Shown piece by piece: positions 1 to 64,000 of a stretch of DNA of 64,000 nt; within the stretch, counting starts at the first letter, position 1; the number at the start of each line of letters is the position of its first letter. The notes beneath the pieces are model-generated. The model did not search any database, had not been told where the DNA came from, and saw only the letters and a program-made list of their open reading frames with translations. A program made the position numbers and the translations under genes. This DNA comes from Callorhinchus milii (Eukaryota), in assembly GCF_018977255.1 (NCBI RefSeq), contig NW_024704772.1:124001-188000 (forward strand), in the 5' to 3' direction.

Positions 1-139
1 GGGGCTGCGCGGCTGCAGCGGGAGACCGGGTCGGGATGGTCCGCATTCCCTACACTTCCCGAGGGATTGAATCCCGTCCTCAGGCCCTCAGTCAGCAATA
101 GCCACACGTCATCCCGACCGTCTCACAGTGCTTCCCAGC

Positions 140-246
140 ACAGACTGAGGGTGTAGTGACTGTGTTATAGACTGAGGGAGTAGTGACTGTGTGTTATAGA
201 CTGAAGGTGTAGTGACTGTTATAGACCGAGGGTGTAGTGACTGTGT
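140..246. repeat. Short imperfect tandem repeat (gactgagggtgtagtgactgtgttata-like unit, ~4 copies)
   Basis: Repeated unit visible directly in the sequence. Confidence 0.75.
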
Positions 247-438
247 TTTGTGGGGGAAACGCGGCGGCCGATTGGGACAGTGATGGCCCCACAAATGAAG
301 TCACCAAATTATTATTATTTTTTGGCTGTTTGTCCGATCGGGAAACCCACCCGAGGGGTCGCCCCGAGCGGCCGGGGATCGAACCCCAGTCTCTCGCTCG
401 TGAGGCGACTGCTCTAACCACTGAGCTACTGGACTCCG
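240..438 (-). mobile_element. tRNA-derived SINE copy (5' head and part of body)
   Basis: Minus strand reads ggagtccagtagctcagtggttagagc (A box) ... ggttcgatccc (B box). Same family as copies at 30883 and 48948. Confidence 0.8.
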
Positions 439-1113
439 CAGATAGGAACAGGAGGAGGCCATTCAGCCCCTCGAGCCTGTTCTGCCATTCTATAAGACCA
501 GAGTTGATCTGAACCTCAGGTCCAATTACCCACCGTTGTCCCGGATCCCTCGATCCCGACTTGACAAACATCTCCCCTCCTCAGGCTGGTTCCTCCCTCC
601 TCTGTCCCACCATCCGTCATTTTGCCGAGGTATAGATCAGCCGCTAATAGAATGCAGAACAGGCTCGAGGGGCTGAATGGCCTCCTCCTGTTCCTCCATC
701 TCTTCTGGAAGTGTCACCTTATACCATCACTGAGGTGCAGGAAAGTGCTGAGTTTGCTGCTCTTGGCCACGACAGCAAAGTCATTTGTATTTTATTTATT
801 ATACTTTGGTACTTTACACAGAAAACCGTCACCATTCCACGACAAGATATACATTCATCTGAGCAAAGATTACAATGGCAAGTGCATGCGACACGGACAA
901 TCAGAAAGCACGTGGGTTGGACAGAAAGCCGTCAGTTCTGAAACCACAAATACAAGCCACAATTTTACAATCTGAACACTTTAATATTTTAATTTTTAAA
1001 ATAACCAATGGAAACTAGTGAAGGCAAATGGAAAGGCGGCTTTAAGAACGGTCCTGCGGTTGTGGCCACAAAGGCTCTGGGTTAAATTAAGGCTGTTACA
1101 CATTATAGCATTA

Positions 1114-4522
<3,409 letters not shown>

Positions 4523-5083
4523 TGCACCTCCGCTTCTCCGTCACTGTCTCTCCACTGTCCTCAACGTCTCCGTCTCTCTGTGTCTAACCTTATGGTGTTG
4601 TGGTGGTGTTGTTGCTGTACTCTGTCAGTCAGTGTCACAGTCTGTGTGTCCCTCAGTGTCTCTCTGTTTGTGTCTCTTTCCTCTTCCGGTCACAACCGCC
4701 CAGTGACTGACTGACGGCGGTGACAACCAATAGGAACTCCAGACACCGATGACCTCATTCCCACCCAATGAGCCCTCCCCCCACACAGCCCCTCCCCCCA
4801 CACACAGCCCCTCCCCCCCACATAGCCCCTCCCCCCACACACACAGCCCCTCCCCCCACACAGCCCCTCCCCCCACACACTGCCCCTCCCCCCACACACA
4901 CAATGGGTGGGGGGGCTTGGTGTGTGTGTGGGGGGGAGGGGTATGAGGGGGATTATGACGTGAGGTTGGGGGCGGGGACTCTGTCCTGCGGAACCTGGGG
5001 CTGGGGACCGGAAGGGGAGGAGTTTCTAGTTGCGGGACGCCACTTCCTTCCGGTTGTGACGCGCGGCAGCGGCAGCGAGAGAC
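4523..5083. promoter_or_regulatory. Bidirectional promoter region ANKRD54/EIF3L
   Basis: 561 bp between divergent ATGs. CCAAT boxes ~4727 and ~4765, CRE-like TGACGTGA ~4956, GGGGCGGGG ~4968, ETS-type CTTCCGG ~5048, C-rich ccccccacacagccc repeat 4773-4900. Confidence 0.75.
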
Positions 5084-8000
5084 ATGTCGGCCTTCACTGA
5101 GGAGTACAGCGCCGAGGTGAGCGGCTCCCCCCGCGGCCCGCGCCCCGCGACCCTCCCCCCGTGCCCCCCCGCCCCGCGACCCCCCGCCCCGCGACCCCCC
5201 GCCTCGCGACCCCCGCCCCCCCCCCCGCCCCCCCCCAGCCCCCCGCCCCCCCACGCGGCCCGGACAGGCCTCGGGCTCGGGCGCCTTTGTGACCCCGGGA
5301 TTATTAGGATTATTACTATTATATTATTATATATATCTCTCCCCTCCCTTCCTGATCCCAGGCGCCAATTGTTTCCCGGCTGAGACTCGCCATTCGCACA
5401 GACTGGGCCAACAACCACAGATGACATTTGTTCAGCGCCTCTGTCACAGACTGAACCTGTGATGACTGAGACCCCGCGAGGCAACGGCGACACATTTACT
5501 CACCTGCGCCTCAGGCAACGAGCGCCGTTGTTTCAGCTCAAAAGCAAATCAAAATCGCCCATGAATTGACCTGAGATATAAAGAATGTCTCCCCTCATTT
5601 ACTGCAGAAAGTAACACTGTACTGACCACCACGTTAATGTTCCCGCTGCCTGAACACCACCATTAGTTTGCTAGTCAGTTAGTTTGCTAGTTAGTTAGTT
5701 TGCTAGTTAGTTAGTTAATTACATGGATAGATTGGGTATGTAAGTGCTGAGATGACGTGACAACTATTTTGTATTTCAGCCTTCAAGAGATGACACTTCG
5801 CATTCTAAAGGGGAAGCGACCACAAGTAATAAAGTAAGCTTTTTTATCACTTTAGTCTTTCACTGGTTTTGTACAGCTCTTTGTTGTGGCGCTGTTCAAT
5901 GTTGTGCCAGTTCTGGTTTTTACCGGCCGAATAATAATAATAATAATCCTTGCATTTCTAGACCTCTCAAAGCGCATCACAGAATATACTGTAAAGTGAA
6001 TTGACTGTTAATTAATTGAATTAATGGTGGGGGGNAGAGTTACATGAGCATATTGAAAAATCCTCTTGGACACCCGGAGTACTATTCTGTGTGACTGTGT
6101 GGGTGTGAAATGGTGCTGTTGTCGTTGCCTGTGTTACTAAGCTATTTTGCCCCTTTTTCCACAGTATGATCCATATGCTTACAATGCTGAATACGACCTG
6201 CACACAGGTAAGCCACTCACCTGTCTCACATGCATTTCCTTTCTCCTCAACACAGTCAGGGGGTGAATGTATGGCCTGGTGGAGGTGGGCTGATCTCGGC
6301 TGATTGCATGTTACTCCCAAGGAGAAAATTGCAGAGTTTCACTCTACATCACCCGATTCACAAGGCAACACAACCTAAAGTAATTACTGTAAATGCTTTG
6401 AGGAGTTTTGACGTCACAGGCGCTAGATCAAACGGAAGGATGACAGTTCTGATCCTGTAAAGCGTTTTGAGATGCTGAAAGGCACAGAGCAATGTGAGTT
6501 ATTGTTGTTGTTCTCAGGGGATCCCAAGCAGGACCTGGCTTACGAGCGTCAGTATGAACAGCAGACGTACCATGTGATCCCAGAAGTCATAAAGAACTTT
6601 ATCCAGTATTTTCACAAGACGGTGACTGACCTGATTGACCAGAAGGTGTACGAGTTGCAGGCGAATCGTGTGACCAGCGACCTGATCGAGCAGAAGCTGT
6701 ATGAGATCCAGGACATCTACGAGAACAGGTATTGACAACAATCACATAAGCGTCTGTTTGCTATTCCCGTCTCAGCCCATAGACAGCACAGCACACTCAG
6801 GGCTGATCTTCTGTAGTTCTTAACGATTAAGGTTTAACTTAATAATTTTCAAAAACTTGTAATGATTTCAAGTTTTATGACTTTGATGAGCTTAACCTTA
6901 AGACCATGCTGAATTGCAGGCCTCTGATGTATTTATATATGAGGTGGAAGCGGGCTCCACGTGTATGAAGTGCCTCTATGTCTGTCTGTCACTCCTTGAC
7001 TTTCCTTCTCCAATCTCGCAGCTGGAACAAACTGACCGAACGCTTCTTCAAAACCTCACCCTGGCCAGAGGCTGAGGCCATCGCCTCCATCTGTCGCAAC
7101 GGTAAAGCGCATTGAACTGTCGCACGGAGTGCACGCCTGTACGTAACTGCGCTGCCTAATAAATCCAGACTGAGCACGGCGGCCACAAGCTTTCACCTGA
7201 ACAGCAGCATGAGCAGCCCATCAGGAACAGTGAAGGGAATTCTGATTGGAAATTTCCCACAGACGGGGGTGGTGGGGAATGTAACAAGAGAAACTTTACA
7301 AAGAAAAGAAGTTTTCACATTGTGCAGCTAAGATTACTGGCTGAACAGCGTCTGTGTTCAGTTAACAATAAACTGTGATGTATTTACCAGCAAGTCTTTC
7401 TTTTCAGATGTTGTTTTCCTGATTCTGTATAAGGAGCTGTACTACAGGCACATCTACGCCAAAGTCAGCGTAAGTCCTCGTCTCCACTCGTACTGTTTGT
7501 AAATCTATATCCAGGCCAGGGTTAATAGCTTCCTGCAAATCCATGGTTAAATTGAAGTCAGTCACTGCACATTCCCCTGCAAACACATGGTAACTACATT
7601 TCACAGTAAGATCCTTGTGAAGCACATGTGGCTCAAAGTGTTTTTCTCTTCACCTCGCCAGGGAGGGCCCACACTGGAACAGAGATTCGAGTCGTATTAC
7701 AATTACTGTAACCTCTTCAACTACATTCTCAGTAAGTGCGTACTCCACACAGGCTTTTATTTCCTGTCCAGTCTCCCCTCCCGGCTCACTGAAGCTACAC
7801 CTGAAATCTTCTGTTTTTGTTTTATGCCTTGTTCATTCCACTTTAAAGTATATCCTGTGAAGCGCTTTGAGATGTCTCAATGATGTGATAAGGCGTGATA
7901 CCAAATGCAAGAATTATTATTATTATAATTACTATAAAGCACATTTTGATGTATAAAGCGCTACAACAGTTCTTTCTTTGCCACCACAGCTAATGTGTTT

Positions 8001-11000
8001 TAAGCGATTGATTTTTATGAAGCTCAAAGTGCTATGAAATACAGTTATTATCAGCTGACTTCTCTGACTCCCTGAATAAAGGAAAGTGTTTCTATCTCTC
8101 TTTTCTAATCCATTCTCTCTCTACCTGACATCCTCAGATGCTGACGGACCCGTTCCTTTAGAGCTTCCTAACCAATGGCTTTGGGATGTCATTGATGAGT
8201 TCATTTACCAGGTAACCAGCCCTTTGTTAACGTGCAACCAGTGGCTTGAGAGTGATGTTGGTCTTGGTGGAACGTGAGATTCAGGCTCGACGGTCCTCAG
8301 AGACTGTCCTGTTCTTGGCCAAGTTTGTCTTCCTCGACACACCTAAACGCACGCACACACACACGGCAGGATGTGGACATCTCTGTGGCTTGCGGAGTCC
8401 TGGACCAGTTAGATTTGAACGTTGTGGAGCCAAACGGGTAGAAACAGGGATCGAATGTAAAAGTTAAATATTTACGGAGAGAAGTGGCTTTGCTAACCGG
8501 ATTTGTGAATGAATCTGAACCATGTTACTTTTGACGCTGGTCTCAGTGAAGCTTCGCTCTGTTGCAGTTCCAATCTTTCAGTCAGTATCGGTGTAAAACC
8601 GCTAAGAAAACGGATGAGGAGATTGAATTCCTTCGGTCCAATCCCAAAATCTGGAATGTGCACAGCGTCCTCAACGTGCTGCATTCTCTGGTCGACAAAT
8701 CAAACATCAACCAGCAGCTGGAGGTGTACACAAGTGGAGGTAAATGCAGATATTCCCCGTTCTCAACTCGACTCCGCCGTCTCCATCTCTTCGCTGTGCT
8801 CCTCCCCTTGTCTGGCCAAGTGCGTTTGCTCCTCTGACGCCTGCTGCTGTTTGTTGACAGGTGACCCAGAGAGCGTGGCTGGGGATTACGGACGTCACTC
8901 CCTATATAAGATGTTGGGATATTTCAGCTTGGTGGGACTTCTGCGTCTCCATTCACTTCTGGGAGATTATTACCAGGCCATCAAAGTGCTGGAGAACATT
9001 GAACTCAATAAGAAGGTACGTCTTGATGATGCGCAGTTAGGATCAATCCCATTACTTTTTACAGTCAATACAGTCGGCTATAGTTGAGGCAAAATCTTTT
9101 TGAATGGGAATTATATGTAGCTGCTAGAAAAGTAAGGATATGACGGAAGGGAGAACAAGGAGAGTGGGGCTAGTGGTTCACATTTGTGTAAATAATATCT
9201 GAGTTTCCTGCCTGCTTTGGGTTGTGAATGTTTGTGACTATACCATGTGGTTTATCAGCTAGCCAATGTGTCGTTACATGTGTTACAGAGCATGTACTCC
9301 CGAGTGCCAGAATGCCAGGTCACAACCTATTACTATGTGGGATTTGCCTACTTGATGATGCGTCGCTACCAGGATTCCATCCGAGTGTTTGCCAACATCC
9401 TGCTGTACATCCAGAGAACCAAGAACATGTTCCAGCGATCCACTTACAAATATGAGATGGTAAATAATGGCGTTCAAGGATTTGTATCTCTGTCAGAGTG
9501 TAATTAGTGACTGCATCGGTTTTTCCAGATTACCAACTGGCAGCTTTGGCCACGACAGTCAATTCCAATGTTCTGTTCCGAGGAGAACAACAACAAATTG
9601 TATTAATGCACGCCTTTCATGTCAGGTGGACCTCCAAAGGCACTGTAAGATGTGGGGAATTTACAGGATGTTTTCTCACTGTCTCACAGATCAATAAGCA
9701 GAACGAGCAGATGCACAGCCTTCTGGCCATCGCCCTGACTCTGTACCCCATGAGGATTGATGAGAGCATCCACACCCAGCTCCGAGAGAAGTACGGAGAC
9801 AAGATGATCCGGATGCAGAAGGGGTTAGTGCAGCCGCTCCCTGCGGTTTACCTGATTGTTGGGATCTAACGGTGTCTGTGGTGATCAGTCAATCACATTC
9901 TCAGCTAGTAACAAACTACACAAACAGATCAACCTGATCTGTTACACCTGACCTGGTAAATCTTTCCGTTGGTTACAGGGACCCACAGATCTTCGAGGAG
10001 CTGTTCAGTTTCGCCTGCCCCAAGTTCTTGTCGCCTGTGGTGCCAAACTATGATGCTGTTCATGCCAATTACCACAAGGAGCCCTTCCTGCAGCAGCTGA
10101 AGGTGTTCATGGATGAGGTGCAGCAGCAGTCTGTGCTCTCCACCATCCGCAGGTACATGTGTCAGCCCGGCTCAGTCACTAACCATCTCGTTTCCATCGG
10201 AAGGTTGTGGGTTCAAGTCCCACATGGGGACTGGATGTCAGTCCAGACTGAGTGCAATGCTGGAGAAATTATTACAGTAACCTCGCTTCTAACAGGGCTT
10301 AGCTGTAAACTTCATCCTGCCGTTTCCCTTAAACGTTAAAGGTACAAAAGGAAAAGCCTGCCCTGTTTGTAAATTATCAGGCAAGTGACTGACTAGCACT
10401 GAAATAGATTTGTGTGTGGGAGGGGAGGGGGGCGCGGGGATGTATGCATGTGAGTGAACAGACACAAGACATTAGTGTTCGGGTGTGTTGTCAGCTCACT
10501 AAAATAATTCACTTAATGTTTTCCTGGCTCGCTGTCTGAGCTGCCAGTATTAATAGCCGCCTAGTTACCATTGACCGCGCTCTCTCTGTTACTGTAGTTT
10601 CCTGAAGCTCTACACCACCATGCCTGTGGCTAAGTTGGCCGGCTTCCTGGACATGTCAGAGCAGGAATTCCGCATCAACCTCCTGGTTTTCAAGCACAAG
10701 ATGAAGAACCTGGTGTGGACAAGTGGCGTCTCAGCGCTGGACGGGGAGTTTCAGTCGGCCTCGGAGGTGGACTTCTACATTGACAAGGTTTGGCCACCAA
10801 GAGGGCAGTGTGTGGGTGTGAATGTGGAGACGTATAGCGTAGTGTTTAGAGCACTTGCCTCGCGAGTGAACCTGGACTCCATTCCCGAGCAGAGCGAACC
10901 CTTAGGCAAGTTTCCTTACTCCATACATATGCCTGTTTACCTAGAGGTAAGTAGGAATAATTTGGTCACTCATGGGATACTGTTGTGCGCAATTGGCTGC

Positions 11001-12328
11001 CGCATTCAATTCCCTTTACAGTGTATCCTGTGAAGCGTTTTGAGACATCTCGAAGAGGTGATAAGGTGCTGTATCAAATGCCAGGATTATTATTATGGCA
11101 GATCTCCACCCACATGCAAAAGGAAGCAATTCAATCAGAGGTACACAGACTAATGGGACAAATGGCCTCCTGGTGTGAGGTAAAAGATAATCTTTCCGTT
11201 GAGGCAGTGCTGTTCACATCTGGCTGATGTCTCAAAACCATTCTTTCTCATGAGGATTTTTGTATGTCTTGTAGCTGAATGAAGCTCCATTATTCAGATT
11301 CTAACACAATTAACATCAGCAAAGCTGCAGTCGTTTTTCTTCTTGTCAGTCTTTGTACTCCTGAAAGTCTTGTTGCGTTTAAACCCAGTCTGATTTGCTG
11401 TTTTAATTCAGGACATGATTCACATCGCAGACACCAAGGTGGCCCGGCGTTATGGTGATTTCTTCATCCGGCAGATTCATAAATTTGAAGAGGTGAGGCT
11501 GTTTATGTAACTCACTGACTGTTTCACAATCTGGGATATCAGTTTAGTTTAGTCTTTCTCTCACCTGAGTCAGATGTTTGTAGGTTGAAGTCTACAACTG
11601 AGAGCTGGATTGTCAGAGGAACAGTCCCTCAGACAAGATGTCAGACTGAAGTCTTTCCTGCTTTTTGTTCATTTATTATTAATAATAAGGTAGATAGTAA
11701 AGATCCCATTGTATTCATTGAAAATAGAAAGGAGTTTCTCCAGGTATCATTACCTAACCACTGGGTAAAATAATTTGTTTACCTCCTGGCTGTGCTCTGT
11801 GACCCACGCCACAGCAACGGCGGAAGTCAGCACGGGCACTAGGTTTAACTGCAGGGCTATGTTACACCTTAGCAATAATAATAACTTGAGCAAAACTGGC
11901 ATATATGTTATGATGAGCTTGTTTAGATCATAGCTCATCAATGATAGGAGATCCCTGAAAAAATATTTGCCCATGACACTCCCTGGAGGCAAGACCTTTC
12001 CGATGAAGTATAAATAATGTCTCTACGTCAATCGGTTATTGAGTTCTTAGTGGGTACAGATATAGACATTAGGTCCTTATTAGTATAGATGAGCGTCTGC
12101 ACTGACCACAAGGTGGTAGGTATGTGCTGAGTTCGCTTGCTGAGATCCCAGTTTGGGGCTTCTGATTCTCCTATGTCTGAAATAAGGAGTGAAATCCCAT
12201 GTGGTTCCTGATGCTCACTCTTTGGGAATGCGGGTGCCGTCTGTATTAATAATAAAAAATATATACTGAAATGTAACTTCTTTCTTTTCTAGCTGAACAA
12301 AAGCTTGAAGAAAATCAGCCCACGATAA
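5084..12328 (+). CDS. EIF3L: Eukaryotic translation initiation factor 3 subunit L; 15 coding exons, 561 aa
   Basis: Exons 5084-5116, 6165-6207, 6518-6728, 7022-7101, 7408-7469, 7662-7731, 8138-8211, 8568-8739, 8861-9015, 9289-9459, 9690-9823, 9979-10152, 10598-10787, 11412-11492, 12293-12328 (1686 nt, GT-AG). Peptides [36 protein letters not shown] and [27 protein letters not shown] match eIF3L. AATAAA at 12482-12487. Confidence 0.97.
10822..11096 (+). mobile_element. tRNA-derived SINE in EIF3L intron 13
   Basis: Degenerate head gtggagacgtatagcgtagtgtttagagcac, body aattggctgccgcatt, tail atcaaatgccaggattattattat. Confidence 0.8.
11839..12089 (-). mobile_element. Candidate short non-autonomous Helitron-like insertion
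   Basis: Minus strand starts A|TCTATACTAATA and can end CTAG|T (AT target). Internal 9-bp hairpin at 11911-11940. The 3' end is uncertain. Confidence 0.3.
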
Positions 12329-13199
12329 TCCAATTACTTTTCAGAAGGACTGAGTGAAGAAGGTTGCTATCTGGGGTCTATGGTTTCAGTATCTGATTGC
12401 TAATGGGTGGGTGCACTGCCTGGAGGCTGGTGCTATGCCGTGGAGCAATTACAAGCTCAAAATCATCAAAGACTAAAAATCAATAAACACACTTTGTTTT
12501 ATAATTTGACGGATCGGATCCAGTTTCCCTGACAGTTTTTGACTGTTTTCTATACGTTGCTATTCTCGGTTACACAGTTGCCTACATGGCCTTGTTACTT
12601 GCTTAAATCCCAAACAATGGCTGTTCAGATGTACTTCATGTCAAAACAGGGCAAGGAAATCTCACTTCCCCTCCCTCCACAGGCAGATTTACAGATAACA
12701 AACAGACCCTCACCAACTACAGCTGAATATTGGTAATTCGGAGAGTTCGGTGTATACAACCCAGCGTTAGGTCAACCAGATATCTGCCCTTCAGTGTGAC
12801 TGACATTATTCCTGTTACAATTCAGATGTATTCAGTTACTAAATTAAACCTCCACCGAACCACATTTATCAATAAAATAATAAACCGATGTCTCCTTGTT
12901 GTATTTGTGTTTCACACAAAGTTACTGAGTGGACACCTGAGTTGGAAGAATTCCATAACAACAACAAATTAATGTGTACAGTGCCTTTCACGTCAGAAAG
13001 TCCTAAGACGGTCAGCGTTTGGAATCTGAAAGTATGATCTCAGCTCATGGTCTTTGCCATCACTGCACCTGAACACAATCTAAAGTGGCAAATGTGATCT
13101 ATCAGTGGCACTACAATCAGTCACATTGCCACAAAAATCAAACCGCTGCTGTTAGAGCTCTGCACTGGTGAGAAGGCTCTGAGTTGGGACCCGCAGTGA

Positions 13200-13608
13200 C
13201 GCTGCCACACCGCAGGGCGGCCCCGCCTCAAGGGCCATGGCAACGGGTGACGTCAAAGCGCATGACGTGCCCCGGAAGGAGTCTGGTTGCGGCGGGGTAA
13301 AGGTTTGGGTGACGCTGTGACGCCATTGCTACTGTTGTTGTTGTTAGTAACTGCCGCCAGGAAGTTCAGGCCAGTGATTGGCAGATCCTCAGCCAATTAG
13401 AAAGCCGTCTCAGGGATGTTCTTCCAATCCGCGAGCTGCTGGGGCGGGACTTCCAATGTGGGTGACCCTTCCGCTTGAGCTTCAGGCGGACATTCCCTGA
13501 CACCTTCCCCTCCTCCTCACCTCTGGTCACCGAGACCCGCTTCTCCTTCAGTGACTGTTGGAGCCGGGAAACAAGACGACTGGCCGGAGAGCGAAGGGAA
13601 GGCGGAGG
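13200..13608 (+). promoter_or_regulatory. MIEF1 promoter and non-coding exon 1
   Basis: CpG-rich. Palindromic CRE TGACGTCA 13248-13255, CCGGAAG, several CCAAT/ATTGG boxes 13376-13457, GGGGCGGG. Donor GG|GTAAGT at 13608/13609. Confidence 0.7.
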
Positions 13609-14069
13609 GTAAGTGCAGCCACAGAATCACATAATAGCATAAGTGACGGGAAAGCAGTGGTGGGGAAACACACACCGACATGGAACAACTCAGCCGCAGC
13701 CACTCGGCCCATCCTGTGGCTGGTGATTCTTCCACAACAAGAGCCTGTCCTTGTCCCATATCCTGACACCCCCATCCCTCAACTTCATTCTTATAACCAT
13801 GTGTCTGTCCAGTGTTTTTGAATGTGAACATCGCCGAATGGCCTCTCGCGGTGTAATCGTTATATTAATCCATCCATCTTCCTCCATATTCTGGAGAGCT
13901 CACATATTCTTCGGGGGAGACTTCAGGACCAGAGAAAATTCAAGGCTGCAGCGAAGTGACAGCGCCTTAATGAATGGTCCATAACTTTGCTTATTTGTCT
14001 CTTGTATTTCATTGCTGAGTCGTGTCCATCTCCGTTCATTGACTTTTTTTTATCTTCACAGAGAACATA

Positions 14070-14078
14070 ATGTTGTGA
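14070..14078 (+). other. Minimal uORF ATG-TTG-TGA in MIEF1 leader exon 2
   Basis: Exon 2 acceptor at 14061/14062. ATG has A at -3. Stop lies 21 nt before the MIURF ATG. Confidence 0.65.
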
Positions 14079-14099
14079 TCCTGACCTCCACTCACTGTC

Positions 14100-14312
14100 A
14101 TGGCGACCTGGTCCCGCACAGCTGTGTTGAATCTCTACCGCGCTCTCCTGCGAGCAGGTCAGCACCTGCGGTACACTGACCGAGAGTATTACTATTCGTA
14201 CGTTAAGCGGGAATTCAGGAAGAACCAGCATCTCACCGAGGAGCAACAGAGAACTCAACAACTGAAGAAAGGCATTTACTTTCTGAACAATAAGCTTGGA
14301 GGCCTGGTTTAA
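14100..14312 (+). CDS. MIURF: MIEF1 upstream ORF microprotein (altMiD51/L0R8F8), LYR-motif mitoribosome assembly factor, 70 aa
   Basis: [31 protein letters not shown]...REFRKNQ...[14 protein letters not shown] aligns without gaps to the 70-aa human MIEF1 uORF protein as recalled. LYR motif present. Strong context gtcATGg. Lies in a MIEF1 5' leader exon (14062-14351). Confidence 0.95.
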
Positions 14313-14689
14313 TTAATGGCCGAAGCTTAGTAGCTGATTTGAGAATTCTAGGTGAATGTTTACTAAAACTTCTTAGGCTGCACTCCACTGAAGGGTCAAT
14401 GAGCAATATAGCACCTGATGCAGCATGAGGACATGAAAGGCACAGGCACAACTCAGTCAAGCTCAGTTGATGGTTGGGGCTACTCATTGGGTTAGATAGG
14501 TGAAATCAGCCAGGGATCCTGCTTCAGACCAAGTGTTAGCATTGGCATCTAGAGTGACGTGTGAGCGTGAAACTGATCTCTGCAGTTCAGTTTCACACTA
14601 ACCAGGGCGTAAGTGAGTCAGCGAATGGGGGAAACCCAAAAATGTAGTTTTAAAAGTTTTTTTTAAATGAATAAACTAATATCTTATAA

Positions 14690-15572
14690 AATAATAACAA
14701 GATTACATTTGTAGAGCGCCTTTCACGTCGGTAGGACGTCCCAAGGCACTGGACAGTGTACAGCATTTCAGACCCGAGCTGGGGGAGAAGGGAGGGAGGG
14801 GGGTGGCCGATGGCATGGTCAAGAGGAGGGTCTTGAAGCGAGACTTGAAGGAGGCTAAGGAAGGGGTGAGGTGGAGTGATTGGGGGATGGAATTCCAGAG
14901 GTTGGGGGCAGAGTGGCTGAAGGCTCTACCGTCAATGGTGGGGCGGGTGGGTCAGGGGACGTGGAGCAGGCCAGAGCCGGCTGAGCGGAGGGAGCGGGCG
15001 GGTTGGTAGGGGGTTAGGAGGTCGCGGAGCTCGGGTCTGAAATGCTGTACACTTCCAGTGCCGAGGCCATGGAGGGCTTTGTAGGTGAGGACCAGGATCT
15101 TGAACTGGATCCTCTGAAGGATAGTGAGCCAATGGTGTCGGACAAGAATGGGGGAGATGGGGTCACGGAGTTTTGTGGGTGAGAGGACATGGGCTGCAGA
15201 GTTCTTGATTATCTGCAGCCTGTGGAGGGAGGAGTTGGGAAGGCCAACAAGCAGGGAGTTTGCATAGTCGAGCCTGGAGGTGATGAAGGCATGAACAAGA
15301 GTTTCGGCGCCTGAGGGGTGAGGCAGTGGTGGAGTTGGGTGATGTTACGGAGGTGAGGGAAGGCAGAGCTCGTCAAGGCTTGGATGTGGGGAAGAAAAGA
15401 AGGTTGAGGGTCGAACAAGACACCGAGCTTCCTGACTGGCTTGGTGAGTTGTAATGTGCAACCATGGAGGTTGATGCTGCCAGAGCCTGAGGTGCAGAGG
15501 CGCTGGCGCGAGCCAATCAGGAGGGCCTCAGTCTTGTTCAACTGGAGGAAATTTGCCCTCATCCAGGACTTG
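14690..15572 (-). mobile_element. LINE L2-clade 3' fragment in MIEF1 intron 2
   Basis: Degenerate ORF2 C-terminal peptides (WMRANFLQLNKTEALLIG, VRKLGVLFDP, RLDYANSLL) with frameshifts, and a tail ending tctacaaatgtaatcttgtt on minus. Confidence 0.85.
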
Positions 15573-15680
15573 ATAAAATGCTATGTCAAATGTAAGTAGT
15601 ATTATTATCTGCATTTGTGTACTGAAGCCTATTTGTAGTAATGTTATCGCTTTTTTGCCTCTAGTTGTACCGTGTTTAAC

Positions 15681-18903
<3,223 letters not shown>

Positions 18904-21900
18904 ATTGAAATGTTCAGTGGGCACTTGTACAAGTTCATATTGTCCTGGTGATCAGGGAATTAGTCAAGTGACCTATAAATGTGCCTAACCAATCCGTTAC
19001 CCAAAGTTTACCAGGAGACTATTTTGAAACCAGACTTTCCTGAACATTTCTTGTGATTGTGTTGCATGAAAAGGGAAGGTCAAATGGCAGTCTCGCAGGC
19101 AGCACGTGGCAATTTATGTTAAACACAAGCAAAAATTGTGAATAGTGCTGATTTAGGGAGCCAAAATGTAGAGTAAATGTTCTCATTTCTCAATAAGTAT
19201 AAATTGTAAGTGTCCAAACAAATCCACCAATTTGGGAGTGAACTTTCAAGATCGTGGTGTGAATAAAGCCTATTTAATTGAGTTGGTGGCATTTTCTTTT
19301 CTTTTGGCAATCTTCCCTCCCCCCAGCCCCCTCTGATCGGGTGTGATCTTTTCTTTCCTTCAAATGCTTATTTGCGACATACTGCTGCATGCCAGTAACC
19401 TGTTTCTATCATCTACAAATGCACAGTCACTAGACTTTCTTTCAAAATGTTTGGGCAACACAAGGTGTTATATTATAAATAACAAGTGTTTATTCTGAGC
19501 ATTTGAGTCAGTGTCAGCAGTTATTTGACTGCAGAGGAATCAATAACCGAGCCTGTCCCCACGCTCACACCAAATCCCCAAAGCGGCCTTCATGAACTGC
19601 ATCTATTCTCCATGTAAAATATCACACTGTTTATATCCTGTCGAAAGTAGCCTCGTGGGAATATTATATGAGGCAGGATTCCTGTTCCTGGTTGTTATTC
19701 AGTGCACATAATGGACAGGAATCCTGGCTGACGTGGGTAAAAACAGGACTGGGTGCTGTTCACCATCCACGGCTCAATTAAACGATTTGTGAACCGAGAA
19801 TGAATGTCTTCAAGCATTTAAATTATACAACCTGACTAAAACAAACGGCAAAAATGTCGTGGAGAGTTAAATATACGACGAGAAAGTAAGGCAAATATCT
19901 TTTGGAATACTTTGTTGACAATATCTGAGCATTAAGAATTGGTTATTTAGGCAGTTAGTTGCCTGAGCCTCTGTAACCCAAGAAACCCTGACTTCAGGGT
20001 GCAAGATAATTGGCAAAAAAGAGAAATTCTTTGCCTGGAGGGAAAAATCCTCATCAAAAGCTAGAATTTTTAAAAAAACAAATGTCTTCCATTTTCCTTT
20101 GTTTCTTTGCGCTGTCCTCACGGTTCTCATAAAACAAGACCCTCAGAGCTCACAACTTTTACAAACAATTCTGGCTTGCAACCCAAGCCTATGATTGGTT
20201 TTGACTTCCACTTGATCTTTTAAGCCAGCTTTTTTTATGGTGTTAGCTTGGCTGGAATGCTATGTGGTATTTTCATTGGGAGAAGGGAAGGGGTGGTCCC
20301 TTAACACAAAGGTAACATTAGCCTTGGAAGAAATCAAAGGACTTGCCCTTTAACCCTTTTACCAGTGCAACCTCAGATTTGCGTTGGAACAGCACTCCAG
20401 ATGGCACGATCGAATATTTCTGTTACTTTTTGTTTTAAGCAATAATCAAACTTGTGCATGAATCAAATGTTCAAAATTTGCATTAAGAACTGTAGCAAAT
20501 CCCAGCAAGTCAGTGAGAGTGGTTAATGGCAAAAAGAACATTACAAGATAACTCCAGAGGAACAGCAACTTTGTGCTTTAACTGAGTGGTCCTTCATGAT
20601 CAGAGCCAGCCAGAAGAAGTGTTGAGGTATGTTTTAACTATGTCTGTGAAATAAGACAGCTCCTTTACGGTGACTGACTGGGTGGTACAGTCTTTTGGAA
20701 TATTGGACAGATGCGTCACGTGAGGTGGCAAAAGCCTGAGCTGAGTTAACCTGTGTGGCAGTGGGGGCACAGACATCGGTCTCTGAATTGCCTGGGTGGG
20801 GAGGCAAACAAATGAACATGATTGCTGATTGCTGACCAGCGACCCCTAGTGATCAACATTTGTGTGGAGACTGAATGAGAAAAGTAGGTGGCGAGATCAG
20901 CCATGAAGGAAATGGATTGATGATATAAATAACTTGATCTCAATGCTGGGTCAGAAGATGTAGGTTCACGTCCTACAAAGAGACTTGGTCAGGGAACTCG
21001 CAATGGCAGCATTCATTACTCTGTGTGCGAAATTGAATTCATTGTGTTATTAATCATGCAATGATTTGCCTTTTCTGCATTAGCAGAAAGCTGTCAGCAA
21101 GTTGTGAGTGACTTTAGGAAAGCTCTGCAATTTTACACAAGGAATTGGTCAGGCAAGCCTCCATTTCTTTAAGGAATTTATAAGGATTTTTCAAAAATTC
21201 TGCATGATCTTAAATTTTAAGGCTAAGATCAAGTGCTGTCCTCTGGTACCTCAACCAAGTGAGGTCATTCCTGATGTGTAAGTCTAGACAATGAGGCACA
21301 GTATTTGATGGTGGGAGGTATTCTCGCAATAAACTATCTATGATGTTGAAAACCTAGGAAGTAAAAGGTCATTCATTAAGTGTGTATATTCATTAAGATA
21401 GTTTTAACTTGCTCTTATAAAGAGGACAAACACCTGTTCCACTGATAGCTCACCCCAGCATTCGTTATCTCATTTTCTATTTTTGTGAGTCCTGAAAGGC
21501 TTTGAAACTCTTAGGATGCCTCTGTCCATGTGTCTGTGTCTTTAAGAGGGTAATAGAGTTCCCCAAATAACCCAGTGAGTACAGTTTGCCTAGAGTATCA
21601 GTAAGCCATAAAAAAAACAATCGGTAGCCTGTGCTGAGTTAGCAGATCTAAACCAAGGCAGCATTTGGATAGTGATGATTGGCTTCAATGTCTCGGGGTC
21701 CACGACGATAGACTAATTTAACAACCCAATTTAAAAATACAAATAACCCTAATCTCATCCACCCCTCAGTGCCAGGCCAGTGAAGGGGAGGAAGGACTCA
21801 GCTTCAATGCTGGGATGTGCTGCCTGTAACATACTTGACCTAGACGTTATCATTTAATTACAATTGCACTGCTTTTATGGGTGCAAAGGCATAGCATATT

Positions 21901-24900
21901 CTAGGATAGATATGACATATCTAGCAGCTTAGCTACAGGGTATATCCTAATATGACACTGTTGCTTGGAAACCACATTAGCACTTACCCATTGATTACGG
22001 TTTAACATAACTCTTTACAGACTGAGCGAGGAGAAACCTTTTCAGCAGAAATTCTGAGCCCCAGGAATGCCCTGTCAGCAGTTACAGTACTTCAGTGCTC
22101 AGATCCCCAACAGTAGATCCTCAACTTAATTCCTCAGTTTCTAGACACCATTCCCTTGTGAGAAACTTTACATTCTATTCAGTAATTAGCTTATCTCACC
22201 CGGGCAGCAACAAGGGCTTTACAATGGCTGCAGTACATACACTAAAGAGGGGTTGTGGCAGATATCATTGAACATGAAGTGAAAGCGTATTGACCTCAGC
22301 CACAATGCCCTTGTTCTGTGTCTAGGTTCTCACCTGACACACAGCAATAAAGCTGCAATAATCAGCACCTTCACAAGAGGTGGAGGAAGAAAACTGAAGG
22401 GGAAACGTTTTGGAATGTGAATCTGAATTGTTGAGAGCAAATCTACGCAGGAATAATTTAACTGGATAAGTCTTCAACTGAAATGGCCATTGTCTTTTCT
22501 CTGCTACAGCTGTCCGGGGCAAGGAGAAAATAAGGAAACCATATTTCTGGGCAAAGGGTATTACGATAATAATAATCCTTGCATTTGATATAGCGCTTTA
22601 TCACGTCTTCGAGATATTTCAAAGCACTTCACAGAATATACTGTAAAGTGAATTGATTGTATATTTTGTGAGCAAAACACGATTGTGGGTGAATTTCCAC
22701 AAGATTGTGGAGACCTGAAAATACTACAGTTGCTGTCAGTTCCATATTTACAAACCTGGCAGCTGGCAAAGAGACTTCTAGCTGTGAATTCTTTCAGGCA
22801 TTGCTAAATTTAGGTGACTTCCTCAACGAGCACTGACTGTTCCAAACAAAGCCCAACAATGGCAACGTCACCTGGGGAAAGGCTTCACGCCCCACCGCAT
22901 GTTGGCCATGTATTTGGCAAACATGAGAGAAATGGGAAAGGAAGGCTGTGGGAGAATTAGGCAGGGTGGAAGTTATGTGGAACATGAACACCAATGCAGA
23001 CAAGTTGAGCCATGTTCTAATGGTCTATGTAATTATATGAAAAAGAAAAATGCAGAAGTATGTGTGCACTCCTCTCAAACAATGCAGGGTGGTTCCCTGG
23101 ATAAACGCAGAAATAAAGACAATGTTTAATCAGAGCAATTTGCCATTTTTTTGGAACAATTAATCTTAAAAAAAAGCATAAAATATAAGTAAAAATAAGA
23201 TACGATCATTACATTAGAGGGGCAAACCGGGTTCCCAAACCAGAACAAAATCAACAGGAATGAACTGGCCACTCTATTCATTTTCAGTTTTCAAAACCTG
23301 AATGCATTCAATGGGTGAAGAAGAAATCTTTGCACAATTTTGTGGATACCCTCAGGTGTTAGCTCAAGGGCATGAAAGCTTCTTGGTTTCCTGAGCAGGT
23401 GTGGCAATCTCTCATTCAGCAGGTGTGATATCTATCACTTCTTTACCAAAATAGATTCACTATGGAAACCAATGAACCCAACAACATACATACAAAATCC
23501 AGGATCCACTTGAGCTTCACGAGTGCAGTTCAGAACATCTAACTGAGCAAATACTTCATGTGAACTCTTCTACTCCTCTTTTCTATTCCCTTTGTCCTTC
23601 CACACTTAGAAATTGGTGTAAATACTTAGGCTGTCTTCACAGTGTTACATTGTGTTACACTGAATCACTAATTCTTTTAACATTTTCTCCCGAGACACTG
23701 ACAAATGCTGAGATGTGGTTCCACGCCCAGTGGGAGTTGACGTGTGAACTTATACATTTAATATCATTCTTTCCATATCTAATGGAACAATTCCCAGCAG
23801 GCGGTCATGACCTTGGCAGGAACCTTGGCTAATTTCCCCCCTCTGCATTTTTCACCCTAAACGGAAAAAAGGCAAACACAACACCGTATGTCTTGGTCCT
23901 CAATGCATGAAACTGAATGGGTACAGAACACACTGTTACCATTCGATTTAATCTTGAACTGTAAACGTGGCTTTTGTCTTGGCAACTTTCCATCCTCCTT
24001 CTCTGTACCTGAGTAAATATTGTAAAGCAGTCATCTAACACTCACTTCATAGAACCAGCTACTCCCTCTGCCTCCTCATCCTTCTGGACCTCTCTGCCCC
24101 ACAGTGAGTTCATTCACTTAATGGCCTTACACAGCAAGAATTCCAGACAATTATTCATGTGCTATTGAAAGTAGCTCTGCATTATTGATGGGAAAGACAG
24201 ACAGTGATGGCTGATACTCACATCAATTGTCCAACCTTGGTACCCTGATCAAGCAGACAGAATTTGCATAAACAGCAATATATAACCAATTTGATGTCTG
24301 GGGGAAAAAAATTATGAGTCAGTCTCACAATTAATATTACACACATGAATATTTTTCAATGCACTATGCTGACAAAACATCTTGCATCTGGTAGTAAAAC
24401 AAGTTCTTTGTTTGCATGAGGGTCACTGGAGCACCTATAGTTTGAACTCAATATGATTATTCGACATGTGCTTCAAATTAGAGCTGAGGAGCTAAGTGAC
24501 ATGAGAAAAAACTTCTTCACAGAAATGTTCAGGAGACTTTAGAATGCCTTGCTCCAGATGATTATAGATCCAGAATCATCTGGCAGGTTTTAAAGGGGAG
24601 TTTAGATATTTTGTAAGTAAGGGATTTGGGGAAAGTGCGGAGGATAAAAAAAAACTTTAGATGATCAAATAAAATAAATTTGTGTTCCACTGACAAGCAG
24701 AGTTGCCAAGCAGCCCGAGGCTGTTAGTGCTTGGAATGGAGAAATTCTCGTTTACTTTCCAGCCACAATTACAAGCAGCGAAAAGGCCACACCTACATAC
24801 AGGGCTACTCCTTTTATAACACAATTTTTGGAATCGAGAAAATTAGACCCTGGAATTCATGTCCACAGAGAAAATAGTAACTTTTAAAGAGATCTGAAGA

Positions 24901-24982
24901 TTGAAGAGAGACACATCAAATGGTGCTGGGGGAGTGGGCAAGGGAGCAGGAATGGACAGCTTTCAGAGGGCCACCAGGGAAA

Positions 24983-25282
24983 TATAGGAACATAAGAACG
25001 GGAGTAGGGCATTCAGCCCCTCGAACCTGTTCTGCCATTTTATTAGATCATGGCTGATCTGTACCTCAACTCCAATTCCCCACCATTGCCCCATATTCCT
25101 TGATAGTCTGACCTAACAAACATCTATCCACTTCAGTCTTGAAAATTTGAATGGACCCCATCATCGACAGCCTTTTTGGGGAGAGTTTTAGAATTCTACT
25201 ACACTTTGTGTGAAAAAATGCCTCCTTATTTCACTTCTAAATGGCTTAGCTCTAATTTTAAGATTATGCCTCCTGTTCTGGA
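24983..25282 (-). mobile_element. CR1-type LINE 3' fragment
   Basis: Tail motif cattcagcccctcgaacctgttctgccatt recurs in the window. Minus strand encodes degenerate HNLKIRAKPFRSEIRRHFFTQSVV. Confidence 0.7.
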
Positions 25283-25424
25283 GGCAGGGGAATAACCTTG
25301 TGTGTTGTATCTTCAGTATTGGTTTCCACTACCCAACTCCTCAGCTTTAGTTCTAATAAACTGCCCCAACCCAACCAACAATAACAAACAGAGAAAACCT
25401 CAAAGTGCTTCACTGAACGATATA

Positions 25425-26000
25425 ACATAAGAAATGCTGGACAAAAAGACCAAGGTCCATCTCGTTCACCTTCCACCTTTCTGGCAGCCGCATGCCCAGT
25501 TTGGCAGTCCCAAACTATCTATGTACTATATGCCATGTTATTTACTAAAAGAAAACTATCTAATCTGTGTTTGAAAGAATCAACACTTCCTGCTTCAACC
25601 GTCTCCCTAAGTAGAGAGCCTGTTTCACAGGTTCACTATTCGCTCACTGAAATAGTGTTGCGTAGATTCGTTCTGAATTTATCCCCTTCAAACGCAGGCG
25701 TTTCCTCTGGTTTCACTATTCTGGACAACATGAAACAGCCTGTCATGATCTATATTGTTTAGCCCCATTAGAATCTTAAAGGCAGCAATCATGTCACCTC
25801 TCAAACTTTCCAGCGTGAACATGGCCAATTTACTTAGTTGCTCCTCATAGTCCAGTCCTTCCATTCCCTCAGTCATTTTGGTTAATCTCTTCTGTATCTT
25901 CTCGATTTTTCCAATATCCCAAAAGGTACTTGGGTGACCAGAACTTCTCTTTAAGTGTGGTCTCACCAATGATTTATACAGTGGCAGGAGTAGGGACAAC
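25425..26000 (-). mobile_element. CR1-type LINE ORF2 3' fragment
   Basis: LLPLYKSLVRPHL...IEKIQKRLTKM..GL.YEEQL..L..F.LE.LRGDMI..FKI...TRGN is typical of the CR1 ORF2 C-terminus. Confidence 0.85.
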
Positions 26001-26439
26001 TGTGGAGAGTGGGGGAGGTGTCCCATTATAGGGTCAACACTTTCAGGGTTTTTAGGGAGTGTTTTGACCACAGAGTGAGAAAGGGCAACGGGATTTTTAA
26101 AATCATCCTTCCACCTCCTTCCAGCGCCATCAACCCGGGGACATCGCGGAGGACTTCACAAGGAGCTGCTGTCAGGTGTTCACAGGCGAAAGATTGGGAG
26201 CTCGGCGTCGTGCTCCGCCATCGTCAAGCGCTCCGAGGCGCTGCCCTGCCTGAGGGGCGCTGTGTAAAATGTCAGTTCTTAATTGTGAGGGATTTTTTTC
26301 CAAAAGTTATGCGAGGATTATTATTATTATTATCATTATTATTAGCAGGGAAGCTTGGCTGCACATGGTGGGATGGGTTACCGTGTTTCCTGCTCACAGT
26401 ACAGGCTGCTTTTACACACCTGCTCTCTCTCTCTCGCTC

Positions 26440-26970
26440 GCTCTACGGCCGCCATTGAGCAGCTGTCACTCCCTCATCCGCCCAAACCGCCCGCGCGCCT
26501 CCAACCGCCGCCCCGCGCGCGCGGCTCCCGCCAACTGTCAGCGCGCGTGACTGCAAGTAGCGCCGGCGCCGCCAGCTTCAAGCGCGCGCGCGCGCGCGCG
26601 CGGGTCACATCCTTCGGCCAACAGTTCGTAATTAGACGGCAACGCCCCGTGTCCAAGTGAAGCAAAAAGCGGTTAATATATTCGCGGAGGTATTAACCTT
26701 CTGCTCGGGAAGGTTAGGAGGAGGGGGGGCGGGGAAAGGAAACCGGTTTATTTGCGGTGACGTAGACGGCGGAGGAGTGCAAGCTGCAGCGCGGCTGCGC
26801 GGGTATATAAGGCGGCGCTCCGCGCACCGCGCGGTTTTTCTCCCCGCAAACAGCCACGTGTGAGTAAAGCGAGTCCGGTTTGGCCATGGCGGCGGCTGTC
26901 TAAAGCGGGAGCCCCGGCACCTAGGCAACAGTGCACTGCACTGCGCAACAACACAGGCATTAACAATGGC
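26440..26970 (+). promoter_or_regulatory. ATF4 CpG-island promoter and exon 1
   Basis: Alternating CG tract 26582-26602, GC box, CRE-like GGTGACGTAG ~26756, TATA box TATATAA 26804-26810, donor ATGGC|GTAAGT at 26970/26971. Confidence 0.85.
26886..26903 (+). other. ATF4 uORF1 (MAAAV*), reinitiation-permissive
   Basis: gccATGGCGGCGGCTGTCTAA in strong context, at the position of the short ATF4 uORF1. Confidence 0.85.
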
Positions 26971-28306
26971 GTAAGTCTCTCTTTTTTAAAAAAGTCTTGG
27001 GATGTTTTGACATTTGGTCTGTTCGGGGCGCGGCGGTGGCGCCGTGACCCCCCCGGGGGGGGAGGGGGAATAGCGGGTATAAAAGTGGGTATAAATGTAA
27101 ATGGTTTCGAGTGTTCGGTTTGTTATGTTGTGACAAAAGATTTGTCCGCGGAGGAGGAAGTGGAAGTCGGGTTTGCGATCACAAAAACTGCTTCTTACGT
27201 TTTTTTAAAAAAAAATATTTCTATATATATTGTGTTCGAAGTTTTCGATCGTTACCAAATAAACCGGTGGGGTGTGGGGGGGAAATCCTCCCTCGTGGAT
27301 GGGGGAGACATTGAGCTGTGAAATGGCAGCGCTGTGTGTGAGAGAGAGAGAGAGAGAGAAGATGGCGCCCGAGTAAAACGTGGCACCAGGAGGTGGTGAG
27401 AGGCTGTTGGCGGGTGTGGCCTCTGACTGACCACTTCCCTCTTTCATAATCAACTGCTCTTGAGGTTAACAATACAATACGACGTCTGCAGAGCCATCGC
27501 GCCTTTCGTGTTGGGAGGACGTCCCGACAGGAGAGGGGGGGGGATCAGCCCTGAAATTTATGTGAAGTAGTCACCCCCCGCACTCCGCCATCCCCCCCCC
27601 GCGCGCCCCCGCGCTGGGACATCCGCCACTGACGTCAAAGGCGCCGCGTCATACAATGTGCAATGGCTTCAGGGAAAGCTGCACTTTTCGTTGGATTGGG
27701 ACGTGTACTCCCGTTTGCCACAACGTCATCGGTTTGTGAATCTGATTCCGTTCATATTATTTTCTTTCCTTTCCGCTGCTGAGGGGGGTTGGGTGGGGGT
27801 TGGGGGCGGAGTCTGCCTCTTGCTCATATCTGCACTCCCAGTGGGAGTTGCCAGATGGCGAGAGACTCTCACTCTGCTCCCACCCGCTGAGATGATTATC
27901 TTTTGCATAGACAAGCGATTGTATCCGGGATCTTCCTGACCGTTGGCTCAATTCCATTTGGAAAGTTTACAGGTTTACAAAACTCAATGTGGAGTATGGA
28001 GTAGGTGCAATTACATTGATAATTGGACGTGTCCGTATTTCATGTTTGAATTCTAACAATTGTGGTGTGGTTTGTCCTATCTCTATTTACAAAATGTTTT
28101 TTCTCTTTATGCTTAGGCTCCAAAATGGGCTTGTCAGCATTGCTGCTGTCGACAGCATAGAAACACTCGACTCGAAAACGTCATATTTCCTCGAATATCT
28201 TGCATTACGAAAACAAACAGAAGATGTCAGTTTGGCCAAATTCTTCGCTTTCCACCTTGATGGAGGACTTGGTGTCCCTCCTGGACTCGCCGTTTCTGAC
28301 GGCTGA
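26966..28306 (+). other. ATF4 uORF2, spliced (26966-26970 + 28117-28306), 64 aa, overlapping the ATF4 CDS out of frame by 83 nt
   Basis: ATGGC|G CTC CAA... = MALQNGLVSIAAVDSIETLDSKTSYFLEY...GGLGVPPGLAVSDG*. Split by intron 1 after ATGGC and overlaps the main ATG, as in mammalian ATF4. Confidence 0.85.
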
Positions 28307-29654
28307 AGACGACCCCTGTCTCCTGCACAAGGATCTGGAGGCCGGGCCGGTGAAGGCCTGCCTCAGGTCACTCCCGTTTGGCGATGCATCCTCCCAATGG
28401 CCGTGTGTCAATCCATTACTGGACACAGACAATGGTGTGGGTAAGTTAATGCATGTCATGTTTGAGGCTCATCTTCTCACACACTAATCAGCCTGGACTC
28501 GTGAAGTTGCACTTGCCCAAACTCTTAAGGATCTTTCACAGAGATGGATACTATTATTCTGGTCTAGATTCAGACCTAAATCCTAGAAAAATTTCTTATT
28601 AACTGGTAAATTGTGCACCCAATTGTTATAAAGTGTAATTTCTGGAGTACCCAAAATAACTTGAAACTTTTTGCCTTTTTCAGGGGATGCGTTCACCGGC
28701 TTGGACTGGATGGTTGAGAAGGTAGATCTCTTTGACACCCTGATTGAAGATGAAAGTGATCCTCCATCCCCAGAGGACCTGATGGCAGCACTGGATCGTT
28801 CTTGTGACCTTCTGGATGACCTGCCCTTTGACCCCTTGCCCAATAAACTACAAGTATCTGACCCTGTGCTGGACAATAATAATCTGGACTTTGGGGCATT
28901 CCCCACCTCACCCCTGGGATCTGATCAACTGGCCCCCGCTTCCCCCTCCCCCGTCAGCCTGAAAACCCCAGAACTTTTCTCCTCTCCGAGCCACTCAATA
29001 AATTATGAAGAGGAGAGTGAAACCAGTGTTTTAGATAATGATAAAAGGCTAGATTTGGCTTTGCTTCAATCATCACCACTTCAGAATTCCTGCAAAGAGA
29101 AGGATGAAGGGGCTTTATCTGACTCTGACAGTGGGCTTTGTAAAAGTCCAGTTCAAACCCTCGACAGTGGGCTTGACACAAGCCTAGCTCGGACTTCAGG
29201 GGGTGCTTTGTCGGACTCTGACAGTGGGCTTCCTGCAAGCCCCTGTCACAGTCCTGTTCAGTCTCCAGATAATAGCATGTCAGAAGGCTCCTCTCAATCT
29301 GGCCTGTCCTCACTGGAGAGTTTAAGCCCAGTCAGGTCGACACCGTACGACCGCCCTAATGCAGAGACAGTAGCAAAAGTAACACCAGCCAAAGTGAAAG
29401 TAATCAGTGGTGCAGAGCCGAAAGTTATAGAGAAAAAATTGAAGAAGATGGAACAGAACAAAAGTGCAGCAACACGGTACAGACAGAAGAAGAGAGCAGA
29501 GCAGGAAGCTATAACTGCAGAATGCCGGCAGTTAGAGGCAAAAAACCAGACCTTGCAGGAGAAAGTGGACTCTATGGCAAAAGAAATTCAATATTTAAAA
29601 GGCTTGGTAGATGAGGTCAGAAAAGCTAAAATTAAAAAAGAAAAAAGCTTGTAA
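28224..29654 (+). CDS. ATF4: Activating transcription factor 4 (bZIP); 2 coding exons, 395 aa
   Basis: Exons 28224-28440 and 28684-29654 (1188 nt). GDAFTGLDWMVEKVDL, PPSPEDLMAALD, PYDRP and the bZIP KKLKKMEQNKSAATRYRQKKRAEQE...EIQYLK. AATAAA at 29708-29713. Lies between MIEF1 and RPS19BP1 as in human. Confidence 0.97.
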
Positions 29655-30882
29655 TGTAGAATAGTGTGTTTGTATATGTTGTAGTACTTGTTTTTAATGT
29701 TATTTGTAATAAAACATTGAAAATGTCAATCAGTAGTTGATTACTTATTCCTGGAGGGTTTTGCAACATAACCTGCACAAAGTCATTTGATTCAACAACA
29801 GCTTCCATTTATACAGCGCCCTTCACGCGGGGTGGCTCCCAGGAGAGCTTCGCAGTGGGGGAGTAACGACAAGTCGGGGAGAGGGAAGCCATTCAGAATA
29901 CCTGTTCTCATTCTGTCCTAAGCAGATAAATTCATTAGTTCAATAAACCATTCATGGAACATCTGTAAGAGCACCTTTCTGCAGCCCACACACCGTGATG
30001 TGTGCAGTGGAGATGAAGATGTGATAATTTCCCAAACCATTCCCAGTTACGACATTTATACAAAGTGAGGATTGCAGTTCTCTTCCCCTGTCTGTACCAC
30101 CTGGTCGTAGCCTTGTCGAGGTGCTCCCTTCTGCTTTACGCCATTTAATCTTCCTGTATTGCACAATTAACATTTTTGTGTCTCATAATTCACAGCAATC
30201 TGTAAGGCCCATTTGTTTCTTCAATTAAATCTGTTAAGGACAATCAAGATTAACCTGCCATTCAGAGATTTATGTTGACTGACTGATCAGATCTTGTTTC
30301 TCCAAGTAGTTTAAGCAGTTTTTTTTCTGGGTTTTGAAGTAAGACTACCTGGGATATAAAATTGTGAAAAGCTGTGCAATGGGAGCGGGGGGGGGGGCGG
30401 AATGTGGGTTGATTGATTGCCATTCTACTACGGCCAATGTACTGCCAGCAATGACGTTCATACGTGTCATTACTCAGTTCAAGGATAAAGAACAGATGTT
30501 GCTGACGTGTGGAGATAAGCTTCTCCCACTTAATTAGATTTACATCTTTATGTACTGATCACAAACACAGTGTCAGAGATAAATACACACTGCCCTTCAG
30601 TTCAGGCACATCTGTTCTTTTTACTCGATCCAATTTTACCCTTGAAACCACATTGAGCACACATTGGAGGTGCTCGTTTGTAGACTTTACACCCACCCCT
30701 AGGCTTTGATACCTAGCGGTTGGAGCCCAATTCTCTATGGACCTGCACTCAATCTAATCTGATCACACAGAACACCTCGACCTCTCGGTAGGACGTCTGA
30801 TAACAAGTACCAACAGTGCACCATGGAGCTCAGCACCTGTAGTGTTCAGGGGATTCGCAAATCAAGCAGGAAGCTGATTCCT

Positions 30883-31193
30883 GTGGAGTCCTGTAGCTCA
30901 GTAGTTAGAGCACTCGCCTCACAAGCGAGACTCGGATTTGATTCCCGGGAGGGCAAAACCTTGGACAAGTTTCCTTACTCCACAAGCCCGATGATAATCC
31001 CTCAAGAAAAAAAACAATAAATTGGTCACTTCAATCCACGACTGTTTATGGGACACTGCTGTGCGCTTCACAGAATTGGCTGCCGCATTTGGCCCACAAA
31101 TGTACAATCAATTCACTTTACAGCCTATTCTGTGAAGCCCTTTGAGACGTCTGGAAGACGTGAAAAGCGGTATATCAAATGCAAGGATTATTA
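30883..31193 (+). mobile_element. Near full-length tRNA-derived SINE
   Basis: gtggagtcctgtagctcagtagttagagcactcgcc head; body aattggctgccgcatttggcccacaaa; tail atcaaatgcaaggattattat. Many truncated 3' ends of this family occur across the window. Confidence 0.85.
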
Positions 31194-31629
31194 TGTTCTT
31201 ATTCATGCCGTTCACACAAACTCGATCCCACCTCTAATCATTTTAATCTCATTCTCCGAGTCTTCCCTAATATTCAAAGGTTGTTGTGAAATAATCTCTT
31301 GCTCCCTCCTCATGACTCAGCGGGTGAATTCACTGCCAGGTTTGACACTGACTCAGGGAAGCTTGGCGGGAATGTCTGGCAGCGAGCTTGTGCTGATCAC
31401 AAACTACTCATTGAATAAATTCACTTGAGACATCAGACAAACATTTCTTTCTTATACGGTTGAGAAAGTGAACCCAGAAAATACTGTCAGATCCACAGGC
31501 AGCAAGACAAGTGGGTAATAATAATAATAATTCTTGCATTTGATATAGCACCTCATGTCTCAAGGCGCTTCCAGAATATACTGTAAAGCGAATTGACTAC
31601 TTCATAGGAGGTTCTAATCGACTGAATTA

Positions 31630-31925
31630 ACGACAACAAAATTACATTTGTAAAACGTCTTTCACGTTGGGAGAACATCTCAAGGCGCTGAACAGTCAGA
31701 GATCAGGACGAGAGTGTGAGGGGGCAGGGTCGGGATGAAGGAGGGAAGAGAGATAGGAGGGCGGCTGAAGGCACTTGAAAAGGAGGGGGAAGGCAGAGCG
31801 GGTCATGGGCAAAGATATGGAGGAGAAAGGACAGTTCAGGGTCAAACAAGGCGCCCAGGTTCCTGACTGGCTTGGTGAGGTGGAGTGTGCATCCTGGATG
31901 GTGATGGTGCCAGTACCCCCACACA
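31630..31925 (-). mobile_element. L2 fragment
   Basis: LHLTKPVRNLGALFDPELSF peptide and a tail similar to the 14690-15572 element. Confidence 0.7.
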
Positions 31926-32397
31926 AAGCACGATGACTGGACTGAGGTCCATTACGATAGAGATACAGACATGGCCCAAGAAGGGTACCTGATCCCTAAG
32001 TCAGTGCCTTCAGCAAACGAGGGGAGAGAATTGGGAGTCATTTTAGTGATGTGCTCTGAGAACCAGCAATTCAGCAGAGACATTCTTCACAATGTGATAG
32101 GTAAGCTGATGAACTATTATGACCCATTTTCTCTACGGCTCAATGACCCTGCTGAATAGGATTTCACTCCCAATAGTTTGCCAGCCCAGCTCACCCCGAT
32201 TCCTCCCATTGTCTGTGCTGCCGACTGGGTTTTCATAGACAAACGTGACTGCACAGTGGTTAGCTGCCAACTCAACAAAACCTGAGCCTCGAGTACATTG
32301 GTCTTGGCTTGATATTGACCCATTCATGGACCAGGTACACCTCAGGGTAGAGGTACCGCTGTTTTTTTTGGAGAAAACTGTTCCACTTTTATTGCAT

Positions 32398-32610
32398 CTC
32401 GTCACACTGGAACATCTCAAAGCACTTCACAGGAATTACCAGCAAGTGTAGTGACCGCTGTATTTGTAAACACAGACCTTGGTTTAAACGTCTCATCTGA
32501 AGGACGGCACCACTAACAATGCGGCCAGCAACCCTCCCACAGTGCTGCACTGGAGTGTCAGCCTCGACTGTGAGAGTCCTGACATGGGGCAGGAACCCAC
32601 AACCTTCCCC
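32398..32610 (-). mobile_element. Old Deu/AmnSINE-like SINE fragment
   Basis: tctcatctgaaggacggcacc...gctgcactggagtgtcagcc...gaacccacaaccttc resembles the AmnSINE/DeuSINE-type consensus as recalled. A related copy lies inverted at 33462-33830. Confidence 0.6.
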
Positions 32611-33461
32611 GGGCGGGCACTATTGGTGTGAATTAGTCGCTTGTAGGTCACTGCTCCTTTAAGAGAGAGTTTTATTTTAGTCATTTTTGGAATAACTCCC
32701 AAACCTAGTACCATAGCTGGGTGTTGCCTTGAGCTGGATGGTAAAGAGTGTCCACCAAGATAAAAGCTTTTAATTATCTCTTGCTGCTTCATGTAAGTGA
32801 GTGTGCGGAGCCCAGAGCCGAGGTCACCACAAGCCTCGGGAACAGAAAAGTTTGCAGTTTGTTACGCCCCCGGCAAAATCATCTGGCTGTCCGTGGGGAC
32901 AGTGGACCACAAGCCCCAACATTCAGGGTGAGCAGCAAAGTCATGGACGGGGGGAAAAGGACCGAAAGGGAAGCAATGGATCTTGTATCTGGTAAACCAG
33001 CCCACGTCCCACTGATCTCCTGCTAACACTGCAATCTGCCCGAGACTGATGGCAATGAGGCGGGGAGGCACAGTGGGTGAGGTTCCTATTCAGAGAAGCT
33101 GTGCTCGGGGGAGATTAAGACTTACTCAATTCAGGGAATTCAATACAGGAAGTTTTCTGCTGACGAGAAACAAGAAACTGTTCGCTTTCCGTAAATTGTC
33201 AATTAGGGAAATGAAATATTCCAAAATGAGCATTGCTTCCCCTGGCTTCTCGACACCCTGCAAACCAGTCCACCCTGTCCTCAGCCAATGTGCACACACA
33301 CACACACAGACACACACACACAGACACACACTGCAACCTGCTTACCCAGAGATCTGTGTTAATGATATCTGGGCTCAGTATCACACCTTCACACCCAGAG
33401 CGGTTTCGTGATCTGCCGTGATCTAATAAACTCAGGGGAATGGCTCAACAATCTCTTCCTG

Positions 33462-33830
33462 TTCCTATGATGGGATCTCAGTCTAAGCTGACTCTCCAAT
33501 GCAGCGCAGTGGTGGTGTGGGTGGGGTGGGCTTTCGTTGTCAGAGGTACCGTCCTTTGGATGAGATGTCAAACCGAGTTCCCTGTCTTCCTGTTCACATG
33601 GGTGTTAAAGATCTCATGGCACTATTTGAGAAGAAAAGGGAATTTCTCTCTCTCTCGGTGTCTTGGCCAACAATGCCTCAAAATGAAATTGCTCACTCAC
33701 TCCATGGCTGTGGGCAAATTATCTGCTGTGTTTCACCCACAAATACACCGCCACCCCACTTCACAGTAAACTACAGTAAATCCTATGAAGCACTTGGAGA
33801 CATTCTGTATCAAATGTAAGGATATTTATG
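33462..33830 (+). mobile_element. Old Deu/AmnSINE-like SINE copy
   Basis: tctaagctgactctccaatgcagc...ggtaccgtcctttggatgagatgtcaaaccgag...aagatctcatggcactatttgagaag, followed by the family tail. Confidence 0.6.
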
Positions 33831-34275
33831 ATAATAATCAAGAGCAGGAGCCCTCCCTAAGCCACGGACATTTGCTACCCTGCCTTATCACACTCTCAAG
33901 AATTTTACTTTGAAGTGTAGTGACTGTAGGCACTTTGTCACAATGCGCACACAAAGGAGAGCCGCCAGCGATTGGTGGAAAGTGTTGTGAGGGGGAATTG
34001 TTGACAGACGTTACATTAAAGTAATTTGAACCACAGTTCAAGGAGCCAAAAGTTGGAACAAAAGGCAGTTTCGGAAACAAAGTGATAACTGTCCGTGCGG
34101 CACCGGGCGGATAAATCCGGGTGTGTCTGAGGGACAGTTAGAGTCGGTCAAATAAGTCGATGCTGGAATTCTCACACACCATTGTTGAGCCGTAAAACCT
34201 TCACTGACTGGGACTCAGAACATAAAATGGCTGCAACCAACTGCAATATGGAGGCAGCTCAGTGACAGGCAGAGC

Positions 34276-34472
34276 CACACTGCCACCTCCTGGTGACCAG
34301 GCGACACTGCACGCTCACACTGCCACCTCCTGGTGACCAGGCGACACTGCACGCTCACACTGCCACCTCCTGGTGACCAGGCGACACTGCACGCTCACAC
34401 TGCCATCTCCTGGTGACCAGGCGACACTGCACGCTCACACTGCCACCTCCTGGTGACCAGGCGACACTGCAC
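34276..34472 (-). repeat. 40-bp minisatellite, 5 copies, each carrying an extended CTCF-like motif
   Basis: Plus-strand unit cacactgccacctcctggtgaccaggcgacactgcacgct at 34276, 34316, 34356, 34396 and 34436. Minus strand reads TGCAG-13 nt-CCAGGAGGTGGCAGT. Confidence 0.9.
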
Positions 34473-34876
34473 CGCGAGGACTGCACAACCCAGTATTTTG
34501 TTGCGTTCAGCCATGTCCCACAAACAGCCATGGTGTGAGCGACCAATTTTTATTTGGCCAGGACACTTGAAGTACCTCACCTAAAGGAAGAAAGTGGTTT
34601 GGATCCCAAAGTATAGAAAGTTTAATATTTAATTGTCACACGCCTCTAATACAGCAACGAGTCTGTCTTTAGTTAAGTAACTGTGATCCACTACTGACAC
34701 ATACCTAAATTTAAGGCTTTTGTCTTGATCCTTACTTAGGGACTTGTGTGAACAGTGAGGAACACCCCAACCCAGTCCATCCCACCCCAGCTTCACCAAC
34801 AATACATCCTGTACCTGCGGCTCATGGGCACGTTTGCTCTTGTTCAACATTCGCTCCAGCCACTGAGACTCCCAAG

Positions 34877-36367
34877 TTATTGCGGATTTCCAAAATATTC
34901 TTTCTCAAATGTCCTGAAGTCTTTCTCTGAGAAAACACTCTTTTCTTCCTTCTTTGCTTTCTCCTCTTCCGGAAGGTCTCTCGCTTTCCTCCCTCGATTG
35001 TAATTGAGAATCTGCACCAAAGCAGAGAATTGCTCCACGTTATAATCTATTGCTCTGAAATGCTCCCCTTGTGAAGGGTACGAGGGAAATACAAGTTGTT
35101 GTCGTTGTTCACTCCAGTAAATCAGAAGATTACAGGAGGCCATGCACTCCTCCAAACGCACACACACTCATGTGTGTATATGCACCCACAAACACGCCTG
35201 CACACGTGAACACACACATACGCTCGTGTGTATATGCACCAACACAGTACCGAGACACACCCGACCTTTTCAGTCGCACTCACCTGTCTGGTGATGCTGC
35301 TCTCAGTCTGTGAGCTCACGCCCAGCATGTACCGGAGATTGTCTTCAGTGTGGTCCGTACCCTGTCGTTTCCGATACTCCTCTGTCGAGGAAAGAGCGCT
35401 CTTATTAACACCCGGCAAGATGGAGTGGAGGACTAGTGGGAATGCTCATTGTATTCCCCTCAGTGGGGAAACCCACCGTGCGATGTGATGTGATGCCGAG
35501 CCACACAGTGGGGTCTAACCTGCGGTGATTTCTGATAACATTTTTTTACGGAGGATGTGTTGGATATGTGCAGGTCCTCCCTCACATGGACAGTGTCAGC
35601 ACGGGAGACAACCACTCGCCCCTCAATGTCCCCCACACGGGCGTCTACGTTCGCAACTCTTTAAAAGCCATCAGCAAGCGCTGGTCATCGCTGAAGGAAC
35701 AAAAAGGTGTGAGGGTCACGTACCGAGGGCTGACTTCACCGCCTTCCCCTTCACAGTGGATTTGACCTTTTTCTTTTGTGCATGAAGCCTCTGCCGCTGC
35801 TTCTTGACTCCTCTCTTGCCTGTGGTCCTCAGGCCGGTGCGGTCAGTCCCAGTCCGGCCACACGCCACCTTCCTCTTCACCGTCATGTCACTTTTACCTG
35901 AAACACAAGGCGGCGATCGCGTCAGAAACACAGTCAACAACGCACAGTAATTGGCCTCTGCGCTCGAGACGCTGCCGTGTGATAATGTGCCATAAAACAC
36001 AGAGTTTCATCTTCTTTGCCATCACACGGAGCAGCACCGACCGGGCGGCACTTTATTATAATAATAATAATAATAATAATCCTCGCACTTGGTACAGCAC
36101 CTAATCATTTTGATGACGATGACGCAAAGAGCTTCACATGATATTGCTGTCCAGTGGAGTGACTGTGCCTTTTGTGGGCTAAACAGGAGAGGGAGTGGGG
36201 GGAGAGGCGGGAGAGGGGAGAGAGGGGGGGAGGGGGAGAGAGGGGGGGAGGGGGGGGAGGGGGGAGAGAGGGGGGGAGGGGGGGGGAGGGGGGGCAGTGA
36301 AGCCCCACTTACCCCTGGTTTCCTGGCCCAGCAGCTCCAGGCCTTTCCTCACCAGCGACGCCGACAT
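34877..36367 (-). CDS. RPS19BP1: Active regulator of SIRT1 / RPS19-binding protein 1; 4 exons, 153 aa
   Basis: Exons 36367-36313, 35897-35724, 35381-35284, 35011-34877 (462 nt, GT-AG, in phase). MSASLVRKGLELL, KGKAVKSALEEYRKRQGTDHTEDNL and QILNYNRGRKARD...SVFSEKDFRTFEKEYFG match AROS. Tail-to-tail with ATF4 as in human. Confidence 0.93.
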
Positions 36368-36390
36368 CCTACTGTAGGCCCGAACCTCAC

Positions 36391-36606
36391 CAGCGCCGCC
36401 CACTGGTCACACACAGCGCCGCCCACTGGTCACACACAGCGCCGCCCACTGGTCACACACAGCGCCGCCCACTGGTCACACACAGCGCCGCCCACTGGTC
36501 ACACACAGCGCCGCCCACTGGTCACACACAGCGCCGCCCACTGGTCACACACAGCGCCGCCCACTGGTCACACACAGCGCCGCCCACTGGTCACACACAG
36601 CGCCGC
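36391..36606 (-). repeat. 23-bp minisatellite (~9.4 copies) immediately 5' of the RPS19BP1 ATG
   Basis: Plus-strand unit cagcgccgcccactggtcacaca, repeated perfectly from 36391. Confidence 0.92.
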
Positions 36607-37220
36607 ATGCGCGGTGAGTTTGTGCGTATGTGTGGGGGAGAGTGTGTGTGTGGGGGGGGAGTGTGTGTGGGGGGGTGTGTGTGGTGTGTGTGTAGGGGGT
36701 GGAGGGAGGGTGTGGGGGTGTGTGTGGGGGGGAGGGAGTGTGTGTGTGGGGTGGAGGGAGGGTGGGTATGTGTGTGTGTGGGGGTGTGTTTGNNNNNNNN
36801 NNNNNNNNNNNNNNNNNNNNNNNNNNNNNNNNNNNNNNNNNNNNNNNNNNNNNNNNNNNNNNNNNNNNNNNNNNNNNNNNNNNNNNNNNNNNNNNNNNNN
36901 NNNNNNNNNNNNNNNNNNNNNNNNNNNNNNNNNNNNNNNNNNNNNNNNNNNNNNNNNNNNTGTGGGGAGGGGTGTGTGTGTGTGTGGGGGTGTTTGGTGG
37001 GGGGGGGGGTGTGTGGGTGTNNNNNNNNNNNNNNNNNNNNNNNNNNNNNNNNNNNNNNNNNNNNNNNNNNNNNNNNNNNNNNNNNNNNNNNNNNNNNNNN
37101 NNNNNNNNNNNNNNNNNNNNNNNNNNNNNNNNNNNNNNNNNNNNNNNNNTGTGGGGGTGTGTTTGGTGGGGGGGGGTGTGTGGGTGTGTGTGTGGGGGTG
37201 TGTTTGGGGGGGGGGGTGGA
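36607..37220. repeat. GT/G-rich low-complexity tract containing two assembly gaps (N 36793-36960 and 37021-37149)
   Basis: Visible directly. Confidence 0.95.
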
Positions 37221-37609
37221 GCTGAACAAATAAGGTTTCAAATATAATCGCTGACTGAGAGTTAAACATTGAGCGGTTTATGAAGCCTTATGTTTAAAGT
37301 GCGGCCCTTACGCTCCCGGCTTCAGGTTTTTTTCACCCACAAAATACAGTCACTAAACTTTGCGGTGTATCCTGTGAAGCGCTTTGAAACGTTTCGACGA
37401 CGTGACCAGGCGCTGTGGCCAATATTATGATGATGAAGGTGTCGCTGGGATGGCAGCAGCGTGTGGACAACTTGGGGCGCTGTCGGGGTATTGCCGATCG
37501 GGGTATTAAATCTCCTGAGGTTTGGCAGTAATTAGCTGTGAAGTTTACTCATTGATGCCAGAACCAGTGAAACTACATCAGTGAGGAGTAACCTCTACTC
37601 TAAACCGCC

Positions 37610-38250
37610 ACTCCCTCTGCCAGTGACTCTGCCACTGCCTCACCCCTCAGGCTGCCCAAACCCTCACCCACGCATTCGTCACATCAAGGCTCGGTTACGG
37701 GAACTCCCTCCTCATCGGCCTTCCCAACTCGTCCCTTCACAAGCTGCAGATCATCCAAAACTGCAGGTCGTTTACTCTCACGCACCCTGGCCCGACCCCA
37801 CCGGCTCCCCATCCCCCAGAGGATCGAGTTCAAGATCCTCATCCTCACCTTTAAGGCCATCCACAGTCTTGCCCCCTCCTATCTCTCTGACCTGCTGACT
37901 CCCTACCAATCTGCCCACTCCCTCCGCTCAGCGAGCTCCGGCTGCTCCATATCTCCCGCCCGACCCGCCCTACCATCGGTGGCCGGGCTTTCAGCCTCTC
38001 TGCCCCCACACTCTGGAACTCCATCCCACGGTCCCTTCGCCTCGCTTCCTCACTTGCCTCCTTCAAGGCCAGTCTCAAGACCCTTCTCTTCGACCGTGCC
38101 TTTGGTCTCCCTCCCACCTCTCTGCCTTCCCTCACCCCTACACCACCCCTCCCCCATGCTCGGGCCCCGACACTTGACTGTTCCAACGCTTTGGGACGTC
38201 CTCTCGATGTGAAAGGCACTCTATAAATGTAATTTTGTTGTTGTTGTTGT
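37610..38250 (+). mobile_element. L2 3' fragment
   Basis: Homologous to the 14690-15572 element (ttcaagatcctcatcctcacctttaaggcc, ggccgggctttcagc...ctctggaactcc), ending ctataaatgtaattttgttgttg. Confidence 0.85.
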
Positions 38251-39590
38251 AATCACTAGTTACAGTGGCTTTGGCGAGAACCAAAGTGATTCTCCCAGAT
38301 ATAAAAGTGTTCGTCAGAGCTGAGTGAGTCTCCATGTGTTATCTCTGAAACCCACTGACAGTTTCTATCATGTGAAGCGAGCCCTCGCTGGGTTGCCAGT
38401 GTCACAGAGGTCATTCATCCTGCATTAACGTTGGCTTACAGAACACCATACGTTCAGGAAGAGCTATCCGTTTAATGTCCAAATGTTCACTCACCCCTTC
38501 CCCAGTCCCTTCCTCAGAAAGTGTCTCATCAAATTGGAAAGCTTTCAAGGTGCTTCACTTCACAGGTAATTCCTGTCAAGCGTAGTGACTAAGTAGTTAG
38601 TTTCACTGCTGGCTACTCCTTTGAACCCAACACTTACAGCACTGAACTCCTGGGTCAGCTGAGATCAGTGAACCCAACACAGGAGAAACCCTGAGTAATC
38701 ACTGTACAACAACAACTTTTTTCCGAGAGCGCTTGAATGCCCAGTGCTATCCAGCCCCACTCCTCACTGCACGTCACTCAGTCACTGGAACCGTCGGAAA
38801 GATTCTACATAATTTATTTTGAATTATTTCAACAGCAATTAATAAAGTATATCACAATTCAATTTCTCTACAGATCACATTACTGAAGGCAAGGCGTAAA
38901 TTGGAGCAATATCTCTAAGTTTGATACATTGGAGCAGGAAGCAGACTCCATCATTACATCTGAGCTTCTGAAATGGTTTTTAAGGCTAGATCATGTAGAC
39001 CATGATAAGCTGTTTTATCTTGTACTGACCAGTAGAACCAGAGGACATGGCCTGTGATTGGAGGGGAGTAAATTCAGAACAAATCTGTGGAGACACTACT
39101 TCAGTGAGTGAACAGTAAATGTATGGAACAGAGTCCCTGAGGAGACAGACGGAAGCAAAGTGTTGATTATTTCAAGAACAAATTAGAGCGATTTCTGTGA
39201 CAAATTCCCAAATTTAGTCTGAATTTGTAAGCCGCTTTTCTGCAGCTGTTACAAAGGACTTTCAGGCAAAAAATTTCAATAATTTGGTCACTCAATCCAC
39301 GGCTGTTTGTGGGGACGCTGCTGTGTGCAATTGGTTGCTGTATTTCACCCACAAAATATACAGTCAATTCACTTTACAGTATATCCTGTGAGCGCTTTGA
39401 GAAGTCTCGAAGATGTGATCATGCGCTGCATCAAATGCAAGGATTATTATTATTAAAATGCTGAAACTTCAGCTCAGGTTTTGTCTGAGTAAGTTTTTCA
39501 TTTCTCCCATTGCTACCAAAGGGCAGATATTTCTGACTCGGAACAGCTTCACCATTGGGAGACCACCATTGGACGAGGTGGGTGGGGGGG

Positions 39591-42088
39591 CTACTTCAGC
39601 TTCCCTTTTCCCTCGGAGATAATGTTCTCGGGCTTGGCGCGTGTGAACCACTCCACCCAGGAGCCATCATAGATAGCCACGTCCTCCTTGCCGCAGAGAT
39701 AGGCTGCCAAGGCGATGTGACAGGCTGTCACCCCTGTCCCACACGTGGCCACGATGGGTTTGCTCAGGTCCACATGGTGCTCCTCAAATATCGCTCGCAG
39801 CGAAGCCACGTCCCGCATGAGCAGCGTCTCCGGGTCCAGGAAGGTGTTAAACGGGATATTGATGCTCCCAGGAATGTGGCCCGGCTCGAACCCTGGAGAT
39901 AAATAATAATAATAATCCTTGCATTTGATACAGCGCCTTACCACATCATTGAGACGTCTCAAAACGCTTTACAGAATATACTGTAAAATGTAGTGACTAG
40001 ATCTTGTGGGCAAAACTCAGCAGCCAATTGCGCACAGTAGTGTCCCACAACAGTCGTGGATTGAGGAATCCAATTTTTTTGTGGAGGGATCATTACCTGT
40101 GGAAAAGCGATCCACTGCTGACAATGGTACAATAGCATCAATGATGGTGTGTAACTAGAGCCGAACGTGGCAGCCAATTAAGAGATCCAAGTAACGCCCA
40201 GGTTACTGCAGCAAATTGTTGGCCACCATGACACTCCCAAAATAAGACCGGATTTTAGAAGTTCCTACAGCTCAGTACCATTTTAGTTTTAAGACAAAAG
40301 CTGTCTTGCAGCCAAAGACCAGGTGAATTTTGAGTGCTCAGGGAATCAGAGTTTCAGTCAAGGATTTCCCTATTGCTCAACCCTCAGAATTGCTGACTTT
40401 GTCTAATCTGATTGTTACTTTAACAGAATCCAGGTTAATCATTAGTGGGATAGGTCACACATAAACACTGACAAACTGTCTACCCGGTGAGGAAATCACT
40501 CGCCCATAAATACTTAGACTCCTGGGCTTGTGGCTCACAAAGTTTCCAAATAATAATCAATAATAATCCTAATTAAAACATCCCCACAAACCTTTAAAAG
40601 TTCCGAACTGTGGCTGAATTTGACAACTGCCCACAATTCTAATGCCGACTGTCAAAATATATACAAGAAATTACATCAGTAAAGCACCTTTCACGTCGGG
40701 AGGACGTCCCAACAACAACAACAACAACTCTCCTGGTGTTTTCAGATGAGACGTTCAACCGAGGTCCCGGGATGTCTGCAGATTAGTTGCTGCAAAACAG
40801 TCACTACAGTTTACAGTCGAGTCCTGCGAAGCGCTTTGAGGCAAAGGGTGAAATTACAAGGAACGAAATGCCAGGGGGAGGTTCCAGCGATTGTTACTCC
40901 AGTTACTTGGATAATGGGTACAGGATTATTATTTTCATTGTGTTATGTTGCTGTTAAGGCGCGATGATGAGTTGTTTAAGCACAGACTCTCCCTGAGCTC
41001 TGGGGTAGAGGGTTATTAATAATTACTAGTTCAATAATCCGCACTTTGGGACGTCCTCCCGACATGAAAAGCGCTTTACAAACGCCATCTGTTGCTGTTG
41101 CAGTAGTTATTATTAGTAATAATATTATCAGTAATGAGGCGTGGAGACCCCCTCCAGGCTCCGGGCTCACTCCCCCCACCTGGAGCTGCCCCGGTTATTA
41201 AAGGGGTTTGTGTAGATGATCGTTAAGTTATATCAAATGCAAAGATTATTATTATTATTATTATTATTATATATTATGAGTTATTTCAGGGGTTAGTGAG
41301 GGGGTGACAGACACACACCACACACCCGAGTGTGGGCTCGGGTTCCCGGCCCTGAAGCCCTGGAGATCATGTGGTGTTTGTGCAGATGATTACATTATAT
41401 TATTATAATTATAATTATTATTATTATTATTGGGGGTCATTAGTGGGACACACACTCACTCACTCACTCACACACCCTCTCTGGGCTCGGGCTCGATGCC
41501 CCTGAAGCGGCCCCGGGACCGGGCGTCCAGCAGCTGGAAGCGGGGTCGGTGGATGTTGCTCACGACGGCGGGGAAGGCGGTGACGGCGCTCGGGGTGTAG
41601 GAGGCGGTGAAGGCCCGAGGCCTGGGGCTCGCGTGGCCGCTCTCGAGCGGGAGGCCCAGGCGGCGCCAGGCGGCCAAACCGCCGTCCAGCACCGACACCG
41701 CGCGGTGTCCGAACAACCGGAACATCCACCAGACCCGCGGGGAGCAGAAGGCGCCGTAGGGGCTGCCGTCGTACACCACCACCCGGCAGCCGCCGCTCAC
41801 CCCCAGGCCGCCCGCGTAGGCCGCGAAAGCCTCGGGCTCGGGTAGCGAGTGCTCGTAAGGGGACGAGCGGTCGCAGCACTCGTCCAGGTCAAAGTACCCG
41901 GCGCCGGGGATGTGGGCCTCGCGGTGCTCCCGCCGCCCGTCCCGCCCCGACCCCGGCAGATACCAGGAGGTGTCCAGCACCCGGATCGGCTGCTCGGCCC
42001 CGGCCCCCGGAGCCCCGGACCCCGGAGCCCCGGACCCCAGGGCCTCGGCCAGGCAGCGGGCAGACACCAGCGTCCGGCTCAGGCTCAT
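39591..42088 (-). CDS. MPST: 3-mercaptopyruvate sulfurtransferase (tandem rhodanese); 2 coding exons, 304 aa
   Basis: Exons 42088-41476 and 39892-39591 (915 nt, phase-1 intron at EPREG|FEPGHIPG). Motifs RVLDTSWYLP, HIPGAGYFDLD, SPRVWWMFRLFGH, active-site loop CGTGVTAC (MPST type; TST has CRKGVT), YDGSWVEW and C-terminal ISEGKGK. Confidence 0.9.
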
Positions 42089-42127
42089 GGCGGGAGCTTC
42101 GTCTGCTCCTCAGCCACAAACACACCC

Positions 42128-42320
42128 CTTCCCCCTCACTCTCTCCCTCCCCTCACTCCTCCCCTCACTCCCTCCCTCCCTCCTCCCCTCACTCCCTCTC
42201 TCCTCCCCTCACTCCCTCCCTCCCTCTCTCCTCCCCTCACTCTCTCCCTCCCTCCTCCCCTCCCTCCCTCCCTCCCTCCTCCCCTCACTCCCTCTCTCCT
42301 CCCCTCACTCCCTCTCTGCT
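42128..42320. repeat. Polypyrimidine/polypurine (ctcc/ctcact) repeat directly upstream of MPST
   Basis: Visible directly. Confidence 0.85.
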
Positions 42321-43119
42321 CCTGACTCGCTGTAAAATCGCAGCTGACTGACTGACTGACTGACCACCGGGAGACAGAGAGATTCTCCCTTCTCTTCGAA
42401 CAGCGCTGTGGGATCTTCAACGTCCACCTGAACAGACAGACGGGACTTTTAATCCTGAATCTGATTCTCATGTGGGCCGGGGAGCGTGTTATAATAATAA
42501 TAATAATCCTTACATCGGTACAGTGCCTTTCACCCCAGGATGCCCCAAAGCACTTCACCGGATGTACTGTAAAGTTTAATGACTGTGTGTGGTGTGGAGT
42601 TCATTTAGTGTTGAAACCCTCAATGCACGAGGGGGTCATTCACATGCAAGCGAGCGAGAGCATTTTGTTTCAGGTTTTGTCACCGAGCGCGAGGCCGTGT
42701 ACGTGCGCGGGTGCGGTCCAACACAGGATTGAGCGCTGACTTCATTGCTTTTAGCCAGAGCAGTAATAGGGCCATTACAATTGGCTACAACTCTGCGCAA
42801 ACTGGCTGCCGCGTTTGTCTACGACACAGTCACTGTACCTTACAGGGTATCCTGTGAAGCGCTTCGATAGTCCTCCCGATGTGAAAGACAGTATATCAGA
42901 TATCAGACGAACCCACTATCAGTTGACAATAAGAATTTGAGGATTTCCAGCTGCCTCTTTGGAAGCAGCGAGACAAAGGCACCTCCACTCTGACGCTCCT
43001 CTACAGCGTCCGCCTCGAGAGACCAAAGGAGCTCTGTAATCCTGACCCACAAGCTCTCGGCTCGGAGGCGAGAGTGTGAGCGACTGAGCCGCCACAAAGA
43101 CGGGCTTGAGGGTGGCAGG

Positions 43120-44260
43120 CGGGCGGGGCGGGGCGGGCGGAGGTGAGGGTGGGGCAGAAGGTGGCGGAGGTGTGAGACTCCCAACAGGACGTCCCGTCAC
43201 CTAACAACCCTCAAACCCAGTCCGATTCCGGTCCGGCACGGACGGCGCGAGGGGCTCACAAGCCAAACGGCGGCCGCGGTCGGGCAGCGAGAGAAACCCC
43301 GCGGATCGAGCTCCGGGACCGACAACCACCGGAATAAAACCTGATCACCAAATAATCAGATAAATAACGGTTGCTCGGGGGCCGGGAGCGCGGGGGGCGC
43401 TGCGGGGGCCGGGAGCGCGGGGGGCGCTGCGGGGGGCGCTGCGGGGGCGGCGGATGCGGATAATCCTATTTTATGGGATCTTTATTGATTTTTATTATAT
43501 CTAAAAAAAAGATGGAAGAGTTGCCAGGTGACGTCACGCCTGGCCGCCCGGTGACGTCACGCCCCGCGCTCCAGAACTTTCCGCCGCGATTTTCCCGCTT
43601 TTTTCCCCCCACTCATAAAAGTCTCCGCCCCTCCCTCCCTGCCCCCCCCGGGCCCGCGTCCCCTCGAGACCAGAAGGAAGGTCGCTAACGGTTACCGTGC
43701 GGCGCCAGGGCGATAACACAACGCCTGTTGTTACCGGGCCTCGCGGCCACCGGATCAAACCGGTTCCAACCGGCCTCGAGCACCTCGTAGGTAGCGGAGC
43801 GCGTGCCTGAACAGAGTGGGGCGCGAGGCGAAAATAAATTGAAACAACCCCCCCCCCTCTTTATATACATCCCCCACCAGGAGAGAGCGTGAGGGGGAAA
43901 GGAATCAATAAAGAGAATCTGGTTTATAGAAATAAAATAAGAAGCCCCCGAGGAGGAGGAATGTATGTGACCGGGCTGGAGGCAGGCGCCACGCGGGCAG
44001 CCCTCGGGAGGGGTCCTGGCGGGGCGGAGGGTCCTGATGCCGCCATATTGCTGCCGCCTCTTGTTGTTCCTGTGGATGAGGAGCGGGAGCTCTCGGCACC
44101 GATTGATACACACACGGGGAGCCGCCGCCGCCACAGCAACACACACGGTAAGGCCTCGCCCCCTCACAAATACAGGCCCGGGGGAAGGCCTGAGTACGAA
44201 GCGCGGACACACAGGCAGTGCGGGCGGGAGGAGGGCAGGGTCCAGGTCCCGGCCCCGCCA
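43120..44260 (+). promoter_or_regulatory. CpG island; probable UBE2I promoter and non-coding first exon(s)
   Basis: High CpG density. Two palindromic CREs GTGACGTCAC at 43528-43537 and 43551-43560, CATAAAA at 43614-43620, candidate donors AG|GTAGCG 43790/43791 and CG|GTAAGG 44147/44148. The UBE2I ATG exon has an acceptor 17 nt before the ATG, so an upstream exon must exist. Confidence 0.7.
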
Positions 44261-47200
44261 CAGCCTCCAACCAGAGGGAGAGGCTGGGAGTGACTCTGGG
44301 CCTTTCCTCTCCACCAACATCCCTTCCTCCTCCCCCTCCCTCCCTCCATCACTCACTGTGTCTCCAGTGTTGCGCATTACATGTGCTCTGTGTGTGCGCC
44401 TTTCGCTGTATATATCTGTACTCTCTGTCTCACTGTGTGCGTGTCTCTTTACTTCCCTCTGTCTCACTGTGTGTGTCTGTGTCATTGTGTCTGAGAGCAT
44501 TTGTCTTGCGTTAACTTGGACATGCATAAAAGAAAGATTGGGAAGTACTCTTTCCCCCCCCCCCCTCCGCCACACTGTTCTGTCTCTCGCTTTATCTCCA
44601 TCCTTCATTAAGAATCTCTACTTGCTTAATACTTTCTCGTCGGGTTCTGTCTGCGAGTGTGTTTAGAATAAAAACTTAATTCGCTCTGAAATAAATAACT
44701 TTCTGAAAGTATTTCTTTGCTTTTGTTGGCTTTTATCACTTGCTCTTTTCCCACTATTGCATTGGGCATTACATGTGCTTTAAATTTTGTTCAGAGTAAT
44801 TTGAAGATTTGCTTTTTTTAAAAGAAACTTAGATTAACTTGAACTAAAAACTTTTCATTCACTCTTACTGGGCTCTTCACTTCCTGTCTTTCTCTTCCCA
44901 CCATTCCTCCCTCTAAACTTCATCATCTATGTATTATTTCTACTTGGCCTGTATTGTTTTGGATGATATCTACTTTGAAAAATAATTTTGAATTAAAATG
45001 GAAATGAATAGTTTCTTAAGTATCAATATCCTCACCAGGTTCTGTCCCTCATTCCTATATCATGGTTTGCAAATTCCACTTGTTCTATATTAAACTAGTA
45101 TTTGAACAGCCCCAGTGATGGGGAGATGGTATTGATGTGTGTGTGTGTTATACGTATATATAAAATAATCTTATCACCCAAAGAAATTCATTTAAGATTT
45201 ATGAGAAGTGTGATATGATCTAATTCTCAGTATCACTGTAGAGTTTTTTTGTGCATTGGATCTAATCATTGTTAAGTTGTGGTTTTATACCATATTGTGA
45301 ATCATATGACCAGTACTGTACGGAAGTTTCATTATCAGAATCTCATTCACTCATCTAAAACCGCAGGATGTAAATGTGAACCCTACGGTCTTTTATGATG
45401 AGATGCCCTGTTTAATGTTTGTGATTTTTTTGTGCACTAGTTTTCTTCTCCCCGTCTCCTGAAGGCACTGATGTGTGCAGTTGGTGCACTGGAAGCCCTC
45501 TGGTGCTTTGCTTAATCATTCTTCACGTTCTTCTTAGAAATGAGGTTGTTTGTGTGGGGGATCCTTTATTCCTTACACCCACAATTTCCATCTGGGATCA
45601 CTGGCAAGCGATGGAGGCTGCTGAAACACTTCCTGTCTTATTTTCTTCCCCTTCTCACCCTAGTGTTCGGATATTGAGGCCAATTGTAGCATCCCTACTG
45701 TCTGCCGCCTCGGTTAACAGCTATCTCAGTAGCCTGAGGCATTATATGGCTTATTGCTACCCGAGGCAGTACCTTCTTTCAGCCACTAGATCAGGGGATC
45801 CAGGGACCGCCTATTGGTCACTAGATCAATTTAGGAAGTGTTGGAAGTTGTCCTGTGCTAGCAGAGAATTGGAGTTGACGTACACAGGAAGAGACCGTGC
45901 CAGTGAGGATAAGGTGGTACCTAGCCAGTGCTCATTTCCTATGTTTTTCTTCCAGAAATCAAGGTGAAGGGCCAAGGCCAAAGTACAGAACACCATCAAT
46001 ACTGAAAGCAGTGACTGAGAGAACAAAGTGGTTAGAGACGCCAAGTTTAGATTCTAAAAGCCTGCTGATCGTGTGAGGAAGAAGCAATTGAGGGAGGTAA
46101 GGAATCTCACAGTCTTCAGGGGCTGGCTGAGTGGGAGAAAGTTCAGTGAAGGTGCAGGGAGGTGCTTTGCTTATTTAAATGGAGCATGGCTTAAGATTGT
46201 GAGGCATATTTAGTGTATCATACAGCACACATGGGGTGGAAGTATTGCATAGGCCATGATACCTTAAATGCAGGTAGATGTTAAGAAACCAGGGTCTCCA
46301 GAAAGAGAGAGTGAGTGTTTCTCCTGGTGTCCTGGCCAACAATTATCCATTCACTTTGTCTGAATGTTGGACATTGCCATGTGCAAATTGTTTGCTGAGT
46401 TTCACTGCAACCAAGTAGTAAGCTGCACTTTACAATATATCATTTTAACCCCTTTGACATATTTTGATGTCATAAGGCACTGCATCAAATTCAAGGATTA
46501 TTTGTTAAAACACTCACTATTTTAGTGCAACACAACCGTAGAAAAGGAAAATATCTTTGAAATGTCCAATTACCCTTGCTGCAAGAAATTCCATGTCCAA
46601 ATACATTTTGCTTTATTGCAAATGTAGTGATTGCAGCAATATAGTATCCTTGCATTCAGGAGAGACAATTGGCGGGTTACAGTTTCAGCTTGCCAAATGC
46701 TGTGCTGAATTTTGACCAAAGGGTGTTGTGTTGGGGGTGGGGGGGGCGGTGGTAGAGAGTTAATGTAGATGAGCTAAACAGAAAGTTAAGAAAGGAGCTG
46801 CAAGATCCTCTGGCGGGTGACAGAGGGTGCAGATTTAAGATAATTGGCAAAAGAACAAGAGGGGAAACGAGAAATTTATTTTACCCAGAGAGATGGTCTG
46901 GATTGCACTGCCTGAGGGCTATGTGGTAAGAGCGGGGGGAGTGGGACTAGTTGGTAGTTCTTTCAAAGAGCCAGCATGGGCACGATGGGCCGAATGGCCT
47001 TGTATACTGTAAGATTCTATGATTTCATGTCAGTACTGTATTTTGGAAGGGCTGGGTTTGAGGTGTACTGGCATCATTCATGACTGGCTTTCAGGTTGCT
47101 TTGTGTTTTGGGTCTGCTGAAGCTGGAAAGCCACCCATTACAGCTGGTCAGTTCATAGAAATTTACAGCCCTGTTAGAAACTTCCATCTTTAATTGCCTT

Positions 47201-48947
47201 GAAAAGCTATACAGTTGTGTGTTTCTCCATAGTATTAATGCAAGTTACCAACAATAAAAACAGTTTGCAAATTTTCTGACCTGGAAGAATCCAGGGTTGC
47301 AAAGAGGAGTAAGTAATGAGTGTGAGAGAGGATGTCGTTTGGACCCTTCTATGTCATTTGTAGTCCTCCATTAGAGGGAGGCATTGAGCAGAGGTGAAGT
47401 GCTTTTGGTCAGGGAAGGAAAGAACATGTTCAGGGTGAGATGTGAGAAGCCTGTTCTTGTTTGTCTTTTGGGACATAGGAACAGTAGAGTCCATTCACCA
47501 CCTCAAGCCTGTACCTCAACTCCAATTACTTGCTTTTGCCCCCTATCCCTTGATGCCCTTATCTAACAAACGTTTATCCAGCTCAGTCTTGAAAATTTGA
47601 ATGGATCCAGCAAGCATTTATTCTATGTTCCGAAATAGTATTTCCACAAGATGTAGTGAAATATAGCATACTGTGTTGTCTGGAGTGAATTAACCCAGGC
47701 CATGAATGTCTCTGGTTTGGTACTTGGTCACTTGGTCTGTGTTTAGATTCTCATTTGGAATTGCCCTCAGATGACTGAAGGCACGGTCGAAAAGGAACGT
47801 CTTGAGACTGACCTTGAAGGAGGGAAGGGGTGAAGCGGGAGCACCCTGGGATGGATTTCCAGAGGGTGGGGGCTGACTCCTGATAGTGGAGCAGACAAGT
47901 TGGGGAAAATTCAAATAAGATACTATTAATATAATATTATTAGAATAAGATACGTGCAGTGCTCTGTACAGCTGTGATGTACTTCGTAGATTTAGGCCCA
48001 TCAAGATCCCAAATGTTGGGGATTTCCAAAAGCAGCCTCCCGTGATTAAATAGTTTTGTCATTATATTCTGTGAAGCACTTTAGGATGTCTAGAAGACGT
48101 GAAAAGCGCTATATCAAATGCAAGTATTATTATTATGTGATCTTGACACTTCCACAAGTGGTAAGTGACAGTTAGAGTTACGTGGGGTGTCTGAAAGTCT
48201 GGGTAACTGCAGTTAGTCCTCTAGGGACATCTGCTTCCACATTTTGCTCCATAAACAGCAGAAAGACATCTACTGGATCTTAATCTGTTACAAGTCTCCG
48301 CTATCATAGGAACACACACATGTGTTTGCACACAAAATATACAGTCAATTCACTTTACAGTATATTCTGTGAAGTGCTTTGAGACGTCTCGAAGATGTGA
48401 TAAGGTGCTTTATCAAATTCAAGGATTATTGTTATTCTGTATATAATAAACGGGTGATGGATAGTTGAAGATATAATAATAGTGAGGTGTATACTTCAGT
48501 GGTTGCAGCAGACCCTCTCTTGTCAAGATCATTCTATGAGCTACACAAATGAAGGACATCCATCGCCTCAGATTGGGATTGAGCCCATCTTTCCCTTTGG
48601 GATGTCAGTTGACCTGAATGGGTCTCCAGCCTTTTTGTTAAGTATTTAAAATGGCAATGGTACTGGCTTCTGTAAGCTTTTATCATCAAGCTCAATCTGT
48701 AGCTCATCTTGTCTGCTGGAAGAGCTACTCCACTTATTTTTGACAATTTTTAAAAAATGCAAAGTGCCCCATTAAATCACGCCTCTTCTTCTTTCCCCCC
48801 CCCCATACAAATACACACCAGCCAATTTGTTCTCCCTCGTTAGTAACTGCAAAAATATCACATTTCAATAGTTTTGTCCTTAAAACTGTTGCGTGCTTGG
48901 AGTCAGTGTTGGCTGGGCTGAGGTGTGCAGCTGGCTTTTCCTTCCCC

Positions 48948-49282
48948 TAAGAATAATAATAATAATAATAATAATCCTTGCATTTGATATAGCGCTTTTC
49001 ACGTCGGGAGGACTTCCCAAAGCGCTTCACAGAACAAACTGTAAAGTGAATTGACTGTATATTTGTGGGCGAACGCGGCAGCCAATTGCGCACAGCAATG
49101 TCCCACAAACAGGCGTAGATTGAAAATGACCAATTTATTATTGTTTTGGTTTTGGAGGGATTATTATTAGGCTCTGTGTGGAGTAAGGAAACTTGCCCAA
49201 GGTTTCGCCCTCTGCCTGGAATTGAACTCAGGTCTCCCGCTTGCAAAGTGAGTGCTCTAACCACTGAGCTACAGGACTCCAC
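48948..49282 (-). mobile_element. Full-length tRNA-derived SINE
   Basis: Head gtggagtcctgtagctcagtggttagagcactcac...gagttcaattccagg (A and B boxes), body, and (tta)n tail. Confidence 0.9.
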
Positions 49283-51157
49283 ATGGTTGGGGGAGGGGGG
49301 GTTATAACTGTCATGCTCCCACACTGACATGGAGGGAAAAAAAACTATGGACATGCAATTGTATCTGGGAGCTTGCCAATCAAACCTCCAGTGATTTCAC
49401 TAGAGGTTCTCAATCTTAACATGCAATGTGGTCAGGTTGCTCTCAACCCGTTTTTATTCACAAAGGATGTGAAAACATAAACTTCAGGATCATAACTGGG
49501 ATTTTTTTCTCTAACTTTTTTTGTAACATTCAATACATTTCTCATGATGCACTTTATCAAAAATAAGTTGACAGCCTATTTTATCTGTGTATTTGATCAT
49601 CACTGGAACATCTCTCCTGAAACTGTTTTTCTCTCTTCTGGGTGACAGTTTCCACACTTTGATATGTCACTTGAGTGAGTGGTCATTCATTCATGCGTGA
49701 ATATTGTAGGCGAATGGCAGCAGATTATTCAACTGTGAGAAGACATTAAAGCTTTCAGCATGATCTGATTGTGTCGTCCCCAATAGTTGCAGGTACCAGC
49801 TCCAGTAGGAGTCTGCGGCTAACAGTCAGCAAGCAGGGAGTTCTGGCTGAATCCCCCTCGCTGCCCTTATCTAGATCATTCAGGCCAATTGTTATTCCCC
49901 CTAACTCAGCGTAGTGCGTGGGACTTTCCTGGGTCGTAGGTCAGTGACTTACTTACTGGATTAAAGTGCCGCGTATCTTTGGAGCGGAATCATTTTATGT
50001 TTGTGTTGTTAACTTCATCCCGTTGTGTAGGTTAGAACAAATGTTAGGAAGGAAACTGGACTTAGAGCAGATAACTCCATTGGGGAGAGGGAGTAAGTAC
50101 AGCACAGGAGCTTCAGGAAGAATGGATACATTGCAGACATTTAATCAGCAAAGATTGCAGTCAAGTCTATGCTATTAAATACTTTGTTAAAGAATATAGA
50201 ATCTTTTGCCAGTTGTGAGATGTGAATTGGGAATGGGTGGTGACACAGGTTTAGCTGATTTCATTATGTATTCCTTCCCCTGATTGTAGAGCTGACAGTC
50301 ACCATGGTGGAGGCATGAGCTATCGTTACTGACACTGTCCATATATCCATGTCCTGATGGTTTAGCCCATGTGATATTGGAGGGGATGGGGAAGCAGGTT
50401 GTGTATTATGGGTGGGCCAGTGAGGAGCCTGAAAGTATATCGCAATAACTTCAAATCTGTTCTCCTGATTTTGAGCTGTAAAGATTTGGTGTGAAACATT
50501 CCTTTCTCCTGATTAGGTGGATTCCCAAACCTACCTGGGAACAAATTGAATATTGAATTCAATAAGGCAGAATTGTAGTTTGTCTGCTGTTTCGAGAACT
50601 TGTCTAAGAACTTCTATTCCCTTTACAAATGTCTCTTTATTCACCTTTATTTCTTTCCTATTTGTTTATCAATTAGTTTCTCTTTCCTCTTTTTAGTGGA
50701 TATCTGGGATTTACACTGTAGGTGGACAGGGTCATCACATTCAGGAGAAGCTGGTTTGTCTGTCTCATTTGAATAGAATAAGAAATCTTTCATAGCATAT
50801 AGCATTAACCAACCTCTTGAGTCCTATAAAGTGCAATGATCTTTTAAAGTTCTGTTTCCTTTCTTTTCACTCGGTCATTGGAGAATTGATTTGAACAAAT
50901 GTGAACGCAAAGTGTAAATGAGTGGAAATTAACCCTTGATTATAACTTGTGTTTATCGCCAACAAAATAAAGTCACTACACTTTACAGTATATCCTGTGA
51001 AGTGTTTTGAGACGTCTCAAAGAAATGATAAGGTGCTATATCAAATGCAAGTATTATTATAGTGCATTTCAAGTAAAAGCGCTTCACAGAATAATGTTGA
51101 AGAGTGAGTGGTACATGAGCAAGTTATATTTACTAGTTTTTTTTTACAGGTGACTGA

Positions 51158-53890
<2,733 letters not shown>

Positions 53891-56800
53891 AAACAAACCA
53901 ACAACAAAAAAAAGATGTGGATTTCTGACTGTCGGTGGAGAAAAGGAGGCATGCTTTTACATTTAGCAAGTTCCTGTTACAACCAATTGGCTGTCTTTTG
54001 GGGGGAAAATAGTTTGCATCATTACTTGGACAATTCTAGTTTACAACTACTACAACGACAACAACAAAAAAATGACTCCAATCTTCTCAGCACAAAACTT
54101 GCTGTGTTTCTTTCTGTGACGGCCGTAGTAAACTGGTTATTAAAACAAAGCCTTAATTTTCAGTGGCTGATCGGTCGATCGATTGGTCTTCAAAGTAGAA
54201 TATGTGGTAGTCAGAATCGCGGCTCCAAATGTAATGCTGGCTGACTAGCGAAATGTAGTTGGATTCTTTTTTTCAACCTGGTTAGCCAGTTTTACGTCCA
54301 GTAGGAAAGGTTTTTCACCTGTGTCCACACACCCTGGGGTATAGTTACCACCTCCAGGTGCCTTCACCAGGAGGGAGATTTTAAGAGCAGAGAAAGTGAG
54401 AACAGTTATATGCAAAACTCACTTCACGATATTATGAGCTGTGTTTTTTTTTGCTCAAAAAAAATTTGTGTCAAGTTTTACCAGAGAGCGAGACTTGGAA
54501 GTCCTGTAATAAACTTATTGTCTTAAGTATTGTATTTAAAACTTTAATAAAATTCACTTTCTGTCCATCCACTCCTTTCCTCGGTCAGTCACTGTATACA
54601 ATTCCTCTGGGAGGTTGCAGTTGCTGAGCCTAGTTCAGTGAGACCTGCAGCTTGTTGCTGAGTGTCAGCCTGTCTGGCTGCCAGGGATTTGCCTCACTTC
54701 AGTGTGAGAACTTGCTCAGGTCCTCAGTGTGGTGGGATTTGGTTTTAAATGCATTTTTAAAAAAATAAATAAATCAATTTCGATGACTCCAGTTGAAACG
54801 AGAACTTGTGTATCACCTGCTGTGGTTAGTCTTGTCAGCTGCTCTCACTTTTTTTTATTTGCTCTGGATTTCCTCCTACCCGCCCACAGCTTCTGATTGC
54901 AATGTCCTTACTGGAAAATCGAAGGAGCCATTTAAACAATTTGTGGCAGCAATACCCGTGTTTGTAATCTGGAAAAGTATCTCCCTTTGGCTGAAGGTGT
55001 GAAGCTGTGTATGTTTAGTGAGCAGGTGCTGCTCTCCTAAAGACTGGTTTGAGACGGGCAACGAGGCTTTGGTTACGGTCGCCTCGCCGTGGCTTGAGAC
55101 CGACATTTAGCTGTTCCCGAAAGGCTTTTTCTCCCATCTTTAGACGGTGGTGTTTCTTTTTGGTGGGAGACATGTTTTGATCAGTAATTGTCAGTGTTGT
55201 AAAGCAGTCAAACATTTTGCAAAGGGATTGTAGCTTCTTTGGTTGTCGCGAAGACGTTTGGAGCGGAAAAACTAGACCAAGAATTATCTGGAAAAGTATG
55301 TTGACTGATGCTCCTTTTGTTTTAAAGGGGAAAGGAAAATCTTTTTTGGAATTTTGAATGAATGGGATCTTGGACTGGTCTGTTTCAAATCTATAGAATA
55401 CATGCAGTATTATAAATTTTCAGTCTTGGTGTGAAACTTGGTATCTGCTTGGCAAATACGCAGTTGTGGCTTGCAATTCCCAGGATTTGGAAGAAGGTTA
55501 ATTGGGAAAGGAGGGAGGGGGCAGTAGAAAGGTGTTTGCAGACAGTTTTACTACTTGCTGGGCCTTTAGAAATTGTTTGGTTTGTGCGTTGGAATGTACT
55601 ACATCTGTAAGCATAAGTTGTCAACATTGCATTTGAAAGTGTATACTTTACTTGCTGACTTGATTCATTACCTGTGTACAGCGTGATCAAATAACTCCTA
55701 CCAGGAATGTTTAGGTGAATTACAGATGCTTAAGATGGCCCTGGTGAGTCTGTAGCTGTAACAGTCCTCCAGTTTGCATTGCTCCAGTTTCACTTTGGGC
55801 TGGGGATGCTGTGCTTCACTGTAAAATGATTGCGTTGCCTCCTGTTTGAAAGTTCCTCCTGATTCCTTGTGGATAGAACTCTGCTTAAAAACATTTACAG
55901 CCCCTTCAGATTGCAAAGCATTTCAGAATTCTACACTGAACCTTGTTCTAAATCAGAGAGAGACGCTGTGTGTTGTTGAGCAGGGAGTAATACGTTGGAT
56001 TGTATTTTCTGCATCGTTGATTCTGGTCATAAATTGGAAGTGTAGCTCCTCTAATCTGTCACTTTCTTCCCCAGCAATGTCCACACTCACTCCCATGCGA
56101 TTCTCCACTTGGGGTGCGAGTGTGTGTCTTTGTTCTTTTTTCAATATATAAAAATTACCACGAGACGATCCAAAGCTCAAGTCACCTGGCATGAAATCAG
56201 GCTAAAGTTTATCCTTTTTGCTTTAAATAAAGGTTCTGTTAGCTTTAGTATTAGTGTCCTGGTGAAGCAGCTGAGAGCACTTGGGAGTAGATCTCAGTGT
56301 CTGTAGGATTTTCACCATTCACAGGGTCACCCGCAGGTTTCACTCACCCTGAGATAAAACTAGCTTGGTTCATACTTTTTTTTAATGGGGGAAGTAAAAA
56401 TTCAATGGCCAGTGATCCGTCTCTTGTGTGTAAACTATGTGCTGGTGTTTTACATTCTCTGCAGTATGTGTGCACATTGTTGAAGATTGAAAGATGGATT
56501 GTGTTTGTGTAAAATGTCTCATTGACTTGCCCACGTTTTTGCGATTGAGCTGGATTTGGTTTCTCAAACAATAATTACTGGTATCTAAAGCCTGTCAGTC
56601 CTGGTTAGCAGTTATGTTGGCTTGTGGTGACTTTTCCTGGTAGGATAAGTTTGCTATTTGCTGTAGTGGAGCATTTGGGTGTGTACAGTGTTAGAAACTT
56701 TTGAAGACCACTTCTGGTTCCATAGAAGAAAAAAAGGGATTTTTTTTTTGTTCTTGTTTTAAAGATATATTACAAAATTGTTCCCCCTATCAAACTTTCT

Positions 56801-59800
56801 GGTCTACGTTGCTTAGCTGGGAAGTAATATCATAGTTTAACATAATGCAAAAAAAATTAGGAGCGGAGGTGGCTGGTCAATAAGATCTCACTTTCTTGTG
56901 AAATCTCAAAGCTCAGCAAACTTCAATCCTGAATCCATTCCAGTTGTCTCCTGTCCCTCCCCACCAACAAGTACTTGCTAAATTTATAAACCAAACACCC
57001 TGGGAATATTGGCGGGTCACTTTCTTTGTTTATATTTTTTGATGGATAAAGTGACAAATTCATTAAAAAAAACCCAATATTCCAGGGTGGTGCTGTAAAC
57101 TTGTACAATACTTTTATATCTTTTTTCATAGTTCATTGGAGTCTTGAGTATGAAATGGGTGTGTCTTTAGAATACATGCTGATTTTAATGTTTCCTTGCC
57201 CCCCTGCCCCTAACCCCTCCTCTCTTTCTCCCCAACCCCCAGAGAGGAATAAACAAACCAATAAATAAATTAACGGCTGGTTGTAATGGTCGCCTCTTGC
57301 ATGGCCCTCTAGTGCGATCTGGTTCGAGGAGCATTCTGTGTCCTTAAAGTGTCACTTATGTCACCATGTTGTAGAGAACAGCGAGGAGAACTGGGAGCTG
57401 AGAACCTTTACTGTGTTTGGGGGCAGCATAGAATCTGTCAAGTGAGCGAGCAAAGGGATATCACAGTGATCAGGGATCTTCATGCCTTTTCCATGCGACC
57501 ACCCTCTCCACAAAAAAACTATACTCATCCTCATGTCAGAAATTAAGTCCGAAATGATGGTATCTGCTTGACGTGTTGTGTGTGGCCAACCAGGGTGTAA
57601 TAGTTTTGAGCGTGGCGCCAAGCATTGTATGTAAAAGCCCTTGAGTTACATGTGAAGGGAGTTCTCTAGATATCAAATGTTATTTCTTTTTGTAGATTTA
57701 ATTGTCTGAATTTTGTAATTGCTTTTAGTTAGATTTGTTAGGAAGTTAGCATTAGGACATTATTTTGGGTGCTTACCTCCTCTACTCCCTCTCTCACTCT
57801 TCTCCCCTCAAGCCCCAACCCACCACCTTTCCGATTATCCTGCATTCAAAGCTGCAGGACTCAATACTTTGCTTTTAAACGTGTACTTATCAGTTCTCCC
57901 CAAGGTTTGGGGTGCAGAGAAACCAATTTCACTACATGTGTTGAATTGTGCAGCTTAACCAGAACAAAGCTAGGATTAAAATTACACCAATGTTTTGCTC
58001 CTATGGATTAAGGTTTTTTTTCCAGCTGGAATAGGTATCGATGAAGCGTTTATGGCAAAGCACCTGTTTGGACAGTTTTTCAAACTTTTTGTGAGGTATT
58101 TTCCCCCCTCTCCCCCCTCATAATATTTTTATATGTTTAAAGACTTGAGTGCAGTTGAAATCCAGAGTCCTGTTGGGGGCTCAACTTTTCAGGCTGCAGA
58201 ACTAGCGTGAGACGGAGCGCAGAATCCCTCGGCTGTTCTGCCGATATTAACCGCAAGCTAAACTTGTAACCTTTTTATAAATACACGGGTATCTGTTGGA
58301 GTCTGTCTGTGGGAAGCGGCTGCACAAGAAGCTTCTGTAGATGAGCTTGGTCTGGTGAGTGTATCAATGGTCTTTAATTAATTAATAAATAAATAAAAAC
58401 CACACATGGGGTCGGACTTAAACCCACTGTCGACTGATCCGTTGCTAAATGGCTTGTCTGTCTTCTCGGGCCAATTTGGGGTCCGGTTGTGTGAGCCGTA
58501 TTGTTCTGTAGTGTAATAATTACAATATGGTGGAATGTGAAACATTTTTTGACATAGAATCTGCTATCTTCCCAAGCATACCTTATATTGTTTTCCCCAA
58601 AGGCCATGTTTGTTCTCCCCCTATCTCCTGCTTGCCCGAAAAGCCCAAACTGTTAATATTGAAAAGCAAGAAAAACGCGCTTGGTTTAAAATAAGTCAAA
58701 GAAATAATAAATAAAAATCTTAATGAATGGAAAGTTTTTTTTAAAAAAAACAAAGTGAAGAAATCATTCCATTGTTCATGTACCGTTTCAGCACACGCAC
58801 CATTTCAATCACGGATACCTCTGTTTGTATGCTGTTTGTTAATGTATTTGTGTTTAGAAAAAGAAATTAAAAATGGCAAAGTAAACCATGATCTCTTCTG
58901 TGTGTTTCTTGTTCACAGATTTAACTTAAAAGAAATCTTTGCACTTCGGTTGTGGTCTCCCTCGAACCTTGGTGTGACTCATTTTTATACCTTGATTTTG
59001 GATCAGGTTTAGAATTGATCCCCGTCACTGCGGAGGTGATTTGGCAGGTAAAAGCCCCTCCGGAGAGCAGTCCAGCTGGGCAATGCTTTCCAATCGCTGA
59101 AGCGATTTCAGACATCTCAAATGCGATAAGGCGCTATATCGCTCTGAACTATACAGTCAATTCACTTTACAGTATATCCTGTGAAGCGCTTTTGAGAGTC
59201 TTGAAGACTTTAAGTGCTATATCAAATGCATGGATGCCCCTCTGCCCCTTCCCTCACTATTCCCATGTTATGTTATGGCCGGGGTTGGTGGGGGGGGAAG
59301 AAGGGAGCAAGAGTGGTCTGTTTGTGTGCTGTTTCGCTCTGCGTTTCCCTTTCCTGCTCTCTCTCCACCCGAAGGCCGTGTAACAATAATAATACTTGCA
59401 TTTGACCCAAAAGCTTTTTTTTTCTCTCTCTCAAGCGTTGAGGTGTCATGACCAGTTTGTTCCACAGGAGGACAGCATTAGCTGCCAGTCTTTGCCCAGA
59501 TCCCTCAATGTAACTGGAATGGTGATCAATGGGAGCGTTGCATTGCACTGGAGGCCATTCAGCCCATTGCAGCTTTTGAAAGAGCGACGCAAATTAATAG
59601 AGGAACCTCAAAGTCTGGACAGGTTTGTCAATGAGAAAACTGCTGTGTAAGTGCAATTTGTTGTACCCTTGATATTCAGATCAAGTACAAATTTACATGT
59701 TACAGGCTTCGGCTGAATACACAAAGCATTTATTTAGATAGTACACCTTCACGTGGGATAATGACAGGGTTGGAGGCCGAGCAAGGGAGAACGGGAGGAT

Positions 59801-60179
59801 AAACCGTCACTACCCTTGAAAACAATTACTGTTGAGCACAAATAATAATAATAATAATAAACCTTGCATTTGATATAGCGACTTAATCACATCTTCGAGA
59901 CATCTCAAAGCGCTTTACAGAATATGCCAGTTCATAAGTGTCAATAAGGTTTTGTAGGACATAATCAGCTTAATTAAATACCTAACCAATATTACCAATA
60001 AATAAAATTATATCATCAGTAAAACATAAAGCAAATAGGATTAAGGCAGAGAATAAAACAATGCGGTATAATAAACAGCTTTTTCCACAGATTAAGTTAA
60101 ACTAAATATAATTGAGCTAAACAAATAACTAAAGATCATCAGTGATTATTATCAATAAGAGTTCAGGTTCAGACCGACA

Positions 60180-60330
60180 GGAGGAGCAGTGACCATTGTC
60201 ACCAGCAGGTGGCAGGCTCGGGGTTGGCGCGTGCGCACTCGGCCCCTCCAGGGCCACAGGAAGTAGAACCAATTCGCGCCGCCGGAAGTGCAGTGAGTGC
60301 GCGCGAACGTCAACCGTCAAAGTGGTGAGA
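60180..60330 (+). promoter_or_regulatory. Small CpG-rich promoter-like element with CTCF and ETS motifs
   Basis: CCAGCAGGTGGCAG at 60202-60215, CAGGAAGT, CCAAT, CCGGAAGTG ~60282, candidate donor TG|GTGAGA ~60325. Confidence 0.5.
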
Positions 60331-60740
60331 CACCAACTGTCACACCAACTGTCACACACCCCCTCACACACACTCTGTCACACCCCCTCACACACCCCCT
60401 CACACACACCCCCTCACACACACTCTGTCACACCCCCTCACACACACTCTGTCACACCCCTCACACACACACCCTCACACACACACCCTCACACACCCCC
60501 TCACACACACTCTCACACACCCCCTCTGTCACACACCCCCTCACACACACTCTGTCACACCCCCCTCACACACACACACACACACACACACCCCCACACA
60601 CACACACCCCACACACACATACCCCCACACACACACACCCCCTCACACACACCCCCACACACCCCCTCACACACCCCCTCACACCCTCGCACAATCCCAT
60701 ACGCACATGAACCCTCACACACAGAGTGACACACACCCCC
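60330..60740. repeat. CA/C-rich low-complexity repeat (cacacccctcacaca)
   Basis: Visible directly. Confidence 0.9.
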
Positions 60741-61892
60741 CGGGGGGTGAGGGTCTGACGTGGGTGAAGGTTAAACTCTCTATGTGCTGTTGGTGAGAAG
60801 ATTCCGCCCTTCAGCTGAGACGTCAGACTGACCCCCCACTGTGGCTACTCAGCTGTTAAACATCCCAAACAAATACACATCTCACAGTCACTACATCTCA
60901 CAGTAAATCCCACCCACAGTCACTACATAAGAACTTGCTGGACAAAAGCAGACCAAGGTCCATCCATTCCAGTTCGCTTTCCACCTGACCGTCGCTTGAC
61001 ATGTCGTGTCCCAAACTATATACGGTCTCCCCCGGATATTATCCCTAACAGAACTCTGTCTTGTTTGTTCGTGAAAAAAAACAACACTTTCTCCTTCCAC
61101 CGACTGCCTCCCGAGGGAGTCTGATCCATTATATTATTTGGTGGTATTTACTCTCTGACTTGGCTGATATTAAGCCAACAGGAGGCTGAGTTTGCTGTTG
61201 GTTATGGTCACTTCGGTGAGGGTTTATGATTGCTTTCTGTGTAGATTTGTGCTGAGGTTGGGTCTTATTCTGGACATGTGAGGAAGACTCGGGGGCCCCA
61301 GACATTGGCAGTGAGGTCTCCCATGTTCCAAAACTATTTTGACTCTGAATCCTCAGGAGCGTTATTTACCAATTTCAGGAATGTTGAGCTTGCGGAGCGG
61401 AGCGTCCTGGTGTGAATGTGTGGGGCTGCGTTTTGACAGCTAAAACCAGGGAGATCTCACTGACAGTATAAACGATCCCGTGTGTGAGGAGCCTGAGGCT
61501 AAGCTTCTCAAAGCTTCTGCTGTTGTGCTTGAGAAGTGTTTATTGCTGGTAATTTTTAAACTATAACGTTCCTTGTGCTCCTCACTACTCCCAGGTCAGG
61601 TTTGCTCCTGAACCATGCAATAATCCTGGCATTCCATGTAGTGTCTGTCTTATCACGTGTGTATGCTGTGCTGAGGGTGCCAGCTTAGTGAGCGAGTCTG
61701 TTGTGTGTGCCGCTGCGTCGCGCCTACACGCGTGTTTTGCATGGTGTGGGTCATATGCGTTGCACATGTACATGACTTGTGTTTGTATATGTACACTCTG
61801 TGTATGTGGTGAGTGTGTATGCACCTGCGCTGTCTATGTTGTCTGTGAGCGAAGTACACTGTAGATGCTGCAATAGTCCTTCTGTTTTGCAG

Positions 61893-61970
61893 GGGTTCTG
61901 GATCAAGCCAAGCTCTACAACATGGGGCCGCTGATCAAACTGGTGAAAGAGAGCAAAGCGAGATTAACAG
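61893..61970 (+). pseudogene. KCTD17: Isolated KCTD17-like exon relic
   Basis: ttttgcag|GG GTT CTG...AACAG|gtaacc encodes GVLDQAKLYNMGPLIKLVKE, versus KCTD17 [20 protein letters not shown] as recalled. Position and strand match human KCTD17 (between MPST and TMPRSS6). No other recognisable exons. Confidence 0.6.
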
Positions 61971-63518
61971 GTAACCATGGTACAGACGGCTGTGGGGGCG
62001 GGGGAGTGGTGGTGCTGCCTTTAACAAACAGGTCAGCATCTGCAGTGTCGCTATTATTTAGATAACCCTCTGGTGGTTGGGGGGGAAGAGGAGGCCAAGA
62101 GAATGTTACACAAGGTGGGGTAAATATTTAACCACAATGTGAGAGCCAGCAAAACAAGCCCTTCTCTTTGCCTTTGCCTCCAGTAATGAACACTCTCACT
62201 GGTATAACCCTCCTGTATATTATATCAGATACTCTCACAACAACAACGTGTCTGCGTATAAACATTCTTCACATGGGACAGCTTCTCGGAGTACTTAACA
62301 ATGGTGGAGCTTGACACCGAGTCGGGGAGAGAGAGGAAGGTCTACAAATATGATCTGAAGATGGAACTTCCAGGGTTTCAGGGCAAAGTGGCTGAAATAG
62401 CTGAACGGTGCAGGAACACTCTGGTGTGAGAGGCTTTAGCTGAGAACACTCCAATCTGAAATCATTCAGTTGCAATGGATGAAAGGGTCTCTGCTAAACG
62501 AAAGCCGACAACAGCATTCTGTGAGGAAAACGACCATCGTACAATTCTCTATATTAATAATAATAATCTTTGCATTTGATACAGCTCCTTATCGCGTCTT
62601 CATGACGTCCCAAAGCGCTTCACAGGATACGCTGTAAAGTGAATTAACTGTATATCTTGTGGGCGAAATGGCAGCCAATTGCACACAGCAGCGTCCCCAC
62701 AAACAGTCGTGGATTGAGCGACCACATTATTAATATGATTTTTATTTATTTTTATATTACACTATATACAATGGTGATGGGCAATGAGCAGTATCTGAAC
62801 AAAGAGCATTTGCCATTAACAGCAGCATTGGAAGAGGTTCAAGCTTTATAACTCTATCATCCAGTCTATCAATAAACAAGGCCATTCAGCCTGTCCTACA
62901 ACAATAACAACAACTGCCATTTATATAGTGCTCTTCACGCAGGGCAGGGTCTCGGAGTGCTGCTCTGTCAATGAAAGAGGAAATGCGGGGGCATCTGATT
63001 GAGGCGTTTAAAACAATGAAGGAAATCATCAACAACAACAAATTGCAGTTATATCATTTGCATATCATGTTGGAAGGCGCTGTAATTGACGAGCTAGATA
63101 GGGGCTGGTTTCTGTCTGGGGATGATGTTAAATTAGAAGTGAGATCAGGAAACAGTTCTTTACACAAAGAAGGGTGAACGCTAGGAAACCAGAGTCGTGG
63201 GAAGTTCGTGGGTTAAAGGTGAGGTGAAAAGGCAGGGAATGGGATTAAAAGATCTTCCGGAATGTAAAAAATAAAGGTGGAAAAGGCAGAACCCCTCCTG
63301 TTAATGAACAGGCTGGGTGGGCTGAATGGCCTCCTGTTGTTTCTAATATGAATGAATATATAATTGTGGTTAGCATTAGCTCTCTTCCCCCTCCCCCCAT
63401 GTCGCACTGTAACAGCCAATGAAAGAGTCCCCTTTGAATGGGTGAGGTGGGATTGGCCTGGCATTGGTGGGGTGGGGGCTGCTGACGGCAGGCGTTGTGT
63501 TGTCTGTGGTCCTGTCGC

Positions 63519-64000
<482 letters not shown>

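What the first reader, a model, noticed from the sequence alone, without database searches (positions are those of the whole stretch)
34276..34472. Minisatellite made of five extended CTCF sites (upstream motif plus core)
Seen: each 40-bp unit reads, on minus, TGCAG-tgtcgcctggtca-CCAGGAGGTGGCAGT (one unit CCAGGAGATGGCAGT). Knowledge: the CTCF core is CCASYAGRKGGCRS (1 mismatch here), and the zinc-finger 9-11 upstream motif TGCAG lies ~12-13 nt before it (13 here). The unit also holds the near-palindrome CCTGGT-G-ACCAGG. Inference: tandem amplification has built a same-orientation CTCF array ~400 bp downstream of the RPS19BP1 stop, pointing toward ATF4/MIEF1. It could act as a strong, copy-number-variable insulator or loop anchor.
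Basis: partly seen in the sequence, partly recalled or inferred. Interest (0 to 1): 0.7.

Follow-up and report, generated by a model that had tools for sequence, protein, structure and literature searches.

The report
Five-copy CTCF-site minisatellite beside RPS19BP1
In the elephant shark, a short repeat just past the end of the RPS19BP1 gene holds five same-direction copies of a full-length binding motif for the genome-folding protein CTCF, so it is likely a strongly bound but untested boundary element of a kind already known from mouse and human.

Summary
The repeat is real: five 37-bp segments joined by four 3-bp junctions. It is also seen in three other sequencing runs, with variant units. 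Each unit carries a CTCF core plus the upstream motif at a known spacing. The core alone is within chance for the window (422 of 2000 shuffles); core plus upstream motif is not (2 of 2000). The window is elephant shark. The palindrome is unremarkable. Binding, insulation and copy-number variation are untested. Most likely one pre-existing CTCF site was amplified by ordinary minisatellite growth and acts as one high-occupancy anchor facing ATF4. Known kind: mouse DXPas34, human HRNR VNTR. The scan noted a similar array near XPA in this genome (e1-7791257, unchecked).

The parts
34276..34472 (-). Array 1: five 37-bp segments and four 3-bp junctions (period 40). Each segment spans -19 to +18 relative to the first base of the CTCF core.
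34440..34471 (-). One of five extended CTCF motifs (others at 34280-34311, 34320-34351, 34360-34391, 34400-34431): 9-bp upstream motif, 6-bp linker, 3 bp, 14-bp core. The core has no CpG.
   Evidence: scores (recalled matrix)
34549..34554 (-). AATAAA hexamer 76 nt before the array in RPS19BP1 sense. ATTAAA at 34621-34626 and 34628-34633; next minus-strand hexamers beyond the array at 32388-32774. Use as poly(A) signals is inferred.
34877..36367 (-). RPS19BP1/AROS coding exons 36313-36367, 35724-35897, 35284-35381, 34877-35011 (153 aa). Last two introns joined by an RNA-type contig; first intron inferred from GT-AG and reading frame.
36391..36606 (-). Array 2: 9 x 23 bp plus a 9-bp terminal direct repeat, 24 nt before the RPS19BP1 ATG. 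Each unit has a weaker CTCF-like core (2 mismatches; 14.7 bits); the 5'-most copy has an upstream-like pentamer (1 mismatch) at 12 nt.
34490..34551 (-). Fragment of a high-copy tRNA-type SINE next to the array. The array unit itself does not match the SINE profile.
28665..29654 (+). ATF4 last coding exon, convergent with RPS19BP1; the array's motifs face it
60185..60215 (+). Single-copy CTCF motif (0 mismatches, upstream pentamer with 1 mismatch at 12 nt), opposite orientation. 17 of 18 nt identical to the unit's core region.

Best explanation
The repeat is five head-to-tail copies of a two-part CTCF motif, likely made when one pre-existing CTCF site was duplicated as a 37-bp block and then amplified by ordinary minisatellite growth, and it likely works as a single high-occupancy CTCF/cohesin anchor facing ATF4. 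Shown: the array, the motif anatomy, the orientation, the excess over chance, and presence in other runs with variant units. Inferred: the single-site ancestor; binding by elephant-shark CTCF; that the 40-bp period lets one 11-finger array sit on each unit; and that five sites in 197 bp raise the chance that the position is occupied, not that they form five separate barriers. The amplification itself need not have been selected.
For: Core plus upstream motif is beyond chance at window level (2 of 2000; 0 matches in 100 shuffles) and unit level (0 of 40000, recalled matrix). The 9-bp upstream motif differs at 1 of 9 positions from the validated IL3 insulator motif (PMC12885311). The 6-nt spacing is bound in vitro, slightly more weakly (PMC10287918). 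The two-part motif is used from lamprey to human (PMC5504073), which brackets cartilaginous fish. Structures place ZF8-11 on -18..-1 and ZF1-7 on 21 bp (PMC10484683): 39 bp, or 40 with a 6-bp linker (my arithmetic), which equals the period. Flanking contigs of X1, X3 and X5 stop exactly 30 nt inside the array, as a 31-mer graph would at a tandem repeat (inference). Insulation rises with the number of strong co-oriented sites in a model and in cited tandem-site assays. Earlier scan notes, unchecked, describe splice sites and other factor motifs amplified into minisatellites in this genome, which favours a general process.
Against: No ChIP, footprint, methylation or Hi-C data for this locus. The core has G at a position that is usually C/T (-2.1 bits, recalled matrix). 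Motif scanning alone predicted binding poorly in human Hox clusters (PMC5504073). The copy-number effect in the model was computed at 180-bp spacing, not 40 bp, and depends on flanks, and tandem arrays of non-boundary sites did not insulate. The array is covered by RNA-type contigs in one run, so polymerase may pass through it. No orthologue was seen.
Confidence: 0.6

Rival explanations
1. The array's main effect is on RNA 3' ends: bound CTCF/cohesin slows polymerase II just past the proximal RPS19BP1 poly(A) signal, favours that site over distal ones and limits read-through toward the convergent ATF4 gene. This is compatible with the best explanation.
For: The array lies 76 nt past an AATAAA and about 1.5-1.9 kb before the next minus-strand hexamers. 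In run X5 a spliced contig runs past that AATAAA to 34458, and another contig covers 33850-34305 and beyond. [quoted passage not shown] IL3 sites block read-through.
Against: One run, guessed as RNA by the tool. Contigs show no strand, end or level. The RNA beyond the array could come from the ATF4 side. No 3'-end data.
Confidence: 0.15
2. CTCF-bound sites are preferred seeds of minisatellite birth, or are preferentially kept once amplified, in this genome; footprint-sized duplications multiply boundary sites.
For: Both near-perfect, non-low-complexity minisatellites around RPS19BP1 carry CTCF-like motifs. Of 31 TRF rows with period 12 or more, only these two score above 10 bits (2 of 6 higher-complexity loci). 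Chance for the 23-bp unit is 26-28 of 40000 shuffles. The duplicated block starts 1 nt before the upstream motif and ends 4 nt after the core. An 11-copy array near XPA was noted earlier (unchecked). TOP2B sits at CTCF sites (PMC5006368).
Against: Ascertainment: readers flag repeats because they hold motifs. Other functional elements are amplified in this genome too (unchecked). Real CTCF sites and GC-rich repeats both concentrate near promoters. The three known variant bases leave the motif intact, but that happens by chance with P = 0.17. No genome-wide test was possible.
Confidence: 0.12
3. The motif is unbound or irrelevant in vivo (chance, methylated or nucleosome-covered), and the repeat is a neutral GC-rich minisatellite.
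For: The core alone is within chance for the window (422 of 2000). The first stage reads many windows, so rare matches accumulate. The array's CpG observed/expected ratio of 0.49 is not island-like.
Against: The joint motif is reached in 2 of 2000 shuffles. The core has no CpG. Two further core-plus-upstream matches lie in the window (3 loci against 0.35 expected, 11 of 2000).
Confidence: 0.12

Closest known systems
Mouse DXPas34 minisatellite at Tsix (PMC3149622, passages)
   Same: Short-period (30-34 bp) minisatellite described as having a CTCF site in each monomer, next to a gene end or promoter, lineage-specific, with varying monomer number between species.
   Different: DXPas34 is CpG-rich, with degenerate motifs and a role in X inactivation. 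This array has only five near-identical units, each with core plus upstream motif, a CpG-free core and no functional data. No homology is claimed.
Human HRNR VNTR (bioRxiv 10.1101/2022.03.17.484784, passages)
   Same: Repeat units match the two-part CTCF matrix; site number scales with repeat length; proposed copy-number effect on local folding and neighbouring genes.
   Different: HRNR is a multi-kb coding repeat with measured allele lengths and expression associations. Here the repeat is 197 bp, non-coding, one footprint per unit, and length variation is unmeasured.
IL3 insulator CTCF sites (PMC12885311, passages and Introduction)
   Same: Core plus upstream motif, the upstream part matching at 8 of 9 positions; located past a gene's 3' end; tandem copies insulate in reporter assays.
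   Different: IL3 has two natural sites 1.3 kb apart, conserved across mammals and tested. They are not a minisatellite.
Clustered CTCF sites at TAD borders (bioRxiv 10.1101/668855, passages)
   Same: Several sites within 10 kb, near promoters, proposed to give redundancy.
   Different: Those clusters are described as gains of separate sites; the words 'tandem' and 'duplication' do not occur in that text. Here the cluster is made by tandem amplification at 40-bp and 23-bp spacing.

Membership tests
Minisatellite / VNTR | Head-to-tail units of about 10-60 bp with high identity | tested here: met
   40 bp x 4.9, 98% matches
Minisatellite / VNTR | Real in other samples, not an assembly artefact | tested here: met
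   X1, X3 and X5 flank contigs end 30 nt inside the array and in-array contigs exist; X15 showed no piece in it (3 of 4 runs)
Minisatellite / VNTR | Copy number differs between alleles | tested here: inconclusive
   6 of 9 listed in-array contigs carry 2-4 other letters, so unit composition differs; contigs cannot count copies and the table was cut
Two-part CTCF site | Core motif match | tested here: met
Two-part CTCF site | Upstream motif at a 5-6 bp linker | tested here: met
   6-bp linker in 5 of 5 units; spacing documented
Two-part CTCF site | Bound by CTCF in vitro or in vivo | not testable with these tools
   No ChIP or footprint data could be recognised among the 24 listed runs (library fields empty)
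Insulator / loop anchor | Enhancer blocking, cohesin occupancy or Hi-C boundary | not testable with these tools
   None available
Transposon-delivered CTCF site (as in lamprey hAT repeats) | Site lies in a dispersed high-copy repeat | tested here: not met
   The unit has no hit to the window's SINE profile, even with the array collapsed. The left flank is covered by a single contig at flank-level depth in X1 and X3 at 90% likeness. An older, more diverged element is not excluded.

The most novel reading that the evidence does not exclude
CTCF sites seed their own tandem amplification in the elephant shark genome: footprint-sized duplications at bound sites create families of copy-number-tunable boundary elements, here bracketing one small gene with two co-oriented arrays (40 bp = ZF1-11 footprint, 23 bp = ZF1-7 footprint).
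Probability: 0.12. Interest if true: 0.65.

Novelty: new member of a known kind. Interest (0 to 1): 0.3.

Why it matters
As a single locus it matters little: CTCF-motif minisatellites are known. It is a clean natural test case for two open points. One is whether CTCF sites packed one footprint apart are occupied together and add to insulation; the model and assays I read used wider spacing or did not state it. The other is whether allele length tunes a boundary or poly(A) site choice. If such arrays prove enriched genome-wide, they would add a transposon-independent route by which vertebrate boundary clusters grow.

Tried and rejected
No whole genome is held, so there was no genome-wide enrichment test and no orthologue. 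All 24 listed runs carry one organism label; no RNA holder is listed on record.

RNA hairpin: z = -7.1 against plain shuffles comes from periodicity. Against arrays of shuffled units the best of 8 tests was 20 of 400. Rejected as a feature, and hairpin-driven origin is not supported.

SINE origin of the unit: no hit.

Depth as copy number: the summed depth in the two in-array bins was 21-23 (X1, flanks 7-9) and 44 (X3, flanks 9-12), but the tool states this is no copy number, so it was not used. X15 was laid in the hope of an enrichment library; it showed no cover over the array and is uninformative.

A second register of the core, 3 nt shifted (14.6 bits), would put the upstream motif at a non-canonical 10 nt; not preferred.

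Purifying selection on motif positions: P = 0.17, not evidence.

PMC9144644 (HSV-1 insulator) and the T2T CTCF catalogue gave nothing on short minisatellites. No look-alike stretch elsewhere in the scan.

Searches that returned no listing describing this locus or CTCF minisatellites in cartilaginous fish: (listings only; the library lacks most subscription papers).

Full report
Setting. The ATF4 exon at 28665-29654 is 100% identical to a protein named Callorhinchus milii ATF4, so the window is elephant shark. Gene order on the left is an EIF3L-like gene (Pfam Paf67), a MIEF/MID51-like gene and ATF4 (all +), then RPS19BP1/AROS (-) and a rhodanese gene (-) (the names EIF3L and MIEF1 are my recall from those domains). 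A four-exon RPS19BP1 model gives an open 153-aa frame. No whole genome was held.

Observation. TRF gives 34276-34472, period 40, 4.9 copies, 98% matches. The exact anatomy is five 37-bp segments and four 3-bp junctions, 197 bp in all. On the minus strand each segment runs from -19 to +18 relative to the first base of the core. It starts 1 nt before the upstream pentamer and ends 4 nt after the 14-bp core.

Chance. The five matches are one event, so I collapsed both arrays to one unit. Cores with at most 1 mismatch then occur at 2 loci against 0.84 expected; 422 of 2000 block shuffles reach that, so the core alone proves nothing. Core plus exact pentamer occurs once against 0.001 expected (2 of 2000). 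A relaxed joint test finds 3 loci against 0.35 (11 of 2000); one search shows these are array 1, the 5'-most unit of array 2 and the single site at 60185-60215. With a CTCF count matrix recalled from memory, not taken from a call, the core scores 18.4 bits. Circular shuffles of the unit reach that in 8 and 18 of 40000, and never together with the pentamer. The weak point of the core is a G at a usually C/T position.

Comparison with tested sites. The unit's 9-bp upstream motif differs at one position from the IL3 insulator's, whose loss cut binding 3-fold and abolished enhancer blocking (PMC12885311; passages and Introduction). The 6-nt spacing is recognised in vitro, slightly more weakly, and the upstream part matters most with cores of intermediate strength (PMC10287918; passages). 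I did not open its supplements, which may bear on this core variant. Lamprey, chicken and human CTCF use the same two-part motif; that paper had no elephant-shark ChIP data and warns that motif scanning alone predicted human Hox sites poorly (PMC5504073; passages). Structures put ZF8-11 on -18..-1 and ZF1-7 on seven triplets (PMC10484683; passages). That is 39 bp, or 40 with a 6-bp linker, so the period equals one full footprint. This is my arithmetic, not a binding result.

Other runs. I laid 4 of 24 listed runs, all contigs. In X1 and X3, which cover introns, flanking contigs end at 34305 and 34443, exactly 30 nt inside the array. X5's left contig also ends at 34305. This is the pattern a 31-mer graph leaves at a tandem repeat (inference); no listed piece meets the tool's 31-letter rule for bridging the array. 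Of 9 listed in-array contigs, 6 carry 2-4 other letters (X1 2 of 3, X3 3 of 4, X5 1 of 2; the table was cut). The only printed variant (X5, 34381-34382) changes two linker bases and leaves both motifs intact. So unit composition varies between samples, and copy number was not measured. X5 has a contig joined across two RPS19BP1 introns that continues past the AATAAA at 34549 to 34458, a 70-nt contig of the unit, and a contig covering 33850-34305 and beyond. The array is therefore probably inside a long 3' UTR or read-through RNA, but this rests on one run with no strand information.

A second perfect array, 9 x 23 bp plus a 9-bp terminal repeat, lies 24 nt before the RPS19BP1 start codon. Its unit is also CTCF-like and on the minus strand (14.7 bits; 26-28 of 40000 shuffles). 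Of 31 TRF rows with period 12 or more, only these two arrays score above 10 bits. The 9-bp terminal repeat suggests birth by slippage between short direct repeats, whereas array 1 has a 3-nt junction and no exact terminal repeat (inference).

Rejected. The long RNA hairpin (z = -7.1) disappears with the right control. The neighbouring SINE fragments do not extend into the unit.

Mechanism. Most likely a single two-part CTCF site just past the RPS19BP1 poly(A) signal was duplicated and amplified. Its 3' end faces ATF4, the side that faces into the loop. A deep-learning model predicts more insulation with more strong sites, but at 180-bp spacing, with flank dependence, and cites arrays of non-boundary sites that failed to insulate (bioRxiv 10.1101/2024.08.01.606065; passages). 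I therefore expect one anchor with higher occupancy, not five barriers. A role in poly(A) site choice is a compatible rival (PMC8373115 review; passages). Earlier scan notes, which I could not check, describe another CTCF array near XPA and arrays of splice sites and other motifs in this genome. They moved me toward general minisatellite growth over a CTCF-specific process, though two CTCF-like arrays around one gene keep the latter open.

Known kinds. Mouse DXPas34 (PMC3149622; passages) and the human HRNR VNTR (passages) already show CTCF motifs multiplied by tandem repeats. Local duplication as a source of binding-site clusters is in print for flies (PMC3188502; search listing only). My searches listed nothing on this locus. 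Verdict: real, correctly read, functionally untested, a new member of a known kind; interest 0.3.

Noticed in passing
window 36391-36606: Second CTCF-like minisatellite (23 bp x 9.4, 100% identical) just 5' of the RPS19BP1 ATG, same orientation as the finding, next to a GCATGCGC (NRF1-like, recalled) motif.
   Followed up: partly
window 60185-60215: Single perfect CTCF core with an upstream-like pentamer, + strand, in a CpG-rich promoter-like patch followed by a CA-rich tandem repeat (60330-60684). It is divergent to the two arrays.
   Followed up: partly
window 33822-33928 and 34490-34551: Two same-strand SINE fragments that are nearly adjacent in the SINE profile (positions 300-401 and 211-275) but 561 bp apart here, with the array between them: either an insertion into one old SINE or two separate remnants.
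   Followed up: partly
window 34549-34554: The proximal AATAAA lies at the edge of the SINE fragment, where other SINE copies read differently, so it may have arisen from the remnant.
   Followed up: no
window 34871: X1, X3 and X5 all lack one base here, in the 3' UTR; X15 does not. Allele or assembly difference.
   Followed up: no
window 33850-34305: An RNA-type contig of run X5 covers this stretch beyond the array and continues left; source strand unknown.
   Followed up: partly
window 36793-36960 and 37021-37149: Two N gaps inside a G/T-rich repeat just upstream of array 2, so the promoter region is incompletely assembled.
   Followed up: no
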